Shown here: in pieces, positions 1 through 64,000 of the stretch | Layout: the number at the start of each line of letters is the position of its first letter | How positions within the stretch are numbered: position 1 is the stretch's first letter | IMG/VR virus record: IMGVR_UViG_3300031555_003522 | Span: 32,001 to 96,000 of that record | Origin: a virus | Taxonomy: Duplodnaviria; Caudoviricetes | Direction: 5' to 3' (one strand) | Length of the DNA stretch: 64,000 nucleotides | Translations under genes and position numbers: made by a program | The notes under the pieces: model-generated | What the model was told of the DNA's origin: nothing | Seen by the model: the letters and a program-made list of their open reading frames with translations, nothing else | The model's database searches: none

Positions 1-997
1 TATTAGAAATGTTACTTAACATTCCAGCATTATCGTTATGAATTCTAATATTTCTACTCTTTGCTTTAACTGGGCCGAGAGAATCTGAATAATTTAAAGT
101 GGCATTACTCCTTGTTCCACTTGAATCTGTAGCATTTATCTTTGTATAACTTCTGGGAGCCACATGGTTATCATACAACTCAACATCAGATCCATCCACT
201 TCAACGACATACATTGATTCTTTTGGATCTACCCACATACCTCCCTCTTTAATACCTTCCTGAACGCTATTTTTCAATTTGATCATAACTGTAGTTACCA
301 ATTCACCCTGTTTCTGGACTGCCTTTCCAGAAGATGATATTAAATAGCTACAATCAAAATCAATGAAAAATCTATATCTAGTAGGATAAAATACAGAAAT
401 ATTATTGAGATAGGATAGAGCTTTAGAAACGCTATTCATTGGAGGAATAAATTGATTGGTGAGAGTTATATTATTTTTAGGCGGTTCTATAACTATAGGA
501 AGGTGGCTAGTAATATAGTATAGTACAGAACTGAGCTTGCCATTAACTACACAATTTATATCTCGTTTATTTTTATTTACATGATCTAGGTTTAAAAGAC
601 CAATAGTGAATGTATCATATTCATTATCCACTTCATCATTATCTAAACCCAAATCTTTATTTGTATCTTCAGAAACAATATATATGAATTTACCAGAAAT
701 ATAATCTGTGAAAAAACCATCTATATTATCATTAAATATTCTTTTCTTAAGATCTAAGATAGCAATAGCTGTATCTTGTTCTTGAACAATTTTATCAAGA
801 AGGCCATCTTCTGTATGAATGGTTGCAAATACCATAGGCATATTATTGCCTATATAATCACTATCTATGACAATACTCATTATATTATCAGATGCTAGAT
901 CATATATAGTACCATCTGTAAATATAAATTTTAAAGATGCCTGATATCCATAACTATTAGCAGTATTCAAAGAATTATATTGATCTAGTGGTGCCAT
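1..997 (-). CDS. Partial (runs off window start) late gene, probable virion/baseplate-associated protein
   Basis: Open frame on minus strand from ATG at 997 (MAPLDQYNSLNTANSYGY...) with GAGGTGA SD; late-type promoter AACA-N6-TA at 1053-1042; missing from the ORF track because it is truncated. Function inferred from promoter class only. Confidence 0.6.
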   Translation of the reverse strand, partial: MAPLDQYNSLNTANSYGYQASLKFIFTDGTIYDLASDNIMSIVIDSDYIGNNMPMVFATIHTEDGLLDKIVQEQDTAIAILDLKKRIFNDNIDGFFTDYISGKFIYIVSEDTNKDLGLDNDEVDNEYDTFTIGLLNLDHVNKNKRDINCVVNGKLSSVLYYITSHLPIVIEPPKNNITLTNQFIPPMNSVSKALSYLNNISVFYPTRYRFFIDFDCSYLISSSGKAVQKQGELVTTVMIKLKNSVQEGIKEGGMWVDPKESMYVVEVDGSDVELYDNHVAPRSYTKINATDSSGTRSNATLNYSDSLGPVKAKSRNIRIHNDNAGMLSNISN

Positions 998-1067
998 TTT
1001 AATCACCTCGAAAAAAAAAATAAAGGTAGTGATCCATCCACTACCTTTATGTTAAAGCATCTATGAT

Positions 1068-2165
1068 TTACACTCTGTTTAGGTCTAAAGGGTACTTACG
1101 GAAATATTGATCGTTTAAGTTTCTTATTTCTTGAGGATTATATAGATTTACGAGATTTGTTGCAATATTCATACACTCTAATTGAGTGGATCTCATGGAT
1201 TCCTGATACGGGAGATCTAATGCAGCAAATCTAGATTTAATAATCTCTCCATTTAGTGAAGGAGAAAGAGAAACTAAACGCTCCAAAGTATTAGGCATAT
1301 ACAGAATGGAATTAGCGTTATAGCCATTAGCCAATATATTTTCATTTACTGCTCTTTCCAGCAACACAAGAGCTTGATTAGCATTTAGTATGGAATTAAA
1401 ACTTCTAGTTCTTACTCCACAAATGGCCTGATATAAGCTTATCATTTTTACATCCAACTGCGTTGGGATATCTTTTGAAAGCTTTAATTCTCCATTTCTA
1501 TATGCGGCAAATAATGTGCTTTTTGTAACTACCCAAGAATTATCTTGAGACATACTTTTTGTCGGTCTATATAGAAATGTATATGGCTTGAATGCTACTA
1601 ATTGGTAGCTCAATTGATCTTTGCTATACACTATACTAGGTATAGTTATATTCGATTTATTTTCTTTGGCATTAAGATCCATTATATAGGATGCCATAAC
1701 ATTAAACTCATTCTCGAAATTTACGATACAAAAGATATCATACAGATATTGACAAAGCAATTGTGTAATCTCTAGATTATCTTTTATGAGATTTTGTAAG
1801 AATGAGTTAGAGTCTTCCATTAATATATTTTTTTCGTTATATCTGGGGAACAAATTTAATGCTTCTCTTGGTCTAGCTCCTCCATATATAATATATACTT
1901 TACTAGAAACTCTATGCCTTGATTCGAAATATGCTCTTATGTGGATTGCAAGATTTATTAAACAAGATGCAATGGAAAACGAATCATCCACTTGAATTGA
2001 ATTTCCACGCTTAAATATTCCGCGTATGAATGAATAAGCGTCTATATAGACATTGACCATATTACTGTCAGTCCGACCATAGAATGCAAACTTAGTCATC
2101 TCATACATTCTGTCATATCTTATATAGCTTCCGTATAAGATATCTGCTATAAGAGTTTCGTTCAT
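1068..2165 (-). CDS. Hypothetical protein, possible degenerate 5'-nuclease (FEN/T4 RNase H-like) fold
   Basis: 365 aa; N-terminal VYIDAYSF and central IVYSKDQLSYQL resemble the xxDG and IxSxDxDxxQL motifs of 5'-nucleases, but several acidic residues are missing. Confidence 0.35.
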   Translation of the reverse strand: MNETLIADILYGSYIRYDRMYEMTKFAFYGRTDSNMVNVYIDAYSFIRGIFKRGNSIQVDDSFSIASCLINLAIHIRAYFESRHRVSSKVYIIYGGARPREALNLFPRYNEKNILMEDSNSFLQNLIKDNLEITQLLCQYLYDIFCIVNFENEFNVMASYIMDLNAKENKSNITIPSIVYSKDQLSYQLVAFKPYTFLYRPTKSMSQDNSWVVTKSTLFAAYRNGELKLSKDIPTQLDVKMISLYQAICGVRTRSFNSILNANQALVLLERAVNENILANGYNANSILYMPNTLERLVSLSPSLNGEIIKSRFAALDLPYQESMRSTQLECMNIATNLVNLYNPQEIRNLNDQYFRKYPLDLNRV

Positions 2166-2180
2166 AAGAACTACACCCCT

Positions 2181-2588
2181 TTACAGAATTGATTTAGGAT
2201 CATAGAAGAGTTCTTCTACTTTAGGTTGTACAGAACGTTCAATAATTAAACTCCCGAGTTCAGATTCCTTTTCTTCTAAGATATCTTTTACATTTTCCAA
2301 GAAGTCAGGCCTATTTTTAATACCATCGAGAGTTTTTCTTGTATCTCCATACCCATGTGAAAGAAGTGCCTGGATCAAATTATCCGGACCTTGCTCTGTC
2401 ATAAATGATACGCCTTTACCAGCAATTTCTTCTCCAGTACTGCTAGTATACCATCTACGAATATCTAATTTAAAATTAGATGTTGGAGACCATCTTAACT
2501 TTCTTAATGCGATAAAGCTACTGCCGGGAACTTCGTCAATAACTTCATCTATAGATGGATCTATTTCGAGTTGTAATTCTTTAGCCAT
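2181..2588 (-). CDS. PC4/YdbC-family ssDNA-binding protein
   Basis: LRWSPTSNFKLDIRRWY...GKGVSF matches the YdbC/PC4 pattern W...K.DIR.W...GKG[IV][ST]; AGGAGG SD. Confidence 0.75.
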   Translation of the reverse strand: MAKELQLEIDPSIDEVIDEVPGSSFIALRKLRWSPTSNFKLDIRRWYTSSTGEEIAGKGVSFMTEQGPDNLIQALLSHGYGDTRKTLDGIKNRPDFLENVKDILEEKESELGSLIIERSVQPKVEELFYDPKSIL

Positions 2589-2608
2589 TGTTTGAAGTCC
2601 TCCTTGTT

Positions 2609-2654
2609 AAAAAAGAAAGGCGTGGAGATACGGGACTCCACGCCTTCTTTCTTT
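2609..2654 (-). terminator. Intrinsic terminator hairpin
   Basis: aaggcgtggag / ctccacgcctt stem with flanking A/T tracts. Confidence 0.7.
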
Positions 2655-2717
2655 ATCTCAAGTAAATCAATGCTGCTTATAAATAAACAACTATTGATTT
2701 ACTTATAGATTTTTCAG

Positions 2718-3479
2718 TTATCGATTATAGGTGTGAATAGAAGTATTGGGGGTATACACACCCAGAGTACGCTGCAGCTTACGCACAGTATCCGCATTCA
2801 GCTGAGCAACCTGCATAATGAATTCAGTGCTACGATAGGGAAGTGCAGTGCTGGCAGTAGCCATGTACTCAAACTGGCCTTCTTCAGTCTTCTTGCCGTA
2901 CATCTTGGTGATCAGAGCATTCAGGCTCAGACCGGAAATGACAACGACAACCTCATTCTGGCCATAGGGAGCATTGATCTGGGTAAAGATCTCAGCAGTG
3001 TGATCTGCCCAACGGGTACGTGCACCCATAGGCATGAACTCTTCGAGAATCTCATAGGTCTCGGGAGTAACAGTGAATGCACGATTGCTCTGTGCACCAA
3101 CGACACTGACGAAACGAGAGCTCAGAGAAGGCTTCTTATCGCCATTTTCTGCAACAGGTGCTTCGCCATTGCGCTTCAGGTTCTTGACATCAGAATTACC
3201 CTTGCTATCCTTCAGATACAGGTCGGCATACAGGGAGCCGAATTCCATAGTACCAGAGATATTGGGATAACCATTGTCCACGCGGCCGTCATTGATACGA
3301 ATACGGCAGCCATAATAGTCGGGCATAACAGCGGAGAACATCTCACCGATCAGCTCGGCCATATCGATTGTGGTGATCAGCTGGGTCTTCAGGTCGCCGG
3401 TAAATTCGAGATTCTGGGGCAACTTAATACGCAGCTTATCCTTTGTTTCAATCTGGGGATTCAATTTCTGTTCGCTCAT
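2718..3479 (-). CDS. Hypothetical protein, probably highly expressed
   Basis: 253 aa; AAGGAG SD; codon usage visibly more GC-rich/biased (CTG, ATC, ACC) than neighbours; preceded by both late (3525-3514) and early (3569-3562) promoter motifs. Confidence 0.75.
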   Translation of the reverse strand: MSEQKLNPQIETKDKLRIKLPQNLEFTGDLKTQLITTIDMAELIGEMFSAVMPDYYGCRIRINDGRVDNGYPNISGTMEFGSLYADLYLKDSKGNSDVKNLKRNGEAPVAENGDKKPSLSSRFVSVVGAQSNRAFTVTPETYEILEEFMPMGARTRWADHTAEIFTQINAPYGQNEVVVVISGLSLNALITKMYGKKTEEGQFEYMATASTALPYRSTEFIMQVAQLNADTVRKLQRTLGVYTPNTSIHTYNR

Positions 3480-3627
3480 AATTGGTAGCTCCTTTTCTAA
3501 AATAAAATTTGATTACAAAATTGTTAAAGACACTGTAAATTAGTATCTTGAACTCATGAGTATAATATATGCCTAATAAATAGTTTAACAGATTGTTTTT
3601 AATACTATTATTGAAGAATATATTAGA

Positions 3628-4557
3628 TCATGATTCTGGGTGTAACCGAACTTGCGGTATATATTCGTTATCAGACATATCATATCCAACAATATACACA
3701 TTCTTATGATTCTCGGCAGCAGAAGTTACTAAGATATAATCTCGTTTAATTGTCTTCAAATCAATCTCTCTAGTATATTTCACCACATATGTGGCCATGA
3801 TATTTCTCTTTATGATATCTTCTAAGAATACAACATTATTGAAAGTAAGGTGATCTAAATCACCATAACCATCTTTACCTTCAATGTGGTACGGTAATTC
3901 TACTATACCAAAACACTTTCTAAAATCATACATGAAATTATTAATTTCAAGTAATTCCTTATAAGTTTCGCATAATCCAGAGTCGGGGTATGTCACGTAA
4001 TTCGCTCTAATCTGGCCTGCAGTGTTTCTCAAAACTGTATCGTATTTTTTGACATTCAAATACCTAAGAATGTCGTCAAGTACATCATCTAGATATACCA
4101 TAATAGTTGCGGTCTCTTTAATACCTTCGCATACAAAAATATCTTTAAAATCAATATTGCTAGGACAAGAATCTTTATTGATTGATAGTCCTAGAATAGT
4201 TTTGTTCATTCTGGATGTCATATTTGTAAAGATATCATAAATACATTGACGACAAACCGCAAATGGAAGATCTGCAGTTCTATCATCATAAGATACGACT
4301 GATGTAATTACATCAGATCCGATGCCAACCTTTGCGATAGTTACATTTAACAATCCATCAGGCTTGAGCATCTTATATCTAGATTTCAATTCATCTAAAG
4401 TCATAGATTTCTTATTATTATCTTTATCGAAATAATCGATTTTCTTTGCAACTTCATCAAAAGATCGAACCCGAATAATTTCGGGTTCATCTTGATTAGC
4501 TTCATATCTAAAATACTTAGTACCTCGAATAATCTGTTGAGTTGACATAATTATCAA
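3628..4557 (-). CDS. Hypothetical protein
   Basis: 309-aa ORF coupled to the dCTP deaminase gene. Confidence 0.7.
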   Translation of the reverse strand: MIIMSTQQIIRGTKYFRYEANQDEPEIIRVRSFDEVAKKIDYFDKDNNKKSMTLDELKSRYKMLKPDGLLNVTIAKVGIGSDVITSVVSYDDRTADLPFAVCRQCIYDIFTNMTSRMNKTILGLSINKDSCPSNIDFKDIFVCEGIKETATIMVYLDDVLDDILRYLNVKKYDTVLRNTAGQIRANYVTYPDSGLCETYKELLEINNFMYDFRKCFGIVELPYHIEGKDGYGDLDHLTFNNVVFLEDIIKRNIMATYVVKYTREIDLKTIKRDYILVTSAAENHKNVYIVGYDMSDNEYIPQVRLHPES

Positions 4558-5567
4558 TACTCCTTTTTAGGCTGATAGAATCTACTTGCTGTAGCATCTT
4601 CCTGTTTATAATATCTACCTCTATAAAGTTTTGCCTTTTTACCTGCAGGGGTAAAGAAACAGACTTGAGCAATTTCTTCATTAGGATAAATACGTACGGG
4701 TTCGACCACAGTAATTTCAAGAGTCCATGTTCCATCAAAACCGATATCTCCAAAACCAGCACAAATATGTATAGAAATACCTAATCTACCGCCAGAAGAA
4801 CGACCGTTAATCATGGGGATAAATCTATCAGTAGCAGTTCTTTCTACAGTTCTACCAATATAGAGAACTCCAGGCTGTAGGACATATCCTTCTTCAGGAA
4901 TCTCAAACTCGATAGTTTCATTTTTCTTATGCATATCGAGAGGAGGTAAGTAATTACTATCAATAATAGGGAGAGATTTAATTTCTTCATCTCTCTCACG
5001 AGACTTACGGTCATTATACTCGACAGTACCTCCAAGCTGATTGAATGCTCCGCTCCATTTGGTTTCAAGAGTGTCTATCTTCTCATCAAATTCGCCCTCA
5101 AGCTCCTTAAATCTATCAGTAATAACATTGGCTGTAATAAAACTAATGCCATGGGAACTAGTCTTTATTTCTGTATCAGCAGAACTATTAGAATCACTAT
5201 ATTTAGTTTCAGATTCTTGAACAGATTCAGTGTTTACGTTTTCGCCTTCATCATTGTTTCGTGCAGGCTCATCAATATAAGAAATATTAGATGCATCAGC
5301 AACTTCAATACCAATTTCACCTTCTTGATGCTGCACCATATCACAAATATTAATAGATGTATTCTCAAATGTCCTAGCGATATGGGGAGTAATATTTGCT
5401 CTCTCAGCATCTCTCTTATAAATAAGAAGCTGAGGGTGAAGCTTTAAATTATAACTATTGGGGTTTACACACTTAGGATCGTAGGGAGTAATCTGGATGT
5501 GGCCCTTCTTTACCCTACGTTCAATTTCTGTTCCGGTAAGCATACCATCTCTAGAAAATAATGACAT
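4554..5567 (-). CDS. dcd: dCTP deaminase with ~155-aa internal insertion
   Basis: N-terminal LTGTEI...IQITPYDPKCVNPNSYNLKL; C-terminal GYVLQPG...GRSSGGRLGISIHICAGFGDIGFDGTWTLEI...IAQVCF...YRGRYYKQ motifs of the dCTP deaminase family. Confidence 0.9.
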   Translation of the reverse strand: MSLFSRDGMLTGTEIERRVKKGHIQITPYDPKCVNPNSYNLKLHPQLLIYKRDAERANITPHIARTFENTSINICDMVQHQEGEIGIEVADASNISYIDEPARNNDEGENVNTESVQESETKYSDSNSSADTEIKTSSHGISFITANVITDRFKELEGEFDEKIDTLETKWSGAFNQLGGTVEYNDRKSRERDEEIKSLPIIDSNYLPPLDMHKKNETIEFEIPEEGYVLQPGVLYIGRTVERTATDRFIPMINGRSSGGRLGISIHICAGFGDIGFDGTWTLEITVVEPVRIYPNEEIAQVCFFTPAGKKAKLYRGRYYKQEDATASRFYQPKKEY

Positions 5568-5670
5568 GATTTTTCCTCCAATTTATTTAAATTTCTTAAT
5601 AGTAAGTTTAAGAGCATATAGTTTTACAATAAAATGGAAGAGGGGTGGAATATATTCCACCCCTATATGA

Positions 5671-8226
5671 TTAAATCCTTCTAATAAAACCCTTTAAAAG
5701 TTTAGCAACTGTTTCTACTGTAGTCGCTCTCAGTTTAATAGTTGCACTACTGAAAGGGCTATTTTCAAAATACTCGCTAAAATTAAATTCGGGTTCTAGT
5801 TCTAAAAGCTTCTTCATATAATGCTTAAAGTCATTCATAATCTTAGACTTAGCTTTATATTCATTAGAAGCTATCTGATCTTCTACAGGCATGCTAATAA
5901 ACTTCTTAGAATGGACTCTATTTTCAATAATACAGAGAATCATCCAAAGTTTTGCTAGTTCATATTTCATACCTACAGTATTTTCATTTTTATAATATTC
6001 TTTAAGTAGATTATGAGACTTTCTGTATTCCTCATCATAATCGATAGACTTGATATTCTTCAAAAGCATATTTCCATCTTTATCGAATTGCACAGGAAAC
6101 TCTTTGGTCTCACAATATACTACAGCTTCTGTAGATATAAATACCATATTTTTAAGCACTTTATATTCTACAGAATTTTTATTTAATACAGATTCGAGAT
6201 AAGGCCTAAGCATATTAAGCTTGTCTATATCTCCAGCAGAACTAACCACTTCATGTATATATTCTCTAGGTGTATATCTTCTAATAGATTCTTTAATAGG
6301 CTTAGCTGTATCTACTAAAGAATTAATAGTCTTTTTAACCTGTTCTGAATCATACTTGGTAGCAAGTCCTTCGTAGATTGTAAATATGCTTCTATTGGCT
6401 TTCATAGCATCTTTAATATCATGAGGAGATACCAAAGAAGAATCTTTATGCGTAAGATCTATATTACACAGCTTAAGACATCTATCTACAAACTGAGAAC
6501 ATACCATATTCAAATCATTATTATATGGGATATTGAATAAGTAAGTAAATAGATTCTTATAAGAATATCTCGTCTGCGTAGCCTTAGATTCCAGATCTGC
6601 TACCATATTTACAATAGCATTATAATCATTAGGCTTTAGGAAGAAAGTATATACTCTAATCCTGCATCCTAAAGGAACCTTGTCTATATTCTCTTCAATA
6701 AAGCCTCCCTTTATTCCATTAGGAGACTGGTCTATGCCATAGCTATACATTTTCTTTAATGTATAATCGAAGGATATAGATATATGAGAATATATATCTT
6801 TAGTGACTGCCTTGATAGCCTTGGAAATGAGTCTCTTTCCTTCAGTGAGAATCACATATACAGGTTTAAGATTCTTAGAAGAAGCAGATTCAATAAGAGG
6901 AGCATTTCTCGTAGAAATCATACCTCTTAAATCTATAAATCTAGTATTAGAAGAATTTTCTTTTATATAATATTCCATTCTAGCTTTAGCCATAAGGCGC
7001 TCTTTATTTTCAAAAGGAATATCAGGATTCCAACAAAGCTCAAGTATAGATTGCTTTCTTGCAGCAATAGCATTATCATTTTCAGAGGATTCTAGCACTT
7101 TTAATCCAAATGTAAGCTCTCTAACTTTCTGAATCCATGCTGGCATATAAGTAGAGAATTCTGTATAAAATCCATCAATATGAGCTTTATACATTTCAAA
7201 CCACTCTGCAACAGAAATTTCATCTGTTAGCATTTTATTATCTGCAAGAACTCCATAGAAATTATTACTAGGAATATCAGCAAATACTCCAGAATCTATA
7301 GCTTCATCAGGAGTTATAGCCGGCATATCACCATGAACAATATCTGCACTAGGTATATTGGATACTATTCCATCATAAGTATCTAACACATCCGATATTA
7401 CATTGTCTGTAATCATATTCTCATATATACCTTTATCAACAAGGCATATAGATAGTAGCTTATTAGCAATAGATATACCAGGAGAATTCTTGCAAGATTC
7501 CTTAAGATAATCTCTAGTAAGCTCTATAGAATCTCCAACAATATTGCCACTCTCGATCACACTATACATATCAACATCATTAGATCTGATATCCTGACGT
7601 AAAAATTGGGATTTCAAATACTCATAATGTTTTAAATTTGTGACGCCAAATACTTCTAGACTCATCCAGTCAGATTCTCTACGATGCTTTTTAATCATAC
7701 CATTATAAGCATCCCAAAGAGATTCTAACTCTTCAAGATTTCTAGTAGGGGTTATGATTATACGAGAACTCTCTTCTCCCCACTTAATAGCTTTCTCAAC
7801 ATCTGAGCTTGTATAATTAAGTGTATTTGAGTCATAGTAAGAACCGGTATAGTCTAAATCGATAGCGCCCTCACTAAGAGAAAAGCCCCCATCTGTGACT
7901 AGGTATTCACCATCTTCTATCTCATTATCTATATCTCTTTTAAGTAGATTAGACTTAATCATCTCATAATGATCTTGATTTGTAATTCCGAAGAGCTCTA
8001 TACTCTTCCAGTCAGATTCTCTACGATGCTTCTTAATCATACTATTAAATTTAATCCACTGATCTTCTAGATCTTGAAGATCTTCCGTAGGAATAATAAT
8101 AGTACGCATAGCATCATTAGACCAATTAATAGCATCACTAATACTAGATGCATTTATTTTATTCAAGTTCTTAGATCCACTTATATAGCTGGATACCATG
8201 AATTCTTTGTCTAGCATATTAGGCAT
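5671..8226 (-). CDS. Large late protein with two N-terminal tandem repeats and a permuted papain-like (YaeF/YiiX-type) amidase domain
   Basis: ISKAIKAVTKDIYSHISISFD...MVCSQFVDRCL (His before Cys, permuted NlpC/P60 order); repeat MIKKHRRESDW occurs twice; start placed at ATG 8226 (ORF track starts at 8274). Confidence 0.65.
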   Translation of the reverse strand: MPNMLDKEFMVSSYISGSKNLNKINASSISDAINWSNDAMRTIIIPTEDLQDLEDQWIKFNSMIKKHRRESDWKSIELFGITNQDHYEMIKSNLLKRDIDNEIEDGEYLVTDGGFSLSEGAIDLDYTGSYYDSNTLNYTSSDVEKAIKWGEESSRIIITPTRNLEELESLWDAYNGMIKKHRRESDWMSLEVFGVTNLKHYEYLKSQFLRQDIRSNDVDMYSVIESGNIVGDSIELTRDYLKESCKNSPGISIANKLLSICLVDKGIYENMITDNVISDVLDTYDGIVSNIPSADIVHGDMPAITPDEAIDSGVFADIPSNNFYGVLADNKMLTDEISVAEWFEMYKAHIDGFYTEFSTYMPAWIQKVRELTFGLKVLESSENDNAIAARKQSILELCWNPDIPFENKERLMAKARMEYYIKENSSNTRFIDLRGMISTRNAPLIESASSKNLKPVYVILTEGKRLISKAIKAVTKDIYSHISISFDYTLKKMYSYGIDQSPNGIKGGFIEENIDKVPLGCRIRVYTFFLKPNDYNAIVNMVADLESKATQTRYSYKNLFTYLFNIPYNNDLNMVCSQFVDRCLKLCNIDLTHKDSSLVSPHDIKDAMKANRSIFTIYEGLATKYDSEQVKKTINSLVDTAKPIKESIRRYTPREYIHEVVSSAGDIDKLNMLRPYLESVLNKNSVEYKVLKNMVFISTEAVVYCETKEFPVQFDKDGNMLLKNIKSIDYDEEYRKSHNLLKEYYKNENTVGMKYELAKLWMILCIIENRVHSKKFISMPVEDQIASNEYKAKSKIMNDFKHYMKKLLELEPEFNFSEYFENSPFSSATIKLRATTVETVAKLLKGFIRRI

Positions 8227-9667
8227 TACTATCACCATCCTGTATAGGTGTTTTGAATCGAGAATTAAATACATTATTCATAAGAGAAACTACATCGGAT
8301 CTCTCTAAATCTTCTAGTGTTGGAAAATATTCACTAGCCATAGAAAAATCATTAGGAGTAGAAGCATAAAATCCATTAGGAGTATGATGGATAGAAACAA
8401 CACCGATACGTTTAACCACGTTATATTCGGATATATCTCTTCCTGTTACAATCTCCTTAGATTGCATAACTACACCATTTTCAATTAATTTATTTATTTG
8501 CTTTTCTTTTTTATCATCATAAAGCTTAAAGTATTCATTCATTAAGATTTGCTCGAAGCAACGAAGAGGACGACCAATAATCATTTCAACAAAATGTAAA
8601 CGATTAACGCAGCGGCCAGTACCTATTTCATTCTTAATAGCCTTTATTTTTTCCATAGTATCAGCTTCATTATAGATAAGTGCTATATCAGGAACTGTAT
8701 ATTTTTTCTCAAAGTCTTCTCGACTCATGGTAACTGATTTATAGTCTTCATCTACAATAGCAATATCATCGCTTTCAGAATCTCCATAAGCGAATCCATC
8801 AAAAACATTATTCATACCATATGGAATAATATAAGCTTCTGGAGGGCGATGGGGAGGAAGCCCACCAACCTCTTCATTTATTCTGATTCTCATATTACGA
8901 GAATCATCATCTTCTGTTAAAGCTCCCTCTTTCATATCGGCGAGAATTTCTAATAACTGAGAGAAGTCATTATTCGTCAAACGGATATAATTAAACGTAC
9001 CAAGAGATGTAACCATAGTTTCTTTTGCAACCTGTTTCTCTCTGTAAGACTGCATAGATCTATTATTAGGATTAGATCCACCGTCTTTAACTTCAATAAG
9101 CAAATTTGCAGGAATATAGTAGATATCAGTAATCCACTTATGAGTTTTTCCACCATATTCATACTCAAGAACAGGACCAGGAGATTGAATGTCTTTACCA
9201 GGAATATCTAGCACTTTATCCATAAACTCTAAAGCATTTTTCTCATAAGTACCAGTGTATGTATGCTTTATTCCATCTTTGAATGTATATGTACCAGAAA
9301 TTTTTCTATTGGCTAGCATCTTCTCTTGCTGTTCAGGGTCATCTAATAGATGAGGTTTATTATATACCTTCATATGCCTTTCTAAGGCAATTTCTCTAAC
9401 TTTAGCTTTGCATGCAGGATTCTTACAAAGATTATAATACCTATTAATCTTTGTATTCCATTCATATACAGGAGATTTACAAATCATACAAGTACCATGA
9501 TCTGTATGATTTATAAAATCATATACAGCTCTAGCTGCAGTGTATCCTTGCGGGATAAGATCTTCATGTTTTTTATCTACATGATTTATTACATCAGATC
9601 TAATTCCCTTATAATCACAATAAGGACATTTATACTTCTTGGAAGTCTTATAATTTGGTGTGCTCAT
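8219..9667 (-). CDS. C2H2 zinc-finger + PD-(D/E)xK (TnsA-like) nuclease-domain protein
   Basis: YKCPYCD...HVDKKH, CMIC...CKNPAC, and WITDIYYIPANLLIEVKDG; late promoter at 9707-9696. Confidence 0.65.
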   Translation of the reverse strand: MSTPNYKTSKKYKCPYCDYKGIRSDVINHVDKKHEDLIPQGYTAARAVYDFINHTDHGTCMICKSPVYEWNTKINRYYNLCKNPACKAKVREIALERHMKVYNKPHLLDDPEQQEKMLANRKISGTYTFKDGIKHTYTGTYEKNALEFMDKVLDIPGKDIQSPGPVLEYEYGGKTHKWITDIYYIPANLLIEVKDGGSNPNNRSMQSYREKQVAKETMVTSLGTFNYIRLTNNDFSQLLEILADMKEGALTEDDDSRNMRIRINEEVGGLPPHRPPEAYIIPYGMNNVFDGFAYGDSESDDIAIVDEDYKSVTMSREDFEKKYTVPDIALIYNEADTMEKIKAIKNEIGTGRCVNRLHFVEMIIGRPLRCFEQILMNEYFKLYDDKKEKQINKLIENGVVMQSKEIVTGRDISEYNVVKRIGVVSIHHTPNGFYASTPNDFSMASEYFPTLEDLERSDVVSLMNNVFNSRFKTPIQDGDSNA

Positions 9668-9718
9668 ACCTTAATAGATCCTCCCTAAATATTATTACAA
9701 CTATGTTGAGGGTGTTTG

Positions 9719-9888
9719 AAACAAAGACAAGACAGCTGTATTTCTACAGCTGTCTTGTATCTACAACAAAGAAAAAGGAGGTGTACATGAAAATGAACGA
9801 AAAGAAATATATTTTTTAGGAGGTATCAAAATGAAAAACAACAATCCCGCGAACCGGACTACCCATTACGGCAATTTGAGTAACCCTT
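9719..9888 (-). ncRNA. Candidate late small RNA with two anti-RBS (ACCUCCU plus CAU) modules
   Basis: Minus-strand AACA-TATATG-TA promoter (9899-9888); 14-bp hairpin 9727-9758 followed by a U-rich tract only on the minus strand, inside a divergent intergenic region. Confidence 0.55.
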
Positions 9889-9978
9889 ACATATATGTTA
9901 CTGAAAAGCCAGGTTTTTGGGAGTATTTTTTAACTACTACAACAGATTAATAAAATTCTACTACAGGAGGATGGTATA

Positions 9979-10359
9979 TTGGCTATTACCGAATTTGGGT
10001 TTTCTGTAGATGATTTCAAAAATCCGAAAATTTATAAAAATGCAGAAGCTGTTTCTACTCTATTGGTAAGATTATTGCTTTTAGAGCCAGGAACTATTCA
10101 ATCACATCCCGATATGGGAGTTGGACTCATATCTAAATATAGATATTCTGTAGAAGGGGCAGGAGTTCAACTACAAGGAGAGTATCAGCGGCAAGTTGAG
10201 AAATATTTACCACAATTTCAAGGCGCACAAATAACTGTTACAGAAAAAAATAAACAATTCCAAATTTCTGTACAGATAGATGATACTTTATATGGAATTT
10301 ATTATGATACAAATACAACAGTCGTTCAGAGTGGTTATACCAAACTGATTGATCTATAA
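9979..10359 (+). CDS. Baseplate wedge protein, gp25/GPW-like
   Basis: LLLLEPGTIQSHPDMGVGL resembles gp25 L.T.PGER...P.FG.GL; TTG start with GGAGG SD; late promoter 9941-9952. Confidence 0.6.
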   Translation: MAITEFGFSVDDFKNPKIYKNAEAVSTLLVRLLLLEPGTIQSHPDMGVGLISKYRYSVEGAGVQLQGEYQRQVEKYLPQFQGAQITVTEKNKQFQISVQIDDTLYGIYYDTNTTVVQSGYTKLIDL

Positions 10360-10377
10360 TTAAAGGAGGAAACAAAA

Positions 10378-12201
10378 ATGATTGATGAAAGAATTACTTT
10401 AGAAGAAATGATGTCTAAAGCACCTCGCACGGGTTCTGGTGTGAGTTTTGATCTCACCGCAAAAAATCCTAATAATGTTGCAAAGACTCAGCAAGCTACC
10501 ACAGCAAATCCCGATCAGGAAGATTCTGCAAAGCAGTATAGAGCTACAGCTATTAACCACGGTCCTGTAGATTTTTCTAATGCTCAGGCTGTTGATATTC
10601 ATCAGATACTCCCTAGCAGACCCGCTAGTGTGTCGACAGAAAATAATCCTATTATGGCTGATTTGGATGCTGCCGTTGATAGAGAAATAAATAGAATTTC
10701 TCAGTTTCATGAAGAACTTGCTTCTAAGCAGGAAGAGGAACGTCAGGAAGCTGAAGATGCTGAGAATGTAAATACTAATATGGGAATTGCTCCCAGTATC
10801 GATGAAGATGATGATCTTGGTTTATATGATGATGAAAATATTGATGTAGTAGATGATCATCACTTTAAAATGAATCATATCAATCATAATATGGTAGAAG
10901 ATTCGGCATCTTCTGCACATGCTGATCCCAATTCAACAACTGTACCTTATAATCCTTTAACAGAAAAAACTGGTGATGAATTTATGAGAAATGATGCAAA
11001 TATTGCAGCATCTACTCGTGTTGGAATGATTAAGGATCTGCCCTTTATTGATGAGCCTACCAAGGAAGAAGCTGCAACTACCGTTGTTGAGCCCTCATTT
11101 AGAATTCTTGATCATACTTCCAATGAAGAATTATTCGAAGAGGAAACAGAAAATTCTGATTCTGCTACCATAGATGGTGATAAGATCATTGAAGATCTGA
11201 AGGCTGAGGTTAAGCAGAGAATTACTCCTATTCGTAATAAGATCGATCTGACTGCATTTACAATTGCAAAGAAGTCCGAGTCTGCTCAGAAGGTTATGCG
11301 CCTTGCAGTTCAGACACACAGAAATGTGGCAGACTGGGTTATGTTTACCGCAGAGCGTCCTGTTTCTGTTACAGGCCTGTCTGGTCCTGAAATTCTTAAA
11401 CTGAATCCCGAAAATTCTAATCGTAATAGATTGAATACTTTCCGTGATATGTATCGCGTTATCTATGACCACTTATATGATGCTAATAAACCAGAGTTCG
11501 AGACATGGTTGAAGCAGGTTAGATTTATCGACCTTCAGCATATCTATTTTGCTCTCTATATGGCTACATTTGGTGGTTCTAACTTCCTGAGCTTTAGCTG
11601 CCCCAACAATAAATGTAACAAGGTATTCATTAAGGATATTGAATTCAAAGATATGGTTAAGTATGCTGATGATGCTGCAAAGAAGAAGGTTCAGGATATT
11701 CTGAAGTTGGATACCACTTCTCCCAGCAAAGATACTTACCCTGTCGATCTAGTTCAGATCTCTGATTCTTATGTATTTGGTCTGCGTGCTCCTTCTGTAT
11801 GGAACGTTATCATCGAGACTGCTAGCCTGTCTGATAGCTTCCTTGAGAAGCATGGTGATCTTGTTGATGTTGTTGCATATATTGATAGTATCTACTACAT
11901 TGACAATGTTAACCAGACTCTAGTTCCTGTAGATACTAAGCCAGATCACAATGATCAGGCCAAGACATCTGCTAGACGTATTAAAGTATTCTATGACATT
12001 ATCCAGCAGTTGACATCTGAAGAGTATTTCAACCTGGGTGCAGCTATTAAGGAATATGATAAGCCGGGTGAGCAGGTTACTTATATGATTCCTGCTTGTA
12101 CCTGTCCCGATTGTGCTACTGAGATTCCCGCTGAAGAAAATATTACTCCTGATAGAATGCTTTTTACACGGCATCAGTTAGCAGCTATCGGCAATATGTA
12201 G
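10378..12201 (+). CDS. Baseplate hub/tail assembly chaperone-like protein (T4 gp26-like C-terminal region) with acidic N-terminal half
   Basis: FSCPNNKC and CTCPDC zinc-ribbon motifs; D..HI.F..Y..TFG segment; follows gp25-like gene. Confidence 0.5.
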   Translation: MIDERITLEEMMSKAPRTGSGVSFDLTAKNPNNVAKTQQATTANPDQEDSAKQYRATAINHGPVDFSNAQAVDIHQILPSRPASVSTENNPIMADLDAAVDREINRISQFHEELASKQEEERQEAEDAENVNTNMGIAPSIDEDDDLGLYDDENIDVVDDHHFKMNHINHNMVEDSASSAHADPNSTTVPYNPLTEKTGDEFMRNDANIAASTRVGMIKDLPFIDEPTKEEAATTVVEPSFRILDHTSNEELFEEETENSDSATIDGDKIIEDLKAEVKQRITPIRNKIDLTAFTIAKKSESAQKVMRLAVQTHRNVADWVMFTAERPVSVTGLSGPEILKLNPENSNRNRLNTFRDMYRVIYDHLYDANKPEFETWLKQVRFIDLQHIYFALYMATFGGSNFLSFSCPNNKCNKVFIKDIEFKDMVKYADDAAKKKVQDILKLDTTSPSKDTYPVDLVQISDSYVFGLRAPSVWNVIIETASLSDSFLEKHGDLVDVVAYIDSIYYIDNVNQTLVPVDTKPDHNDQAKTSARRIKVFYDIIQQLTSEEYFNLGAAIKEYDKPGEQVTYMIPACTCPDCATEIPAEENITPDRMLFTRHQLAAIGNM

Positions 12202-12524
12202 AATTTGTAGAATCGATAGCGTCTTTTTTAAAAGGACGTGTATCTATACAAGATCTTATGGACCGCCCTTTCAACGAGCTTCATGAACTCTATCGCATAG
12301 TGTATCTTCGTGCCGAAGCTCAAGCTAAGGCAGAGAAAGAACGACAAGAGAAAGAAGAAAAAGAAAAAGCAAATGGAAAGGGCGGTCCTAAGTATCCTCA
12401 AATAAACCGACAACCGCCAACTGATGTAAACAATCAACCTAACCAAAACCAAACTATATCCCCCTTAGCGGCTGAAGCTATGGAAGAAGCTTTTGAAGAT
12501 TTCGCGGAAGGAGGAATATTCTAA
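12156..12524 (+). CDS. -1 frame continuation of the chaperone gene (candidate frameshift product; ORF track starts at 12258)
   Basis: Frame open from 12156, overlapping the last ~45 nt of the upstream gene; reads YRQYVEFVESIASFLKGRVSIQDLMDRPFNELHELY; no SD at suitable spacing before ATG 12258. Confidence 0.5.
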   Translation, partial: NAFYTASVSSYRQYVEFVESIASFLKGRVSIQDLMDRPFNELHELYRIVYLRAEAQAKAEKERQEKEEKEKANGKGGPKYPQINRQPPTDVNNQPNQNQTISPLAAEAMEEAFEDFAEGGIF

Positions 12525-12528
12525 TACT

Positions 12529-12831
12529 ATGGGAACCACTAAAGACTTTGTCCATAATCTAAATTCAGATAATATCCCCTACATAGTAACTAATTATTTT
12601 GATGAAATAATGGTTTTATACAACCTGGTTGGCAGTAGGCAGGATATTGAAATCTGTACAGATAGTTCAAATGATACTGTAAAATTTATACTTTTGATGG
12701 ATTGTGAAGAAAGTGCAACAGAGCTATATAATAGCTTAAACAATATGGAGTTCTCTGTATACAGTGACCGTTTCATTATTGGTATGACTCTTTCCGGATC
12801 TTCCATTACTACAGTAATTACAAAGATATAA
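12529..12831 (+). CDS. Hypothetical protein
   Basis: ATG 12529 preceded by AAGGAGG; followed by terminator 12832-12865. Confidence 0.7.
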   Translation: MGTTKDFVHNLNSDNIPYIVTNYFDEIMVLYNLVGSRQDIEICTDSSNDTVKFILLMDCEESATELYNSLNNMEFSVYSDRFIIGMTLSGSSITTVITKI

Positions 12832-12888
12832 TAAAAAGGTAGGAATTTAATTCCTACCTTTTTATTATTAATTAATAAACATATATTT

Positions 12889-13190
12889 GAAGGTATTATA
12901 TTTCAATTGGAAATATCTATATCTTCAAAATAAACGCCTCATCTATAAAGGTAGGTGATTGAGGCGATAAATACGAGCAAATCCTACCAGGTTGATTATA
13001 AGTCATTATGGGGACTAGTGACATCAACCAGTTACCTGCGCAGGTACTAATAGTTCCCAAAAGTGACGTAGCAATTAGTAGTTGTAGAGGTGATTGACTG
13101 TATTCCTCGTAATCGCTACTATGGGATGTCGAAAAGTCAATAAAGAAGTAGATGGAGAGTGTACAACACTCTCCACTATTTTTTTTTTGT
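12889..13190 (+). ncRNA. Candidate ~300-nt structured RNA: 5' hairpin, three tandem pseudoknots, terminator
   Basis: Late promoter AACA-TATATT-TG (12878-12889); stems cgcctca/tgaggcg with ggtagg:cctacc; ggttgat/atcaacc and gtcatta/tagtgac with gggacta:tagttcc; gtagcaatta/taatcgctac with attgact:agtcaat; terminator tggagagtgt/cactctcca plus T-run. Confidence 0.6.
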
Positions 13191-13244
13191 TTTTCCTTTT
13201 ATTGTCCACTTAATTCACATATTAATAAAAGAGGTGATGCTTAT

Positions 13245-14918
13245 ATGCCAGATTTAATAAGGGGTGATCACCTTAGAGTGAGTCTTATAGACCCCGAAAG
13301 ACTGGTAAAAGTCAATGATCTCAAAGAGATTACCAATCCCATTTCATTCGTTCGAAATTCAGTTCCTACCTCTGATGGATTATTATCTAATGAAATATTT
13401 GGAATTACCAAATATGATCGCGCTAATACATTTGCATACATCGATCTTCATGAGGAGTTTTTAAACCCTCTAATTTATAAGATGTGGTGCAAAGTTGATT
13501 CTAATGTTAAAGCATGCGTTCATGGTATAAAATATTTCAAGATAAATGATAAGGGTGAACTTGAAGAAGATCCGGAAAATGGTGATAATGGTATTAGGTT
13601 TCTTAGAGACAATATTAAGAAAATTAAGATTAAGCGTACTGGATCTAAACAAAGAGACATGCGTGTAGACTTTATAGAGAGCTATATCGGTAAGCCTGAA
13701 ATGTTTATTAAGAAATATATAGTATGCCCAGCATTCTATAGAGACGTTAATAACGATAAAGGCAAAGTATCTTTAGGAGCAATCAATGAATTGTATAGGT
13801 CTTTGTTGATCTCTGTTAGAGCTCTTAGAGAGTCCTCCGAATATGGTTTAAATCTAACTTCTGCTACTCGTGGTCGTATACAGGAAACTCTTGTTCAAAT
13901 ATACGACTGGTTTGGATCTGGTACTACTATAAATGGCGAGAAAACTAGCAATCTTATTCCTGGCAAATTTGGTATTATTAGACAGGGTGTTATGTCCAAA
14001 ACAACAGACTATGCTACTCGTCTAGTTCTATCGGCTCCAGAACTCAAGGTTGAACGGTTAGAGGATGTAGAAGCAGATCTCGATTATTCTGTACTTCCGT
14101 TAGCATCTGCTTGTGCAAACTTCCTTCCGTTCATAGTATATCATGTGAGAAGAATGTTTGAAAATGAGTTCTCTGGAGATGCGGTTATACCCTATATAAA
14201 TAAAGATAAGAGTATAACCTATTTACATCCGAAAGATTATCAAGTAGAATTTTCTGATGAAAGAATTAAGAAAGAAATAGATAGATTTTTGACAGGTTTC
14301 TCAAATAGATTTATTCCTTTAGAAGTTCCTACAGTAGAAGGTATTACTGTACGCTATAGATTTAAAGGATATAATATGACTGCTGAAGAGTATGCAAAAT
14401 CTGATATAGGTAAGATGCCTATAATGGAACGAGACTTAACTTGGTGTGATATACTCTATCAAGCAGCAGTAGAAGCTACAAAAGATAAACATATACTGAT
14501 TACCAGGTATCCTATAGACACTTATTTTAATCAGTTTCCAACCAAGATTAAAATAGCTTCTACCACAAGAACTGAACCTATGGTTGTAGGTAGTAAATTC
14601 TATAAAAATTATCCCTATATTCGTCAAGAAGATATTGGTACTAATACTTCTAATAAATTTATTGATACTTTGAATATTAGTAATCTATATCTAGATGGAA
14701 TAGGTGGAGATTATGATGGTGACCAGGTAACCGTAAAGGGAGCCTTTACAGAAGAGACAAATGCAGAGCTTGCTGAACAGCTTAAATCTAAAGCTCACTA
14801 CTTTAATCTTGGTGGTAAGGGTGTTAGAACTTCTGATAAAGAAGCTATTCAGAGCTTATATAGTTTGACATTGTGTCTAGATGCGGATAAAGAAAAAATC
14901 TCTGCACCTGTTTTCTAA
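13245..14918 (+). CDS. DNA-directed RNA polymerase beta-prime-like subunit (N-terminal half with catalytic motif), probably virion RNAP
   Basis: GLLSNEIFG, AYIDL, GKFGIIRQGVMSKTTDYATRLVLS, LITRYP, catalytic GGDYDGDQV; GAGGTG SD before ATG 13245; late-like promoter (CACA-N6-TA 13216-13227) suggests the virion enzyme (inference). Confidence 0.9.
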   Translation: MPDLIRGDHLRVSLIDPERLVKVNDLKEITNPISFVRNSVPTSDGLLSNEIFGITKYDRANTFAYIDLHEEFLNPLIYKMWCKVDSNVKACVHGIKYFKINDKGELEEDPENGDNGIRFLRDNIKKIKIKRTGSKQRDMRVDFIESYIGKPEMFIKKYIVCPAFYRDVNNDKGKVSLGAINELYRSLLISVRALRESSEYGLNLTSATRGRIQETLVQIYDWFGSGTTINGEKTSNLIPGKFGIIRQGVMSKTTDYATRLVLSAPELKVERLEDVEADLDYSVLPLASACANFLPFIVYHVRRMFENEFSGDAVIPYINKDKSITYLHPKDYQVEFSDERIKKEIDRFLTGFSNRFIPLEVPTVEGITVRYRFKGYNMTAEEYAKSDIGKMPIMERDLTWCDILYQAAVEATKDKHILITRYPIDTYFNQFPTKIKIASTTRTEPMVVGSKFYKNYPYIRQEDIGTNTSNKFIDTLNISNLYLDGIGGDYDGDQVTVKGAFTEETNAELAEQLKSKAHYFNLGGKGVRTSDKEAIQSLYSLTLCLDADKEKISAPVF

Positions 14919-14925
14919 AATTAAT

Positions 14926-14965
14926 GCTACTAGAGGGATCCCTCTAGTAGCCTTTATTTTTTATT
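14926..14965 (+). terminator. Intrinsic terminator
   Basis: gctactagagg-gatc-cctctagtagc hairpin plus T-rich tract. Confidence 0.75.
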
Positions 14966-15002
14966 TAGATACATATTATAGATATGAAAATATTTAGAAA
15001 GG

Positions 15003-15392
15003 ATGTTATCTTTTATGAAAACTGTAAAAGACATAAATACTAAATCATTACATGAAGTCGAGTCAATAACTATATCTTCATGTTTTGGTACACTCGCTGA
15101 AGACTTTAAAAATATTCTTATACACAATGATGAAGAGTCTACGCCTGATTGTGACTGTGAAGATCTACCAGAGCAGGTAGAAGATCTTATCAACTTTCTA
15201 GAATGCTTTGAATCTACTAATCCAAAGGTATTAGTTAGAACTATTCTAGGTATTGTATTATTTAAAGGAAGGGTAAAAGATTTCGATGTTGATCATCTAA
15301 AAGATTATCCAATTCCTTTAAACTATGAAGCTCATTCTATGGATGTAAAAGGTGATTATTTAATTATCAATATGAAAAAGATAAAGGAGTAA
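15003..15392 (+). CDS. Hypothetical protein (early region)
   Basis: 129-aa ORF downstream of CATATTAT motif at 14972. Confidence 0.65.
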   Translation: MLSFMKTVKDINTKSLHEVESITISSCFGTLAEDFKNILIHNDEESTPDCDCEDLPEQVEDLINFLECFESTNPKVLVRTILGIVLFKGRVKDFDVDHLKDYPIPLNYEAHSMDVKGDYLIINMKKIKE

Positions 15393-15398
15393 TTTATT

Positions 15399-15863
15399 AT
15401 GAAACAGCCATCAAAATGTATCTTACTAAGTAATATTACTATGCACCTGAGCTTTATGACCAATTATTATGATCATCTAAAGCCTACTATGACAATTGAA
15501 GCTTTCTGCAAAGAAAACATAATAGGAATTAGTCTAGAGAAAATAAGTAATATATTATCATGTGTAGGAGAAGCTATAACCAATATCAAAGAGCATGCAT
15601 ATACTGAAGAATTTCCTGGTATGGTTCATATTATTTGTAATTATAGAAATAATAATACTCTTGTAATTACAATAATTGATAATGGTTGTGGAATTCAGAA
15701 TCTTGAACAAGCATTCCAATCTGGATGGTCTAGTAAAGAGGGATTTTCTGGTATGGGTTTCACGATTATGGATTCTCTCTGTGATGAATTTGAAGTATCA
15801 ACAACCACACCTGATAAGGGTACAAAGGTTATCATGACATTTAAAGTTGGAATTAATGATTAA
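15399..15863 (+). CDS. spoIIAB: SpoIIAB/RsbW-like anti-sigma factor (GHKL ATPase/Ser kinase)
   Basis: VGEAITNIKEHAY (N box), IIDNGCGIQNLEQA (G1), SGMGFTIMDSLCDEFEV..KGTKVIM; SGMGFTIM is characteristic of SpoIIAB. Confidence 0.8.
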   Translation: MKQPSKCILLSNITMHLSFMTNYYDHLKPTMTIEAFCKENIIGISLEKISNILSCVGEAITNIKEHAYTEEFPGMVHIICNYRNNNTLVITIIDNGCGIQNLEQAFQSGWSSKEGFSGMGFTIMDSLCDEFEVSTTTPDKGTKVIMTFKVGIND

Positions 15864-15997
15864 TAAAATATGGTGGAGAAATTATCTCCACCATATTTTT
15901 TTTTTGTAAATTTCCTATTATAGATTTATATATTATGGGAATGGAAAATACGAAAGAATTTAAAACAAGCATAAAAATGAAAGGATGAATTAAGAAT

Positions 15998-16804
15998 ATG
16001 AATAAAGCAGCAATGACGGTTGAGAATTGTGTGATTTCTGTTGAAAGTATGACTAAACTTGATGAGATTATAATAGTTTATGCTCTTTCATCTAAATCAA
16101 ATATAGAGTATAAAACTCTTCAATTCTTTAATCTAGATAGTATTCCAGATAGAATTAAAGCGTGTATAGTAAATAGATTTGAATTCTCCAAATTGTCTGA
16201 CAGAAATATTTTGAAATTGTACTTAGAATCATTATTTGAATTAGATATAAAAGCTGCATGCGGAGATGCTCCAAGCGAAGCTGAAATATTTGAGTATCTT
16301 AATGAAAAAGACGTATTGGTTAATGTTAAAGGCATAAGTATCATACGATGTGCAATATCTACTCTAAGTTCTTTGAATAAAATAGGTATTAAGAGTATAG
16401 ATGGCTTATCTATATTAGAATACATGAGATACATGAATTTTTATTATGTAAATAAGAAATTCATTAATGCATTCTTCAGCAGCAAATATTTTATATTAGA
16501 AGATAACGGTAATATAGAAAATATAATTGGATATAGATTGTCTTCCAAATACAATATCAATGGTTCAGATATATCGAGACATATATTGAATTTCATCATC
16601 TTTATTAGTGATGGGATAAAATCATCATATAGTAATAAGAGATATCTAGATATCCTTGATAATATAGTCACAAATATGACAAGAATTATGCCAGACAAAG
16701 AAATATTAACTATTGTTGAATGCTTTTTAATAGATCTTCATAGGAATTGCTATTTACTTGAAGTTCAAAGAATGATAGATATGATAGAGGTTTGCAATAT
16801 ATAA
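15998..16804 (+). CDS. Hypothetical protein
   Basis: 268-aa ORF, AAGGA SD, early motif at 15929. Confidence 0.7.
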   Translation: MNKAAMTVENCVISVESMTKLDEIIIVYALSSKSNIEYKTLQFFNLDSIPDRIKACIVNRFEFSKLSDRNILKLYLESLFELDIKAACGDAPSEAEIFEYLNEKDVLVNVKGISIIRCAISTLSSLNKIGIKSIDGLSILEYMRYMNFYYVNKKFINAFFSSKYFILEDNGNIENIIGYRLSSKYNINGSDISRHILNFIIFISDGIKSSYSNKRYLDILDNIVTNMTRIMPDKEILTIVECFLIDLHRNCYLLEVQRMIDMIEVCNI

Positions 16805-16817
16805 AGGAGTAATTTAT

Positions 16818-16967
16818 ATGGATGTGTTTGAAAGAATGATGGAAATACTTATTGATGACCCAGATATTACAAGTAATGAGATAACCAAAATCCTTATCAG
16901 TGAAGGATTTATGGTTAGTCAGGAGAGAATATCCAAATTCATGAAATTAGCTGGATTAGAGGATTAA
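16818..16967 (+). CDS. Small protein (49 aa), possible HTH fragment
   Basis: AAGGAG SD; MDVFERMM...VSQERISKFMKLAGLED; below ORF-track size cutoff. Confidence 0.55.
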   Translation: MDVFERMMEILIDDPDITSNEITKILISEGFMVSQERISKFMKLAGLED

Positions 16968-17052
16968 TAGAGGTATCATGTGATACCTCTTATTTTTTTT
17001 TATTTATATGAATTGCTACTATAAAATAATATTACAAAAAAGAGGGTATATT

Positions 17053-17478
17053 ATGTCAAAGGAAATTATCTGTATTTGTGGAAGCACAAAATTTAAAGAT
17101 AAAATTATTCAAGTTCAAAGAGAACTAACTCTTCAAGGGTATATAGTTATCGGTATGCATCTATTCTCTCAAGATGAAAGAATAAAGCTTACCGAGGAGC
17201 AACTTTATATGCTTAAAGAAAAGCATAAATTTAAGATAGATATGAGCGAAGCCATTTATGTTGTAAACCCAGATGGCTATGTAGGAGATTCTACTAAAGA
17301 AGAAATTATGTATGCTATATCTAAAGGTAAAAAGATTATGTCTTTAGAACCTTTAGAAATACCAAAAAGTGCAATTTCAAAAAATAAGAATATTAATGAT
17401 AATACTGTGATTATACTATTATTTGCTGGGTTCATATTAACCCTTATTACAATATTATGGTATTATGTATTACATTAA
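17053..17478 (+). CDS. Nucleoside 2-deoxyribosyltransferase-like/DUF4406-type protein with C-terminal TM helix
   Basis: IICICGSTKF...HKFKIDMSEAIYVVNPDGYVGDSTKEEIMYAISKGKKI; hydrophobic tail. Confidence 0.6.
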   Translation: MSKEIICICGSTKFKDKIIQVQRELTLQGYIVIGMHLFSQDERIKLTEEQLYMLKEKHKFKIDMSEAIYVVNPDGYVGDSTKEEIMYAISKGKKIMSLEPLEIPKSAISKNKNINDNTVIILLFAGFILTLITILWYYVLH

Positions 17479-17854
17479 GAAAGGAAATAATATGAATTTT
17501 CAATCAGTAACATTAGGAAGTTTCTTAGCTTTATTTGCTGGAGATCCTCCAGCAGCTTCTATATCTAGTTTAATAAATACAAATAATTCAAGTTTTCCAG
17601 AAAAATATAGATGTTTTCATGAGCGTCCAGCTTCTCTTTTTGTAGAAATAATGAAGAATAATGATGAGGAATTATTTAATAGAAAGATTAAAAGAATACT
17701 TCTATTACCAGTAGATATGGATATAGATAATATTCATATCTACCAAGATAAATATGACTTCTATATTAATTTTAATTCAGGATTTATAGACAAAAAGACA
17801 GAAAATGTCTTATGTCCAGCCATACATATAATTCTAGAAGATGAATCTGTATAA
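17465..17854 (+). CDS. Hypothetical protein
   Basis: ORF; likely start at 17492 after AAGGA. Confidence 0.6.
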   Translation: MYYIKKGNNMNFQSVTLGSFLALFAGDPPAASISSLINTNNSSFPEKYRCFHERPASLFVEIMKNNDEELFNRKIKRILLLPVDMDIDNIHIYQDKYDFYINFNSGFIDKKTENVLCPAIHIILEDESV

Positions 17855-17925
17855 GATTTCTTTTTGTCTATATATTATATTTATGAGTACAATTGCATAA
17901 GCAATTTAAAAAAGGAGAATGAAAA

Positions 17926-18507
17926 ATGGAACACAAGAAAGTTGTACACATCAAAGCAAAGATCAAACCTCAGATGCCCACAACATCTGATATGGGATCT
18001 TTATCTAAGGAAACTGATAAAAAAGACATGCAATCAGTTACACAGCCCATGTACATATATACAGATACAATCTGTATATATGTAAATATTCATAGCATCA
18101 ACCAATGCTGTCAATATGAAGTAGCTACCGAAAATGTAGAACGAGCATTATTTGAAACTTATGGCGTTAGTAGCCTTGAAATTTGTTCTGATATTACATA
18201 TACCATTCCTGAGTTTGGTAGATGTATATTTTTAAAGATCAGCTTCAGACATCTTCATATGCTTATGGAAGAGTATGCGAAGAAATATTATTCTTTTGAA
18301 TATGATGTAATTTTCAATCATGGTACTCTAGAAGATGTATCAGATCTTGACAATGATAAATATGATACAGTTGTTAAGATTGATAGAAGGGTGGTTGGAG
18401 AAGAAGCATTCAAAGCTATCGCTAGAATGTATATCGGAAAAGATGTAGATATTAGCGATATTGGATATATTCAGATTCAAGCACCTGTTGTAGAATACGG
18501 TAAATAA
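17926..18507 (+). CDS. Hypothetical protein
   Basis: 193-aa ORF, AAGGAG SD, early motif at 17871. Confidence 0.7.
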   Translation: MEHKKVVHIKAKIKPQMPTTSDMGSLSKETDKKDMQSVTQPMYIYTDTICIYVNIHSINQCCQYEVATENVERALFETYGVSSLEICSDITYTIPEFGRCIFLKISFRHLHMLMEEYAKKYYSFEYDVIFNHGTLEDVSDLDNDKYDTVVKIDRRVVGEEAFKAIARMYIGKDVDISDIGYIQIQAPVVEYGK

Positions 18508-18566
18508 TATTAATACTCTAGAGGGAATCCTCCCTCTAGAGTGTATTTTAGAAAAGGAGATATATT

Positions 18567-19223
18567 ATGTCAACGATGCTGTTAAGCCACTTGCTATCAT
18601 TTATTGATAGATGGAGTGTAGTACATATACACAGCAAATCCATTGATATCTACCGTAAAGTACAGGATATAATGAACGATAAAGAGTTCGATGGACTTGT
18701 CGTAAGATCTACTTTCTGTTCAGCGTTAGACTATAATAGTATCGGAATCGAAATATTCGATTCCGTGAAACTCACCGGTGAAGAGATTGAAACTTATAAG
18801 ATGAAACACAATCTCACGTTTGATATTAAATTCCTTGTAGAGGATCTCCACTTTGGAGCTCGTGAAGTTGTTGTAAGAACAAATTCTTCTTATATATTCA
18901 TCGGTAGTTATGAAGAATTCATTAAGAATCTAGAGTGCTATAAAAACAGAAAAATCATTAGCTTAAAGAGACTCCATATCGGAGAATCTGAAAAGAATGT
19001 AATAGAGATTGTGGTTGAGGAAGAAATACCTAGGTTGAAGATTCGCCATATTCTTCCTTATCTACATGATTCCGATGAAATCGTTATAATGGATTGGGAT
19101 AAGGATTGGTTGTATTGTGGTAATACAAATAAGATTGAGGGAGATATTCTTGATAGATATATCGATAAGATCTTAGACACAGCTTATCCAAACCGTTTGG
19201 GAATCTTACTTAAACACAAATAA
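18567..19223 (+). CDS. Hypothetical protein with three diverged ~70-aa repeats
   Basis: AAGGAG SD; recurring L..LL.......V.I ... I.I.I pattern. Confidence 0.65.
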   Translation: MSTMLLSHLLSFIDRWSVVHIHSKSIDIYRKVQDIMNDKEFDGLVVRSTFCSALDYNSIGIEIFDSVKLTGEEIETYKMKHNLTFDIKFLVEDLHFGAREVVVRTNSSYIFIGSYEEFIKNLECYKNRKIISLKRLHIGESEKNVIEIVVEEEIPRLKIRHILPYLHDSDEIVIMDWDKDWLYCGNTNKIEGDILDRYIDKILDTAYPNRLGILLKHK

Positions 19224-19233
19224 GGAGAATAAT

Positions 19234-19896
19234 ATGAAAGCAAAAGAATATGCTCAGAAGCTGTTTGAGCTTGTAGAAAATCAAGATGAATTTGAAAATT
19301 TTCTTGAGAAGAGTTTGAAAGAATTTTGCGCAGAAGCTGACAAGCTGATTAAGATTCGTAGAGCTAAATCTGATGAGTCTGTTGCAGCATGCATCAATGA
19401 ATTAAACCAGAAGTGGATTGCTCTTGTAAACCACTATAAAAAGCTCATGAATAATGAATATGAGGGATGGGAAAAGCATATATTTCCTACACTTCTTGAG
19501 GATGGTTTCAAATCCGCATACGTACTTACTCATCCCAATCGTGGATGGTACTTCGATATCAAGCGGCATAAGAAGTTTATCGAAGAAGAAACTGCTGCTA
19601 GAGAAGCTCAAAATAGGAGGATAGCAACACAGAAATTCACTCCGTATGCTGTTACTCCTTATGAACAGCTTACCATGGATAATATCACTCAAGAGATTAT
19701 GTGTTGTCTTATGGCTCTTGGAAATTATGCGAATATGGGATTTCCACCTCAGTCTATTAGACCTCTTGCATTTAGAATCACTCTCCTCAGATACTGGAAG
19801 GAGAAAGGAGAAATCAATTTGGAAGATGTCAAGACTATGGAGAGTTACGAAGATCCTAGAAAATTCTTTAAAGAAAGAGGGTTTAATCCTGCATGA
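19234..19896 (+). CDS. Hypothetical protein
   Basis: 220 aa, TAAGGAG SD. Confidence 0.75.
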   Translation: MKAKEYAQKLFELVENQDEFENFLEKSLKEFCAEADKLIKIRRAKSDESVAACINELNQKWIALVNHYKKLMNNEYEGWEKHIFPTLLEDGFKSAYVLTHPNRGWYFDIKRHKKFIEEETAAREAQNRRIATQKFTPYAVTPYEQLTMDNITQEIMCCLMALGNYANMGFPPQSIRPLAFRITLLRYWKEKGEINLEDVKTMESYEDPRKFFKERGFNPA

Positions 19897-20216
19897 ATGA
19901 ATTTAATCCTAATAGAAAAAGATTACCTATATGGCCTTCTGAATGTTATGGTAATACAAGGGATAAAAGAAAACATATCGAAGGTTATGAGGTTATTTAT
20001 TCATCTAACTTTCGCATTACAAGCATATTAAGAATTCTAAAGAAAGCACATAAGTTCGAATCTTCTGGAAAGGGATATGTGACTTTTGATAAAGCATTCG
20101 ATATCCATAATAAAAGACTCCCACTATATATCAATATGACTGTATTTATTAGAAAATCGCATATAGATACAACTGCAAAGCGTCATAATGAATTTATATG
20201 GTGGATAAAAAATTAA
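19893..20216 (+). CDS. Hypothetical basic protein
   Basis: ATGA overlap with upstream gene. Confidence 0.65.
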   Translation: MNEFNPNRKRLPIWPSECYGNTRDKRKHIEGYEVIYSSNFRITSILRILKKAHKFESSGKGYVTFDKAFDIHNKRLPLYINMTVFIRKSHIDTTAKRHNEFIWWIKN

Positions 20217-20228
20217 CTGAGGTATAAA

Positions 20229-20546
20229 ATGAGCAAATCAAGTATACGAATAGAAACCTATGTATATTTTGGTGTCGAAAGACACAGCATTCAATTCCAT
20301 ATTTCTGATGAATTTGATGAGGAAAAAATTAAGAAATGTAGATATCTATGTCAATATGTTATATCGAGTGCTACATGTGGCGGAATTGGTGCGCTTAATG
20401 GTGATTCCCTTACATTATCTTCTAATACATCACCAGTTATAATCCTAACAGGACTTACAAAAAAGGTAGTAAGAGAGCTTGCTGAATGCATTAAAAATAT
20501 TATAGATGCCGAGACAATAGAGGAGGTAGAAGTCGATGCAAGATGA
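20229..20546 (+). CDS. Hypothetical protein
   Basis: GAGGT SD. Confidence 0.65.
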   Translation: MSKSSIRIETYVYFGVERHSIQFHISDEFDEEKIKKCRYLCQYVISSATCGGIGALNGDSLTLSSNTSPVIILTGLTKKVVRELAECIKNIIDAETIEEVEVDAR

Positions 20547-20760
20547 AAAAGTAATTAGTCAGCCTATCAAAAGAATAGATAAGATATCTAAACTTCTAGA
20601 ACCGAATGAAAGAAAAATATCTACTTGCTATTTCTGTGGAATAAAAGGCAAATCAGCATATAAAGTGGATATAACCGATACTAATGTATCTCCGGTATCT
20701 TTCAAAGGTTCATGCTGTAGAAGATGCATGAAGGTAATTCCACGTAAAACTGTTGTATAA
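20536..20760 (+). CDS. Small zinc-finger protein
   Basis: CYFC...CRRC; GGAGG SD. Confidence 0.6.
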   Translation: MQDEKVISQPIKRIDKISKLLEPNERKISTCYFCGIKGKSAYKVDITDTNVSPVSFKGSCCRRCMKVIPRKTVV

Positions 20761-20846
20761 AGAAAAGGGTAAGAGGTTTTATACTTCTTACCCTTCTTTT
20801 TTTTTATTTTTATTAGCCCTTTAACTATTACAATAAGTATTTTAAG

Positions 20847-21674
20847 GTGGTGATTTTAGAAGTGGATATGACTTTTCAACAATACATAGATAATCCTATG
20901 GGAAAAAAGAATGCAGTATTCTCCCAAAGAGACCTGTATAAAACTATGTACGTAGAAAAATTTGACAAGTTACTTCTAAGAGAGGCTGGTAAAATAGATT
21001 ATACGTTATATATAGATAAAAAGAAGGATCGATATGCTATCCACATTAAAATACCTTCTGAAACTGTAAAAGATTTCTATTATGACGCAGTAATTCTATT
21101 TTATACAAACGATGCCGCATCTAATGCATCGCCCAACCTACAGGGGTACAAAGTCAAGTTTTTCTCTAATGACCCCGCATTTGTCTTTACTTATCTAAGA
21201 GTTTTTCTTAAGCATGATCTTTTCTTAGAAGACCTTAAGCCTAAAGCATCTAAACTTGCTTTGACCAAAGATCCTAAAGAAAAGAATCCTTATGAAGTTC
21301 CTGGATATAGCAAAATTCTCTATTTTGCATATCTTTATATGAAAGCAAAGAATCTGTTTGCTAAACATATGTATCAGTCATATGGGGTCCCGTATGACCC
21401 TAAAGTTTTGGTACAGAAAGTAGAGCATACAGATAAAAAGATTGCTGATAGACAAAGGCTTGGTGAAGAACAAGCCAAAGCTTCTGCTAGAGAGGCTAAA
21501 GCTCAGAGAATCGCGACCAATCAGTCTAGAAATCTGAGTTCCAAATCTGGCAATGTTATAGGAACAAAAAGAATTGGAGAAACACCTGGTAACGTGACGG
21601 CAACACGTAAAGTAGGTTCGGTAAAAACAACTAAACGAACACCGTTTAGTTCGTTTTCCTCAAAGAAGAAATGA
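20847..21674 (+). CDS. Hypothetical protein with basic low-complexity C-terminus
   Basis: 275-aa ORF (likely start ATG 20868). Confidence 0.75.
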   Translation: MVILEVDMTFQQYIDNPMGKKNAVFSQRDLYKTMYVEKFDKLLLREAGKIDYTLYIDKKKDRYAIHIKIPSETVKDFYYDAVILFYTNDAASNASPNLQGYKVKFFSNDPAFVFTYLRVFLKHDLFLEDLKPKASKLALTKDPKEKNPYEVPGYSKILYFAYLYMKAKNLFAKHMYQSYGVPYDPKVLVQKVEHTDKKIADRQRLGEEQAKASAREAKAQRIATNQSRNLSSKSGNVIGTKRIGETPGNVTATRKVGSVKTTKRTPFSSFSSKKK

Positions 21675-21678
21675 GCCA

Positions 21679-21686
21679 TATATTAT
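21679..21686 (+). promoter_or_regulatory. Early-type promoter motif TATATTAT (example)
   Basis: [T/C]ATATTAT recurs upstream of genes at 14972, 15929, 17871, 21679, 26095, 28480, 29283, 30668, 31481, 37724, 46888, 51526, 53053, 57567 (+) and 3569, 37693 (-); matches the early promoter type described for AR9/phiKZ. Confidence 0.7.
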
Positions 21687-21717
21687 ACTAGTGATCAATA
21701 TACAGGAGGTTAAAAAC

Positions 21718-24700
21718 ATGGGCCAACAAAAGGAATTAATGGAGGCTATGGAGTTCTTTGATCCCATACCATTTCAATATGTGGATGAATGGACACCTGG
21801 TCCGGACGATGAAGTCTTTAAAACTACTCGAGGCGCAATAATGTTAGATGTATCTGGTTTCTATGGGATGGAACCAAACCCACAGCTAGATGCATTTGTA
21901 TTGAGTGCTAAGAGGTCTTATAATAATCCTGATATGAGGACCCATACGTGCCATTACCTGAACTATTTTGAAAAATTCTATGATACTGATCACGAATTAC
22001 CAATGATTTATTGTAGATTAAAGTATCTCATTGATTGTGAACCTGCTTATAGTAGAGAGGCATTTATTTACGATCTTTATCGTTATATTATGCATGGATC
22101 TATCTATACAAAGGTTAGCTATATGAATGATGCTAACTACAGTCTATCATTAACCTATAAAAACGTGAAGAATCCTAATCTTCAATATAGTGATTGAGAA
22201 CAGTCACCTCGATATAGAAATATAGCGAGTAAAACTCCTCTAATTGCTGGAAACTCGTAAAGCTCATCTGCTACGGATATGGGAAACGAAAAAGGGAGTA
22301 CCTATCCTACAGAGACGAAAGTCAGAAACAAGTGATGAGATGATCTATGAGGAAACTCTAAGGGTTTAGCCATCAATCGACAACCAGCAGCCAAGCAAAT
22401 TAAGCTACGCAAACTAGCTTCGGATTATTTTAAACATATATTCGCCGGTATGATGGAATTGGTAAGACATAAGAGACTTAAAATCTCTCGGATTAAGTTC
22501 CGTACCGGTTCGAGTCCGGTTACCGGCACCAACCTATTTATAGATTCTGTGGTTATGAATCTATACCAAAATATAATCCACATACTTAACCAGCGTAGCC
22601 AAGTTGAAGGTTCAACGACTATCGAAAGGATAGTGCGACATGCTTGCAACGCATGTGCATGAATAACCGAGTAGAGTAGGGCTCGAGCGAGCTCGAAATG
22701 GGGAGCACCTTAGCGGATAAGTGCCGAAGGTGAAGATATAGTCTGGACTATGGGTAATGCCTATAGAAGTTCATTAAAGAACTGCGCACCAAAAGCGACG
22801 TGCGTGAACATCTCGAGGCATGGACGGATAATGATGAAAGTATCAGTCCTCATGAATATAATTATCCCTCTTATGTGTCATTTTATGTATGCGCGTAAGA
22901 TTGATAATACAACTGAGTTTATTCTCGCTGTCTACGACGTACTTATTGATCAGTATGACGTAGATATATACAATAAGCTGTACGAAACGGCTATCTCTAA
23001 TGTCTTACGTACAGCAAAAAGAAATCAAGCAATCTGGAATATGCAAGATATTCGTGGTATCAATACTAGTATCCACAGTCTACAGTCAGTACAGAATGTC
23101 TTGATAAATATAATGCCTTAACCAAACTAGGGCCATATGATAGCAATATCATATAGCAAACTCCTTTAATTGCTGGGAACTCTCACTGAGACAATCAGCA
23201 GCGAAGCCTCTATATGGGGAACGTTCAACGACTATCGAAAGGATAATGTAAGAGAAATACTTACATGAATAACCGAGTAGAGTAGGATTTATGTCCGAAA
23301 TGGGGAGCATCTTAAATATGGTAATAGTATTTGAGATGAAGATATAGTCTACTCCTTGCAGCGATGTAAGGTATACAGGAAATATAGGTACGATGGAAAT
23401 TTGTGACAAAGTTTCCTCATGTGGGAACACATGATCCAACAAGCTCTCTAATTGCTGGGAACTCTCACTGAGACAATCAGCAGCGAAGCCTCTATATGAG
23501 GAACGTTCAACGACTAGTCGAAAGACGTAGGTTCAAGCGAACCGAAATGGGAGCCACCCCAATGCTTAATAAATAAGTAATGGGTGAAGATATAGTCTGG
23601 TCTGCATGGCAACATGCAGTAGTTCATAAGAGAACAGTGTAAGATTAGCGATCTTACACGAACAACCGCTTGTCCATCTCAACTACAAGTCAATTTTACG
23701 AAATACTGGATTTCAGGTTCTGGATAATCATTTAAATGTCCACATACATGGTAACATGTATAGTAAAACTTCTTTAATTGCTGGAAGGCTAAACTTGATT
23801 AAGCAAGCATGCTAATCAGCAGCCAAGATGTTAATTTAATGATTCGGAGAGTATCTAAAATGATGACTTATGATTTTTCCAATTATTCTTATAATGGACT
23901 TCAAGTCCCTATAGAATTTTGGAAACCCATTACAGAAGAAATGGTTCCAAATGTGAAACCAATATACTTTGTAAGTAATATAGGAAATATTTATAATTCT
24001 GAGAATAATAAATATTCTATAATTACACTAAAAGCTGGTAGATATGTACAGGTTAGTCTTCGTACTAAAGATGGAGGACAAATCTGTATTCATATTCATA
24101 GATTAGTGGCCATGGCATTTCATGGAATGCCACCATCTAAAGACCATGAAGTAGATCATGTAAATTGCGATAAAACCTGTAATTTTGAGGGTAATCTTGA
24201 ATGGGTAACCCCAAAAGAAAATATAAATAGAGCTTGCATAAATAATTTGATTAGGATGGGTGAAGATAATTATAGAGCTATCTTAACCAATGATGATGTA
24301 ACTCATTTATGTGAATTACTAATGCAATCCATTCCTATCTCTAAAATATGTACTATGATGGAAGAGTATATCTATCCTAGAGTATATAGCAGCGGATTTA
24401 AAGGCTTAATAGGTCATATATTATGTGGAGATGTATGGAAAGAAATCGCAAGTCAATACAATTTTCCAGATTACGGTAGATTAAATTTTACCGATGATCA
24501 AGTTCGTATAATATGCGAATGCCTGAGCAGACAGGAACGATATATAGACATTCTTGATAAACTCGGTATGAGCAACTGTACAGAGCAGGAATTGAAGAGA
24601 CTAAAAGAGACTATATATAAGATCAAAGCAGGTAAGTCTTATGCTAATATTTCTTGTAATTACAATATTACAAGAAATAAGAGTTATATACTTACAAATA

Positions 24701-26029
24701 ATGAAGTTGATAGTATATGTAGGCAAGTAGCTCTTGGTATTGATAGAAAGGAAATAGTAAAATCCTTAGGCGAGCGTGGTAATGATAGAAAGGTAAAACA
24801 AGCAGCATATGATATATGTAATGGTATCTGCCATAAAAAAGAAGTCAATTATTATAGATCTCAATTAACAGAAGGTTCAACGACTATCGAAAAGGATCCT
24901 AATAAGGATTAACTGAGTAGAGTAGGGCTCAAGCGAGTTCGAAATGGGAAGGGTCCACTAAAGTGGATCGTGATATAGTCTCAACTGTATGGAAACATGC
25001 AGAAGTTCATAGGAGAACTGCATAGGAGTTGCGATCCTATGTGAAGGTAATGATAGAATATGAATTCAGCTTCGTATCTCTTTCCTCAAGTCGCAGAGAC
25101 GAGGATCTTAATTCTGAATTTGATAAATTTGAGTCAACTTAAGAAAAGGCTCCTTGTTATAGAAATATAGCAAGCAAACCTCTTGAATTGCTGGGAACTC
25201 TTAATGCCTATCTGCCTATATGGAGACGAAAGTCAGAAACAAGTGATGGGATGATCTATGGGGAAACCCTAATGATTTTGATAATAGATAATCAGCAGCG
25301 AAGCCTCTTATTGAGAGGAACGTTCAACGACTATCGAAAGGCATCTATAGGATGAACCGAGTAGAGTAGGATATTTATATATCCGAAGTGGGAGGTACCT
25401 GACCGAGTAATGTCGAAGGTAATGATATAGTCTACTGAATAAGAACAGCTTTTCTTAATAAAGCAGATGAGCAGCTTCTGGTTCAGCATAATTGCGCTGC
25501 TAGAGATGCTATGACTATGATTGAAATGATGTATGGTCCTTTTGATGAGGAAGAAATATTGTTCTATAAACATCGTCTTGCAGATGGTGGGAAATGTACA
25601 ATCAATGCGTTCCAGAGAGACCTCATCTTCAATCTATTCTTTAAGTATTTTGGTGATACTGCTAGCTTAAATGCTATTAACTTCGATGACTATGTCAAGT
25701 TAATTATGGCATCCAGAAGAATTCTTGAAGCTTCTGGAATGGTATTATTGCCCTATATTGTAAGCTCTAAGATTGTTCGTCTTGCTAGCCGCAAGAGTGT
25801 GAACAAGAAAGAGCTTACCAAATTAGAATCTTCTCCCCTATGGGAAAAGATCAAAGATAAGTATAAGAATGATAAAATTGAGAAACACATACTTGGTATG
25901 ATTGCTGTCATATTAAGTAGTGACTTCGAGATCATTGATCCGGAAGATCTGGAGCTTGATGGCCAAGCTATTACAGTGATTCCTGAACTGATCTGTGAAG
26001 AAATTCTCATGTATATTAGTCTTATCTAA
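21718..26029 (+). CDS. Non-virion RNAP sigma-like promoter-specificity subunit (AR9 gp226/phiKZ gp68 type), spliced: join(21718..22194,22816..23118,23380..23400,23669..23725,25053..25134,25449..26029), ~506 aa
   Basis: All five 5' splice sites end in U paired to G in a P1 helix, all 3' sites end in G, and the exons join in frame (NLQYSD|RHGRIMM, INIMP|KYRYDGN|LVHLNY, FQVLD|IEYEF, DKFE-S-FLNKAD). Motifs KRSYNN, SVLMNIIIPLMCHF, YNKLYE, EEILMYISLI match my recollection of AR9 gp226 (not verified by search). Confidence 0.8.
22195..22815 (+). mobile_element. Group I intron 1 (contains tRNA-Leu in P6 extension)
   Basis: P1 gtgat/gtcac; core motifs taattgctgg, accagcagccaag, gaaggttcaacgacta, gaagatatagtct; terminal G22815. 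Confidence 0.9.
22444..22531 (+). tRNA. trnL: tRNA-Leu (anticodon TAA), 88 nt, CCA encoded
   Basis: Acceptor GCCGGTA/TACCGGC-A-CCA; anticodon arm agaga-ctTAAaa-tctct; long variable arm; T-arm accgg-ttcgagt-ccggt. Confidence 0.93.
23119..23379 (+). mobile_element. Group I intron 2 (261 nt, no ORF)
   Basis: P1 gcct/gggc; taattgctggg, aatcagcagcgaag, gttcaacgacta, gaagatatagtct; terminal G23379. Confidence 0.88.
23401..23668 (+). mobile_element. Group I intron 3 (268 nt, no ORF)
   Basis: P1 ggaaat/gtttcc; P10 gacaa:ttgtc with 3' exon; same core motifs; terminal G23668. Confidence 0.9.
23726..25052 (+). mobile_element. Group I intron 4 carrying HNH homing endonuclease in P6
   Basis: P1 tggat/gtcca; aatcagcagccaag ... 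ORF ... gaaggttcaacgacta; gatatagtct; terminal G25052. Confidence 0.9.
23860..24912 (+). CDS. Intron-encoded NUMOD4/HNH homing endonuclease with three C-terminal helical repeats
   Basis: EFWKPI..YFVSNIGNI, HIHRLVAMAF..VDHVNCDKTCNFEGNLEWVTPKEN; repeats ILTNDDV/FTDDQV/ILTNNEV..IC; GGAG SD before ATG 23860; 3' end overlaps the intron core. Confidence 0.9.
   Translation: MMTYDFSNYSYNGLQVPIEFWKPITEEMVPNVKPIYFVSNIGNIYNSENNKYSIITLKAGRYVQVSLRTKDGGQICIHIHRLVAMAFHGMPPSKDHEVDHVNCDKTCNFEGNLEWVTPKENINRACINNLIRMGEDNYRAILTNDDVTHLCELLMQSIPISKICTMMEEYIYPRVYSSGFKGLIGHILCGDVWKEIASQYNFPDYGRLNFTDDQVRIICECLSRQERYIDILDKLGMSNCTEQELKRLKETIYKIKAGKSYANISCNYNITRNKSYILTNNEVDSICRQVALGIDRKEIVKSLGERGNDRKVKQAAYDICNGICHKKEVNYYRSQLTEGSTTIEKDPNKD
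25135..25448 (+). mobile_element. Group I intron 5 (314 nt, phase 1)
   Basis: P1 gagt/gctc; perfect 10-bp P10 ttaagaaaag:cttttcttaa with 3' exon; core motifs; terminal G25448 restores the frame of ORF 25511. Confidence 0.92.
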
Positions 26030-26152
26030 TCATATAAGGAGTGAGAGAAATCTCACTCCTTATTTTTTTTTGTAATAATTAGACAATACAAAAATATATT
26101 ATAATATTGAGCAACCTATAACAAATAAATATATTTTAAAAGGAGAGATAAT

Positions 26153-26506
26153 ATGAACAGCAAGAAAAATCATATCTTTCTAGACTTGGAAGGTACACCT
26201 GATAGAGAAGATGCTATCTGCTTAAGACATGGACATGGACACTATGCATATGTATCCACTACAGATGAATTTGTTTATAATCTTTTTAAGGATATCTGTA
26301 TGTGGGGCGGATCTACCAGTACATATGAAACCAAAGATGGCTATTTCTATAGCCAATTCGAACTTGATTGTAGAGATAAGACTTTCTTTAGGTCAGATTC
26401 CTTCAAGAAAATTTGTCAGAAGCATAATATTAAGCTAACTATTTTCGAAAATGGAGATGACAGTAAGATTATTAGAGACTTTTGGGAACAGATGAAAAAG
26501 CATTAA
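26153..26506 (+). CDS. Hypothetical early protein
   Basis: AAGGAG SD, early motif 26095, flanked by terminators. Confidence 0.7.
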   Translation: MNSKKNHIFLDLEGTPDREDAICLRHGHGHYAYVSTTDEFVYNLFKDICMWGGSTSTYETKDGYFYSQFELDCRDKTFFRSDSFKKICQKHNIKLTIFENGDDSKIIRDFWEQMKKH

Positions 26507-26628
26507 ATAAGGTGGAATCAATTTCCACCTTATTTTTTTTTTTGACTGTCTAAAATAGTGGTTTTAGACCACTTTCGTCACAAAAAAGAAAAACGAAATA
26601 ATAAAGAAACCCGAAAGGAGAAAAATAA

Positions 26629-27597
26629 ATGATTTATTCTATTACCGAAGGCCAGCAGGCTGAAGAATATAAAGCTAGAAAGGCTAAAGAGGCTGAAGAA
26701 CATATTGCAAAAAATACAAGTAGATCTGAAACTGATTCTCTTGGAGATGGAATTATAAATTCACATTTTGTTGGGAATAAGACTAAAATACTTGATGATA
26801 AGAAAGGGCATTTTAAATTTAGCCATACGGATACTCGACGAAGAGAGATGGCTATGAATAAAGTAGTGGATGAAACTAAAAGAAGAAATGATAAAGCACT
26901 TCAAAATTTTACTCCTATAAATAATAGAAATGCGGATAATCTGCTTAGTGATAAATATTTTGGGGTTGCTGTTGATGCTGTAAATCGTCATATGCGGCGT
27001 CATCCTGATCAATATAAAGAATCTTTTTTACTTACAGAAGAAGATGCCGATGAATTCTTAGAATCTATCGGTGTAACTTTATATGAAGACTATGTTACTA
27101 TTGGAGAATGTTCCATTCCTGGAGTGGAAGCTGAAGCTATTCTGGAAGAGCACGGTATCTTCTTATGTGAAGAAGGTATCATTATCGAAGGTGAACAGGC
27201 TGAAGAATATAAGGCTAGAAAAGCAAAAGAAAAAGAAGATGCTAAGCAAGCTGATGATGATCGTTTTATGAGGAGATACATGCCTAGAATAGATGAAAAA
27301 GGACGTCAACATAACGATCCCGGAGATAAGACTATTGGATATGGGCATGGTAGTGATGATTTCGATAGAGCTATGAAAGCACACGATATGGCTAATCGCG
27401 AATATAATAGGCGGACCATTGCTATGATGAATTCTAAGTTACGTGGTGATGATAAACAAACTGTTCGACAAAAAGAAAAAGAATGGCTGAAATCTGTTGG
27501 TGAGACACCTAGAGATGCTGCTAATCGTCATATGCGTCGTCATCCTAAACAGTATAAAGAATCTTGTGGTATTTTCTCTAATGTAGCATTTATCTAA
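26629..27597 (+). CDS. Late modular protein (two basic cargo modules), MIYSITE N-tag and ESCGIFSNVAFI C-tag; probable internal head protein
   Basis: Internal duplication EG[QE]QAEEYKARKAKE...A[VA]NRHMRRHP.QYKES; late promoter AACG-N6-TA 26592-26603. Confidence 0.75.
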   Translation: MIYSITEGQQAEEYKARKAKEAEEHIAKNTSRSETDSLGDGIINSHFVGNKTKILDDKKGHFKFSHTDTRRREMAMNKVVDETKRRNDKALQNFTPINNRNADNLLSDKYFGVAVDAVNRHMRRHPDQYKESFLLTEEDADEFLESIGVTLYEDYVTIGECSIPGVEAEAILEEHGIFLCEEGIIIEGEQAEEYKARKAKEKEDAKQADDDRFMRRYMPRIDEKGRQHNDPGDKTIGYGHGSDDFDRAMKAHDMANREYNRRTIAMMNSKLRGDDKQTVRQKEKEWLKSVGETPRDAANRHMRRHPKQYKESCGIFSNVAFI

Positions 27598-27732
27598 TTT
27601 ATATAAGGAGTGAGATAATTCTCACTCCTTATTTTATTTTCATTTGATAGTATAAAATGCCTATTTTAGACCACTTTTACCACAAAAAAAAAACGAAATA
27701 ATAATACTATACTCGAAAGTGAGGAAATTATA

Positions 27733-28434
27733 ATGGAAAGAATTATTCTTACTGAAGCCGATGCCGATGAATTCTTAGAATCTATTGGTGTCACTTTATA
27801 TGAAAAGGCTATGAATATTGGAGGAAATATTGTATTTGGAGTAGACGGCCAAGAGGCCCTTCAAGAATATGGTATCTTCTTATATGAAGATTATATTTTG
27901 GTTGAAGGTGAGCAAGCTGAGGCTTACAAAGCTAAAAAGGCTAAAGAAAAAGAAGAAGAATCTAAAAAATATGATAAATATGATAATGATAATTTTAAAG
28001 ATTCTGCCCCAAAATTTATGAAGGGTTCTAGAGCAAATAATAGTGTAGGAAATCAAGCTAGTTTAAAACAGATTGATATCAAGGATATTAAAGGGTCTAC
28101 TAAAAAATATAGCGATACTAGATCTAATGACAGTATTAGGCGGCAGTATGCTTCGGATATAGTAGAAAAAGATAGATTAAATAGAAACCCTCAATATAGC
28201 GGAAAAGGAATAACTATTAGAACTTCTGATGGTAAACCTAGTTCATGGACTTTAGAAAGAGATTATAGAAAAGGAGCAATCAATCAAAATCCTCTTTATG
28301 ATAAATATTTCGATGATAAAGATAAAAGAATAGCATATTTTGCAGCTAAAGATGCTGCAAATAGACATTTACGTAGGCATACTAAGACGGTAAAAGAATC
28401 TTGTGGTATCTTCTCTAATGTAGCTTTTATCTAA
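27733..28434 (+). CDS. Paralog of 26629..27597 (one cargo module, same C-tag)
   Basis: LTE.DADEFLESIGVTLYE, EGEQAEAYKAKKAKE, DAANRHLRRH, ESCGIFSNVAFI; same upstream element. Confidence 0.78.
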   Translation: MERIILTEADADEFLESIGVTLYEKAMNIGGNIVFGVDGQEALQEYGIFLYEDYILVEGEQAEAYKAKKAKEKEEESKKYDKYDNDNFKDSAPKFMKGSRANNSVGNQASLKQIDIKDIKGSTKKYSDTRSNDSIRRQYASDIVEKDRLNRNPQYSGKGITIRTSDGKPSSWTLERDYRKGAINQNPLYDKYFDDKDKRIAYFAAKDAANRHLRRHTKTVKESCGIFSNVAFI

Positions 28435-28541
28435 TTTATATAGGAGGAATTTATTTCCTCCTATATTTTCTTTTATATGTATATTATAAATATGAGCAAA
28501 ACAAAAACATAAAATTCTATTAATGAAAGGAAACAGCTAAT

Positions 28542-28958
28542 ATGAATACGAATTTTAATAATTCTAATATTTCTAGCGATGAAATTATTGAAAACGCTAG
28601 AAAGGAACTACTTGGGGCTCCTCAAATAAATATTTCTCAAATAAATTTTATAGATGAATTAAACAAAATACTATTAGGACGACATGAATGCCTTAAGGTT
28701 ATAGAGGATACTATTGAAAATAATAGTACATTATTCAAATTCTTTGTATCAGCTAATTTTAAAGCAGATGACTCTGTTGGATCTGTTTTTAGAATTGCAT
28801 TGGAAAATATGGCAAATATCATACACGAATACGATACAGTAGCCAGAGATATTAGCGATCAGACGTTATTAAATAGAATAAGAGAACTGGAGATGAAGAA
28901 TAAAGAGCTTCAAAATGCTCTCGATCAAATTGCTAAAATATTTGGAGTAATTAAATAA
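28542..28958 (+). CDS. Hypothetical protein with C-terminal coiled coil
   Basis: AAGGA SD, early motif 28480. Confidence 0.65.
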   Translation: MNTNFNNSNISSDEIIENARKELLGAPQINISQINFIDELNKILLGRHECLKVIEDTIENNSTLFKFFVSANFKADDSVGSVFRIALENMANIIHEYDTVARDISDQTLLNRIRELEMKNKELQNALDQIAKIFGVIK

Positions 28959-29003
28959 ATTTAAAATTGTAGATTATAATATGGATTGGAAGGAGAAATT
29001 TAC

Positions 29004-29225
29004 ATGAAAGAACAATTTGAACAAATGAGTTTGGATGAACTTCGTAAGACACTAAGAGACGGTCTTGTAGTTCTCCATGATAAACTAAATCAAACCAATG
29101 GTTATGGTAATTTTTCTCATATAACAGGTCAAATAGATAGTGACTGGCCTGAAGTATATATTATCAATACAGGATCTATATATGGTAATGGAGATATAGA
29201 TTCCACCGATATATTCAAATTATAA
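29004..29225 (+). CDS. Hypothetical small protein
   Basis: AAGGAG SD before ATG 29004. Confidence 0.6.
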   Translation: MKEQFEQMSLDELRKTLRDGLVVLHDKLNQTNGYGNFSHITGQIDSDWPEVYIINTGSIYGNGDIDSTDIFKL

Positions 29226-29336
29226 TATGGAAGGGTTAACCCTTCCATATTTTTTTTTTGATTAATGATTTAAATACAAATATATATTATAATAATGATT
29301 CAATATAAAAATCATATCTTAAAAGGAGTATTTAAC

Positions 29337-29552
29337 ATGTTAAAGGTAGAAAGAGCAATGATGATATGTGTAAGTCACAAAGATTGGAATTGGCCTAAAA
29401 CCATTCTTGTACCAACAGATGGAGGATATGGAAAAAGGATAAATGAAATTGCAAAAGAAGTATTCGAAAAATACAAAGCCACTCAGCAAGATAATGATAT
29501 TGTTTTATTAAGTTATTCATATTATGGCGATGTTGAAATTTTGACTGAATAA
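29337..29552 (+). CDS. Small hypothetical protein
   Basis: AAGGAG SD before ATG 29337. Confidence 0.65.
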   Translation: MLKVERAMMICVSHKDWNWPKTILVPTDGGYGKRINEIAKEVFEKYKATQQDNDIVLLSYSYYGDVEILTE

Positions 29553-29580
29553 AAATATTAAAAGTATGGAGGATAATATA

Positions 29581-29796
29581 ATGAGCGTGGTTTTATCACA
29601 GATCTTCGATCATAAAGGTGAAAGAAATGATGAATATCAACTAAAATCATATGCGCTTGATGATAAATTTTATCTAGACATGTATCAGTATAATTCATAT
29701 AGTGGATGGAACACATCAATCAAGATGGATTTTTCTGTTGAAGAAGCAAAAATATTAAAGAGACAATTAGAAGAATTCATAGCACAAAATACCTAA
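29581..29796 (+). CDS. Small hypothetical protein
   Basis: GGAGG SD before ATG 29581. Confidence 0.65.
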   Translation: MSVVLSQIFDHKGERNDEYQLKSYALDDKFYLDMYQYNSYSGWNTSIKMDFSVEEAKILKRQLEEFIAQNT

Positions 29797-29826
29797 ATCT
29801 ATAATTTTAATAGGAGGGTAAATTTT

Positions 29827-30216
29827 ATGTCAATGAGATTTTCAGGAAGTAATGCATATGGGTTTTATGCATATATCGAAGGCGAAGAATTTATCATTGG
29901 AATGCAGCGCTCGAAAAATAGTGAAGTGCTTTATCGTGGAGAATATAAGGGTGATAACACTCCTTATCTAGATAAGATTAAAGAAAACAATATTAAATTA
30001 TACAATAATATTGTCAGATATTTCAAAGATCATACCAGAGATAGCGAAAATGCTATAATGTGTAATACTACTATGACTGATATGGAAAAGCTAAGCGCCA
30101 TTTTCTCATTTAATGAGGAAGAAGTAAAGAAACAATTTCCGCAGTTATATTATGCTATCCTTGCGGTATTGGATAAAGAAAAGAAAATTGATGCAAGTGA
30201 ATATTTCAACAATTAA
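29827..30216 (+). CDS. Hypothetical protein
   Basis: AGGAGG SD. Confidence 0.7.
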   Translation: MSMRFSGSNAYGFYAYIEGEEFIIGMQRSKNSEVLYRGEYKGDNTPYLDKIKENNIKLYNNIVRYFKDHTRDSENAIMCNTTMTDMEKLSAIFSFNEEEVKKQFPQLYYAILAVLDKEKKIDASEYFNN

Positions 30217-30228
30217 AAGGATAATCTT

Positions 30229-30390
30229 ATGATGAAATGTATTAGATACTTTAAGAGGGTTAAACGACTATTAGAACTCGGATGGTATAGAAATATATCT
30301 GGCGGTTTTACTGAAGGACATTGCATGGGTTTTATTAGTAGAAAAGAATTGTTCGATATGACAGAAGAGGAATTTGCAAGAATAAAATAA
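30229..30390 (+). CDS. Small hypothetical protein (53 aa)
   Basis: AAGGA SD; MMKCIRYFKRVK...; below ORF-track cutoff. Confidence 0.55.
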   Translation: MMKCIRYFKRVKRLLELGWYRNISGGFTEGHCMGFISRKELFDMTEEEFARIK

Positions 30391-30414
30391 TGATTTTAAA
30401 TGGAGGTATTAGAT

Positions 30415-30579
30415 ATGACAAGAGAACATCTTGGCGTTTTATTAGATGCTAAAGAAAAATTATGTAATTCATGTGATGCTATACATTGTGATATTTGTTA
30501 TGTGCCTAAGTTAATTGAGAAGCACAGAGAGCAGGTAGTTAAAAACGAAGAACATACAAACAATGATCATAAAAAATAG
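30415..30579 (+). CDS. Small Cys-rich protein (54 aa)
   Basis: GGAGGT SD; CNSCDAIHCDIC; below ORF-track cutoff. Confidence 0.6.
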   Translation: MTREHLGVLLDAKEKLCNSCDAIHCDICYVPKLIEKHREQVVKNEEHTNNDHKK

Positions 30580-30722
30580 TGATTTTAATTATATTATAAA
30601 AGTAGAATGAGGAATAGGCCTCATTCTACTTTATTTTTTTTTTTGTAAATTATTAGTAATATAAAAATATATTATCATTATGAATAAATTAAAACATGCA
30701 TTTTAAGTGTAGGATTTAAGTA

Positions 30723-30905
30723 ATGAAGGAATATATTGTATCTTTCGTGAGCTATATTGCAGATAGCCATGACCACGTGTATATTATGGCAGAGAATAAA
30801 ATGGAAGCATTGAAGATTGGTAAGTCCATGTTGAACACACATAAACTTGTTCCCGACTTTCTTAACAAGTACGGAAGGTTTAATGTTCATGAAGTGAAGA
30901 ATTGA
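30723..30905 (+). CDS. Small hypothetical protein
   Basis: ORF between junction motifs. Confidence 0.6.
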   Translation: MKEYIVSFVSYIADSHDHVYIMAENKMEALKIGKSMLNTHKLVPDFLNKYGRFNVHEVKN

Positions 30906-30942
30906 ATAAATTAAAACTTATATTTTAATGGAGGATTTGACT

Positions 30943-31167
30943 ATGAAGATTGGCGATAAAGTTAAAGTGATTGCCACTGACCGTGTTTGGGGAGATTTCT
31001 TTGGCGTGGTTGGCACTATCACTAACGAATTTGTAACTGTTATCAATGTTCACAAATTCGTTGTGGAGTTTGACGAGCCTTTCTATGACGAAGGCTTGGA
31101 GAATTGGAGCAACAATCCCTTTATTGACTCTTACGATTTTCCAGATGATTGTTTGGAATTAGTTTGA
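30943..31167 (+). CDS. Small SH3/KOW-like protein
   Basis: MKIGDKVKV...GVVGTI...VEFD...LELV; GGAGG SD. Confidence 0.65.
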   Translation: MKIGDKVKVIATDRVWGDFFGVVGTITNEFVTVINVHKFVVEFDEPFYDEGLENWSNNPFIDSYDFPDDCLELV

Positions 31168-31212
31168 GCAAATAAAAATCACATTTTAAGTGGAGGTGCT
31201 TATATAGACATC

Positions 31213-31404
31213 ATGGAAGGAATGAGCAAGCTTGCGGAAACTCTTGCGGAACTCATTGAAAAGGACAGAAACTATACCCATGTTAAGGTATTTGTCCAAA
31301 ACTGTGGCAACGCAGATGTTCAAAGAGAATGGAACTCTTTGACGGAAAAAGAGCAGAGAGCGGTAGCTGATGAATTGTATTATCATCTCCGCTCCACCAC
31401 ATAA
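31213..31404 (+). CDS. Small hypothetical protein
   Basis: GGAGGTG upstream; stop lies inside the junction motif. Confidence 0.6.
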   Translation: MEGMSKLAETLAELIEKDRNYTHVKVFVQNCGNADVQREWNSLTEKEQRAVADELYYHLRSTT

Positions 31405-31521
31405 AACTACTATTTTAATTCAAAAAGAAATTGGGTAGAACGAGGGTTATTCCTCGTTCTACTTTTATTTTTTCATTATATATTATATTTTTAGAAGAAC
31501 CACAAATAAACCATAAGGAGA

Positions 31522-33852
31522 ATGATAATCATGTTAATGGAACACAATAAGGAGACTTATGAACAATTTAAAGCTATGCTTCTTGAGCATCGCGAATGCT
31601 GCCTTATTGCGGCAACTGGCGCAGGTAAGACTTATATTACTCTTCAATTGATCAAGGATCTTAATTTAAAGGCATTAATTATTAGTCCTAGGGTTAATAT
31701 ACAAAATTCTTGGATAAAGAAATCAAAAAAGTATGGCATTCAAATAACTAGCACAACATATACCAATCTATATTTCAACATCGATGATTTCAATGGTTAT
31801 GATATTTATATTTTTGATGAGGCCCACCATATGGGAAGTGCCAAATGGGGAAAAGCTATAAATGATCTTAGATCATCATTATGTAAAAATATAATGGTTG
31901 TAGGTCTTACAGCAACCCCAGAAAGATATGAGACCTCATTTCGTAAGCAAATTATCGATATCTCATCAGCATTATTCAATGATCATATAGTATATGGGTA
32001 TACTCTAGACAATGCAATAAAGCTTGGGATTTTCTCTCCTGCGACTTATGTTTGTGCTATTTTTAATACAAATGATATACTAAAAAAGTATAGTAATGAT
32101 ATTTCCTTGGAGCTTAAAGGAAGACTTGATCTATCAATCCAGAATGCCGTGAAGATAGATGAGATATTGAAAAAGCATACTTCTTCCTTAGATAATATTA
32201 AAGGAATAGTATTTGTAGAAACTATAGATTCTGTTGATGAAGCATATGACTTAATAAGTAGCGTATTTCCGAACTTAATGGTCGAAAGTATTCATTCAAG
32301 AAAATCAAAAATTGCAAATACCGAAATTATTGAGGAATTTGAAAAAGCAGAATCCGGTTTTATAATAGCAGTTGATATGCTAAATGAAGGCATTCATATA
32401 TCTGGTATAAATACAATAGTCATGCTTAGAAAGACATTTAGCCCAACCCTATATAATCAGCAGGTAGGTAGAGGTTTTTCATCATCGGCTAATGAAAATA
32501 CTATAATATTCGATTTTGTAGGAAATGTTGTTTCTATAGAAAAAACTTTATCTTTATATAGTAATACTCAAAGATATAAAAGTTTTATTATGAATTATAA
32601 TAGTGATAAGGCCAGAGAGATATGTATATCAGATCAATGCATCATATACGATTATGCTTCTGATATTTTGGAGGTATTAAAAAATATAAATGATTATAGA
32701 AATAAGAATAGAAAATGGACGCAAGAAGAGGATGATATAATTAGAAATAATTATAAAGACAAAGGCGCCGAAGGATGCTCTAAGTTATTAATGAACAGAA
32801 CCATTTATGCATGTAGATCTAGGGCGCAAATACTAGGATTAAGCGATAGTTTTCAACCATGGACAGAAGAGGAAGATAATATTTTAAGAGAAAACTACCC
32901 AAAGATTGGATCCAAAGTATTTGAACTAATTCCAAATAGAACGGTTAATGCTATAAAGAATAGGGTAATTTTACTCGGTTTAAGGGTATACGATCGAAAA
33001 TGGTCAGAGGATGAAATATCAATATTAAGAGATTACTATCCATCGGCTAGTATATCTACACTTATGGAGATGCTACCAAATAGAAGTTATAGTGCTATTA
33101 GAAATACCGCAGTCAAATATAATATTATACGCAATGATTGCTCTTGGACTGAAGATGAGGATAATATTATATTGATCAATTACCCTAAAATTGGAGAAAA
33201 AGTGGTAGAGTTACTTCCAAATAGAACCAAACGTGCAATCAGTAAAAGGGCCAATATCCTTGGTGTTAAACGATCGAACTGGATGTGGACAGAAGAGGAA
33301 GATAATATTTTAAGAGAAAACTATCCGAAAATCGGAAAGGATGTGGTAAAATTACTCCCTGGAAGGGGGTATAAAGCATGCTACACTAGAGCTAATGCGT
33401 TAGGATTAAAGGCCGATTCATCTTTTGATAGATGGACTGAAGAGGAAGATAATATTTTAAGAGAATATTATCCTAAAATTGGAGTAAAAGTGATCGATCT
33501 ACTTCCAAATAGGTCTATTAGTGCTATAAAAAGTAGAGCAAAAAATATCAATGTGCTATTAAATCGGCTGTGGACAGAAGAGGAAGATAATATTTTAAGA
33601 GAAAATTACTCCAAGAATATTAAAATAGAAGCTATAGCTGAACTTCTTCCTGGTAGAACCATTGATGGCGTAAGAGCTAGAGTAAAATATTTAGGAATAT
33701 GTAATAGAATTACTAGATGGACAGAAGAGGAAGATAATATTTTAAGAGAAAATTACTCCAAGAATATTAAAATAGAAGCTATAGCTGAACTTCTTCCTGG
33801 TAGAACCACCGAATCAATTAGAAAAAGAATATCGTATTTACAATCAAGATAA
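31522..33852 (+). CDS. Superfamily 2 (DEAH, ResIII-like) helicase fused to eight Myb/SANT-like HTH repeats
   Basis: ATGAGKT, DEAHH, GLTATPER, MLNEGIHI, QQVGRG; eight W[TS].EED.IL..Y...L..R[TS]...R repeats. Confidence 0.88.
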   Translation: MIIMLMEHNKETYEQFKAMLLEHRECCLIAATGAGKTYITLQLIKDLNLKALIISPRVNIQNSWIKKSKKYGIQITSTTYTNLYFNIDDFNGYDIYIFDEAHHMGSAKWGKAINDLRSSLCKNIMVVGLTATPERYETSFRKQIIDISSALFNDHIVYGYTLDNAIKLGIFSPATYVCAIFNTNDILKKYSNDISLELKGRLDLSIQNAVKIDEILKKHTSSLDNIKGIVFVETIDSVDEAYDLISSVFPNLMVESIHSRKSKIANTEIIEEFEKAESGFIIAVDMLNEGIHISGINTIVMLRKTFSPTLYNQQVGRGFSSSANENTIIFDFVGNVVSIEKTLSLYSNTQRYKSFIMNYNSDKAREICISDQCIIYDYASDILEVLKNINDYRNKNRKWTQEEDDIIRNNYKDKGAEGCSKLLMNRTIYACRSRAQILGLSDSFQPWTEEEDNILRENYPKIGSKVFELIPNRTVNAIKNRVILLGLRVYDRKWSEDEISILRDYYPSASISTLMEMLPNRSYSAIRNTAVKYNIIRNDCSWTEDEDNIILINYPKIGEKVVELLPNRTKRAISKRANILGVKRSNWMWTEEEDNILRENYPKIGKDVVKLLPGRGYKACYTRANALGLKADSSFDRWTEEEDNILREYYPKIGVKVIDLLPNRSISAIKSRAKNINVLLNRLWTEEEDNILRENYSKNIKIEAIAELLPGRTIDGVRARVKYLGICNRITRWTEEEDNILRENYSKNIKIEAIAELLPGRTTESIRKRISYLQSR

Positions 33853-33930
33853 AAAATAAAGGTGGGATTTCCTCACCTTTATTTTTTTTTTAACTTATTT
33901 ATAAAGACTTATGTAAAGGAGCGTAGACTA

Positions 33931-34377
33931 ATGAAACTCAATAGATCTAAATTTACACATTATCTTGATATATTGTCTTTTACCATATTGTCTGTAGTAA
34001 CTACAGTGTATATGTTTATTGGAATTGCTAGACAAGAAGCAATTATGCAACCAGCTATGGCGTTTGCTATGGTATATCTTATGAATTTAATCTTCTATAG
34101 ATTATGCCTAGAATTTGATGGTACATTTAAACCTGAAAATAAATATACTACTGTATATTTTTTGAGCTTATTATATCTTCTAGGTATTATTGCTACTATT
34201 TCACTTTTGGTATATCTTATTTATTTTGCATTTATTGCTTTACATGATGAAATAGTATCAGAGATGTTTACAGATCATGTCTTTTATGCTACTATAGTAG
34301 GTTGTATTTTTAGTATTTTTATTTCTATAGATAATACCACAACACTATACAATCTTTATATAAAAGATAATAAATAA
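33931..34377 (+). CDS. Late four-TM membrane protein
   Basis: Four hydrophobic segments; AAGGAG SD before ATG 33931; late motif 33892-33903. Confidence 0.65.
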   Translation: MKLNRSKFTHYLDILSFTILSVVTTVYMFIGIARQEAIMQPAMAFAMVYLMNLIFYRLCLEFDGTFKPENKYTTVYFLSLLYLLGIIATISLLVYLIYFAFIALHDEIVSEMFTDHVFYATIVGCIFSIFISIDNTTTLYNLYIKDNK

Positions 34378-34426
34378 AAAAAGAAGAGAGCTGTTATGCT
34401 CTCTTCTTTTACTTTTCTATTTTCTA

Positions 34427-35104
34427 TTATGTCGATCTAATAAGTTGATCGATTATTTGTTCCATATAAGTTCTAGCATCATTGATCTCTCGATCCATCT
34501 TATCGAAATATTCTTTACTGCATAATTCATCTGTATTTTTAGCCAGACTTGTATGGATTATTGCTTCAAATTTGACATATATTTTATCCCCACAATATCC
34601 AGGATGTTGTTTAACAATTAGTTTATCTTTATAAGCCTCTATTAATTCAAATAATTTCTTTCTTTTATCTTCCCATTCAATATCTAGAATTTCAAGAGAA
34701 GGAAATTTAAATATTGGCCTATCACCTTTCCAGTTACGGGTAATTAGATCAGGATCATATGCTATAATCTCTCCATAGTCATAAAAAATACTAATACCCA
34801 ATGCAGCACAAGCCTTATGAGCAATAACTGTATCTCCATGAATCTCAACAAAATCGGATAGACATTTATTACATCTGGCATTTACAACCATTTTAGTATC
34901 TAAAAGAATAAAATTAGTCAGATCTCCTTCTAATTTAGTAAATGTCATTTTAGGAGGAGTTACAGTAATTATTTTATGGCAATATTTGCAATATAGATAT
35001 CTGGTTTCTCCATCATGACTATCAGATAAGCATACTCTCATCATATTATTGATACTCATTTTATTATTCCTCCTTATCAAAATGATGAATAATCTCATCC
35101 ACAA
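34427..35104 (-). CDS. CxxC...CxxC paralog family protein
   Basis: YCKYCH...RCNKC; true start probably 35059 (MSINN). Confidence 0.65.
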   Translation of the reverse strand: MWMRLFIILIRRNNKMSINNMMRVCLSDSHDGETRYLYCKYCHKIITVTPPKMTFTKLEGDLTNFILLDTKMVVNARCNKCLSDFVEIHGDTVIAHKACAALGISIFYDYGEIIAYDPDLITRNWKGDRPIFKFPSLEILDIEWEDKRKKLFELIEAYKDKLIVKQHPGYCGDKIYVKFEAIIHTSLAKNTDELCSKEYFDKMDREINDARTYMEQIIDQLIRST

Positions 35105-36158
35105 ATTTAAATAATGTATTTTTTAACCATGCTTGATCAGCTTCAGGAACTTTATCCTGAATATTAATGCTTTTAGGAATCTTAGGCCCTATTCTCAATG
35201 ATGGATTTTCATCCATAAACATTACTTCAAGATTACGCTTCTTCTGAGATGCTTTTGCAAGAATTACACTTACAACTTCAGGCTTTGTTTCTACTATATT
35301 AATCATAATATACGGATAGGAGTAATTCTCAACTTCTTTTAACGATGTAGTATTGTTATTAGTCCTAATTGTATCTATCATTTCTTTATGCCCAGAACAA
35401 CAATATTCGGTAGCAATACCAAGAAGATTAAGTTTAATTATCCTATCTACAAAATCTTCATCACACTCGAACATGCTCTGGTTGCAACTAGTACATATAG
35501 GCGCAAATGTAGTTCGTGTTCTTTCAATATCAAAGTTTTCAATATCAGAAGTAATACTAAATGTGGTTTCGCTCTTTACATTGAAAGATACTCTACCAAA
35601 GCAGGATGGACAAATAAATGTAGTCTTTACATGATCTATTTCAGAAATCTTATCATGATATAAGAAATTATTTCTATTCATATTTGCAGGAATACCGCCT
35701 TGCCAGTGCGATTGTATAGGATCTTCGTCATTTTTATCTAAAGGTAACATAACTGGTCCTATTGAATAACCTCTAGATTTTCTGTTTTTATAGTAATCTT
35801 CTATAGTAATACCATCCATTGTATTATAAATAGATAATACAACCATTTCTATGAATCCAAGATAATAATCACATTTAACAGTATCTACAGATACAACTGT
35901 TACATCTATACTATCGGGTGCATATGGATGCATGGTTACTTCCACCATCTTTTTTCCGGTAATATATGTGTAGTCCGATTTCCACACTTCTTCAATTACA
36001 TGCATTATTCCAACTTGGGTTCTAGCACTATTTGATAAATCAAGACTAAATCTATTGCTATCAGGATAAAATGAAACCCCAATACCAATAAAATTTAGTT
36101 GATCTTTTATAGACTCTAATCTATCTTTTAAAATTTCTGCTTTACTCATATTAATCAC
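35064..36158 (-). CDS. CxxC...CxxC paralog family protein with extra N-terminal domain
   Basis: ICPSCF...ICTSCNQSM...LNLLGIATEYCCSGH. Confidence 0.7.
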   Translation of the reverse strand: MINMSKAEILKDRLESIKDQLNFIGIGVSFYPDSNRFSLDLSNSARTQVGIMHVIEEVWKSDYTYITGKKMVEVTMHPYAPDSIDVTVVSVDTVKCDYYLGFIEMVVLSIYNTMDGITIEDYYKNRKSRGYSIGPVMLPLDKNDEDPIQSHWQGGIPANMNRNNFLYHDKISEIDHVKTTFICPSCFGRVSFNVKSETTFSITSDIENFDIERTRTTFAPICTSCNQSMFECDEDFVDRIIKLNLLGIATEYCCSGHKEMIDTIRTNNNTTSLKEVENYSYPYIMINIVETKPEVVSVILAKASQKKRNLEVMFMDENPSLRIGPKIPKSINIQDKVPEADQAWLKNTLFKFVDEIIHHFDKEE

Positions 36159-36173
36159 CTTTAATATATTTTA

Positions 36174-36812
36174 TTAGATACCCCTCTCCTCTATATTTTC
36201 AATAAAATGCTTGAGGAATCTAAGTAGACGATCATCAGATATTTTACAATTATAATCGAGTTTTTCATCTCCGCCAATATCTTCCTTGTTAAGGAATCCA
36301 AATCTAGAGTTATAAGATAATGGATGATAGAATGCACTAGAAATTGTAATACCACCAAGATCATCATTATTTTCTTCTTGGATTCTCTCCAAATTAAATT
36401 CTTCACTTTCACTACAAGTAAGGACGAAATTTGTAGTATGATAGAAATGCCAATTGGGCTCAAAAGATATAGTAATATTTGCACCACTACAATAAGTATC
36501 AAATTGTGTAATACTTGAATTATTAGTAATATAATTTGGTGTATAAAATGCTTTATTTACTTCTAATACTTTAACACCTAGAGTTCTAAGTTTTTCACAA
36601 GTTTCTACAAACTTAACATCCATATCTATCATTCTAGTACCGCATAAACAATTTGATCTACACCCTATAGAAATATTAAGAGTACTATAATCTATAGCAA
36701 CTTCTGTAGTAACTGTAGAAGGTCTATTTACTTTAGTAAATATTTTGAGTTCTTCTTTAGCACCACATTTAGGGCACCACATAATAATTGTATGAGTTTT
36801 ATAATTTTGCAT
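36174..36812 (-). CDS. CxxC paralog family protein
   Basis: WCPKCGA...CLCGTRM...LRTLGV. Confidence 0.7.
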   Translation of the reverse strand: MQNYKTHTIIMWCPKCGAKEELKIFTKVNRPSTVTTEVAIDYSTLNISIGCRSNCLCGTRMIDMDVKFVETCEKLRTLGVKVLEVNKAFYTPNYITNNSSITQFDTYCSGANITISFEPNWHFYHTTNFVLTCSESEEFNLERIQEENNDDLGGITISSAFYHPLSYNSRFGFLNKEDIGGDEKLDYNCKISDDRLLRFLKHFIENIEERGI

Positions 36813-36878
36813 ATATTTTACATATCCTTTTCTTTAATTACTGTATTGTAAAAATACTATTCAATTGCTAATTTGCTC

Positions 36879-37641
36879 TTAATCAAAGATGATAGGCTCT
36901 ATCATATTCTCAGGATCGTAGCCCATTGCTAATAAAGTAAGATATCGATCTATCTGATAGTCTGAGGCATAGTTAACATGTTTCATATGACCAGTTATAG
37001 GAGGGATATGCCTTAGCGTAATCTCTCCAGTTAAATTATCTCTATTTCTGAGTAAGTACACATTATCTTCGTTACAATCATATAGGGCAAAATAATCTAT
37101 TTCATCTACGTTATATACTGTTCTTTTTGGAATAGCTTTACCATGATCAAAAACATTTCCTTTGGATACTAACTGGAACAGTGTACCACCATTATCCACT
37201 CCAACACATCTAGAAGAAGATTTAACTTGTATTCTTTGCAGTTTTCCATCAAATTCAGCAACCAAATCTACCTTAGTATTATCAAGAATTGGCGTGTATA
37301 CCTGTATGCCATGTTCTGCAAATTTTCTTTATGGTAGCAACCTCACCTATTTTACCGACAAGTCCAGTATTATTTGTGCTTTTATCCACAGCCCTTGTAT
37401 CTGGTCTATACAATTCACATTGTATTGGATTTCTTTTTCTATCCTCACTAATCTTATTTCTATTTTCTAAAGACTTAGATCTGTTTTCTTCGGAATTTAA
37501 AGCCTGTATTTGATTCTGCCTTCCCTGAAATGTAACGTATTCATTTGAATACTTTCTAGCACATGTAGCTGAACAAAATCTTCCACTTCCATATGTGCCA
37601 TCATGCGGTTTTCTGCAATATTCACATATAATATCATTCAT
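36879..37641 (-). pseudogene. Frameshifted free-standing PD-(D/E)xK homing endonuclease (I-Ssp6803I-like) with N-terminal zinc finger
   Basis: Removing one A in aagAAAAttt (~37323-37326) joins ORFs 37282..37641 and 36879..37265 into GKIGEVATIKKFAEHGIQVYTPILDNTKVDLVAEFDGKLQRIQVK. Confidence 0.75.
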
Positions 37642-37748
37642 ATAAATTACCTCTTTCTAATGTATTAAAAGTATATTTCAGCTATATAATATATTTATGA
37701 ATAAAAGATTAATATTATTTGTACATATTATTAGTCTTTAATAGATAC

Positions 37749-37825
37749 GGGCCCATCGCCTAGCTGGTTAAGGCCTTCTGCTCATAACAGAACCACCGCA
37801 AGTTCGAGTCTTGCTGGGCCCACCA
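37749..37825 (+). tRNA. tRNA with CAT anticodon, probably tRNA-Ile2 (lysidine type); elongator Met not excluded
   Basis: Acceptor GGGCCCA/TGGGCCC-A-CCA (G1-C72, so not initiator; C4-G69/C5-G68 as in TilS substrates); ttctg-ctCATaa-cagaa; T-arm gcaag-ttcgagt-cttgc. Confidence 0.9.
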
Positions 37826-38084
37826 ACCCCTTTTGGGGTCCCATTTTCTTCCGTGGTAATACTTTTGTCCTAGACGCCCCGCGTCATCACCTGCCCAAGA
37901 TTTAATAATTTGAGCTTTTGATTGTTTATTGAGTTTTGTGATCACCTCCTATGTATCATTAAAAATTTCTTTAACAATATTTCATATATAAAAGACAAAT
38001 TCTAAATCAACTTCCATCTCTCAAAGTATTACCACAAAAACGAATAAGCACGGATGCTCTACCATCCGTGCTTATTTTTTTTTT
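37826..38084 (+). ncRNA. Candidate structured RNA 3' of the tRNA with an exact anti-SD (GAUCACCUCCU)
   Basis: 13-bp long-range stem 37853-37865:38023-38035 enclosing gatcacctcct (37940-37950); terminator 38044-38084. Confidence 0.45.
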
Positions 38085-38692
38085 CATAATCCATATCTGG
38101 AAAGATGCTCCAATATATCAAATGCAAACTCAAGCATATGCTCTTTCAATATAGCATAAGATTCTACATCTTTTAATGTGTAGGATTTTTTATTTTCTAA
38201 AGCTTCTTTAATTTTTGGTCTAAATTCCACAGTACCAGCATGTGTGGTTATCATATCACCATATTTATCATGATATTCCATCTCAATAAGTGTACGAGAT
38301 AAAAACTTTCTTTTCTCGTATCCTATATCTATGTAGAAGGATATAGAAGGAAATACGATAATAGGCTTGCTCAAGTCCATAGATCCATCATCATTTAAAC
38401 TACCTATAGAACCTACATTCACTATCATAGGAAATCCATATGAATAAGATCTTGTAAATAGCTTAATTGCTTCATTATCTGTGATATATTTCATCTCTTG
38501 ATCACAGAGATTGCATGTTGCTCTTATCATACAGTCAGGAAAGTTGAAAGTAGTTGTATCAAGAATAGAATTTATAGCTGAGATTTTGGCAAAATTTGAT
38601 ATTCGTGCTTCATACTTAAGTTCTTTACCACAACATGGACATACTAAATGTGCATCCATGACCGCAGTACTTTCAATACTCTTGTTAGCCAT
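38084..38692 (-). CDS. CxxC...CxxC paralog family protein
   Basis: VCPCCGK...TCNLCDQEM...FPSISF. Confidence 0.7.
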   Translation of the reverse strand: MANKSIESTAVMDAHLVCPCCGKELKYEARISNFAKISAINSILDTTTFNFPDCMIRATCNLCDQEMKYITDNEAIKLFTRSYSYGFPMIVNVGSIGSLNDDGSMDLSKPIIVFPSISFYIDIGYEKRKFLSRTLIEMEYHDKYGDMITTHAGTVEFRPKIKEALENKKSYTLKDVESYAILKEHMLEFAFDILEHLSRYGL

Positions 38693-38940
38693 CCTCCAGT
38701 ATCTCCTTTACGTTCCTTATTATATCTTTTAGAATAACGTCTAAGTATTAAATATACTATTTCTGTATTAATCTGCTTGGCGTGTACAGGATTGGGAGAA
38801 TACCAATTTTCTCCAAGTAGATAACGGCGTAGAAAATCAATGGCCGTTTCTGCATCCATTGGGGGTGCCATTATACCATAATCGTCTTGTTCATTAATCC
38901 ATTCATCGAATGTCTTATTCTTATTTTTCATATTATTCAA
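38644..38940 (-). CDS. Hypothetical protein
   Basis: 98-aa ORF; AACT-N6-TA motif at 38972-38961. Confidence 0.6.
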   Translation of the reverse strand: MNNMKNKNKTFDEWINEQDDYGIMAPPMDAETAIDFLRRYLLGENWYSPNPVHAKQINTEIVYLILRRYSKRYNKERKGDTGGWLTRVLKVLRSWMHI

Positions 38941-39035
38941 TTCCTTTCATTTTCATGTATTATTGTTTAGTTACAAGCATAATTAAGCTCCTCTTGAACA
39001 ATATAATAATTATATAGAATGTGAGGGAATCTCAT

Positions 39036-40802
39036 ATGATTTATTCATTGAGTGAAAATGTAAAATATATGAGATCTATACAGAGCCCATATGATGCTCG
39101 TAAGAGATCTTACTCTAGTGATAACCCATTTGAGAGTTTAGCATTAACCAATCCAGAATTGTTCAATGAAGCTAAACTTCAGGCATTGGAAAAAAGTAGA
39201 AATCTTGTAAAAGATTTTGATGATTATTTCGGAAAAATATTGGATGCAGATAATGCTAGGTTTAGGGAATTTGCAAAAGATAAAGGCGAAAAATGGACAG
39301 ATAAAGATCTTGATGATTATCAGGATATGTTTAACGTGTCTATACACACGGCCATGTACTCTGATTTCGAAGCATTAAAACAGACAACCGGTTTATCTGA
39401 TACTATAATAAATAGAATGATTTATAAAGCGTATATTCCTGATTCTCTTACAGAAGAGGGATGTAAAAAGCTTATAGATATCAGAATGAAACAAAGTCAG
39501 CTCCTTATAGATGCATTATATGATATGCTTGAGATGAATTATATAATGCTTGGTATAGATGCCGGACGGGCTAAAGATCTCTCTAAGAAATTAGGAGATC
39601 CAAAAACATCAGATAAAGCTATAGGTGATATAAAATCTGCATTATCTAACCCAAAAACGTTAGAAAAATTTAGAATGGGTCTTAGTAATTATGACTTTAG
39701 ACCCATTGGTGGTGCATGTGTATTTATTGCGACTGGATTAGATTTATCTTCTGCTAATCCAGTAAAATATATACCCAATCTATTTAAGTATGATGCTATT
39801 GTATTTGGCCATGGTCAATATAGTAGAAATGAGAGGCCTTATACTCCTTTAGGAATGTGGGTTAAAAATGTAAAAGATGTGCTTAAAAAGATACACATGT
39901 ACATGGATGGACTTATCAAACTTTCTAAAGAATACGAGGGAATTATTAGTGATTCTTTGAAGTCTGATATATCTACATTAAAGTTTTATATAGATGGACT
40001 TCTCTCTAAAAAACTATATGAAAATGATATTGTAGAATTCAGAAATAGGGTTGAATCTCTATTAAATAAAATGATAGAAGAATCTACCCATATTTCTAAT
40101 ATAGAGCAAAGAAGTAAACTAATAAGATATATAGATATGATAGATTATGCCTATCAACCCATCATTAGTAGACTCGATATAGATCAAGCAAAGATGGATG
40201 GGAAGGCTGCTACATGGGTAGTACAGCCAGTGTCTACTTTAGAGCATCAGAATCTAACTCATATTGTAGATATTGTAAGAGCCCTTAAAAAAGAAGGATT
40301 TAAGAATATCCTAATTAATTCTTGTAATCCTGGAGGGGTAAAACTACCTAAAGATATCATAGATGATCCATCAATAACAGTCACTATGGGAAAATATAGT
40401 GTACTTAAAGAAACTTCTATTATCTTTAATGAAAGTTTTGAAGGCATTAAAACTAAGATAAAGAAAGCTGTAAATTCTGCAAAAGAAGCTATAGGAAGAA
40501 TTACTGGAAACTGTCGTAAACTAATAAAAAATATAAGCGATGTATTAAAAGATACAAAGAAGAATTGCTTTAAAAATGTAGAATTTACTTATATCGCTGT
40601 TAGCGGAACAAGAGCTAGAATTGTAAAAGATACTTATGATTCTACATCTATTCTTGAGAAACAACTAAATAATTCGAGTAACACTATTATTGGATTAATT
40701 GAGCGTCGTCTTAAAGATGATGTAGAATATTACGGTCGGCTTGAAAAAGTATCCAATAATTCAGTTAATGAAAATCCTTTCTCTAATATCAAATTTAAAT
40801 AA
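39036..40802 (+). CDS. Late protein with MIYSLSE N-tag, NENPFSNIKFK C-tag and a possible clan CD (His-Gly/Ser-Cys) peptidase-like domain
   Basis: YDAIVFGHG ... ILINSCNPGG; late promoter 38997-39008. Confidence 0.6.
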   Translation: MIYSLSENVKYMRSIQSPYDARKRSYSSDNPFESLALTNPELFNEAKLQALEKSRNLVKDFDDYFGKILDADNARFREFAKDKGEKWTDKDLDDYQDMFNVSIHTAMYSDFEALKQTTGLSDTIINRMIYKAYIPDSLTEEGCKKLIDIRMKQSQLLIDALYDMLEMNYIMLGIDAGRAKDLSKKLGDPKTSDKAIGDIKSALSNPKTLEKFRMGLSNYDFRPIGGACVFIATGLDLSSANPVKYIPNLFKYDAIVFGHGQYSRNERPYTPLGMWVKNVKDVLKKIHMYMDGLIKLSKEYEGIISDSLKSDISTLKFYIDGLLSKKLYENDIVEFRNRVESLLNKMIEESTHISNIEQRSKLIRYIDMIDYAYQPIISRLDIDQAKMDGKAATWVVQPVSTLEHQNLTHIVDIVRALKKEGFKNILINSCNPGGVKLPKDIIDDPSITVTMGKYSVLKETSIIFNESFEGIKTKIKKAVNSAKEAIGRITGNCRKLIKNISDVLKDTKKNCFKNVEFTYIAVSGTRARIVKDTYDSTSILEKQLNNSSNTIIGLIERRLKDDVEYYGRLEKVSNNSVNENPFSNIKFK

Positions 40803-40888
40803 TAATACAGGTAGGTCATTATGACCTACCTGTTTGATTTTTACATAATTTTAAACTTTTTAATAATCTATTGAAGGGGGTATTTATT

Positions 40889-41356
40889 ATGGAAATACAT
40901 CATAGTGATGATTTGGGAAGAAAATATAATCATATGCTTTTTAATGCTTGTATTTCATATTTTATAAGCATAATTACATCTATACTTTATATTGATTGTA
41001 CAATTAATGGATATTATGCTGCTGGGTTTATGATTAATTCTGCAGGTATTGTCTTAGTATCCAAATTCATTCTACATATGTATGAATATTTTATAGCGGC
41101 TTTTAAATACACTGAAAATGTGAGATACAGTGGAGGGGTACATAGATATATTAGTATATTTCTGTTAGCTATTAATGGAGTTTTTTATATTATCTCACTA
41201 ATTAATTATAGAATGAGTTTTGATAGTTCTATTAATAATACAGAAGAAGAGTTATTTATCACAATAGCATTTTGTATGTGGACTTTTGTAATTTACTCTA
41301 CTCTGGATAAGGTAAATTCTAGAGTGGAAGAATATATTAAAATGATTAAGGGTTAG
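40889..41356 (+). CDS. Late four-TM membrane protein
   Basis: Four hydrophobic segments; late motif 40854-40865. Confidence 0.65.
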   Translation: MEIHHSDDLGRKYNHMLFNACISYFISIITSILYIDCTINGYYAAGFMINSAGIVLVSKFILHMYEYFIAAFKYTENVRYSGGVHRYISIFLLAINGVFYIISLINYRMSFDSSINNTEEELFITIAFCMWTFVIYSTLDKVNSRVEEYIKMIKG

Positions 41357-41380
41357 GGATTATATCCCTAACCCTCTTTT

Positions 41381-41938
41381 TTATCTACTATAATACTTTA
41401 TTCTATTTTTAAGACGATTTGCCTCTTCACGATATTTTGTTTTAAGCTCTTTATCATCAGTTTTGTCTGCTTTATCTCTAAGAAGCTTAACCATATCTTC
41501 TGCTTCGGATTTACATTTCTTAAATTCTGCTGTATCTATAGCTAGTCTAAGAAGTCTATCTATAAGTTTAGTAATAATGAAACCGATCATCCAAAGCAGC
41601 CAACCCTTAATACTAAAAGGAGCGAATGGGGCAATAGCATTAATATATACAAAAAAGTTTCCAATTGTTTCTACAACATCAATACCAATGCTAAGAATAT
41701 CTAAAATAATCTGAATTGCTCTTTTACCGAAATTCATATATTTATTTAGATCTTTAGATAATTCTTCATCAGAAAGATCTACAGAATCTTTGACTTTTTG
41801 CATGGCCTTCTTTAGACCTCTATAGTCATTACCCTCTTGAAGGAAATTATTTAGAAACCAATCAAACTTGGCTCCTTCATTGAGAGTGATTATATTATCA
41901 TTAATAAATTCTACTTCATTAAAAATACCATAATCCAT
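41381..41938 (-). CDS. Late protein with hydrophobic hairpin; paralog of 50758..51429; N-terminal GIFNEVEFI tag
   Basis: LNEGAKFD...EG.DY.GLKK...DT.EF...Y..EA.RL; GAGGTG SD before ATG 41938; late motif 41977-41966. Confidence 0.75.
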   Translation of the reverse strand: MDYGIFNEVEFINDNIITLNEGAKFDWFLNNFLQEGNDYRGLKKAMQKVKDSVDLSDEELSKDLNKYMNFGKRAIQIILDILSIGIDVVETIGNFFVYINAIAPFAPFSIKGWLLWMIGFIITKLIDRLLRLAIDTAEFKKCKSEAEDMVKLLRDKADKTDDKELKTKYREEANRLKNRIKYYSR

Positions 41939-42047
41939 AGTACTTTTCACCTCTATTTATAATATTATTAATTTGTTAAATAATGGTATTAAAATTGTCA
42001 ATATATACAAAAACTTAAACTAAAAGGTAAAAAGGAGGTATTATATA

Positions 42048-42482
42048 ATGAAATCTTATATCAAATTATTTATTTTATTAATTCTTTTTATGGCATTTAT
42101 ATCTATTATACTTGTAGGAATTATGCTATTAGGAGAAGGAACAATGGATAGTACTTCATGGAGAAGTACATCTATTTATACCTGTTGTGTAACTAGTATT
42201 ATTCATTTTATAACAGATTGGATTTATAAAGAATCTAAGAATAAAAATAGTAAGATAAAAATAACTAAAAAAGTTATAAGTCTTACATTTTTAATCTCTA
42301 TGTATATTCAAATAATTAGTACAATTTATATATGCTTTGGAGCATGGAAATTGTTTGGATCAATACATCCAATAGAATATTTTTCTGTAGCGATATTCTT
42401 ATTGCTAAGTATATATTCTTTTAAAAGAGCTTCATATACATTAATTGGTAGGGGTGGAAAAAATAATGGAAAAGAAGAATAA
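42048..42482 (+). CDS. Late four-TM membrane protein
   Basis: AGGAGG SD; late motif 42018-42029; four hydrophobic segments. Confidence 0.7.
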   Translation: MKSYIKLFILLILFMAFISIILVGIMLLGEGTMDSTSWRSTSIYTCCVTSIIHFITDWIYKESKNKNSKIKITKKVISLTFLISMYIQIISTIYICFGAWKLFGSIHPIEYFSVAIFLLLSIYSFKRASYTLIGRGGKNNGKEE

Positions 42483-42921
42483 AAAGAAAAGATTTAAAAT
42501 ATGGCCAAATATGGTTGTTGTAGTAGATCCTAATAATGAAATGAAACAGGTAGACTATGGTCTAAATAAAGCTATAACTATTCGTAGAGTTAAATGGAGA
42601 CCATTTGGAAATTCTATGTGGGAGGTAGGAGATCCTGATGCTATTGGAGCTAATAAAGGTAAAACAACATTTCTCCCAGAAAAATATTTATACCCATTGG
42701 GTATAGTGGTTACAAGAATACCTGCAGATATGCCTATATTTAACGAAAAAGATTTACAAAATCTTAAAATGATTGTAAATCTTCTAGATGGTATTCCTGA
42801 TAATGTAATAAAAGCTTATCTTCCACAAGGATACTCTAAATTTGATAAAAAAGAGATATCCGATAGAGTGAAAGCTATATATTTAAAAATTAAACACTGT
42901 AAAGAGATGAGGGATATATAA
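42445..42921 (+). CDS. Hypothetical protein
   Basis: ORF; likely start 42466. Confidence 0.65.
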   Translation: MVGVEKIMEKKNKKKRFKIWPNMVVVVDPNNEMKQVDYGLNKAITIRRVKWRPFGNSMWEVGDPDAIGANKGKTTFLPEKYLYPLGIVVTRIPADMPIFNEKDLQNLKMIVNLLDGIPDNVIKAYLPQGYSKFDKKEISDRVKAIYLKIKHCKEMRDI

Positions 42922-43196
42922 TGGCTGATAATGAAAATATCGAATTAGTAGAGCCAATCATTTTTTCAGATCCGTTAGAACAGTTCATATCGCGAAGATT
43001 AACAAAAATTCAATTGGTTGGTCTCCGTAAAATGAAAAGATTAACCCAGAAAGAGGTATCGGAAGCAACTGGATTATCCGTTCAGTGTATTTCAGATATA
43101 GAGAATGAAGATGGAGGTAACCCGACACTCAAGAGTATGATAAAATATCTTGATTGCTTGGGTTATGAAATGGTATTTCAGAAAAGGAGTGTATAA
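42921..43196 (+). CDS. XRE-family helix-turn-helix protein
   Basis: LRKMKRLTQKEVSEATGLSVQCISDIEN..GNPTLKSMIKYLDCLG. Confidence 0.88.
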   Translation: MADNENIELVEPIIFSDPLEQFISRRLTKIQLVGLRKMKRLTQKEVSEATGLSVQCISDIENEDGGNPTLKSMIKYLDCLGYEMVFQKRSV

Positions 43197-43198
43197 TT

Positions 43199-43894
43199 AT
43201 GGCATTTCGATATAGAGCTACTAATGAAGCAGAGAGTTTGAATATCTACAATAAATCTTATAGAGCAATCTGTCCGGACTGTGGCAATGTAACCACATTT
43301 ATTGCTGATACAGAGATCATGCTTTATGATACTACCGAAGTTATGGATACTTTTGGCAGAGGTAAAACTCCACTTAGTAATCTTGATATAAATATAAGCC
43401 TTAATACTTTATGTAAATCTTGTAGAGATAAGAATGGAAATAAAGATAATTGTATTATAGAAAATATGGCTCTATATCGCCTTAGGTATGCTTTCCAGAG
43501 ATTATTAGATAAGAATGAAATTTGTGGTATGAGTAATTTTAATTTCTGTGAAATATCCGATAAGCCTACCATGATAGCAGGTAGACAGGTTATTACCTAT
43601 AGCATGCCATCGGCAAAATATCTGATACCTAAGGATAAAAAGTCTATGGTAAATTCTATGCTGTCCACATTTATGATAGATGGAAGAATGACAGTGGGTA
43701 TCCATGTAGTGATGAATATAGAAGAGGAAGATACCAATTATACCTACTATGCTATTAGATTTTATATAGATGAATCTATGGTATCCATGATCTACGATCC
43801 TGGTATTTATCACGATTATAAAGAATTTGTTGATAATCTATTTATTGAAAAATTGGATACTTTGGCTAGGATGATCGAAGAGGCTACTCCTTAA
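43199..43894 (+). CDS. CxxC...CxxC paralog family protein
   Basis: ICPDCGN...LCKSC. Confidence 0.65.
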   Translation: MAFRYRATNEAESLNIYNKSYRAICPDCGNVTTFIADTEIMLYDTTEVMDTFGRGKTPLSNLDINISLNTLCKSCRDKNGNKDNCIIENMALYRLRYAFQRLLDKNEICGMSNFNFCEISDKPTMIAGRQVITYSMPSAKYLIPKDKKSMVNSMLSTFMIDGRMTVGIHVVMNIEEEDTNYTYYAIRFYIDESMVSMIYDPGIYHDYKEFVDNLFIEKLDTLARMIEEATP

Positions 43895-43941
43895 ATTCTA
43901 TTCTAAAGAGATATTATAGAACTGAAAGGAGGAAGATTTCT

Positions 43942-44991
43942 ATGGCTTCCAAAGCATCTTCTGAAGCCTTCGAAGCACTTAAACATTATCTTATTAATGA
44001 GCATAATGCTAAGACTGCTAGTGGCGGTAAAGAAGTAGTAAAACGTTGTCATTTCTGTGGAGATTCTAGAGATCCTACCTCTAGACATCTTTATATAGGT
44101 CTCACATCAGATGGTGTAATCAAATTCAATTGCTTCAAATGTAATTCCGGAGGTGTTGTTGATGGTAAATTCCTTAGAGATATGGGATGCTATGATACAA
44201 ACCTCATAATACTTTGTAATGAGCTAAATCAGAAAAATTCTAGTTCTAATCCCTCCCGTTCAGGTAAATATAGGAGAGAAATAATGCAAAACACTCCTCA
44301 TTTCTTTACAAGAGATGATGAGTTTACAAAAAAGAAATTAGCATATATATCTAAAAGAATGGGAATAGAGTTTACTGTACAAATGTGTGCTCAATTTAAA
44401 ATCATTCTCAATCTTAAAGATTTCTTAATGACTAATAATATTACTCAATATACTAGAAGTCCTAATCTTATAGATGAACTTGATAAATTCTTTATCGGGT
44501 TTTTATCTATGGATAATTGTTATATTACAATGAGACGACTAGTACCTGAAGGGAAGGTATCTAAATATATCGATACTAGATATGTCAACTACAATATTTA
44601 TGGTATGACAGATAATAGTATGAGATATTATACTATACCTACCCTAGTCAATCCTATACTACCTTTAGATATTCATATTGCTGAGGGCGCTTTTGATGTA
44701 TTGTCTATATATCTTAATCTACCTCATGTAAGTGAGAATAGCATCTATGCATCTATTGGAGGAAAATCTTATGCAGCTCTTGTTAGATTCTTTATCATAA
44801 ATTATGGATTTACAGGATTTAATCTGCATCTGTATCCAGATGCTGATATTGGACTAAATAAGATGCAAGCTATAAGAGAAGAATTAAGACCATTCAATAT
44901 AACAGTATATGTTCACTCTAATATGTCTCCTGGGGAAAAGGATTATGGTGTATCTAGGGATAGAATTATAGACAGTGTCACAAGAATTTGA
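43942..44991 (+). CDS. DNA primase (zinc ribbon + TOPRIM)
   Basis: RCHFCGDS...HLYI...FNCFKCN; IAEGAFDVLSI; YPDAD; KDYG. Confidence 0.88.
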   Translation: MASKASSEAFEALKHYLINEHNAKTASGGKEVVKRCHFCGDSRDPTSRHLYIGLTSDGVIKFNCFKCNSGGVVDGKFLRDMGCYDTNLIILCNELNQKNSSSNPSRSGKYRREIMQNTPHFFTRDDEFTKKKLAYISKRMGIEFTVQMCAQFKIILNLKDFLMTNNITQYTRSPNLIDELDKFFIGFLSMDNCYITMRRLVPEGKVSKYIDTRYVNYNIYGMTDNSMRYYTIPTLVNPILPLDIHIAEGAFDVLSIYLNLPHVSENSIYASIGGKSYAALVRFFIINYGFTGFNLHLYPDADIGLNKMQAIREELRPFNITVYVHSNMSPGEKDYGVSRDRIIDSVTRI

Positions 44992-45000
44992 GGTGAAGTT

Positions 45001-45306
45001 ATGACTACGAATGGAATAATTAATGATGAAATTGCTAGAAATTTTAGAAGAATAATAAATGATAGAATGGCTAATTATAAAAATGTAGTTATGGAGCGAC
45101 GTGCCAATTGTATTAGTTTTATAGAAGTATCAGACCAGCAATATAGAAGACCTATTTGTAAAATTATTGTGCGTGAAGATCACTATGCTTTAGTTGGGTC
45201 TATAGATAAAGGTATTATACATGTACCTGCTAGAAATTATATACTGGATAGGTTTAGAATACACAGATGGCTTCATAAAATTATAAAAAACTATAGAAGA
45301 TGGTGA
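45001..45306 (+). CDS. Hypothetical protein
   Basis: GAGGTG SD. Confidence 0.65.
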   Translation: MTTNGIINDEIARNFRRIINDRMANYKNVVMERRANCISFIEVSDQQYRRPICKIIVREDHYALVGSIDKGIIHVPARNYILDRFRIHRWLHKIIKNYRRW

Positions 45307-45393
45307 TTAATCACCATCTTCTTTTTTTGTTATTTGGGTCATTTCTATCTAACCTAACATTATACTAATTATAGGAAAGGAGCGCAAATCTCT

Positions 45394-45534
45394 ATGAATG
45401 ATGTTGAAAAGCTGTATCTCGAGCAGATGCAGAATGAAGGATATCAACGACTTGTACATGATGATTTTGGCTTTGTTGATAATATGATTGATCAGAATGA
45501 TCTTAATAAAATAAATGATAAGGAGAATAATTGA
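45394..45534 (+). CDS. Small late protein (46 aa)
   Basis: AAGGAG SD after late motif 45356-45367; below ORF-track cutoff. Confidence 0.5.
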   Translation: MNDVEKLYLEQMQNEGYQRLVHDDFGFVDNMIDQNDLNKINDKENN

Positions 45535-45535
45535 T

Positions 45536-46183
45536 ATGCCGTCTATGACTAAGCGTGTTAATATTACCACAACTATACCTGTACGTACTATTACCCCTCC
45601 TCTGAGTGGTACTTATAAAGGCATTATTATGTCTACAGGAGATATTCTAAAGTGTATTTCTCGTCGCGCTATTGTGGATGAGATTCTTCCTAATGGCACT
45701 ACTGTTCGTCTGACTATGCGTAATTACTATACCGATAATGGTGCTGGTCTGGATGCCGCGGAACGTGCTGCATCTTCCAAGATTGTAGATGAAAAACAGG
45801 TTGAACCACCCAAGAATGAGGAAGAAACTTCTCCTGCTAAGGAAGAGAATAAGGCTCCGGAAGTGCCTGTAGAACCCGATGTTACTTCCAATGATGAAAC
45901 AGCTACTGCCGCTGAGGAAGAAACTAAGGTAAACGAAGCTCCGGTGGTGGAGACAGAAAAGACCAATGAAGAAGAGCCTGAAGCTGGTGTGGAACCTGCT
46001 GTTAATGTAGCGGTTGCTCAGGTTGAAGAAGAGCATCATGAAGAAAATTCTAATGATGAGCCTCCTGTTGATAGTGAACTCGATGAATCTAAATCTACTA
46101 AGAAGACTAGTAGCAAGAAGGGTTCTAAGAAGAATACTGCTAAGAAGGCCGAAAGTACTTCTGAAAGCGAGTCTGCTGAATAA
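45536..46183 (+). CDS. Late protein with small N-terminal domain and long Glu/Pro-rich, then Lys-rich, disordered tail
   Basis: TAAGGAG SD before ATG 45536. Confidence 0.75.
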   Translation: MPSMTKRVNITTTIPVRTITPPLSGTYKGIIMSTGDILKCISRRAIVDEILPNGTTVRLTMRNYYTDNGAGLDAAERAASSKIVDEKQVEPPKNEEETSPAKEENKAPEVPVEPDVTSNDETATAAEEETKVNEAPVVETEKTNEEEPEAGVEPAVNVAVAQVEEEHHEENSNDEPPVDSELDESKSTKKTSSKKGSKKNTAKKAESTSESESAE

Positions 46184-46268
46184 TATGAAAGACCAGAAGA
46201 TGAATCCCTCTGGTCTGTTTTTTTTCAAAAACTATATAATAAGAAATTTATAAGGGGGAAAATACTCT

Positions 46269-46838
46269 ATGATATATTCTTTGAATGAGGGTTTCTTTGA
46301 TAAGAAGCCTAATAAATTTGCTATGAGTAATCCTAAAGAAACAGAAGATGCTATTAAAGCAGTTCTTAAATATTATGAGGACTCTATTAAGTATATTAAT
46401 AAGATTGCCGCTCTGGTCAGTAAAGAAGATTATTTTGATACTGATGATGATAAAATGGCTGATTATATGACAGAATTGGGTAAGATTGAGGAAAAGCTGA
46501 AAGATATTCCTGCTAAAGCCAGAAGGGCTCAGTATCAGTTACTGAAAGCGTATGCTACTAAGGAATATAATGAAGCGGATATTCCTGAAGGGGCATCTAA
46601 AGAATATAGAGCTCTCCACAAGAAAGTGTGTAAAAATGGAGAGTTTGTTAAAGCATTTATGCAGCACTCTAGAACTCTGTACAAACATGCAGATAGATAC
46701 GACTCTTACAGAAAGAGAGATATGAATACTATTCATAAGAATGCTTGTGAGCAATATGGTGGAATGGTTGGTATACTTATCGGTAGCATCCCTTTCTTTA
46801 ATCCATTTAAAAAGTTGCCAGAGGGTGCTAGGGATTAA
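46269..46838 (+). CDS. Late protein with MIYSLNE N-tag; probable internal head protein
   Basis: Late motif 46230-46241; own terminator. Confidence 0.7.
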   Translation: MIYSLNEGFFDKKPNKFAMSNPKETEDAIKAVLKYYEDSIKYINKIAALVSKEDYFDTDDDKMADYMTELGKIEEKLKDIPAKARRAQYQLLKAYATKEYNEADIPEGASKEYRALHKKVCKNGEFVKAFMQHSRTLYKHADRYDSYRKRDMNTIHKNACEQYGGMVGILIGSIPFFNPFKKLPEGARD

Positions 46839-46936
46839 TTTATTACTGAGGTTGGATTTATATCCAACCTCTTATTTTTTAACCACTTATATTATCCTCA
46901 ACGATTTATTAAAATAATTAGAAGGAGTATCTATAT

Positions 46937-47344
46937 ATGAGATCAATGTGCGAAATAGACGGGTTCACTTTATCTGATTCTATTGCAAAGCTAATAGATA
47001 TAGAAAAAGTTACTTCTATAAAAAATTGGAATGGATACAATGCTGATCCAATTTCTAAAGAAGTTTTTAATAAAACTAGAGATATATTATTGAGAGTCAT
47101 AAATCAACCTTTTATAGCTCCTACAGCAAATAATTCTATTCAATTGGAATATCATAATGATGATGGTGCTTATCTAGAATTTGAAGTATTTGCGGATTCT
47201 GTAAAAATATTCTTTCTTCATGGAGCATCATATACTAAACCTTTAACAAATTTGAGTGATATAAATCTCATGATAATAGATTTTTTATATGGAAATTATA
47301 ATTCTATAATTAATATGGAGGGTAATAAAGATGAATGCAACTAA
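46937..47344 (+). CDS. Hypothetical protein
   Basis: AAGGAG SD; NWNGYNADPI...P....IQLEY pattern. Confidence 0.65.
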   Translation: MRSMCEIDGFTLSDSIAKLIDIEKVTSIKNWNGYNADPISKEVFNKTRDILLRVINQPFIAPTANNSIQLEYHNDDGAYLEFEVFADSVKIFFLHGASYTKPLTNLSDINLMIIDFLYGNYNSIINMEGNKDECN

Positions 47345-48473
47345 AATTTGTATTTATGCTATATGTAAAGATGAAGTAGAGTATATAGATAAATGGATAG
47401 AATCCATGAGTGAGGCTGATTATATAGTGGTTCTAGATACGGGATCTACAGATGGTACATATGAAAAGTTTGTAGAACTAGCAAAAAATAATCCAAAACT
47501 AATTGTTGATCAGAAAATTATAAGACCTTGGAGATTCGATGTAGCAAGAAATGAAGGAATGAAGCTTATTCCTGAAGATGCTAATGTACTTTTTAGTACT
47601 GATTTGGATGAGCTTCTAGAACCAGGTTGGTCTAATGTAATAAAACTCAAATGGAGAGTTGGAGTTCATCAAGAAGGTATTTATAAATATATATGGTCTC
47701 ATGGGCCAAATGGAGAACCGGGGCGTGTTTTCCATTATAATAAAATGCATTGCCCTGGATGGGAATGGAAGTATCCTGTACATGAAATGCTTGTAAAGAA
47801 ACCAGAGTTAGCGTCTAAGCATGTAGGCCAAGATGATACTACTTGTTATATGTTTGATGAGATAACTCTTCATCACTATCCTAAAACAAAAACTACTAGA
47901 AGTTCTTATCTTCCACTTCTTAAACTCAGGAAGCAGGAGAATACAGACGATTATTATGGTCTAATTTATCTTGCTCATGAATATATGTATAGAGGAGAAT
48001 ATCAAAATTCTATTAATGAGCTTAAATTTATTTTGGAGAATTATAATGATAAATACAATTCTCTAGAACAAACAAGCTGCTATTTATTTATGGGAGACTC
48101 CTATATGGCTTTAGAAAAACACATTGATGCTCTAGAATCATATAGAAAAGGTGTTGAACTGGAACCCAGCTATAGAGAATGCTATCTGGGTGCAGCTAAA
48201 GCTCTAATGGCAATGAAGAGATGGGGTACCGCCGAAAGTTTTATCATAGAGGGTCTTACTAAATCTTGGAGGCATTATACTTGGCTAGAAAGAGATACCA
48301 GTTGGAGAGAAGAACCTTATGATCTTCTTAGTCTTGCGGCATATTATGGAGGAAAAAAGAAAGATGCTCTTGCTTATGCTGTAAAGGCATGTAGCCTTAA
48401 TACTACAGATGATAGACTTCAAGATAATGTAAAACTTATTCTAGAGAATATGGAAAATACAGACTTCTTCTAA
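47331..48473 (+). CDS. Glycosyltransferase family 2 with C-terminal TPR repeats
   Basis: ICIYAICKDE, VVLDTGSTDGT, FDVARN, STDLDE, W.YPVHE; TPR-like helices. Confidence 0.88.
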   Translation: MNATKICIYAICKDEVEYIDKWIESMSEADYIVVLDTGSTDGTYEKFVELAKNNPKLIVDQKIIRPWRFDVARNEGMKLIPEDANVLFSTDLDELLEPGWSNVIKLKWRVGVHQEGIYKYIWSHGPNGEPGRVFHYNKMHCPGWEWKYPVHEMLVKKPELASKHVGQDDTTCYMFDEITLHHYPKTKTTRSSYLPLLKLRKQENTDDYYGLIYLAHEYMYRGEYQNSINELKFILENYNDKYNSLEQTSCYLFMGDSYMALEKHIDALESYRKGVELEPSYRECYLGAAKALMAMKRWGTAESFIIEGLTKSWRHYTWLERDTSWREEPYDLLSLAAYYGGKKKDALAYAVKACSLNTTDDRLQDNVKLILENMENTDFF

Positions 48474-48521
48474 AAAAAAAAATAAACCCAAGGAGATTTT
48501 CTCTCCTTGGGTTGTTTTTAT

Positions 48522-49361
48522 TTAGATAAGATTTACATTAGAGAAGATTCCACAACTTTCATGATTAAATGATTTAAGAAGATCTTCTAAAGCCTTTCTG
48601 TTCTCTTCTTGCTTTTTATCTATATCGCTGTCTTTATTCTGTTGTCTTATTCTAGATAAAGTGGCATCAATTTCTTTCATACGCTCATTATGATCAGATA
48701 TAAATTTATTTCTTGCAGCTTGAACTTCTTTTAATTTATTCTCTAAAGAAGCAGTAAAATCATTACCTTCTTCTAGTAAATAAACAATCGATCCTTCTTT
48801 GAGTAAATTAAGCTTTTTAAGATTCTTATCGCTAGTACTTATGGCAGTAATAGACATGCTAAGACCACTATAATTACTTGCTATACCATTACTAGTAGTA
48901 TATCCAACAGACATATCACATATAGCTATAACGTCATCAGATATTTGCTTATACATATGAAATCCTTTAAAAAAGTCTTTAAATGCACTACCAGAAGATG
49001 GCATGGGCTTAAATCCATGAGAAGCTATAATTCTCCCTATATCATTAGCTAAGTCTCTAGGTGTGGTAAAATTGATATTGATATAATTTATAGCTCTGGT
49101 ACTCATATCAAACTTAGGACCAGAAGATTTAATTTTCTTCTTAAGTTTGTCCATACTTTTGATATATCCATTCACATCCTTTACAAGAACATGCTGTCTC
49201 TTGAAAAGTGAATAATGATTAGAAAGATTATCGAAATACTTACGCATATCTTCATAGATATCAAGTGCAAGTTTCTCTACATCTTTATATTCTTCGGCCT
49301 TATCAAAGCCAAATTCCATAATAATATCAATGGTAGTAGCTTCATTAATAGAATAAATCAT
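48522..49361 (-). CDS. Late protein with MIYSINE N-tag and ESCGIFSNVNLI C-tag; probable internal head protein
   Basis: Upstream element nearly identical to that of 26629; late motif 49398-49387. Confidence 0.75.
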   Translation of the reverse strand: MIYSINEATTIDIIMEFGFDKAEEYKDVEKLALDIYEDMRKYFDNLSNHYSLFKRQHVLVKDVNGYIKSMDKLKKKIKSSGPKFDMSTRAINYININFTTPRDLANDIGRIIASHGFKPMPSSGSAFKDFFKGFHMYKQISDDVIAICDMSVGYTTSNGIASNYSGLSMSITAISTSDKNLKKLNLLKEGSIVYLLEEGNDFTASLENKLKEVQAARNKFISDHNERMKEIDATLSRIRQQNKDSDIDKKQEENRKALEDLLKSFNHESCGIFSNVNLI

Positions 49362-49502
49362 TTATATTTCTCCTTTCGAGTTTCTTTATTATTTCGTTTT
49401 TTTTTTTGCGATAAAAGTGATCTAAAAGTGACATTTTTGACTATCAAATAGAATGAGTAGTATTTCAACTTATTAATAATTGACTGATTGGAGGTATCGG
49501 TA

Positions 49503-50711
49503 ATGGGTAAGTTTACTGATGTTAAGTATACAAGTACGGTTGATAATCTTGTCAATGCGACTAAATCTAAAATAGATAATCCATATTATATTTTTAGTAA
49601 TCAGAGTCCTACTAAGGTTACTTATTATGCTCAAAATATTGAGCAATCTACATTAGATGAAGCTTCCGGATTGTACGGAGCTCATGTTGGAAAGAATTCT
49701 CCCTTTAAATTCAATAAAATTCTTGGATTCCTTCTTTATGGAATTGAAAGAATCAATGTAGATTATGAAGTTGGAGATTATGGTACAGAAGCTAATCCTA
49801 TAGATGGAGAGGCTATTCTTCTTCCGAATACCATTACCCCTAGAGTAGGAGACTTTTTCTATATCGATTATATAAAAGAGCCTGTTCTCTTTAAAGTTAA
49901 CTCTGTTACTACAGATACTCTTGATACTGGTGCCAATTTATATAAAGTAAATTATACTCTTGAACTTACTAATGCTATTAATCAAATAGAAGCACAAGTA
50001 GAGAAGAAGTATAATTTCTTAACCACTAATGTAGGTACAGACTTTAAAACTATTATTCAAGATTGCGATTTCGATCTTGTAGAAAAATTAGAGGCTCTTG
50101 TAGAAGATCTTATTACTTATTTTGAAAATATCTTCTTTGATTCTAGGCTTCAGACTTTTGTATTTAATCATGATGGATGGAATATGTATGATCCTTTTAT
50201 GATTGAATTCTTTATAAGAAATAAGATTATGAGTTATGGGGATAGGTATATATTTGTCGATCATGCCACATCTGTTCATAAAACATTTGCTATGGATTAT
50301 TCTAGATCTTTCTTCAGATCTTTAGAAGATAGAGATATTGAAAGACTACAAGCTAATTTTACAGCAACTGCAGATATGATCACAGATCCCAATTCTTTAT
50401 TCTATACTAGATTAGAGAAATACTATTCTATTAATCATGCTAGTAAAGATCTTATTAAGTCTAGGCTTAGTACATTTGATCCTGAAGTAATTTTTGCTAT
50501 TAAGAAGAATGAATACTTTGATAAGAATAGTAATAAGAGTCACTATAATCTTTGGATAGCCTATTTCAATACAGATAATGATTGGATTAGGGATAATTTG
50601 CTAGATAGTATTAGGTCTATTGATTACATGAATAATCTTGATCACTTCTATGCTCTTGCTATATCTATCTTTATTATCGAAAGATATATCGAAATGCTTA
50701 TAAAGAAATAA
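49503..50711 (+). CDS. Late protein, probable virion structural protein
   Basis: GGAGGT SD before ATG 49503; late motif 49467-49478; ILLPNTITPRVGDFF beta-barrel-like segment. Confidence 0.6.
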   Translation: MGKFTDVKYTSTVDNLVNATKSKIDNPYYIFSNQSPTKVTYYAQNIEQSTLDEASGLYGAHVGKNSPFKFNKILGFLLYGIERINVDYEVGDYGTEANPIDGEAILLPNTITPRVGDFFYIDYIKEPVLFKVNSVTTDTLDTGANLYKVNYTLELTNAINQIEAQVEKKYNFLTTNVGTDFKTIIQDCDFDLVEKLEALVEDLITYFENIFFDSRLQTFVFNHDGWNMYDPFMIEFFIRNKIMSYGDRYIFVDHATSVHKTFAMDYSRSFFRSLEDRDIERLQANFTATADMITDPNSLFYTRLEKYYSINHASKDLIKSRLSTFDPEVIFAIKKNEYFDKNSNKSHYNLWIAYFNTDNDWIRDNLLDSIRSIDYMNNLDHFYALAISIFIIERYIEMLIKK

Positions 50712-50757
50712 GAAATGCCGTACAGGATATTTCCTGTACGGCATATATTTATTGAAA

Positions 50758-51429
50758 TTAGTCCTTATCGTAATCACTCTTATTACTATATTTCTTAATG
50801 CTTTCTTCAAGACGGTCAGCCTCGGCATTATATCTATCTTTAAGCTTCTTATCCTCAGTCTTCTTAGCAAGACGACGGAGATCAGATACAATGGTTTCGG
50901 CGTCTTCTTTAATAGCATTAAATTCAATAGTATCCCAAAGAAAACGGAAAAGGCGGCTTATAATGAAACTTACAACAGCGGAGGCAATAGCACTAAGAAG
51001 AGCTACAGGATTTCCTCCTATAAGCATAGGAACAACAGCACCGCCAACAACGCTGATAGGTCCAGTAATAGAGCCAATGTCTTCCAAAACCTGACAGATA
51101 CGCTTACAGGCATGCATAAAGCCCTTATGACCAGTTTTGAGCTTATCTTCATCTAAGTCATTGGCTTTAATAATATCGCGCAGATCTTTCTTTAGACCCT
51201 TATAGTCCTTACCTTCCTTCATAAAGTTCTTAAGAGCTAAATCAAATTTTGCACCCTCAAGAATTGCGGAAGAACGAATCAGATCCTCATTACCAAAGCA
51301 TTCTGCAATCATCTGCTCTGTAATGAAGATATCACAGTCCTTTACGTAAGTACCTTCCTCGTAAATAGCACCATAAGTCTTCGGTTCATTTACAGGGGGG
51401 GTTACGCTTTCATTAATTCTAAAAATCAT
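50758..51429 (-). CDS. Late protein with hydrophobic hairpin; paralog of 41381..41938
   Basis: MIFRINES start; ILEGAKFD...; late motif 51482-51471. Confidence 0.75.
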   Translation of the reverse strand: MIFRINESVTPPVNEPKTYGAIYEEGTYVKDCDIFITEQMIAECFGNEDLIRSSAILEGAKFDLALKNFMKEGKDYKGLKKDLRDIIKANDLDEDKLKTGHKGFMHACKRICQVLEDIGSITGPISVVGGAVVPMLIGGNPVALLSAIASAVVSFIISRLFRFLWDTIEFNAIKEDAETIVSDLRRLAKKTEDKKLKDRYNAEADRLEESIKKYSNKSDYDKD

Positions 51430-51566
51430 AGCATAAACCATCCTTTTATTATATTTTATGCGTAATGCATTATTAAAAAGTTCACTCATATCAAAGCAAT
51501 ACAAAAAGAAAAACAATTTTTATTACATATTATACTTGTGAATATAAAATAAAGGAGGAAGTTATT

Positions 51567-52226
51567 ATGTCAACAACAAAACTAGTTTATATGTGTCCTA
51601 TATGTAGAAACAGAGTTGAATATAACATAAGCTCTGTTACTATGTATACACATGAAAATAAACTGATTGATGGGGCTCTTGAAGAAATTGAAATAGAGCA
51701 ACCAATTAATACAGCAGCTATTGTTACAACAATAAATCCATTAAAATGCGCCCATTTGAAGAATACAGATAAGTCTCATTCGCCTTATAAAATGATAGCA
51801 GTTCCAGAATGGACACCTACTTTGGTAGATAAGATTGTTAAGATATTTCCAGATATCTACAATATTAGTTTACCTATGTTTACGGTATGGGGAGATGATG
51901 GTAAAGATTCTACATGTAGCCTCCGGCTTTGTTTCAGTACGAATGATACCATTTCTGCCACTAGATTTATCGATATAGCTAAAGCTATACTAGATAAAAA
52001 TATAAACGGATATAAATCTACAGCAAAAATAAAAATAGGTCATGCGATATTTCCAGCATCTAATGATAAAGGTGATACTATTAAAAAGAACGTAATTATG
52101 ATTTTCGCTCCTAGTATAGATTTTATGAAATCTAATAAAGGAAGAGCACTTGGCTTCTGTAATTTTATAGAGAACATAATTTATCAATTTAACAATTATG
52201 ATCAGATTACAATTGGAGGGGTATAA
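51567..52226 (+). CDS. CxxC paralog family protein
   Basis: YMCPICRN...LKCAH; AGGAGG SD. Confidence 0.65.
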   Translation: MSTTKLVYMCPICRNRVEYNISSVTMYTHENKLIDGALEEIEIEQPINTAAIVTTINPLKCAHLKNTDKSHSPYKMIAVPEWTPTLVDKIVKIFPDIYNISLPMFTVWGDDGKDSTCSLRLCFSTNDTISATRFIDIAKAILDKNINGYKSTAKIKIGHAIFPASNDKGDTIKKNVIMIFAPSIDFMKSNKGRALGFCNFIENIIYQFNNYDQITIGGV

Positions 52227-52989
52227 AATGAAACGGCATGTTATTGATGAATTTAAATCTACTGCAATTCAAGGAGGGGAAAATTCTTTCGAATATACAG
52301 CGGTTTGTACAGCTTGTGGAAAATTTTTACCTTTTACAATAAAAAATTCTATTGAAATAATTTATCCTGAAAATCATACCCATAGAGATAATTTTAGGTT
52401 TAGTCACTATGCTTTTAAAGCGCCTATTAATATTACTTGTAGCTGTATGGGTAATGGTAATGGAGTGGTTGAAGTTCCACGAGATCTAGTCCAACCAGTG
52501 AGAACTCTTATTCAGAACAATATCTGCGTTAGAGCGGTAGATCTTAATAGAATTAGATTCTGCCGTTTAATTGTTAGTAACGGCGTCCCAACAGATTATT
52601 TTATTATTCCTAATCTTATGATAATGGAGGTTACTGGACGTGATATGGCAGAAAGGCTGTTCACAACTCTTAAGACATTAATTAGCGAAAATAATTTAAA
52701 TCATTTGGATGTATCTAACAATCGCATCATGAATGAAAATGAAGAAAATTCTATGGATGAATATTCAGACGAGGAGTTCGAAAATCTTAATACTCCAGAT
52801 GTAGAACAGCTTTATCTTATTAATATTTACAATGTCTCTAATGATCGTAGATGTTATGAGTCGGAGGATGATATTGATCATAAGCTTCTATCTGATAAGG
52901 ATAATCAGTTTATCAAATTAGTTTCAAAATTTGCAGAAGAAGTTTCCAATATGAACGATAGTTCAAAAGAAGATGAAGTATCTGAATGA
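52198..52989 (+). CDS. CxxC paralog family protein
   Basis: VCTACGK...TCSC; likely start 52228. Confidence 0.65.
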   Translation: MIRLQLEGYKMKRHVIDEFKSTAIQGGENSFEYTAVCTACGKFLPFTIKNSIEIIYPENHTHRDNFRFSHYAFKAPINITCSCMGNGNGVVEVPRDLVQPVRTLIQNNICVRAVDLNRIRFCRLIVSNGVPTDYFIIPNLMIMEVTGRDMAERLFTTLKTLISENNLNHLDVSNNRIMNENEENSMDEYSDEEFENLNTPDVEQLYLINIYNVSNDRRCYESEDDIDHKLLSDKDNQFIKLVSKFAEEVSNMNDSSKEDEVSE

Positions 52990-53132
52990 GATAAAAAGAA
53001 GTGGGAACAATTCCCACTTCTTTTTTTTTGTAATTTTAATAGTTTTTCTTTATATATTATTCGAGTGAGAAAAATAGCTATCTTTTAAAATAGCACTTTT
53101 TCTAAAGAAAGATATAAAGGAGAGTATCACAT

Positions 53133-53504
53133 ATGCTAACAATTGACAAACTTGAAATCACAAAGTCCGAAACAGAGGTAGCAAAGGAATTGCGCGATCT
53201 ATTCATCGATATTGGGGTGAATTATAGATCCAAAGGATTTAAATACCTGATTACCGCATGCGTAGAAGTTATATTCAACCCGGAGATTATGAATACGGGC
53301 ATTACGAAAGCTCTGTATCCAGATCTTGCAAATTTCTATAATACCAGATGCGGTTGCATCGAAAGATGCATTAGATCTTCCATTGAAAATATTGATTTGG
53401 AGGATAATCCTAGAGCTTTATCGGTGTTCGGAAACATCAAAAAGTTAACCAACAGCATTTTTATATCGGCCGTATCTGATTACATCCGGGTTAATAGTAT
53501 TTGA
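53133..53504 (+). CDS. Spo0A C-terminal (DNA-binding effector) domain protein lacking the receiver domain
   Basis: IGV....KGFKYL..A......ITKALYPDLA..YNT....IERCIRSSIE...TNS.FI....D.IR matches Spo0A_C; early motif 53053. Confidence 0.88.
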   Translation: MLTIDKLEITKSETEVAKELRDLFIDIGVNYRSKGFKYLITACVEVIFNPEIMNTGITKALYPDLANFYNTRCGCIERCIRSSIENIDLEDNPRALSVFGNIKKLTNSIFISAVSDYIRVNSI

Positions 53505-53546
53505 TATAAAAAATAATAAGGGTGGCGTAATGCCACCCTTTATTTT

Positions 53547-53996
53547 TTATAATACATTGCACGGACAAAGCGGAGGAGTATTAGGAGGATTACATCCGCC
53601 AGGAATATTTCCAGATGTATTGCCATTATTTTCATTATCACCATTAATAACCCATTGAGATACTGTGTTAGCATAAAAGTCATTAATAATATACTCGAAA
53701 TAAGGAATACATAGCTCCTTAGGTATGGACAGCCAATAAGGCGGGAAGATAAGTACAGCACCTTTACCTTCTAAAATTACATCACTATAGGAGTTGATTT
53801 CAAGACCATCAAAATCTCTCATAAACACGAGAGATATTACAATCTTATATCTGGAATCGTGTAAATTGATATTTAGATAGGTGTTTCTATCTACATCGAC
53901 AATTGTCTTTTCTGCAAAGAACTTATCCAATTTGTCATGCATAGCCTGACTCATAGCAAACTGAGTTCCATTTTCATTTGATGTTAATATATTCAT
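53547..53996 (-). CDS. Hypothetical late protein
   Basis: Last gene of the late minus-strand operon; GAGGTG SD. Confidence 0.65.
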   Translation of the reverse strand: MNILTSNENGTQFAMSQAMHDKLDKFFAEKTIVDVDRNTYLNINLHDSRYKIVISLVFMRDFDGLEINSYSDVILEGKGAVLIFPPYWLSIPKELCIPYFEYIINDFYANTVSQWVINGDNENNGNTSGNIPGGCNPPNTPPLCPCNVL

Positions 53997-54010
53997 AGTT
54001 TCACCTCATA

Positions 54011-56548
54011 TTACGGCCAAGGACGTTCTACGTTATCCAGATTATCAGTTGCATCAGAATCCAGAGCCTCAAGAATTGTATTACCAGAACTATCTTCGAC
54101 AGGAATCTGGTTGCCATCTTCATCAGTTTCTGTAAGCATAATGCTTTGATCGACATCTTGATAATCATAGATGAATCCTTCACTTATATCAATACTTTCA
54201 TTGCTAATATAATGCTCTCTTATAAGCTCATACATAATAGCTTTGATATTAACAGCTCCAGCATAGATGTTCTGCTCAATATTCTGAATCGTCACTCCAT
54301 CTATACCAAGTATTAATGCAATATCATCAAGAGTGAAATTAGCAGTAATCTTATCCCATATAGATGCATTCTTAGTAAATGCTTCACAAAGAGCATCAAT
54401 ATCAGGAGTATATTTTGTTATACAGACGTTGTGTATAGATTTTTCGTCTGTATTTATTCTTATTCTTGTAGAATCAATATCGGTTATATGGGATTCGGGA
54501 ATCTTTCTACCATTGATCCATACCATGAAAAGCTTAGAACTGAGGGGATATGTCAGCATACTCTTATCGACAATAATGTCACTATTTATATATTTATTAG
54601 GATCTTTGGAAGGAAGCTCTGATAAATCATAATTGGCGACAAAATCTTTCATAAAAGCAGGAGCATATACTACATCTATATTATCTCCCTTAGCAACAGG
54701 GAATGTCAAATAAATCTTAAATTCACTAAACGGAGTTGTAGGACGTACAGGAAGGGTAAGTCTATAATGGTCACTGTTCAGCTTTCTACCATTATAGAAT
54801 ACCATATACTTCGAGTAGTCATTACAATACATAAATTTATCCCCAAGATCGATTCCAAGATCAATGGAATTTTCAGGGGTTTCATCTGTATAATAGCAGA
54901 AGTGCTTGAATCTGCTAGAAGATACAGCGATTAGCTGTTTACCATAATAGAACTCATTTGAAAGAGTAATCCTTGAATGGCCTTCTTCGTTAAACTCTAT
55001 AGTATATTCTACAGGAAAATGCTGAAGGCCATCTTCTGGAAATTCGAAATAGTCAGTATCTGTCTCTCTACTAAAGAGTATCATATCTTCATTGATCAAC
55101 TCGTTAGATCTATCGACGAATCCATCATTAGCATTGATTATAATAGGTATAGTTCCATTGTTTATATTCTGGAATCTCATTATTTCAATGCTATCACTTT
55201 CGTGTATATTTTGGATAGGAAGGTAATAGTTGCTAGCTATATATTTACCAGCATGTCTATATCTATAGAGTTCTCCATTGACGAATATCAGGAAGTACTC
55301 ATCTTGCATATAGCTATGCTTTCTGGGTATAACTAGTATACTATCAGGTGTAGTATTGTGAATAAGCCAATCATAGTCTCTTTCATCAAAAAGAAGATTG
55401 GTATTATTCTTAAATACATCATTAAAAATGGATGGATTATGAGCATAGATATTGTTTATGGCATCGGTTACATTATCTTCATAGCTCTTATCTCTACTCA
55501 TTTTTAATTCAAATGGCTTTATAGCCTGCTTCCAATATTCAGGCATTTCTTCTCCATAATTTTCCCTTATAGAATGCTCTTCTATAGAATTGGATGTAAA
55601 TCTAGTATAATTATCGATAGATGGAGTATAATTTGTATTAATAAATACGCATATATCATATCGAACACCATCTACATTTTCACCGTTATCTACAGAAATA
55701 AAAGATCCTCTAAAGTTAATGGATGGAATAACAGGAAGCGGATCATCATCTGTAACAAATTCGATACAGGGATTTACTCTGCCACTTTCCGTTTTATAAT
55801 TAGCATCATGCGCTTTTCTAATCTTATCTATAGGATTAATGGATAAAAGACCATCTCTAAATAGAAGTACATTAGAACTGGTTAATTTTACATCATTAAC
55901 ACCTTCTAAAATAGGAAAAGCGTTTACTGTATTAGAAGGAATATTACGGTTAGTCGTATATGTATTAAAAATCATATCAGAATTGGGCTTTAGATATCTA
56001 ATGCTATATTTTGTAGAAAAGATATCAAACTGGCCCTCATCATCAAATGTTAGCATTACAGAACTATCATCATTAGATGAGCTATAATCTTTTTCATATA
56101 CACAACCATCTGGAAGTTCTACTATCTGAGCATATTTGAGATTTCTGCAATCATCAGCAAATGTCGTATTTGTAGAATCTACCATCATATAATATTTCTC
56201 ATCAGAAATAGTAATAAAGATTAGATCCAATGGTATAAATTTGCCATTAATAAATAGCATTAGAGGATATATTACATTATTTTTAACAAGATCTACTAAT
56301 GAATGTATTCCACTAATATACTTATATGGTCTAATCTTACGCATTTTAAAATGAAGATACTTGAGTTTGAAACAACACTTAGGACCTTGAGGTATATATC
56401 TAATCAATCTACCATCTACAAAATAATTATAGCACAGGTAGTCGATCTGATCTTTATTCACTCTAGGTATATAAGCAATCTGATTATCAATAAGGTAATT
56501 TTCCGATCTAGTTCTGCAATTGTTAATTACATCTAGTATCTGATTCAT
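54011..56548 (-). CDS. Large late protein, probable baseplate/tail structural protein
   Basis: 845 aa with repeated [LV]F.NG..[LI] beta motifs; in late operon. Confidence 0.6.
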   Translation of the reverse strand: MNQILDVINNCRTRSENYLIDNQIAYIPRVNKDQIDYLCYNYFVDGRLIRYIPQGPKCCFKLKYLHFKMRKIRPYKYISGIHSLVDLVKNNVIYPLMLFINGKFIPLDLIFITISDEKYYMMVDSTNTTFADDCRNLKYAQIVELPDGCVYEKDYSSSNDDSSVMLTFDDEGQFDIFSTKYSIRYLKPNSDMIFNTYTTNRNIPSNTVNAFPILEGVNDVKLTSSNVLLFRDGLLSINPIDKIRKAHDANYKTESGRVNPCIEFVTDDDPLPVIPSINFRGSFISVDNGENVDGVRYDICVFINTNYTPSIDNYTRFTSNSIEEHSIRENYGEEMPEYWKQAIKPFELKMSRDKSYEDNVTDAINNIYAHNPSIFNDVFKNNTNLLFDERDYDWLIHNTTPDSILVIPRKHSYMQDEYFLIFVNGELYRYRHAGKYIASNYYLPIQNIHESDSIEIMRFQNINNGTIPIIINANDGFVDRSNELINEDMILFSRETDTDYFEFPEDGLQHFPVEYTIEFNEEGHSRITLSNEFYYGKQLIAVSSSRFKHFCYYTDETPENSIDLGIDLGDKFMYCNDYSKYMVFYNGRKLNSDHYRLTLPVRPTTPFSEFKIYLTFPVAKGDNIDVVYAPAFMKDFVANYDLSELPSKDPNKYINSDIIVDKSMLTYPLSSKLFMVWINGRKIPESHITDIDSTRIRINTDEKSIHNVCITKYTPDIDALCEAFTKNASIWDKITANFTLDDIALILGIDGVTIQNIEQNIYAGAVNIKAIMYELIREHYISNESIDISEGFIYDYQDVDQSIMLTETDEDGNQIPVEDSSGNTILEALDSDATDNLDNVERPWP

Positions 56549-57489
56549 ATAGATTCAGCTCCAATCGCCAAAATCGTCTTAGTAAATTCGATCATATTTG
56601 TTGCAGCGATTTTCTCAATTGTTTTCTGATTATTGATGTATGCACCAACATAGGCATCAGTGATCATAGATGCAAAAGCAGGGAAGAATTCTATAGAGAA
56701 TATTGTGCCAGTACCATATATACTCATCCAACGCTCTACAACAACATCCAATGTCAGCTTATTCAAATGAAGAATATCTGCAATGGCTTCAACAAAATAT
56801 TTTATATTCAGCATACTCTCAGATTTCAGCTGAATGTCTACTATACCAGCATCTCTATCAGAGAGACCAGATATCTTTTTAGCTATCTTTCTACAGCCTT
56901 CAAGCGTATGATCCTTACCGAGAAGATTGCTTAAATAATAAAGTGCTGTCATATACATGCATTTATTTTTTGCTGCAGGCATAGCACTAATCTTGCATAC
57001 ATAATCTACTACATGAGTGAATAGAGATGCAAATGCAGCGGCACCAACAGACATAATTTTGGAGTTGGATACCAAGCGGTTTTCATCCATATAATAAATC
57101 TTTATATGCATTGCACTTACAAGATAAGAAATAAAAACATCGATAGAAGTACATATATATCTACCGGTTTCTTCGTTCTTCTTAATTATATTAGAGCAAT
57201 CAATAAAGATCTTAAGCTTTCTCTTATCAGGACCTTTTATATCCTTTGCACAGAATACCTTAAATGCCTTAGACAAAGGTTTCTCATTAGAAACAAGAAT
57301 AATATCCTTAGATTCAAGAACCTTTACAAGACTATTACTAACCTGACGGCGCTTAATTTCATACTTGATATCATCAAAATCGGATGTATTCTTATCAATT
57401 TCGCTACCAGTCATAATAAAGGAAAAAATCTGCTTTTCGTACTCACTATACTGACCGTATAAGTACGTAGCAGCGTATGTTTTAGCCAT
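56545..57489 (-). CDS. Hypothetical late protein
   Basis: AAGGAGG SD; late motif 57530-57519. Confidence 0.75.
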   Translation of the reverse strand: MAKTYAATYLYGQYSEYEKQIFSFIMTGSEIDKNTSDFDDIKYEIKRRQVSNSLVKVLESKDIILVSNEKPLSKAFKVFCAKDIKGPDKRKLKIFIDCSNIIKKNEETGRYICTSIDVFISYLVSAMHIKIYYMDENRLVSNSKIMSVGAAAFASLFTHVVDYVCKISAMPAAKNKCMYMTALYYLSNLLGKDHTLEGCRKIAKKISGLSDRDAGIVDIQLKSESMLNIKYFVEAIADILHLNKLTLDVVVERWMSIYGTGTIFSIEFFPAFASMITDAYVGAYINNQKTIEKIAATNMIEFTKTILAIGAESI

Positions 57490-57622
57490 TTTAAGGCCCT
57501 CCTTTTTATTTAATATTTTATTTGTATGTTGACCCAGGCTGATCTTTATTAAATGAAGATTGAAAATATATTATAATTATAGATATTACAAAATAATAAT
57601 ATGGAAGAAAGAGGTAATAAAA

Positions 57623-58045
57623 ATGATTAAAAAAATATTATTATTATTTAAACAAATTTTTGGTATTATAGATGTCGACCCAGATTGTAAGAGTTATTTA
57701 TATGATGACGATGAAGAAATTTGGGAGACTAATGAAGATCCTTATTTAAAGAAATTAAGGAGATATACATCTCCAGACACAATAGATGAAGAGGTTTTAA
57801 TCACTATGTCTGGAGATTGTTTTGAAGATGTAAGGAATGCTATTTACAGATCTGCTTATATAAGAAATAATATTTCTGTTTTTAGACTTATCCTTTTGCA
57901 TAGCTATGGAGAAAAAGATTCATCAGAATATATGGTGTTCAATCATCCGAACGGAGAATTAAAATTTGTAAATGTAGAAAATAATAAAGAGGTTTTTATC
58001 GTAAAGACGAGACTAATGAAGTTTCTTAGGAGGATAAAAGAATGA
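57623..58045 (+). CDS. Hypothetical protein
   Basis: GAGGT SD before ATG 57623. Confidence 0.6.
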   Translation: MIKKILLLFKQIFGIIDVDPDCKSYLYDDDEEIWETNEDPYLKKLRRYTSPDTIDEEVLITMSGDCFEDVRNAIYRSAYIRNNISVFRLILLHSYGEKDSSEYMVFNHPNGELKFVNVENNKEVFIVKTRLMKFLRRIKE

Positions 58046-58455
58046 AAGATATTAATGCATCAAAATGTAAAAAGGTTATATTATTCGTTGCGATCATGTA
58101 TATCTTATTTAGCATACTTGTAATATTAGCTATATTAAAAGATGCTAAGCATTTATGTGGGCCTATAATAATGCTTTATATTATGACACTAATATTAGGT
58201 GTGTTTATGATAGGACTTTGTCCTTTTTCTGGAGGTATAGACAGAAAATCAATAAGGATTTTATGCATAGAATTTGCAGAAATAGACGAGTGTATGAAAA
58301 AGCTTATGGAATTAGAACCTGATATATTTATCAATTGTAGATATATGAATACATACATATTTAATCCATTAAATTATCATTATTATGAGCTTTATACTAA
58401 GGGCGATATTAAATGGGCTAGAGATATCGGGACATTACATCCTATAATGAGGTAA
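58042..58455 (+). CDS. Two-TM membrane protein
   Basis: Two N-terminal hydrophobic helices. Confidence 0.65.
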   Translation: MKDINASKCKKVILFVAIMYILFSILVILAILKDAKHLCGPIIMLYIMTLILGVFMIGLCPFSGGIDRKSIRILCIEFAEIDECMKKLMELEPDIFINCRYMNTYIFNPLNYHYYELYTKGDIKWARDIGTLHPIMR

Positions 58456-58459
58456 TATT

Positions 58460-58846
58460 ATGGATACAAATAAACTTATAGTACTTATGGCATTTTTAGC
58501 TTATACAATAATCTTGTGTTTCCTATGTATTTTAGCATGCAAACTAAAACCTAAAAAGATTTATATCGATACAGCTTGGCATGGCTGGAAGTTATCATCA
58601 TATAAATTTAAAGAGGATGATAATAAATTTATCACATTTGTGATATTTTCTGGATTAAAAGATCATCCTATTTCTTCCATAGATGCACTAGATTTAGAGG
58701 CAGAAATGGAGGATACTGGAATATTACCACTATTTCCTAAAAAGAATGAAGAACGTCCAATCATATATCTTATAGATAGGAACACTGGATATAAATATAA
58801 GTATTTAGGAAAATATTCTGAAGTAAAATTCCAGAGATTGGATTAA
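58460..58846 (+). CDS. Single-TM membrane protein
   Basis: N-terminal hydrophobic helix; GAGGT SD. Confidence 0.65.
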   Translation: MDTNKLIVLMAFLAYTIILCFLCILACKLKPKKIYIDTAWHGWKLSSYKFKEDDNKFITFVIFSGLKDHPISSIDALDLEAEMEDTGILPLFPKKNEERPIIYLIDRNTGYKYKYLGKYSEVKFQRLD

Positions 58847-58931
58847 TTATGGGGTAGGCAAGCACGCCTACCCCATAATTTTTGTTATAAATAAGGACTT
58901 TAACTATCTCATAAAGTTTAAAGTAAAGGAT

Positions 58932-59648
58932 ATGCTAATTATGGATAATAATTATATAGTCCAAGCATTAAATAATATAGATATTATCCTTGATAATAAA
59001 ACAAGCCTATATCAAAATAGTAGTGGACAAACTGTAGCTAGAGTTACAGAAATAATTTCATCGATGATACATAGCGATGGACTTATGTATTGGGCTAACT
59101 CGCTTGGCTTTAAGGGCATAAGATATAAAGATGAATTAAATAGAGCAGCAGAAGCTGGAACTATTGCACATGCAGCGATAGAAAAATTCTTAAAAGAAAA
59201 AATATGTACAGAGAATAATATTCCATTTCAAGGGTTTAAGCTCTGGTATAATATTGTCACTGAGGATATAGGGTTACCTATAACTGTGATTTATGTAGAG
59301 CATACTCTAGTGTGCAAATGGTTTGGAGGAACACTAGATGCTTTACTTATGATAGGAAATAAAATATATCTTGTGGACTTCAAAACAAGCAATCATGTTA
59401 CTTATAGGTACTTTATACAACTAGGTGCTTATAGGCATATGCTTAGAGAGGTTGAAGGTATTGAAATAGACGGCGTAATTGTATTACAGCTAGATAAAGA
59501 TGAGCCTGGTTTTAATGAATATCTTCTAGATTTTTCAATTATGAATCATTTAGAATTTATGAATAGATGTGAGCATACTTTCTTATCCCTTGTATATGCA
59601 TATTATAACGTCAAAAGGATAGAAGGAGAATTCAAAACTTTATTTTGA
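58932..59648 (+). CDS. PD-(D/E)xK exonuclease (RecB/Cas4-like fold, no Fe-S cysteines)
   Basis: RVTEII, GTIAHAAIE, GGTLDAL...LVDFKTS...QLGAY. Confidence 0.82.
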   Translation: MLIMDNNYIVQALNNIDIILDNKTSLYQNSSGQTVARVTEIISSMIHSDGLMYWANSLGFKGIRYKDELNRAAEAGTIAHAAIEKFLKEKICTENNIPFQGFKLWYNIVTEDIGLPITVIYVEHTLVCKWFGGTLDALLMIGNKIYLVDFKTSNHVTYRYFIQLGAYRHMLREVEGIEIDGVIVLQLDKDEPGFNEYLLDFSIMNHLEFMNRCEHTFLSLVYAYYNVKRIEGEFKTLF

Positions 59649-60214
59649 GGTGTATAATAATGGCTACAACAATATTAATCAATACCTTAAATGAAATAAA
59701 TGAAATTAAACTTCCGTTTAAGTTTTTAATTAAATTAAAGAAAAAGTATTTAATAAATAAAGCTGTAAGAGAGATAAATAGAACCTACTTCAATAGAAAT
59801 TATTTCACTTCTTCTCATATAGCAAGTTTTTGCCGTCTTTTTCATGCAGCTAAACTTATGGAAATTTTAAAAGATGATGATCTTGTTCATAATGATAGCA
59901 TAATTGTCGAAAGTGCAAAAATAGATATTGCTTATTTCGACAATTTTTCTATTATGAAGATTAAATCGAATACACAAGAAATGATATTTACAGCTGTAGA
60001 CAATATCAAAGTTGAGCATATAGATAATAGAGATTCTGAACACAGTTACAGATCGGTATATACATTCGATGATGTTACTACTGAAAACAGAGATTCAAAA
60101 GAATGGAATACATATAAAGAAATGATTAGGACTTGTTCGTATGAGTCGCTATATATAGCATTTAACCTCATCGTTCAGATAGTGTTTAATGCTTTATATG
60201 AAAAGGAGAATTGA
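59645..60214 (+). CDS. Hypothetical protein
   Basis: Likely start 59660 after GAGGTG. Confidence 0.65.
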   Translation: MRCIIMATTILINTLNEINEIKLPFKFLIKLKKKYLINKAVREINRTYFNRNYFTSSHIASFCRLFHAAKLMEILKDDDLVHNDSIIVESAKIDIAYFDNFSIMKIKSNTQEMIFTAVDNIKVEHIDNRDSEHSYRSVYTFDDVTTENRDSKEWNTYKEMIRTCSYESLYIAFNLIVQIVFNALYEKEN

Positions 60215-60728
60215 TATGGGAAACATGAAAACTCCAAATATTTTTATGAATATTATAAGTGAGAAAAATCCAAAAGGATTATTTTCTAAATTAGTTCATA
60301 AAATAAAATTGCGTAAATTTAGAAATAATATTCTTAAAGGAAGTCCTAGTTTTGGTTTATTATGGAAGATGGCAGATTTCATCAAAATATCTGAGTTTAT
60401 ATTCTTTTATAATAATACGCATTCTCTAGATTCTGAGTTTGCCATATATTCATCTAAAGAATATATGGCTGGAACAAATGGGTTTAAACTTAGAGATGAT
60501 GCAACAGGATGTATAATTACAATTAAACTCATTTCAGATACTCAAAAAGTAATAGTCGATATAGAGCGTCAACGCGGAAATAGGTTAAAGAATAGTATGG
60601 TATTTGTAGATAATGCTTGGCAAGATTCTGATTATACAGCTTATGATGAAATGCTTTTAGAACAAGTAATCAAGATTATCAACTCAAAGATTATGGCGCT
60701 ATTTGATTACTGCTATTCTCTGAGGTAA
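60189..60728 (+). CDS. Hypothetical protein
   Basis: Likely start 60216 after AAGGAG. Confidence 0.65.
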   Translation: MLYMKRRIDMGNMKTPNIFMNIISEKNPKGLFSKLVHKIKLRKFRNNILKGSPSFGLLWKMADFIKISEFIFFYNNTHSLDSEFAIYSSKEYMAGTNGFKLRDDATGCIITIKLISDTQKVIVDIERQRGNRLKNSMVFVDNAWQDSDYTAYDEMLLEQVIKIINSKIMALFDYCYSLR

Positions 60729-60756
60729 TTATATATAACTTTCTAAACATACTAGT

Positions 60757-60856
60757 ATAACCACCTCCGATGGTTATGGCTTTTGCGGACATTCCATATT
60801 TTTGACTTCCTGCTGATGTGTAGGGGACCTTCTTCGGAGGGTCCCCTATACTTTTT
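60757..60856 (+). ncRNA. Candidate ~100-nt late small RNA with CCUCC exposed in a 5' hairpin loop
   Basis: AACA-TACTAG-TA (60746-60757); hairpin ataacca-cctccga-tggttat starts at predicted +1; strong taggggacct...ttcg...gggtccccta terminator. Confidence 0.55.
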
Positions 60857-60881
60857 GCATAAAGTAAAAAGGAGAATATTT

Positions 60882-62018
60882 ATGAGGTACTATACACCAA
60901 TAAATAATAATAGATATCTGATAGAAGTTCATATTGCAGATATACATTTTGGATCTATAGATCCATCTACTCAATTCTCTATTCTGTATGAGCAATTCAT
61001 ACAGAAAATAAATCTTATAAATTTTGATATCCTATCTATAGATGGTGATATTTTTGATAAAAAATTTATGGCAAATCATGATGCTATAAGATATGCTATG
61101 GAGTTCGTAAGACTCTGTGCAGAAATGTGTATAATCAAACAAGCAACCATGATTATTATATCTGGAACTGAAAGCCATGATTCTGGTCAGCTTAAATTAT
61201 TCTACGGATACCTTGAAGATCCTAGACTAGATCTAAGAATTGTAGAGCATGCTAACTTTGAGATGATTAAAGGTTTAAAAGTACTATGTATCCCAGAAGA
61301 ATATGGTAAGGGAGAAGAGTATTATAGGCCGTTATTAGATGATATCTACGATACATGCTTTATGCATGGAACTGTTGTTGGCTCGGTATACGGGGCAAAT
61401 AAAGAGGATCTTGGGTCAAAGAAATATCCTGTATTTTCTATTGATAGTTTTGCAGGATGTAGAGGGCCGATTATTGCAGGTCATGTGCATAAGGCTATGT
61501 GTCTAAATGGTTATATATACTATTGCTCTAATCCGATTAGATACAGATTCGGCGAAGAAGAAGATAAAGGATTTGTAATAGTATTACATGATAGAATATC
61601 GAATGCTCATTCTATGGATTTTATTCCTATAGAATCTTTTAGATATGATACTATAGATATTAGCACTTTAAATTATGCTGACCCTAATGAGGTAATTAAA
61701 TATCTGGATGGGTTAATGAATAATGGAATAGATAATATAAGAATAGACTTCAGTAGATTGGATGAACCTTCTATGCAAAAGGTTATTGAGCAATATTATA
61801 TAAATAACCCGCATGTTGCAATAAAGAAGTATGTATCTAAAGAAGTTGCACAAGTAAATACTACAGATAGTATAATGGAAAAATATTCTGGTTTTGAATT
61901 TCTTTTAGATCCAAATTTGGATAGCTATACGAAGTTTGTAAATTTCATCAACCAGAATATGGGTAGTCAATATATTACTGTAGAGAAATTAAAGGCCGTA
62001 TTAGCCGGAGGTATTTAA
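60882..62018 (+). CDS. sbcD: SbcD/Mre11-like nuclease
   Basis: HIADIHFG, IDGDIFD, SGTESHD, FMHG, AGHVH; AAGGAG SD before ATG 60882. Confidence 0.88.
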   Translation: MRYYTPINNNRYLIEVHIADIHFGSIDPSTQFSILYEQFIQKINLINFDILSIDGDIFDKKFMANHDAIRYAMEFVRLCAEMCIIKQATMIIISGTESHDSGQLKLFYGYLEDPRLDLRIVEHANFEMIKGLKVLCIPEEYGKGEEYYRPLLDDIYDTCFMHGTVVGSVYGANKEDLGSKKYPVFSIDSFAGCRGPIIAGHVHKAMCLNGYIYYCSNPIRYRFGEEEDKGFVIVLHDRISNAHSMDFIPIESFRYDTIDISTLNYADPNEVIKYLDGLMNNGIDNIRIDFSRLDEPSMQKVIEQYYINNPHVAIKKYVSKEVAQVNTTDSIMEKYSGFEFLLDPNLDSYTKFVNFINQNMGSQYITVEKLKAVLAGGI

Positions 62019-62019
62019 T

Positions 62020-62274
62020 ATGTCCGATATTCAGAAAGTGCTTCCTATACTATATTGCCAACCTATAGAATTCCTGGATAAAATAGATGAGCTATATATT
62101 GGTCAGGTATTGGTAGTGACTAGACACTCAAAGAAGAATAATGATATTATAAATGAAGTATGGATAAGAGATGGTAATACATCTTATCGAAAGATAAATT
62201 TACAAGATACAATAATAAAGGCAACATTTAATACGAATGGGGATGAAATTAGTGTCATTGCTCGGAAAGAATAA
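62020..62274 (+). CDS. Hypothetical protein
   Basis: GGAGGT SD. Confidence 0.6.
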   Translation: MSDIQKVLPILYCQPIEFLDKIDELYIGQVLVVTRHSKKNNDIINEVWIRDGNTSYRKINLQDTIIKATFNTNGDEISVIARKE

Positions 62275-62593
62275 TATAGAGCCTATGTGCTCTATGAATA
62301 ATACAAAGAAAAAGCACCAACCTAGTGTATTATTTAGAACTTCTTATGGTGTTGTCAGTTTAATAGATCCAGATTCTATTAAAAGATTTCAGCAAAAATC
62401 TGGATGTACTGTGGCAGATGGTAAAATAGGCATTCGGACTAAAGCCGCAATAATGAGAAGTCTATTAGACCCATCTGATATTGGTGCATTTAACAAAGCT
62501 ACTCCTATCAGATCAAAACGGGCTTCTAGTACTTCTACACAGGAAGCTGTAGATCTGATTGAGCGTCTTATTAGAGAATCGGGATCCTTTTAA
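62237..62593 (+). CDS. Protein with partial peptidoglycan-binding (PG_binding_1-like) motif
   Basis: SIKRFQQKSGCTVADGKIGIRTKAAI. Confidence 0.55.
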   Translation: MGMKLVSLLGKNNIEPMCSMNNTKKKHQPSVLFRTSYGVVSLIDPDSIKRFQQKSGCTVADGKIGIRTKAAIMRSLLDPSDIGAFNKATPIRSKRASSTSTQEAVDLIERLIRESGSF

Positions 62594-62654
62594 TTCTAAA
62601 TTCATGGACTATTTAAAAAGGATCATAATTCGACACTTTTGAGAGGTAAATGAT

Positions 62655-62942
62655 ATGAAAAAATTCTTTTATAGAATCACATTTTATACAAATGATATGA
62701 TGACAGAAAAGGTTATGAGTTATATTTACAAAAAACCTTTTAAGGTAAATATTGCAGATGGTGGTAATATTTACTGGAATCAATTCTATGAAGATTTATA
62801 TACTACATCTGTTAAAGACCTTAATAAGTATCATAATCCTGGTAGATTACTATTTCCTACAAGAATTGATAGGGTAAGCTTATGGGTTCTTATTAAATCT
62901 ATTTTTAATAAGAAGTGTAAGTTAATTTCTCCGTCAATCTGA
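62655..62942 (+). CDS. Hypothetical protein
   Basis: GAGGT SD. Confidence 0.6.
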   Translation: MKKFFYRITFYTNDMMTEKVMSYIYKKPFKVNIADGGNIYWNQFYEDLYTTSVKDLNKYHNPGRLLFPTRIDRVSLWVLIKSIFNKKCKLISPSI

Positions 62943-63004
62943 TAAATATAGACTACTATTTATGCACAAAACATAAATAGTAACAGCTATCAATATATTT
63001 AAGA

Positions 63005-63760
63005 ATGGTGGCGAGATTCTTGAACTTAGAAAGAAGAGCAAAATATTCAGGTCAAGGATCTTCGGTTGTTAAATCAAATAAACGACTTGATATAAACCTT
63101 GATCTGCATACGTTAGAAATAATGTGTAAATGTCTGGTTACAGATAGCCAGAATATAAGACGTGGACAATTAATTAATTTAAGAAATTTAATTTATCTGA
63201 TAAATCCAGATAATTATATAAATGATGCCGAAAAGAATAAAAGAATCGATTTTATTAAGAAAGGTCTCGAGGGGCGACTCGAGTTCAATCTTACAGATCC
63301 CTTTATGATATTGTCTCATATAAATGGAGGCATACTGGATACAGATATAGTAAATCTAGAAGAATTTGCTGGACTTACTGGAGCTGAAATAAACTGGATG
63401 AATAATATGGTTTCGGAAGCTCTTAAGTTTTCTCATGTTTATTCTAGCGTAGATATGCTATTAGATATCTGTACCAGAATAAAGACATCTGATTATGGAA
63501 CAAAAGCTGCTATAGTTGCTGAATTTGAGCAAGCAATAAATGCTATTCAGAATAATTTTAGAAGATGTAGAAACCAGAATCAGACTCAAGAAATGTTCAG
63601 TTTACGTGATGGGTATTTTGAGAATGTGATGTATGACACATACTCAGCTCTTAGTAGTCCTAGACGTAAGCTTATGACTGGTATGCAAGGTATGAATGAA
63701 CTTCTCGGTGGTGGATATGAGAATGGACGTTGTTATGTCTATTTCGGTCTGCCTGGTGTA
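63005..63760 (+). CDS. DnaB-like replicative helicase, first exon
   Basis: LMTGMQGMNELLGGGYENGRCYVYFGLPG leads into a Walker A that is cut by an intron. Confidence 0.8.
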
Positions 63761-64000
63761 ACCTAACGGTAATCACAGCTTGTATAGTAATATGCAAGTT
63801 CCCCGGGTTAACTGCTGGCAATCCCTAAAGCCTTAAGCACTACAACGTGATCTGAAAAGATGAGCGTGAATGTTACGAAAGTAGAAAAAAGCTTAAGGAT
63901 GGACTATGGTTAAATCCTAAGGTCTAACTCGACAAATGGGTCTTCAGCAGCCAATCACTTGTAAAATAGTGAAGGTTCAACGACTATCCCCTGGCAGGGG
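63760..64000 (+). mobile_element. Group I intron in helicase Walker A (truncated by window end; exact 5' splice site uncertain)
   Basis: P2 cttgtat-agtaat-atgcaag; ttaactgctgg; ttcagcagccaa; gaaggttcaacgacta. Confidence 0.85.

Follow-up and report, generated by a model that had tools for sequence, protein, structure and literature searches.

A candidate late non-coding RNA with three consecutive predicted pseudoknots, encoded upstream of an RNA polymerase gene in an AR9-like jumbo phage

Genomic context and borders of the unit

The window analyzed here, a stretch of 64,000 nucleotides, is part of a 208-kb IMG/VR virus record. The phage genome has a G+C content of 34% and carries group I introns, tRNAs and multisubunit RNA-polymerase genes; because of these features, it is regarded as an AR9/phiKZ-type jumbo phage. 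A structured unit without protein-coding content (12878-13190) lies between a gene for a 100-aa protein of unassigned function (12529-12831) and an RNA polymerase (RNAP) beta'-like gene of 557 aa on the + strand (13245-14918, with its ATG at 13245). The latter matches phrog_2986, 'RNA polymerase beta subunit' (1.9e-79), and DxDGD, the catalytic motif of beta', is seen in its translation. Within the unit, no open reading frame (ORF) longer than 47 aa is present under code 11, code 4 or with TAG read as Q, and gene calling left the corresponding gaps of its relatives (400-580 nt) empty. Since none of the three codes gives a credible ORF, protein coding by the unit was rejected. Identical copies of the locus, with zero variation, were found in three other samples.

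The features of the RNA and its borders given below all lie on the + strand. On the 5' side, the unit is bordered by the terminator of the 100-aa gene (12828-12868), whose perfect inverted repeat of 20 nt precedes a T run. This terminator is preserved, with different stem sequences, in the relatives described below (L046 and L133-L150). It is followed by a late-promoter motif, AACA-N6-TG (12878-12889). The late promoter of phage AR9 has been defined experimentally as AACA-(6N)-TA/G, its last base being the start site (PMC5312081). The motif in the window agrees with this consensus, and its last base was placed as the start site. The predicted +1, G12889, is, therefore, the first base of a hairpin spanning 12889-12926. 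At the other end, an intrinsic terminator is predicted (13142-13190), with a stem of 13153-13162 paired to 13166-13175 that is extended by pairing of an A-rich segment with the U run (z -6.7). A preliminary description of this DNA had drawn the unit with precisely these three borders, and all of them were found again at the same positions. Promoter, +1 and termination of the unit are predictions.

Elsewhere in this genome, the AACA-N6-TG motif mostly lies 20-40 nt 5' of gene starts. More copies are found 200-380 nt 5' of the next gene, at window coordinates -14148 and 153455, and the one at 153455 falls inside a candidate late non-coding RNA locus. TG-type starts may be preferred for non-coding units.

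Outside the RNA, a near-consensus late motif, CACA-N6-TA, a ribosome-binding site and the ATG of the RNAP gene follow each other at 13213-13247. This motif, with one mismatch to the consensus, stands about 20 nt before the ATG, as it also does in two related loci (L003, 2950-3003, and L046, 1380-1410). The relatives conserve it, and so do more distant phages devoid of the RNA. Its presence suggests that the RNAP beta'-like gene is a late gene, hence probably one encoding a subunit of the virion RNAP.

Folding of the single sequence

The whole unit folds with a z-score of -6.8 on the + strand, against -4.8 on the - strand (-96.6 vs. -77 kcal/mol). Much of this signal is supplied by the 5' hairpin (z -4.7) and by the terminator: the z-score is -3.5 for the cassette without the terminator and -2.65 for the inner 216 nt. 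The energy difference between the strands and the invariant G-U pairs in helix P4 (see below), which fit the + strand only, assign the RNA to the + strand.

Three hairpin loops had been proposed to pair with segments further downstream, and all three pairings are present (12950-12955 with 12983-12988, 13011-13017 with 13051-13057, and 13093-13099 with 13135-13141); the second is better read as 7 bp between 13009-13015 and 13053-13059. As a count, such loop-to-downstream pairings of at least 6-7 bp are matched by dinucleotide shuffles in 5-21% of cases. The second pairing alone stands out, as its 7-nt loop is fully complementary to the downstream segment (p 0.003-0.03). From the window sequence alone, the three pseudoknots are marginally above chance. 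With the positions fixed by the relatives, the pairings in the window, named PK1, PK2 and PK3, have p-values of 0.084, 0.0014 and 0.024, respectively.

A 10-mer had also been reported to recur in the first and third of these units. This Shine-Dalgarno-like 10-mer does occur at 12953 and 13088 and nowhere else in the window, but it is absent from the relatives. As it is not kept there, it is considered incidental to the window copy.

Relatives and distribution

Standard searches gave no homologs. No DNA similarity was identified in the INPHARED phages or in five related IMG/VR records, and neither blastn nor nhmmer found a match among 80 related IMG/VR loci around the polymerase gene. Exact 18-20-mers (searched in IMG/VR, a metagenome set and GTDB genomes) returned chance matches only, as did a search for the pattern of the two-copy 10-mer (26 matches). 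The relatives were reached through the neighboring gene: the variants of the upstream 100-aa protein that cluster with it at 90% identity were listed, and the contigs encoding them were fetched. A sequence without homologs in standard searches can, thus, be assigned to a family by walking via near-identical neighboring proteins.

Thirteen loci (L133-L139, L143, L144, L147, L149 and L150) contain, in the same slot, 310-400 nt that are free of ORFs. Together with the window, they represent 12 distinct sequences, i.e., 11 further homologs (311-400 nt). By BLAST, only 13060-13300 of the window aligns to these relatives, with 77-82% identity. The full stretches are nonetheless collinear with the window: promoter 12-mer, +1, 3' core, terminator and start of the downstream gene follow in the same order. 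The promoter 12-mer and the predicted +1 are invariant in 12 of 12 distinct copies except for one T/A position, in flanks that vary. The 3' core contains blocks of 17 and 12 nt that are identical in all copies. The window copy is the most divergent of the 12.

With a covariance model of the 3' domain (R1), the copy in the window was recovered at an E-value of 3e-18. None of 27 other jumbo-phage records, of which 21 are at least 90% complete, gave a credible match, and the family is, therefore, considered confined to the clade in which the polymerase subunit clusters at an identity of at least 90%. In relatives with a polymerase subunit 51-88% identical, the slot is nearly empty (55-140 nt) or holds small ORFs, and it is empty in most of about 80 more distant relatives.

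Within the clade, the RNA is present or absent among near-identical phages. The closest relative according to the polymerase protein (L046, 98% identical) carries a 106-aa gene and a 69-aa helix-turn-helix (HTH) gene instead of the RNA. Homology between this locus and the window stops exactly at 12878 and restarts at about 13122-13132, so that only the 3' tail of the RNA is left. The RNA is accordingly read as lost at least once inside the clade.

The slot also appears to be a hot spot for other cargo. In L046 (741-1281), the two genes just mentioned fill it, the HTH gene being 'control protein'-like. In L005 (2740-2967), it contains a 75-aa ORF with a weak Tad2-like Pfam match (22 bits, below the cut-off); a 66-aa ORF is found in L004 (2725-2925) and a 59-aa ORF in L007 (2654-2833, - strand). 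None of these genes seems to have decayed into the RNA: a tblastx comparison found nothing inside the cassette, and a pseudogene of the slot genes of the relatives was, hence, rejected. In a much more distant locus (L125, 1530-1700; polymerase subunit 26% identical), a G+C-rich, ORF-poor and strongly folding stretch lies upstream of the same gene.

In seven of the RNA-bearing loci (L133-L138 and L149), an HTH gene directly precedes the ORF-free stretch. An AT-rich element with a short inverted repeat is conserved just 5' of the RNA promoter in the same loci (about 2200-2240) and in L139 (about 2080-2114). It lies directly 3' of the HTH gene where this gene exists, and it is absent from the window copy. 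It could serve as an operator or as an upstream element of the promoter.

Architecture of the RNA

Folding each sequence domain by domain gave the same architecture in 12 of 12 copies. In order, it comprises the hairpins P0 and P1, a two-tier hairpin P2a/P2b, the small hairpins P3 and P3b, a long irregular hairpin P4-P4b-P5-P6 and the terminator. Three pairings cross this arrangement: the P1 loop pairs with the linker after P1 (PK1), the P2 loop with a segment just 5' of P4 (PK2) and the P6 loop with the tail just 3' of P4 (PK3).

These helices were tested in two ways. In a permutation test, the true combination of 5' and 3' strands was compared with all re-assortments among the distinct variants. 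The strands were drawn from the per-sequence folds, as the variable parts of the MAFFT alignment are out of structural register (in the window, L143/L144 and L137). In the 5' two-thirds of the window copy, positional homology is one of architecture and not of sequence alignment. Secondly, base pairing was scored in two alignments. In the whole-length MAFFT alignment (A5), where PK1, P2a, P2b, P3 and P4-P6 are in register and were tested, 96.3% of the cells are paired and 14 pairs are changed on both sides, a result reached by 0 of 500 shuffles; slid controls, with partners moved by 1-3 columns, give 31-42%. The corresponding values for the alignment of the 3' domain (A6) are 92% of cells paired, 10 pairs changed on both sides and 0 of 500 shuffles, with 27-50% in the slid controls. 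The family amounts to about six independent lineages, and seven of the copies are near-identical in places.

The 5'-terminal hairpin P0 (12889-12926) has a predicted stability of -11.1 kcal/mol and is weaker on the - strand. That the predicted +1 is the first base of a 5' stem, already noted in the preliminary description, holds for the whole family: a hairpin starts from +1 in all 12 members, although its length and sequence vary, and 0 of 20,000 random strand assignments are as good.

P1 (12935-12966) pairs 12935-12941 with 12960-12966 and bears the 5' strand of PK1 (12950-12955) in its loop. Seven different stem sequences occur in the family, all of them complementary, and the cognate assignment is the single best (1 of 5040 permutations). 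The 3' strand of PK1 (12983-12988) forms 6 bp in the window. In A5 (columns 166-171/216-222), pairing of PK1 amounts to 97%, and in two pairs both sides have changed. Several of its variants stay complementary, and 3 of 720 permutations are equally good. In the window, the segments that hold the PK1 strands (12944-12955 and 12979-12988) are near copies, at 11 of 12 and 9 of 10 nt, of the arms of the upstream terminator (12832-12858). This likeness is limited to the window copy and is absent from the relatives; it could be due to chance or to a local conversion event.

P2 (12990-13029) is a two-tier hairpin in which P2a pairs 12990-12996 with 13023-13029 and P2b pairs 13002-13008 with 13016-13022. 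The same hairpin is seen in independent folds of all members, both tiers show double changes among the relatives, and the cognate assignment is found once in 720. Its whole loop (13009-13015) is the 5' strand of PK2. The 3' strand (13053-13059) forms 7 bp with it, including one G-U, a pairing reached at these predefined positions by 27 of 20,000 shuffles. The relatives use one different palindromic 6-7-mer, likewise joining the P2 loop to the segment just 5' of the core. Cross pairings between the two versions reach -0.6 to -2.5 kcal/mol; the cognate pairing reaches -10.1 kcal/mol in the window and -5 to -7 kcal/mol in the relatives. For PK2, covariation is limited to the comparison of the window with the remaining copies.

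Between the two strands of PK2 lies P3 (13033-13046), in the window a perfect palindrome of 14 nt with a self-complementary 4-nt loop. At the same place, the relatives have a 3-bp hairpin inside an 8-nt palindrome of different sequence; L150 lacks P3. In the relatives, a further small hairpin, P3b, follows, of which the window has a vestige; its cognate strands rank as 2 of 5040. Because the loops of P3 are self-complementary 4-mers, the RNA might pair with itself.

The 3' domain (13060-13131) is built of P4 (13064-13069 with 13126-13131), P4b (13072-13073 with 13122-13123), P5 (13076-13081 with 13116-13121) and P6 (13087-13090 with 13105-13108). P4/P4b, with a 2x2 internal loop and a 2-nt bulge, forms an invariant core. 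It is identical in 12 of 12 copies, is the only part for which this holds and is flanked by PK2 and PK3. The distal helices P5 and P6 covary (cognate strands, 2 of 720). PK3 joins the P6 loop (13093-13099) to the tail (13135-13141) by seven Watson-Crick pairs. Five cognate versions of loop and tail occur in the family, in one of which both strands are swapped, and the cognate assignment is the single best (1 of 120). L133 and L135 (about 2450-2530) carry a natural recombinant copy of the RNA: its P5/P6 tip is of the L137 type and its 3' tail of the L136 type, for which reason PK3 cannot form in it.

The terminator stem occurs in nine variants, all complementary, and none of 20,000 random assignments is as good.

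Homolog collection and a covariation check, both suggested in the preliminary description, revealed compensatory changes in every helix. Compensatory base-pair change across homologs, the criterion for a structured non-coding RNA, is, thus, seen in this family. The three consecutive pseudoknots that had been proposed are each supported by covariation across the relatives, and the decisive support for the three predicted pairings is comparative: 11 further distinct homologs keep all three with other sequences.

Interpretation and alternative explanations

The region from 12889 to about 13188 is probably a genuine gene for a late non-coding RNA that is transcribed as a separate unit in an AR9-like jumbo phage. 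As shown by comparison, the predicted RNA starts with a 5' hairpin, continues with three H-type pseudoknot modules (P1/PK1; P2/PK2, spanning P3 and P3b; P4-P6/PK3) and ends at the intrinsic terminator. It would be made late in infection by the non-virion RNA polymerase of the phage, and the 5' hairpin and the knotted fold would make it compact and long-lived.

The position of the RNA raises the question of a role in cis. A terminator-ended RNA just upstream of a gene is the layout typical of bacterial leaders and riboswitches. The RNA might, thus, be a leader of the RNAP beta'-like gene, in which binding of a factor, perhaps the polymerase, decides between a stop at 13153-13188 and read-through. 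The fixed place of the RNA, always directly 5' of the same gene and in the same direction, fits such a role, as does the end of its terminator about 55-70 nt before the ribosome-binding site of this gene. A leader is, nevertheless, unlikely. No antiterminator covaries with the terminator, the strands of which show no greater complementarity to the upstream RNA of the same copy than to that of other copies (as-good random assignments, 4118 and 10,049 of 20,000; p 0.2 and 0.5), and no riboswitch or leader of Rfam matches. As none of the nine terminator variants covaries with a segment further upstream, the RNA is not a classical terminator/antiterminator switch. The gene is, moreover, carried by relatives without the RNA. 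The conserved late-type motif CACA-N6-TA stands between the terminator and the ribosome-binding site, also in phages devoid of the RNA, and the RNA is, therefore, probably not a leader.

A second alternative is a counter-defence decoy, as the preliminary description had proposed by way of example: the pseudoknots would mimic a type III antitoxin, itself a pseudoknot, or another RNA bound by a host defence protein. The accessory nature of the slot, which elsewhere holds the weakly Tad2-like ORF of L005 or a small HTH gene with or without the 106-aa gene, and the patchy occurrence of the RNA among near-identical phages speak for it. On the other hand, the type III form is disfavored by the three modules, which are dissimilar and not direct repeats, and by the surroundings, where no toxin-like gene and no PADLOC match beyond a generic HTH is found. 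This explanation is, hence, rather improbable. A non-functional remnant, in which the remains of deleted genes, former ribosome-binding sites and copies of terminator arms fold by chance, can hardly account for the data, even if the arms of the upstream terminator recur in the window at 12944-12955 and 12979-12988, the ribosome-binding 9-mer of the downstream gene recurs at 13086 and the slot is recombination-prone: these repeats are absent from the relatives, and in 12 distinct copies, the promoter, all helices and the pseudoknots have been retained via compensatory change, which is not expected in decaying DNA and argues against gene debris.

For the separately transcribed late RNA favored here, a role in trans is proposed, in which a protein or a small ligand would be bound at the invariant core. 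This appears likelier than regulation by base pairing, as identity across all copies is limited to P4/P4b, the window copy has no conserved single-stranded stretch in common with the others, and no antisense target was found in the phage genome (complementarity of at most 13 nt, i.e., at chance level). The architecture, with its 5' hairpin, three consecutive pseudoknots and small, absolutely conserved core, points to a specific partner rather than to antisense regulation. A decoy for ribosomes by means of Shine-Dalgarno-like 7-mers was also considered and rejected: the 7-mer is not specific for start sites (6 of 24 occurrences in this genome), and it is unconserved in the relatives.

The RNA would be accessory, since it has been lost from close relatives and, in other relatives, small accessory genes occupy the slot. 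Its presence/absence in a hot spot of accessory genes is a pattern typical of arms-race functions, and, at a guess, this pattern and the cargoes of the slot point to an accessory, possibly conflict-related function. One specific version, RNA-based counter-defence in which the P4 core acts as an aptamer soaking up a host immune signal (e.g., a cyclic nucleotide) or a defence protein, is a long shot. Such an aptamer would be an RNA analog of protein sponges, among them Tad2, a possible occupant of the slot in one relative. In this reading, the self-complementary P3 loop could also allow self-pairing of the RNA, giving dimers or larger assemblies.

Jumbo phages with their own RNA polymerases have been studied mostly via their proteins; here, a well-supported structured RNA gene of such a phage, with a predicted late promoter of the phage's own type, is described. 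If its partner is found, an RNA player would be added to phage takeover or counter-defence.

Comparison with known RNAs

No Rfam family matches the window or its relatives: for the window (at gathering and E-value thresholds, up to an E-value of 10), only chance-level matches to two terminators were obtained, and for the relatives, nothing at an E-value of 0.1 or below. The literature search yielded no description of such an RNA. The preliminary view of an undescribed structured non-coding RNA is in agreement with these results and with helices that covary in 12 copies. As judged from the sequences, the RNA is a new, narrow-clade structured RNA family with a predicted fold unlike that of any curated RNA family.

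The tmRNA gene stands alone, measures 300-400 nt, is framed by a promoter and a terminator of its own and encodes several consecutive H-type pseudoknots. The new RNA resembles it in being a stand-alone gene of similar size with consecutive H-type pseudoknots (PK2-PK4 in tmRNA). In contrast to tmRNA, whose paired 5' and 3' ends form a tRNA-like domain with a T-arm, it lacks such a domain, and its ends are not paired with each other: a local hairpin is formed at the 5' end and a terminator at the 3' end. That it is not a standard tmRNA, as had been noted from the start, agrees with ARAGORN, which reported no tRNA or tmRNA in the window or in seven relatives. No conserved ORF that could serve as a tag frame and no match to the tmRNA models of Rfam were found in the window or the relatives.

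Type III antitoxins (ToxI, AntiQ, CptI) are pseudoknotted RNAs associated with conflicts between phages and hosts, and mimics of them can be encoded by phages. They consist of tandem direct repeats of one 30-45-nt unit beside a toxin gene, whereas the RNA described here has neither. Tandem Repeats Finder gave 0 rows for the unit and a repeat search only pairs of 9-13 nt; no gene for an endoribonuclease toxin of the ToxN, AbiQ or CptN type is adjacent (Pfam, PHROGs and PADLOC).

GOLLD and ROOL are highly structured, pseudoknotted RNAs of unknown function that are carried by phages or prophages and were found by comparative analysis. The new RNA is likewise phage-borne, structured, pseudoknotted and found by comparison. 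GOLLD and ROOL are, however, 500-800 nt long, widespread and both included in Rfam, whereas the new RNA measures 311-400 nt, is confined to one small clade and matches neither.

Other candidate late non-coding RNA loci of the same genome have no sequence similarity to the unit; they share with it the type of promoter, at the start of an ORF-free unit that ends in a terminator. With the late units of AR9, the unit has the promoter motif, the start base and the intrinsic terminator in common (PMC5312081). The late units of AR9 drive proteins or a tRNA (PMC5312081), whereas the unit in the window is an ORF-free structured RNA.

Follow-up and report, generated by a model that had tools for sequence, protein, structure and literature searches.

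A tRNA-Leu(UAA) gene inside a group I intron of a jumbo phage RNA polymerase gene, and the tRNA top half conserved in its relatives

Group I introns of phages are regarded as selfish elements with an endonuclease as their sole cargo, and it is not settled how they persist for long without one. In cyanobacteria and plastids a group I intron lies inside tRNA-Leu(UAA). Mimics of the tRNA top half include the T4 species 1 and 2 RNAs and the MALAT1 mascRNA, all RNase P-type substrates; to our knowledge, none lies within a self-splicing intron. The phage P4/P1-type small RNAs such as C4, together with tmRNA, are also top-half mimics with an RCCA end that undergo tRNA-like maturation without decoding (PMC10731613), and none is known from such an intron. 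Phage tRNA genes occur in the linker of the large structured GOLLD RNAs, but there is no intron and no mRNA is interrupted (PMC12286853). Another near case is the corallimorpharian mitochondrial ND5-717 intron, which holds a tRNA gene in a peripheral element; its P8 insert is, however, nearly the whole 18-19 kb genome including one tRNA, and the intron is removed by back-splicing (PMC6545197). Phage subgroup IA introns (T4 td; AR9 and phiKZ RNAP genes; Bastillevirinae, PMC11878797; reviewed in PMC3984707) have a P/Q/R/S core, a U-G pair at the 5' splice site and a terminal G, and those with an endonuclease ORF loop it out of the core within a protein-gene host. No tRNA cargo was found by keyword in the latter two articles. 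The literature searched, with subscription journals largely outside its coverage, did not describe a phage group I intron loaded with a tRNA or minihelix.

We analyzed a window of 64,000 nucleotides from a virus record of 207,861 bases (IMG/VR IMGVR_UViG_3300031555_003522, positions 32,001 to 96,000). Intron 1 of its sigma-like RNA polymerase gene shares both components with the cyanobacterial and plastid tRNA-Leu(UAA) intron, but the nesting is reversed: the tRNA is intact and the intron splits a protein gene. The core resembles that of phage subgroup IA introns; however, the cargo is a tRNA or its top half and no ORF, which gives no mobility and would be excised at the RNA level. Compared with ND5-717, the insert comprises 210 nt in P6a, holds a tRNA alone and belongs to a phage. 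Each component is ordinary, and the novelty is their combination as tRNA cargo in a phage group I intron. Features are collected in Table 1.

Table 1. Coordinates of the host gene, intron 1 and its cargo in the window, and sites of similar cargo in related loci (L numbers)
Feature	Position	Strand	Remarks
AR9-like early promoter motif, TATATTAT-N5-TG	21679..21693	+	Candidate promoter
Exon 1 (159 codons), AR9 gp226-like sigma-type nvRNAP subunit gene	21718..22194	+	
P1 helix	22190..22207	+	U22194-G22203 pair at 5' splice site
Group I intron 1, 621 nt	22195..22815	+	RF00028; in-frame junction; no ORF cargo; first of five in gene
Core element P	22242..22253	+	
Core element Q / P6 5' strand	22385..22395	+	
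P6a clamp helices, 5' strands	22404..22428	+	22404-22410, 22422-22428
5' leader, AU-rich, unpaired	22429..22443	+	AACA at -11..-8, near match to late promoter
tRNA-Leu(UAA), 88 nt	22444..22531	+	ARAGORN, Rfam; A73 and encoded CCA; anticodon 22479-22481
Trailer, U/A-rich	22532..22572	+	Non-terminator hairpin at about 22539-22565
P6a clamp helices, 3' strands	22573..22599	+	22573-22579, 22593-22599
Core element R (P6 3' strand, P7 5' strand)	22606..22621	+	
P3 3' strand, P8, core element S (P7 3' strand)	22698..22743	+	
Exon 2	22816..23118	+	PHROG 25005 RNA polymerase
Group I intron 2	23119..23379	+	Empty P6
Exon 3 (21 nt)	23380..23400	+	
Group I intron 3	23401..23668	+	Empty P6; L259 ortholog holds tRNA-Leu(UAA)
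Exon 4 (57 nt)	23669..23725	+	
Group I intron 4	23726..25052	+	HNH endonuclease ORF (23809-24912) in P6 slot
Exon 5 (82 nt)	25053..25134	+	
Group I intron 5	25135..25448	+	Empty P6
Exon 6	25449..26029	+	Includes stop codon
tRNA-Leu(UAA) cargo	Near codon 155, L498		
tRNA-Leu(UAA) cargo	Codon 267, L259		
tRNA-Leu(UAG) cargo	Codon 284, L181		
Minihelices	Codon 304, L179, L182-185, L197		
Tandem tRNA-Gln + tRNA-Lys	Codons about 315-323, L211		No encoded CCA
tRNA-Leu(UAA) cargo	Codon 383, L499/L500		
138-nt tRNA-shaped RNA	Codon 383, L005/L173		
tRNA-type cargo	Beta-prime gene, L311, L349		Intron at catalytic ADFD/GD motif

The source genome (208 kb, 34% G+C) contains two tRNA genes and about 15 group I introns. 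Its Pfam matches to multisubunit RNA polymerase, divergent family B polymerase, DnaB, phiKZ vertex protein, chaperonin and dCTP deaminase indicate a jumbo phage related to phiKZ and AR9. Removal of intron 1 and the four further introns gave an open 506-aa frame colinear with intronless homologs, to which junction 1 (YSD/RHG) aligned without gaps. One intronless homolog (L009), 49% identical to the spliced window protein, matched the AR9 nvRNAP subunit 7s01_A in the PDB (E 7e-12) and PHROG 25005 (E 3e-20). From this homolog's match to 7s01 chain A, the host gene is assigned as the gp226-like promoter-specificity subunit, the sigma-like nvRNAP subunit of AR9 (gp226) and phiKZ (gp68), in line with the sigma-like subunit proposed in the earlier note. 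A Spo0A homolog in a related phage locus (L496:11332-12111) and a histidine-kinase-like ATPase of the anti-sigma type in the source genome hint at a spore-forming Firmicute host. Elsewhere on the window's plus strand are a 776-aa helicase whose C-terminal half comprises about eight tandem Myb/D5-like repeats (31522-33852), and a paralogous ORF pair with common repeated short motifs and an identical C-terminal end (26629-27597 and 27733-28434). The genome's only other tRNA gene is a free-standing tRNA-Met(CAU) at 37749-37825 (+); some 60 bases before it, each strand has early-promoter-like motifs. A further group I intron core lies at the window edge (63800-64000 and beyond), a region for which the Pfam batch gave a TnpB-like match.

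Intron 1 carried all four elements P, Q, R and S together with P3, P7 and P8 pairing. Its ends are fixed by the terminal G22815 and by P1, in which 22190-22196 pairs with 22201-22207 and includes U22194-G22203. Rfam RF00028 matched 22185-22766 at 51 bits (cut-off 50, E 5e-10), and orthologous introns scored 39-51 bits because of the P6a insert. The alignment places a 210-nt insertion containing the tRNA between Q and R, at the P6a position, and one of ~75 nt after R; by this insertion between P7 and P3 the intron may be IA-like. By sequence tests it is an ordinary phage group I intron, predicted to self-splice. No homing endonuclease ORF was seen in intron 1 or its 15 orthologs. Intron 4 of the same gene is exactly an endonuclease-bearing intron of the known kind: its HNH ORF (PHROG 59, E 1e-31) occupies the same Q-R slot as the intron 1 cargo, as had been proposed along with the idea that the tRNA is cargo in an endonuclease position. 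Short ORF-like inserts of 300-420 nt, far below the HNH insert in size, were also seen in P6 slots on the minus strand of the source genome near 167268 (outside the window) and in L498 (1794-2091 and 9140-9465).

The complete, CCA-ended tRNA-Leu(UAA) described in the earlier note was recovered by ARAGORN, as tRNA-Leu(taa), and by Rfam RF00005 (54.8 bits, cut-off 29). It is canonical type II in sequence, with U8, A14, A15-U48, G18G19, U33, a 4-bp variable arm, a normal T-loop, A73 and an encoded CCA. MFE folding mispaired the D-arm, which is common for an unmodified tRNA, and these MFE folds were left out of the evidence. The element thus reads as an ordinary type II tRNA-Leu(UAA), predicted to mature and be charged. 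The closing stems reported around it were found at 22404-22410/22593-22599 and 22422-22428/22573-22579. Once the cargo was removed, the flanks of every element cofolded better than they folded apart (-26.7 versus -16.0 kcal/mol in the window). An assembly artefact or chance was ruled out: independent assemblies repeat the arrangement, and shuffles gave 0/200.

Relatives were found by gathering exon 1 homologs from viral contigs, metagenomes and assemblies. All 16 distinct full-length introns at codon 159 carry an acceptor stem, T-arm and ACCA in P6a on the sense strand; some of these rows are near-identical, leaving about 14 lineages. Ten cargoes are tRNA-Leu genes (nine UAG, plus the window UAA). 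The anticodon arm is altered or absent in the remaining six, two of them bare minihelices, and cargo size ranges from a full tRNA down to a 48-nt minihelix. A GAAA tetraloop replaces the anticodon loop in L496 and L537, and both the D and anticodon arms are gone from L005 and L540. The exon tree pairs L005 with L173 as sisters (100/99), the latter with a full tRNA, and places L540 elsewhere, so these arms were lost at codon 159 at least twice. The L261 cargo (5671-5910) resembles tRNA-Asn(GUU), with discriminator A and an Asn-type loop interrupted by a 30-nt T-arm-like hairpin. L499 (6733-6808) has CUA (amber) at the anticodon position of a non-canonical loop; TAG recoding was not seen in the locus, and stop-codon recoding was rejected as the ground for this anticodon as coding density is not raised. 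Similarity of the window tRNA was 0.80 to Leu(UAA) genes elsewhere and 0.53-0.72 to the orthologous Leu(UAG) cargo. This disfavours a UAG-to-UAA point switch of the anticodon and, with the nearer genes lying in other introns, weakly suggests replacement of the whole gene.

Similar cargo was present in introns at at least five other sites of the sigma-like gene and in the beta-prime gene; most other introns of these genes lack it. Codon 304 saw a further loss of the D and anticodon arms, and L179, L182 and L197 show compensatory changes relative to one another. At codon 267 the window has an empty intron and L259 a loaded one, and in many other loci that slot holds long ORFs. Cargo therefore appears to turn over by gain, exchange and loss, in much the same way as endonuclease genes. 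Three successive introns with AT-rich closing stems in L211 (1058-2522) hold a tRNA-like element that contains a long insert, 290 nt of unexplained sequence, and the tandem tRNA-Gln and tRNA-Lys. The 138-nt tRNA-shaped RNA, which has enlarged anticodon and variable arms, occupies P6 slots at L311:7397-7575 (= L565), L005:10225-10402 and L173:2090-2267, in host introns of two different genes (the beta-prime ADFD/GD site and sigma-like codon 383); no Rfam match was reported for the L005 copy.

Pattern scans of viral contigs for a tRNA between Q and R gave 109 and 19 matches, with an intron core only in this phage family, a restriction that holds at limited sensitivity because exact patterns overlook divergent introns. 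Two wider scans added only L311 and L349, both jumbo-phage beta-prime genes, among the matches listed. None of 36 matches in bacterial genomes had an intron core. Exon 1 had no tblastn match among annotated phages, and blastn with the intron returned only short tRNA or core matches.

Across 25 distinct elements from these introns, 124/125 T-stem cells and 174/174 acceptor cells were paired, and each acceptor position showed 2-6 pair types; picking the 5' strand by best pairing biases the acceptor count, although ARAGORN ends agree for full tRNAs. ACCA ends all 25. The leader is conserved in register (A(-4) in 21/23, U(-3) in 23/23, A(-2) in 19/23 and U(-1) in 18/23). As the elements are related, these counts are not independent. 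The window leader is unpaired (P 0.05) and followed by G(+1), but has C at -1 where the family mostly has U(-1); some other leaders are predicted to be partly paired. AU-rich leaders are common upstream of tRNA genes in AT-rich DNA. Every minihelix retains an exact 7+5 bp geometry, a 7-nt loop, ACCA and leader while its flanks diverge. Non-standard, reduced elements outscored 200/200 shuffled P6 segments; taken alone, minihelices form weak folds (z -1.0 and -1.8, the L005 reference being one base off). The anticodon is the least conserved part of the cargo, and even the lower half is dispensable in some lineages. Comparison across the family thus shows a CCA-ended top half, and not the anticodon, to be the feature apparently under selection, a conserved unit that the earlier note had missed.

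Bacterial RNase P measures the 12-bp acceptor plus T stem and contacts both the T-loop and RCCA, with A(-2)U(-1) as its optimal leader end and G(+1) also preferred; the cargo has the stem, loop and 3' RCCA that these substrate criteria name (PMC10731613). The retained set (12-bp top half, T-loop, RCCA and A-U-A-U leader) corresponds to that recognized by bacterial RNase P, and cleavage is predicted. Other proteins read the acceptor stem, T-arm and CCA as well, so these features do not point to RNase P alone.

Captured tRNA genes could alternatively be neutral passengers decaying in an insert-tolerant loop, with the minihelices as their last compact remnant. One cargo is visibly decayed: the tRNA-Tyr-like insert at L349:2919-3039, in the beta-prime ADFD/GD intron of a different jumbo phage, has an unpaired acceptor and no CCA. 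Variable cargo among orthologous codon-267 introns and the tRNA-free half of the near-complete relatives fit neutral decay as well. However, it would have to account for retention in 16/16 introns at codon 159 and for geometry, loop, ACCA and leader surviving in all minihelices with compensatory changes, and we consider it highly improbable. Leu cargo predominates and its anticodon drifts, and LeuRS largely ignores the anticodon. The tRNA shape might then stay in the intron and recruit a host tRNA-binding protein such as LeuRS to stabilize the ribozyme, as the fungal mitochondrial TyrRS does; synthetase-assisted group I splicing is known (PMC4275181). Such binding needs neither an internal CCA nor an RNase P-type leader, minihelices have no D-arm, and sister introns in the gene have an empty P6, which makes an aid to splicing just as hard to credit.

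Transcription signals bear on whether the tRNA depends on the host mRNA. The early motif TATATTAT-N5-TG, which resembles the AR9 early consensus (PMC5312081), has 27 matches in the genome, 26 of them outside ORFs, and one lies 39 bases upstream of the host gene. No terminator-like site was present within the intron, and no internal early promoter in the cargo leaders reached the training minimum. An AR9-like late motif, AAC[AT]-N6-TAA, is strongly enriched upstream of genes here. The tRNA could on this basis be a stand-alone gene in a tolerant loop, with a late promoter to itself and transcription independent of splicing, as for endonuclease genes borne by introns. Its AACA is exactly placed relative to the first G of the tRNA, and in AR9 the base at -1 has little influence (PMC5449584); a second cassette type (codon 267 in L259; codon 383 in L499/L500) has a full late-promoter match 27 nt upstream. 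However, the internal motif AAC[AT]-N6-T[AG] is not conserved, the window alone having a near match among codon-159 elements. AAC at -13..-10 occurs in no other of them, and the nearest relative, L253 (96% exon identity), has AACA two bases out of register. By a rough estimate one such match in about 25 leaders is plausible by chance, and a separate late promoter seems decidedly unlikely. Given the candidate early promoter, the lack of an intron terminator-like site and the lack of a conserved internal promoter, tRNA output is probably tied to the pre-mRNA, as first suggested.

We favor, at a probability of about 0.58, an intron-hosted tRNA or tRNA-like RNA that RNase P releases and that helices clamp, which would allow splicing to proceed despite the cut. 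The gene would be transcribed from the early phage promoter and the ribozyme would fold with its cargo looped out of P6a, the slot assigned from sequence. Host RNase P would cut at the first acceptor-stem base, and host 3' nucleases would trim the U-rich trailer to the encoded CCA. The flanking helices would keep the intron halves paired, making a cut before or after splicing probably harmless. In this phage the product would be a normal tRNA-Leu(UAA). Two separate halves of the T4 td intron routinely splice together in an assay described in PMC3201874, which cites a study of that intron's P6-L6a region.

The earlier note had instead proposed a timing switch, with a cut before splicing severing the mRNA. 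Taken further, RNase P would compete with splicing, an early cut would destroy the message of the subunit needed for late transcription, the minihelix would be a regulatory cleavage site, and the tRNA would be incidental. That some introns keep nothing more than an RNase P substrate agrees with cleavage itself having a role, and the cargo clusters in a single gene, the AR9 homolog of which governs late promoters. Among 94 classifiable protein clusters (at least 60% identity), 87 stop at codon 159 and 7 read through, in a search biased by length class, although no endonuclease ORF was apparent in the intron; most of the 87 end exactly at the junction, where the intron begins with a stop codon. 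Against a switch, intronless alleles exist in close relatives at 68-77% identity, similar cargo sits in a beta-prime intron, and clamp helices hold the intron halves. With paired flanks, and with td trans-splicing from halves (PMC3201874), harmless release is the likelier outcome and severing of the mRNA as a dosage or timing device is unlikely.

What the released RNA does is a separate matter. Likely candidate roles are to supplement the tRNA pool, to serve as a decoy for host defences directed at tRNA and its ends, or to expose the excised intron to degradation. Relatives with tRNA genes commonly have a free-standing tRNA-Leu(UAA), which makes a working tRNA-Leu plausible for the window; as 10/16 orthologs remain normal tRNA-Leu genes, most copies may be accounted for by tRNA supply alone. 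UUA is indeed common, as had been stated, but it is only the second Leu codon (20.5% of Leu codons; CUU 33.9%). Any tRNA is absent from 9/15 related phage records, among them the L005 genome (75% complete), which keeps two tRNA-shaped cargoes. Codon rank and these tRNA-free records indicate that codon supply is not the whole story. The suggestion that a useful UUA tRNA protects the intron from loss appears doubtful for the same tRNA-free records and because orthologs carry UAG, CUA, a GAAA loop or no anticodon arm. No Pfam match to a phage-encoded RNA ligase, CCA enzyme or synthetase was obtained among 140 of about 150 ORFs of at least 140 aa. More tentatively, and with the odds against it, the true product of these RNase P-processed carriers may be the CCA-ended top half, needed apart from decoding as a decoy for host toxins directed at tRNA ends or as a cleavage signal that tunes late-factor mRNA.

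These observations suggest that the introns are carriers for small RNAs cut out by host tRNA-trimming enzymes. Throughout a phage clade an intron devoid of an endonuclease retains tRNA-shaped cargo, apparently under selection, and at one site loaded and empty versions of the same intron both occur. The intron and RNase P, both of them ribozymes, would work on a single RNA. With the anticodon the least conserved element, the family bears on why phages carry tRNAs. If the introns do act as RNase P-processed carriers of a top half needed apart from decoding, they would parallel, in viruses of prokaryotes, the small RNAs encoded by introns, and endonuclease-free introns would gain a reason to persist.

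Follow-up and report, generated by a model that had tools for sequence, protein, structure and literature searches.

A sigma-like RNA polymerase subunit gene of a jumbo phage interrupted by five predicted self-splicing introns, one of which carries a tRNA-Leu

The promoter-specificity subunits gp226 of AR9 and gp68 of phiKZ (PMC9209446, PMC7598289) are the closest described counterparts of the protein considered here, which matches them in full-length sequence and in fold. In AR9, PBS1, phiR1-37, BpSp and SA1 this gene is in one piece, whereas in the 64,000-nucleotide stretch that we analysed (the window, part of the IMG/VR record IMGVR_UViG_3300031555_003522) it lies in six exons. The huge, intron-rich jug phages carry 18.5 group I introns per genome and have genes broken into as many as four fragments (PMC12880540); an intron in the RNA polymerase beta gene of phiPA3 carries the HNH gene gp210 (PMC11620839). 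As in the genome studied here, many group I introns and HNH endonucleases are found there in conserved replication and transcription genes; however, the papers on these phages report no sigma-like host gene, no six-exon genes with exons of 7-21 nt and no intronic tRNAs. The explanation that we favour, with a probability of about 0.8, is that the window contains an intact early sigma-like gene that was invaded independently by five introns, that the tRNA cargo is under selection and that exon skipping is a cost.

Gene structure and identity of the product

The features of the locus are the following, with related loci designated by L numbers.

21678..21693, + strand: AR9-type early promoter element ATATATTAT-(6N)-G, predicted start G21693
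21704..21709, + strand: ribosome-binding site AGGAGG, the commonest upstream motif in the genome
21718..22194, + strand: exon 1, aa 1-159
22195..22815, + strand: intron 1, group I, 621 nt, phase 0; site also occupied in L001-L005 and L103
22444..22531, + strand: tRNA-Leu(UAA), intact, within the intron 1 P6 loop; two stems close it
22816..23118, + strand: exon 2, aa 160-260; Ala where gp226 has V206
23119..23379, + strand: intron 2, group I, 261 nt, phase 0; site common to L005 and L103
23380..23400, + strand: exon 3, 21 nt, aa 261-267; loop joining two sigma2-like helices (gp226 ~236-242)
23401..23668, + strand: intron 3, group I, 268 nt, phase 0; 5-bp P10 with exon 4
23669..23725, + strand: exon 4, 57 nt, aa 268-286; one entire predicted helix, about gp226 243-261
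23726..25052, + strand: intron 4, group I, 1327 nt, phase 0; contains the HNH ORF
23860..24912, + strand: NUMOD4-HNH homing endonuclease ORF (predicted), 350 aa, in the P6 loop of intron 4 and extending into the intron core
25053..25134, + strand: exon 5, 82 nt, aa 287-313; sigma-finger-like linker
25135..25448, + strand: intron 5, group I, 314 nt, phase 1; 10-bp P10 with exon 6
25449..26029, + strand: exon 6, aa 314-506 and stop; C-terminal domain
26034..26063, + strand: predicted intrinsic-terminator-like hairpin

Joining the exons (477, 303, 21, 57, 82 and 581 nt) gives 1521 nt, encoding 506 aa and a stop. A preliminary description of the locus had proposed six exons and a product of about 506 aa, a structure that turned out to be exact to the base with the frame intact. 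The U-G pair in P1 and the terminal G on which it based the junctions are present in all five introns, the U that ends each 5′ exon pairing with a G in a predicted P1. The three microexons, which it considered invisible to ORF callers, are absent from every called ORF, the output over the locus being pieces of 168, 123 and 172 aa and the HNH ORF. Alignment across the junctions with intronless homologs, put forward there as a test of the model, revealed no gap at any of the five junctions (35 homologs), and the best intronless homolog, L011, is 53.6% identical over 500 aa with 2 gaps.

The suggested comparison with AR9 gp226 and phiKZ gp68 likewise led to the promoter-specificity subunit, by sequence and by fold. 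A profile of 29 intronless homologs had 7s01_A as its sole match (E 1.9e-28, positions 32-486). The predicted fold is that of the intronless homolog L021, which is 48% identical to the window protein; its model (pLDDT 85.6) has two domains that comprise a sigma2-like, a finger and a C-terminal part, and it matches 7s01_A (E 1.5e-13), 7um0_A and phiKZ 8que_B (E 3e-6). L011 matches the AR9 and phiR1-37 genes, exon 1 as a query found no match in cultured phages, and Pfam has no family for the spliced protein. A feature search of the ESM Atlas pointed, with few shared features, to nucleotidyltransferase and unnamed clusters, which were dropped in view of the sequence and fold matches to gp226. The genome also encodes split beta/beta′-type RNA polymerase subunits (PHROGs 2986, 3295, 3015, 3148 and 2943, a partial listing of a full set of eight), and no intron was detected in the polymerase core genes found. 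On sequence and modelled fold, the product is the fifth, sigma-like subunit of the non-virion polymerase in a jumbo phage related to AR9 and phiKZ. Matches to metagenome-assembled genomes were spread over unrelated taxa and indicated no host.

Like AR9 g226, the window gene has an AT-rich early promoter, in which the 3′ nine bases and the spacing agree with the AR9 early consensus (PMC5312081). The promoter 8-mer is about 6-fold enriched upstream of the ORFs of this genome, two RNA polymerase subunit genes among them, and a sigma-70 promoter scan gave hits at chance level only. We suggest that the virion polymerase makes a precursor of about 4.4 kb from this promoter, that each intron then removes itself at the sites present in the sequence, and that the 506-aa product directs late transcription as in AR9. 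The preliminary description had late transcription depending on five splicing events: five are indeed needed to make the subunit, and its direction of late promoters would follow from the roles of the AR9 and phiKZ proteins (PMC7598289). In the uracil-reading subgroup of gp226 proteins (AR9, PBS1, phiR1-37), which combines Val206 with uracil DNA, V206 reads the uracil; the window protein has Ala231 at this position, which is variable among homologs, and falls outside the subgroup. Together with the ThyX gene in the genome, the alanine makes recognition of template-strand uracil unlikely, and the phage DNA probably contains thymine.

Introns and their insertion sites

Introns 1, 2, 3 and 5 score 51, 96.6, 95 and 60.1 bits against Rfam RF00028, all above the gathering score, and intron 4 is found as two halves flanking the HNH ORF (26.7 and 17 bits). 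Both P7 strands are canonical in all five. These features suggest that the five introns self-splice at the U.G pair and the terminal G. A point against our reading is that introns 1 and 2 show no clear P10 pairing with the exons that follow them. The HNH ORF, which would encode 367 aa if started at the upstream ATG 23809, is predicted to be an I-HmuI-like homing endonuclease (Pfam HNH_3, 42.8 bits, over the cut-off; PHROG 59; the NUMOD4 match is weak and below the Pfam cut-off). The same site is occupied in L005 by an intron with a different HNH gene and in L008, L106, L107 and L110 by introns that lack an ORF. Across the window, L005 and L008 (empty), this one site displays all states of the homing cycle.

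Introns interrupt the sigma-like gene in 20 of 63 viral loci, a redundant set, at about 16 distinct and mostly clustered sites (codons 250-321); the site counts are approximate, and junctions were accepted only on matching HSP breaks or whole-protein scoring, as automatic finders erred on distant loci. By this survey a hot spot for homing introns is located at about codons 250-320. Five introns in this gene are not unique, since L005 also has five, at a partly different set of sites. Within the genome of the window there are about 14 group I introns in five genes, and its DNA polymerase gene has five introns with exons of 13 and 7 nt. The different insertion sites argue for independent insertions, and we propose that homing group I introns invaded the sigma-like gene five times, mostly in its most conserved stretch (the sigma2-like helices and the finger), the microexons being mere gaps between adjoining insertion sites. 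Essential genes of this genome contain exons of 7, 13 and 21 nt. In about one-third of the sampled loci of a large uncultured clade, the promoter-specificity subunit is split and unrecognisable as such in annotation.

The tRNA in intron 1

The tRNA-Leu(UAA), which had escaped the preliminary description, was called by ARAGORN, scores 54.8 bits with Rfam (fold z=-3.1) and has the long variable arm, A73, encoded CCA, Leu anticodon and cloverleaf of class II tRNAs. No other elongator tRNA was found in this genome, which is 84% complete. Codon bias provides no special reason for it, TTA making up 24% of Leu codons with similar usage in early-type and other genes, and relatives having UAG in place of UAA. 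An AACA just upstream of the tRNA resembles a late promoter; it was dropped as a candidate because it is not conserved in relatives.

Cargo other than endonucleases is known from the rps3-bearing fungal intron mL2449, from introns with putative tRNAs in Ophiostomatales mitochondria (PMC7902536) and from IStrons (PMC3984707), in which, as in intron 1, the gene carried, be it useful or foreign, sits in a peripheral loop. Unlike the tRNA of intron 1, the mitochondrial tRNAs are annotations without structural or comparative analysis (PMC7902536). No bacterial or phage tRNA inside a group I intron was found in the literature searched. The familiar arrangement is an intron inside a tRNA, the reverse of that in intron 1.

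The P6 loop holds the tRNA in intron 1 and the HNH gene in intron 4, and is probably a general cargo slot, normally occupied by a homing endonuclease. In relatives the same slot contains tRNA-Leu(UAG), with UAG rather than UAA as the anticodon, tRNA-Gln plus tRNA-Lys, or CCA-ended tRNA-shaped remnants. The window tRNA-Leu and four related intronic tRNAs are 55-73% identical, yet 99% of cells are paired and 17 of 24 pairs have changed on both sides, a pattern that repeated swapping-in of intact tRNAs would also give. The base at position 37 follows the pattern of working tRNAs, being A where the anticodon is UAA and G where it is UAG. As judged from this comparison, the tRNA-Leu of intron 1 is probably under selection. 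Host RNase P and 3′ trimming would most likely release it from the intron, either excised or still folded, yielding one tRNA per sigma transcript early in infection. The tRNA could make intron 1 useful to the phage after loss of the endonuclease. A selected tRNA is thus a possible answer to how a phage group I intron persists without its endonuclease, and it creates a testable conflict, in that tRNA maturation cuts the same RNA that must splice for an essential protein.

Decoding is unlikely to be the sole thing selected, given two elements in relatives. The L005 remnant, in an intron 96-97% identical to that of L103, has lost the D and anticodon arms but keeps the acceptor stem, the T arm with a compensated T-stem pair, and ACCA; at codon 383, L005 and L103 carry a tRNA-shaped, probably non-decoding element ending in CCA. 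Outside the sigma-like gene, an intron in the RecA-like gene of L223, L225 and L232 has a similar CCA-ended, probably non-decoding cargo (the cases in L221 and L231 are weak), and the other matches of a pattern scan for intronic tRNAs were mostly chance or ordinary tRNA clusters. These elements, and the long stems on both sides of the cargo, would suit a cargo that is mainly a processing or control signal, with RNase P and 3′ nucleases cutting within the P6 loop; intron 1 would then splice as a two-piece ribozyme or be destroyed once excised, and sigma output, and with it the early-to-late switch, would be tied to host tRNA processing or tRNA-cutting defences. We consider this possible but rather unlikely, because five copies retain the whole anticodon arm along with a Leu anticodon and the identity features of tRNA-Leu, most introns of the sigma-like gene have no tRNA, and the remnants may be stages of decay. 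An equally tentative extension is that the clade has domesticated its introns as tRNA cassettes, with repeated capture of tRNAs (Leu, Gln, Lys) or CCA-ended mimics by the endonuclease slot; cutting by host tRNA-processing enzymes or tRNA-targeting defences would then be coupled to splicing of sigma, the master regulator for late genes, providing both a tRNA supply and an early-to-late gate.

It is improbable that the tRNA is a neutral hitch-hiker, brought from a tRNA cluster with a former endonuclease cassette and now decaying. Its place in the endonuclease slot, the one decayed copy (L005) and the failure to find an endonuclease and a tRNA together in any one intron, which loss of the endonuclease would predict, are in line with such an origin; however, pairing is near-perfect despite 27-45% divergence, and three tRNA types are spread over three insertion sites.

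Exon skipping and integrity of the locus

The locus offers a natural setting in which to study how tandem self-splicing introns escape exon skipping. The preliminary description held skipping to be plausible; we agree for exon 3, as an error, since introns 2 and 3 share a 71-nt core that is 97% identical. Skipping through a hybrid intron-2/3 core would be expected to produce a crippled protein and to be a cost rather than a programme. As related in PMC10136302, orf142 of the Staphylococcus phage Twort has three group I introns and a 23-nt exon that is skipped, and exon skipping is documented in Bacillus phage SIOphi (PMC11878797). In these cases a short exon lies between two highly similar introns, as here (21 nt), which makes skipping mechanistically possible; the window gene differs from them in its five introns, its function as a transcription-factor gene and its tRNA cargo, and skipping here is a prediction.

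The further proposal was that in-frame skipping of exons 3 and 4 yields isoforms; that such isoforms are useful found no support. Programmed alternative splicing, in which loss of exon 3 and/or 4 would give sigma isoforms with other specificity or acting as dominant-negative timers, would be consistent with a frame that is kept without exon 3, exon 4 or both, with the near-identical cores and the lack of a clear P10 in intron 2, and with the precedents of Twort and SIOphi. However, exons 3 and 4 correspond to gp226 residues ~236-261 in the sigma2-like domain, S245 included (PMC9209446), and the sigma2-like helix and loop that they form are missing from no homolog (gap frequency 0 among 35). 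The intron 3 site is found in this genome only, its closest relatives having no intron there, which makes this a recent arrangement that lacks conservation. Among single-intron relatives, in which no exon can be skipped, phase 0 again predominates (8 of 12 sites), and single skipping of the 13- or 7-nt DNA polymerase exons would shift the frame. Taken together, these points leave useful isoforms unsupported, and programmed skipping is very unlikely.

A broken gene, or an assembly error at this locus, can be set aside with near certainty: repeats common to the introns could confuse assembly, but the frame is intact, all splice signals and P7 strands are canonical, the sites of introns 1, 2 and 4 recur in independently assembled contigs, and the five introns differ mutually outside short motifs. 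In L001, exons 2-6 form a single uninterrupted frame that is 80.6% identical, and in L103 exons 3-5 and the start of exon 6 are uninterrupted. Both loci are nearly letter-identical through the microexons, and junctions 2-5 are continuous sequence in these close relatives.

Six exons and their product

The sigma-like gene was preliminarily described as six exons interrupted by five group I introns, each with a U-G pair in P1 and a terminal G, and the structure we obtained across 21718-26029 of the window matches that description exactly. The exons and the tRNA gene among them (window coordinates) are as follows.

21718-22194, exon 1
22444-22531, tRNA-Leu(UAA), complete, with encoded CCA, inside intron 1
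22816-23118, exon 2
23380-23400, exon 3
23669-23725, exon 4
25053-25134, exon 5
25449-26029, exon 6

Joined, the exons give 1521 nt, encoding 506 amino acids and a stop codon, and introns 1 to 5 lie in phases 0, 0, 0, 0 and 1. The Rfam group I model finds introns 1, 2, 3 and 5 above its cut-off and intron 4 as two halves flanking its ORF; a U paired with G in the predicted P1 ends each 5′ exon, and G ends all introns. A search with exon 1 as query gave 63 viral and 80 metagenome loci, the viral ones yielding 35 distinct intronless proteins, against which the spliced protein shows no gap at any junction; the best such alignment reaches 53.6% over 500 amino acids. The spliced protein thereby passes the check first proposed for it. 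In related viral loci, exons 2-6 (L001) and exons 3-5 (L103) are continuous as single frames, with microexon sequence nearly identical to that of the window. The six-exon, five-intron locus is real and exactly placed, and its five introns would be self-splicing.

The assignment to the non-virion RNA polymerase was confirmed by a profile of 29 intronless homologs, which matches one PDB sequence over almost the full length (7s01_A, E 1.9e-28; the 464-aa AR9 subunit found in all three holoenzyme entries), and by a model of one homolog (L021, pLDDT 85.6) with structural matches to 7s01_A, 7um0_A and the phiKZ chain 8que_B. Another homolog (L011) retrieves the corresponding genes of AR9, PBS1, phiR1-37, BpSp and SA1, where the gene is in a single piece, in contrast to the six pieces found here. 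The window's genome (207,861 bp, 34% G+C, 84% complete) also encodes split RNAP beta-type subunits. By analogy with AR9 and phiKZ, the product probably directs late transcription (PMC7598289). The gene itself is probably early and transcribed by the virion polymerase, since ATATATTAT-(6N)-G, the 3′ portion of the AR9 early promoter consensus, lies directly upstream and the ATATATTAT motif is enriched about six-fold ahead of this genome's genes; the consensus also stands before AR9 g226 (PMC5312081). Residue V206 of AR9 gp226 reads uracil (PMC9209446), whereas the equivalent residue here is Ala, which, together with a genome-encoded ThyX, suggests that the phage is probably a thymine-DNA relative. 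One contig (L020 and L057) carries two homologs of the gene, the second about 284 aa and more divergent. Downstream, the ORFs at window 26629-28434 contain internal repeats like 'EGEQAEEYKARKAKE' and 'AANRHMRRHP', and family searches gave them no match.

tRNAs and tRNA-like elements in the P6 loop

The tRNA-Leu of intron 1 sits between the P6 strands, sealed off by two stems, in the position equal to that of the HNH ORF in intron 4. It is the sole elongator tRNA found in the genome; the one remaining tRNA is a tRNA-Met(CAU) at window 37749-37825, and L001-L003 also have both. At the same site, the introns of L001-L003, L004 and L103 house a tRNA-Leu(UAG); L111 also has a tRNA-Leu(UAG), but its intron is another one, inserted after codon 281. 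In L141 (987-2655), where the sigma-like gene has four introns, the last, near codon 321, holds tandem tRNA-Gln(UUG) and tRNA-Lys(UUU) without encoded CCA, and the first holds a T-arm-like remnant within a long hairpin. The codon-383 intron of L005 and L103 carries in its P6 loop a tRNA-shaped element ending in ACCA (L005:10225-10390, L103:2090-2255), its anticodon arm bearing a long hairpin insert, and a group I intron of a RecA/UvsX-like gene (L223:2663-3042, also L225 and L232) has CCA-ended, tRNA-shaped P6 cargo undetected by tRNA finders. Given these cases, tRNAs and tRNA mimics are recurrent occupants of the P6 slot. A tRNA-Met(CAU)-like shape (L231:1401-1479, in a dUTPase-like gene, and L221:11148-11310; weak in Rfam at 24 bits) is likewise found in a group I intron, though outside P6 and downstream of the first P7 strand.

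The window's tRNA and those of its three same-site relatives are 55-73% identical, below the 74-87% of the intron cores. Even so, when all five Leu copies are aligned, 99% of stem cells are paired, and both sides have changed in 17 of the 24 pairs. Position 37 is A with UAA and G with UAG, a match to the anticodon that is seen in functional tRNAs. The likeliest benefit of the cargo is an added or substitute tRNA early in infection. RNase P and 3′ trimming would free the tRNA from intron 1; a cut before splicing would break the precursor within a peripheral loop, its halves perhaps kept joined by the stems on either side as a two-piece ribozyme. Host anticodon nucleases, PrrC and RloC among them, are known to attack tRNAs of the Gln(UUG) and Lys(UUU) types, which we offer as a lead only. 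That a processing signal rather than decoding is what matters seems to us unlikely, and what points toward it is the L005 tRNA, cut down to acceptor stem, T arm and ACCA (6719-6766) despite an intron core 96-97% identical to that of L103.

The selected tRNA cargo is the aspect that specialists would not expect. The literature searched, with few subscription papers and hence as weak evidence, contained no report of tRNA genes within phage or bacterial group I introns or of introns in gp226/gp68 genes. The nearest case comes from fungal mitochondria, in which some tRNAs have been annotated as intron-encoded (PMC7902536).

Exon skipping

Multi-intron phage genes and exon skipping are already known. 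Twort orf142 has a 23-nt exon flanked by two similar introns and skipped in part (PMC10136302); SIOphi is a second case (PMC11878797). Exon 3 resembles that arrangement, its flanking introns 2 and 3 sharing a 71-nt core with 97% identity. No clear P10 pairs intron 2 with exon 3, whereas introns 3, 4 and 5 form P10 helices of 5, 4 and 10 bp with their own exons. By analogy with Twort, these features make some skipping of exon 3 likely.

The further proposal that in-frame skipping would give isoforms is not supported, and useful isoforms are in our view highly improbable. Loss of exon 2, 3, 4 or 3 and 4 together does keep the frame, loss of exon 5 breaking it, and phase 0 is uninformative because genes with a single intron also show it, at 8 of their 12 distinct sites. 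Exon 3 encodes a sigma2-like loop (L021 model residues 269-275) and exon 4 the entire next helix (276-293), a region without a gap in any homolog. It corresponds to gp226 residues ~236-261, including S245, mutation of which weakens transcription on double-stranded DNA (PMC9209446). Intron 3 is absent from all relatives examined.

Intron crowding within the gene and the genome

Introns interrupt the sigma-like gene in 20 of the 63 viral loci, a redundant set, and reliable sites follow codons 159, 250, 260, 267, 281, 284, 286, 288, ~293, 302, 304, 306, 310, 313, 320 and 383. The bulk fall within codons 250-321, which in profile alignment correspond to the end of the gp226 sigma2-like domain (184-264) and the finger (265-294), the most constrained part of the protein. 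Such segments are the expected settling places of homing introns. The intron-4 site has an HNH gene with intact endonuclease motif in the window, another in L005 (36% identical to it) and ORF-less introns of ~335 nt in L008, L106, L107 and L110, which together display the whole homing cycle. L005 likewise has five introns (sites 159, 260, 286, 306 and 383). L004 (261-759), L112 and L127 (~1200-1750) and L108 (1-1850) have more tandem group I introns, located upstream of the sigma-like gene at a distance of a few kb.

Intron-rich huge phages (PMC12880540) and HNH introns within jumbo-phage RNAP genes (PMC11620839) have been described. Five genes of the window's genome together contain about 14 group I introns; those outside the sigma-like gene include these.

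G000:C1:164577-167341, minus strand, DNA polymerase gene (PHROG 2927; L212), five group I introns
window 63764-64000 and G000:C1:95764-98600, DnaB-like helicase gene (L209), with a group I intron
G000:C1:106800-108430, topoisomerase II large-subunit gene, two introns (L210, L211 with the next)
G000:C1:142950-143935, second DNA polymerase gene, one intron

With ~14 introns in five genes and a second five-intron gene, the architecture reflects an intron burst across the genome rather than design in the sigma gene itself, whose state is extreme yet explicable crowding. The five-intron polymerase gene has 13-nt and 7-nt exons within conserved motif B, and comparison with an intronless homolog, at 72% identity and with 2 gaps, confirms its spliced form; its first intron carries ~500 nt of inserted sequence in which the ORF looks degraded. 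The intron ORF of the second polymerase gene has its own early-promoter-like motif, like AR9 g190. Immediately after the helicase intron lies a 400-aa transposase-family ORF (PHROG 506), and the two are possibly an IStron-like composite.

Follow-up and report, generated by a model that had tools for sequence, protein, structure and literature searches.

In phage phiKZ, abundant RNAs of 71 nt and 141 nt are generated by premature termination within the 5'UTRs upstream of PHIKZ221 and PHIKZ302, and the 5'UTR terminators of this phage stop more than 90% of the transcripts (PMC10914365). For phage AR9 two promoter classes, early and late, have been mapped, the late one with the consensus AACA-N6-TA/G; RNA-seq revealed strong termination at the predicted terminators, and g226 was assigned to the early genes (PMC5312081). 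The entries 7S01, 7UM0 and 7UM1 represent the AR9 non-virion polymerase holoenzyme and its promoter complexes, and they contain a chain of 464 residues that the core entry 7S00 lacks; this chain is gp226, a sigma-like subunit conferring promoter specificity (PMC9209446). An RNA regulator of g226 or of the polymerases of these jumbo phages was not found in the literature searched.

Phage small RNAs blocking the ribosome-binding region of a phage mRNA are represented by the c4 antisense RNA of P1 and P7, which acts on the downstream gene of its own operon via two short segments, and by the sar RNA of P22, which is a cis-antisense RNA. The RsaE/RoxS-type sRNAs of Firmicutes combine a 5' hairpin, unpaired C/U-rich segments and a Rho-independent terminator, and they act by occlusion of the Shine-Dalgarno sequence (SD). 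In the PR'-6S RNA-tR' region of phage lambda the controlled genes are preceded by a promoter and a short terminated RNA, the control being exerted by the Q antiterminator; we know of no antisense role of the 6S RNA.

Genome context and promoter classes

The analysed stretch of 64,000 nt, here referred to as the window, comprises bases 32001-96000 of a single-contig virus record of 207,861 bp with a G+C content of 34%. Its source is an uncultured AR9-like giant phage. According to tblastn searches its SbcD-like protein matches Bacillus phages AR9 and PBS1, jumbo phages of Staphylococcus and Listeria, and phiKZ-like phages, and both AR9-type promoter classes are used in the genome. The early class has the form TATATTAT-N6-G, which is the AR9 early consensus (PMC5312081). 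The late class reads AAC(A/T)-N6-TA, with transcription starting at the final A, and is usually located 15-45 nt 5' of a start codon throughout the genome. AAC[AT]-N6-TA was detected 278 times genome-wide with an intergenic share of 31% compared with a background of 10%, while spacing controls with N5 and N7 gave intergenic shares of 9% and 8%, respectively. The SDs in this genome are predominantly of the GGAGG type.

Late leaders in this phage mostly measure 15-45 nt and are without structure. The leader of sbcD is an outlier among them since it has a length of 125 nt and carries a hairpin at +1.

Approximately 17 other terminators lie at most 60 nt from a start codon without an intervening promoter, and a handful of late motifs is followed immediately 3' by a hairpin with a U tract and then by an SD. 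Based on these recurrent arrangements read-through terminators appear to be a normal device in this phage, and they seem to set expression levels routinely.

Several further arrangements were observed in the genome. Strong terminator hairpins directly before an SD, with no recognisable promoter in between, are present at 2589-2717 (minus strand) and 18508-18566. A late motif with a strong hairpin and U tract within 1-10 nt was found at position 20765 of the window, and the same pattern occurs beyond it at genome positions 103456, 102029, 123135 and 125233; these sites could be additional units for short RNAs or provide late mRNAs with a 5' stem-loop. A motif of approximately 50 nt, consisting of TTTTAGACCACTTT and then a CACAAAAAAG-type A-rich run with CGAAATAATAA at its end, is present in three copies between a terminator and an SD (26540-26600, 27650-27710, and 49380-49450 (minus strand)). 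The region 9668-9978 contains two strong SDs with ORFs of 10 and 39 codons on the plus strand, and a minus-strand late motif at 9899 which, together with the terminator at 9758, would yield an RNA of approximately 160 nt comprising two CAU-N7-CCUCC segments.

A predicted late-promoter-to-terminator unit upstream of sbcD

The spacer of 153 nt between sbcD and the gene preceding it holds the whole unit, which consists of the following features together with its flanking genes:

60189-60728, plus strand: upstream gene without an assigned family
60746-60757, plus strand: AR9-type late (non-virion RNA polymerase) promoter AACA-N6-TA with the predicted +1 at A 60757, according to motif enrichment, placement, relatives and the AR9 consensus (PMC5312081)
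60757-60777, plus strand: 5'-terminal hairpin with a 7-bp stem (60757-60763/60771-60777) and the 7-nt loop CCUCCGA (60764-60770), according to folds and relatives
60786-60815, plus strand: candidate anti-ribosome-binding-site block, predicted to be single-stranded, of the form CAU-N8-CUUCCU, according to RNAduplex and homologous blocks
60818-60856, plus strand: intrinsic terminator with a 15-bp stem (60818-60851), a cUUCGg loop and T5 (60852-60856), recognised as hairpin and U tract
60870-60884, plus strand: SD (AGGAG) and start codon ATG of sbcD; the interval from the terminator to the SD contains no promoter motif
60882-62018, plus strand: gene of an SbcD-like nuclease, assigned to phrog_100 and by tblastn to SbcD of AR9/PBS1/phiKZ-like phages

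Analysis of the sequence thus supports a unit extending from a late promoter to a terminator at 60746-60856, which lacks a credible ORF and should give an RNA of roughly 100 nt. The fold z-score was -5.2 for the spacer and -4.6 for the predicted RNA of 101 nt. In the ensemble fold the CCUCCGA loop is unpaired (probability 0.6-0.99), as is the linker of approximately 40 nt, which contains CAUUCCAU (60790-97) and GACUUCCU (60804-11). The terminator, with eight G-C pairs among its 15 bp and a folding energy of -27.2 kcal/mol, also ends the upstream operon. No promoter motif was detected between the terminator and the SD of sbcD, and the same applies to the relatives, so that sbcD would be reached only by read-through. 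On a wider matrix extending beyond the core motif, the predicted promoter at 60746 is outscored by 42 gene-proximal late promoters, the main causes being the high G+C content at the start of its transcript and a base other than A at position +2. The initial annotation of this locus had described a late promoter motif, a hairpin exactly at the predicted start, a pyrimidine-rich linker and a very strong UUCG-capped terminator placed between two co-directional genes, and all of these elements were recovered at the coordinates listed above.

Two coding interpretations of the leader were considered and rejected. The sole ORF that might encode a leader peptide comprises 11 codons, has no SD and differs in the closest relative (L008), and an in-frame N-terminal extension of sbcD from TTG 60783 is closed in L008. 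A search against Rfam 15 gave nothing at the gathering threshold, the best results at E<=10 being 11-18 bits compared with thresholds of 41-80. Hairpin 15-mers gave only chance matches inside coding DNA when compared with IMG/VR, and no nucleotide match was found in the phage collection.

Furthermore, the sequence UCGGAGG, located in the loop and 3' arm of the terminator (60834-60840), is an exact complement of the hairpin loop CCUCCGA (60764-60770), and this complementarity is kept in L008. According to the sequence it could represent a tertiary contact, an alternative fold or a chance effect of the purine-rich terminator arms.

Conservation of the leader in related phages

A comparison of 55 related sbcD loci revealed the same order at an SbcD identity of at least 54%: the upstream gene, a late motif, a structured leader, a terminator-like hairpin and the SD of sbcD. 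The leaders of the relatives measure 55-170 nt and carry a hairpin near +1 and, before the SD, a strong hairpin followed by a U-rich tail. About eight related lineages keep this layout of promoter, structured leader, terminator and sbcD; a counterpart of the leader was not detected in the more distant phages examined.

In L008, whose SbcD shares an identity of 81%, promoter and hairpin are identical at 31 of 33 positions, compared with approximately 65-70% for the flanking coding DNA; the apex of the terminator is likewise identical and its lower stem co-varies. A deletion of 32 nt removes the linker from L008, promoter, hairpin and terminator being kept. At 61-63% identity, L004/L017 possess a 12-bp A+U stem at +1 which is unrelated to the stem of the phage studied here and presents the loop UCCUCCAU. 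A CCUCC loop is restricted to three of the approximately eight lineages, namely the phage studied here, L008 and L004/L017, and is absent from L001/L009, L002/3, L011, L012-16 and L005, which have other first hairpins. The hairpin with the CCUCC loop may be described as a conserved accessory, which may serve as a second SD-binding site or as a 5' stabiliser.

According to the leader alignment the linker block is homologous in the phage studied here, L011, L004, L001/L009 and L002, and it is absent from L012-L016 and L005, which do have the leader. The 5' part of the leader studied here is poorly conserved across the lineages. In the leaders of L012, L015 and L016, which belong to the lineages with 54-58% identity, a shared, conserved sequence GGAUGCGAAYCG is located just after the predicted start, approximately 110-120 nt upstream of sbcD, and stands in place of the CCUCC hairpin.

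Complementarity of the linker to the start site of a gp226-like gene

The candidate target of the linker is a gene in the same window with the following features:

21679-21693, plus strand: early promoter TATATTAT-N6-G of the candidate target gene (motif 21679-21686, +1 at G 21693), according to the AR9 early consensus (PMC5312081)
21703-21722, plus strand: candidate target site comprising SD, spacer, AUG and the first bases of codon 2, according to RNAduplex and alignment
21718-22194, plus strand: exon 1 of the gene for a gp226 homolog (in AR9, gp226 is the sigma-like subunit which gives the non-virion RNA polymerase its promoter specificity), assigned by hhalign to the family profile A3 (100%, E 3e-61)

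The target family has a length of approximately 510 residues, and searches against Pfam and PHROG gave no matches to it. The profile A3, which was built from 27 family members, matches 7S01_A (464 aa; also in 7UM0 and 7UM1) in the PDB with an E value of 6.9e-23 over nearly the full length. As judged by its own early promoter the gp226-like gene is also an early gene. The gene (21718-25510) is interrupted after residue 159 with group I introns following exon 1; Rfam assigned four group I introns within 22185-25443 and a tRNA-like match inside one of them (22444-22528).

Nucleotides 60793-60812 of the linker are complementary to 21722-21703 at 19 of 20 positions, which corresponds to positions +11 to +30 of the mRNA. 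An RNAduplex comparison of the 30-nt segment preceding the terminator (60786-60815) with the 558 SD-preceded starts of ORFs of at least 50 codons placed the start site at 21718 first with -24.5 kcal/mol; this target was arrived at post hoc, several other ideas having been tried before it. Two complete related genomes were added and the orthologs of the gene at 21718 located; their start sites differ in sequence. The cognate start sites ranked third of 476 (L004 phage) and sixth of 667 (L002/3 phage), each against its own block. The comparison covers the three genomes with both loci, two of them independent lineages besides the phage studied here. The target of the L004 phage uses GUG, which is matched by CAC in its leader. 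The six non-cognate combinations of leader and target gave ranks of 22-357. When the untrimmed 5' regions served as query the ranks were 2, 7 and 14, and dinucleotide-shuffled blocks attained the energy of the native block in 0, 1 and 11 of 1000 trials in the three genomes. With a cruder alignment score the orthologs of the 21718 gene only rank 25-44 of 476 and 18-21 of 667, and the duplexes of the two relatives (G1 and G2) are interrupted (8 + approximately 8 bp and 9 + 6 bp). Further viral contigs lack either the leader or the target gene.

Based on these comparisons it is the linker (60786-60815), and not the loop, that appears as the co-varying part, and its sequence reads as an antisense image of a complete ribosome-binding site. 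An anti-ribosome-binding-site function is the best-supported reading of the sequence data. In the L004 phage the loop, as read by eye, could pair with 8 nt surrounding the SD in that phage's own gp226-like start.

Three other targets were considered and discarded. The gene at genome position 203689 was the best linker target by alignment in the phage studied here and took ranks 19, 371 and 634 when the orthologs were included, which do not fit the leaders of their own phages. For the loop, a complement of 10 nt at genome position 194569 lies inside a GGGGH-coding stretch, and a match of 7 nt at the SD of the gene at 62020 is made of C-terminal codons of SbcD and is missing in L008. The SD of this gene following sbcD (CGGAGGT, 62003-62022) is built from the conserved C-terminal Ala-Gly-Gly-Ile codons of SbcD.

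Proposed role of the sbcD leader

The gp226-like gene would be transcribed early by the virion polymerase, and its product would enable the non-virion polymerase to use the late promoters including that at 60746. As suggested by the motif, the non-virion RNA polymerase would then initiate at 60757. Most transcripts would stop at 60818-60856, yielding the RNA of approximately 100 nt, and a minority would read through into the sbcD mRNA. The unpaired block 60786-60815 is predicted to pair with the SD, spacer and AUG of the early gp226-like mRNA (21703-21722), which would block binding of the 30S subunit and consequently further synthesis of the factor that reads the late promoters. Since the candidate target is a homolog of the subunit reading the late promoters, a negative feedback is suggested, in which late transcription would act back onto its own specificity subunit. 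The block would also be present at the 3' end of those upstream-operon transcripts that end at this terminator, and these transcripts could therefore act likewise.

We tentatively favour this explanation, i.e. a late unit in the sbcD leader whose short RNA masks the gp226-like start and whose read-through supplies sbcD, although we hold it to be slightly more doubtful than probable. The wider proposal, that in AR9-like gut jumbo phages the sigma-like subunit drives a leader RNA of sbcD which masks the subunit's own mRNA, as one of a set of late RNAs silencing early genes by mirroring their start sites, is possible but on the doubtful side. The question bears on the switch from early to late transcription and on the limitation of the late enzyme in jumbo phages that themselves encode two polymerases. 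If the explanation is true, masking the start of the sigma-like subunit would provide a simple feedback mechanism, and the short and defined pairing permits an examination by compensatory mutations. If the cis reading discussed below holds alone, the element is an ordinary attenuating leader.

Alternative explanations

The element may act in cis only, as late promoter and 5'UTR of sbcD with a terminator that ends the upstream operon and throttles sbcD, the short RNA being a by-product without a target; the 5' hairpin would, in the same joint reading, stabilise the read-through mRNA. The element is tied to the SD of sbcD in every lineage with no promoter 3' of the terminator, and a cis role suffices to explain its position because it is always joined to sbcD and read-through terminators are common in this phage, as illustrated by the approximately 17 other promoterless terminator-start codon intervals of at most 60 nt and by the several other late motifs followed by hairpin, U tract and SD. 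The poor conservation of the 5' part across the lineages, the lack of the linker in L008 and the precedent of premature termination in 5'UTRs of phiKZ (PMC10914365) point in the same direction. However, a role restricted to cis leaves unexplained the cognate complementarity with its ranks of 1, 3 and 6, the diagonal structure of the rank matrix and the conservation of an unpaired CU-rich block, and it does not account for a long, structured leader in a genome where late leaders are mostly short and unstructured. Neither does it explain why the SD of sbcD is not masked: in ensemble folds its accessibility in the native leader was equal to or higher than that in leaders with a shuffled 5' part in 9 of 11 lineages, and masking of the SD in cis by the C/U-rich block was rejected as there was no extra masking in these 9 of 11 lineages. 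We regard a role restricted to cis as unlikely. Cis attenuation of sbcD is nevertheless probably true in addition to the proposed antisense role, since there is no promoter between the terminator and sbcD; by analogy with AR9, whose polymerase terminates at predicted terminators, it could hardly be avoided if the polymerase of this phage does so here.

The initial annotation proposed an sRNA of approximately 100 nt with a loop-exposed seed for GGAGG sequences, belonging to a dispersed family of anti-ribosome-binding-site RNAs. The unit itself and the exposure of pyrimidine-rich segments in the predicted RNA stood up to the analysis; the assignment of the seed to the loop did not, as the loop does not track a target and no specific target was identified for it. 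The dispersed family was not borne out, since there is no paralog of the element in this genome and the other CCTCC hairpins are mostly the antisense of real SDs. In its general form the idea implies that the loop CCUCC, which in the form CACCUCC reproduces the 3' end of the 16S RNA, titrates GGAGG sequences broadly. This would agree with the exposure of the loop in the folds, the full conservation of the hairpin in L008, the UCCUCCAU loop presented at +1 on an unrelated stem in L004/L017 and the dominance of GGAGG-type SDs in the genome. Yet the CCUCC loop is missing from L001/L009, L002/3, L011, L012-16 and L005, both of its complements are explained by coding sequence, a paralogous family is lacking and a generic seed of 5-7 nt would strike phage and host messages alike. 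A general anti-Shine-Dalgarno RNA is consequently considered improbable.

It is very improbable that the arrangement is incidental, with an inactive motif and a hairpin that arose by chance before an operon terminator. The core motif is indeed low in information and the site is the lowest on the extended matrix, but the motif is found at the same spot in approximately eight lineages, promoter and hairpin form an island with 31 of 33 identical positions in L008, the fold z-scores are strongly negative and the target appears to co-vary with the block.

The least probable reading is a protein-recognition or antitermination site of the nut/put/Q type, in which a phage factor bound to the +1 hairpin would time the read-through into sbcD, for although the layout recalls lambda PR'-6S RNA-tR', stem and loop are identical in L008 and the loop complement at 60834-60840 in the terminator apex and 3' arm is kept there, the genome contains the element only once, conservation of the hairpin sequence stops at L008 and a terminator stem of 15 bp would beat a loop contact of 7 bp.

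Comparison with known systems

The RNA masking a gp226-like start, which remains our preferred reading, resembles the 5'UTR RNAs of phiKZ. In both cases a jumbo phage encoding multisubunit polymerases possesses a terminator approximately 70-140 nt after the promoter within a 5'UTR, and the phiKZ-type layout, with the terminator between promoter and start codon and no second promoter, is found here as well as in the relatives. The phiKZ pattern of a dominant short RNA and a minor read-through mRNA is predicted here from sequence alone. In contrast, the phiKZ RNAs were seen experimentally and have no known target, whereas the sbcD-leader RNA is a prediction with a candidate target that appears to co-vary, and there is no sequence relationship between them. 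If the proposed role is true, short RNAs terminated in 5'UTRs as in phiKZ can have targets in trans.

With AR9 the phage shares the same two promoter classes, and gp226 belongs to the same sigma-like family as the candidate target (PMC5312081, PMC9209446). AR9 and PBS1 differ in having no such leader before SbcD; all that is present there is a late-type motif with a short leader.

The arrangement promoter, short terminated RNA and genes is common to lambda PR'-6S RNA-tR' and the sbcD locus. The predicted RNA has the same architecture as the RsaE/RoxS-type sRNAs; these use short UCCC/CCCC seeds and have many targets, whereas the linker would provide a mirror of 20 nt to the SD, spacer and AUG of one gene, and there is no homology.

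As in the case of c4 and sar, a phage-encoded small RNA is predicted to act against a ribosome-binding region of the phage itself; it differs from them in having a candidate target which is located 39 kb away and encodes a polymerase specificity subunit, and in having no Rfam match. The sbcD-leader RNA is thus described as a predicted antisense RNA which would cover a ribosome-binding site of the phage and would arise through premature termination in a 5'UTR.
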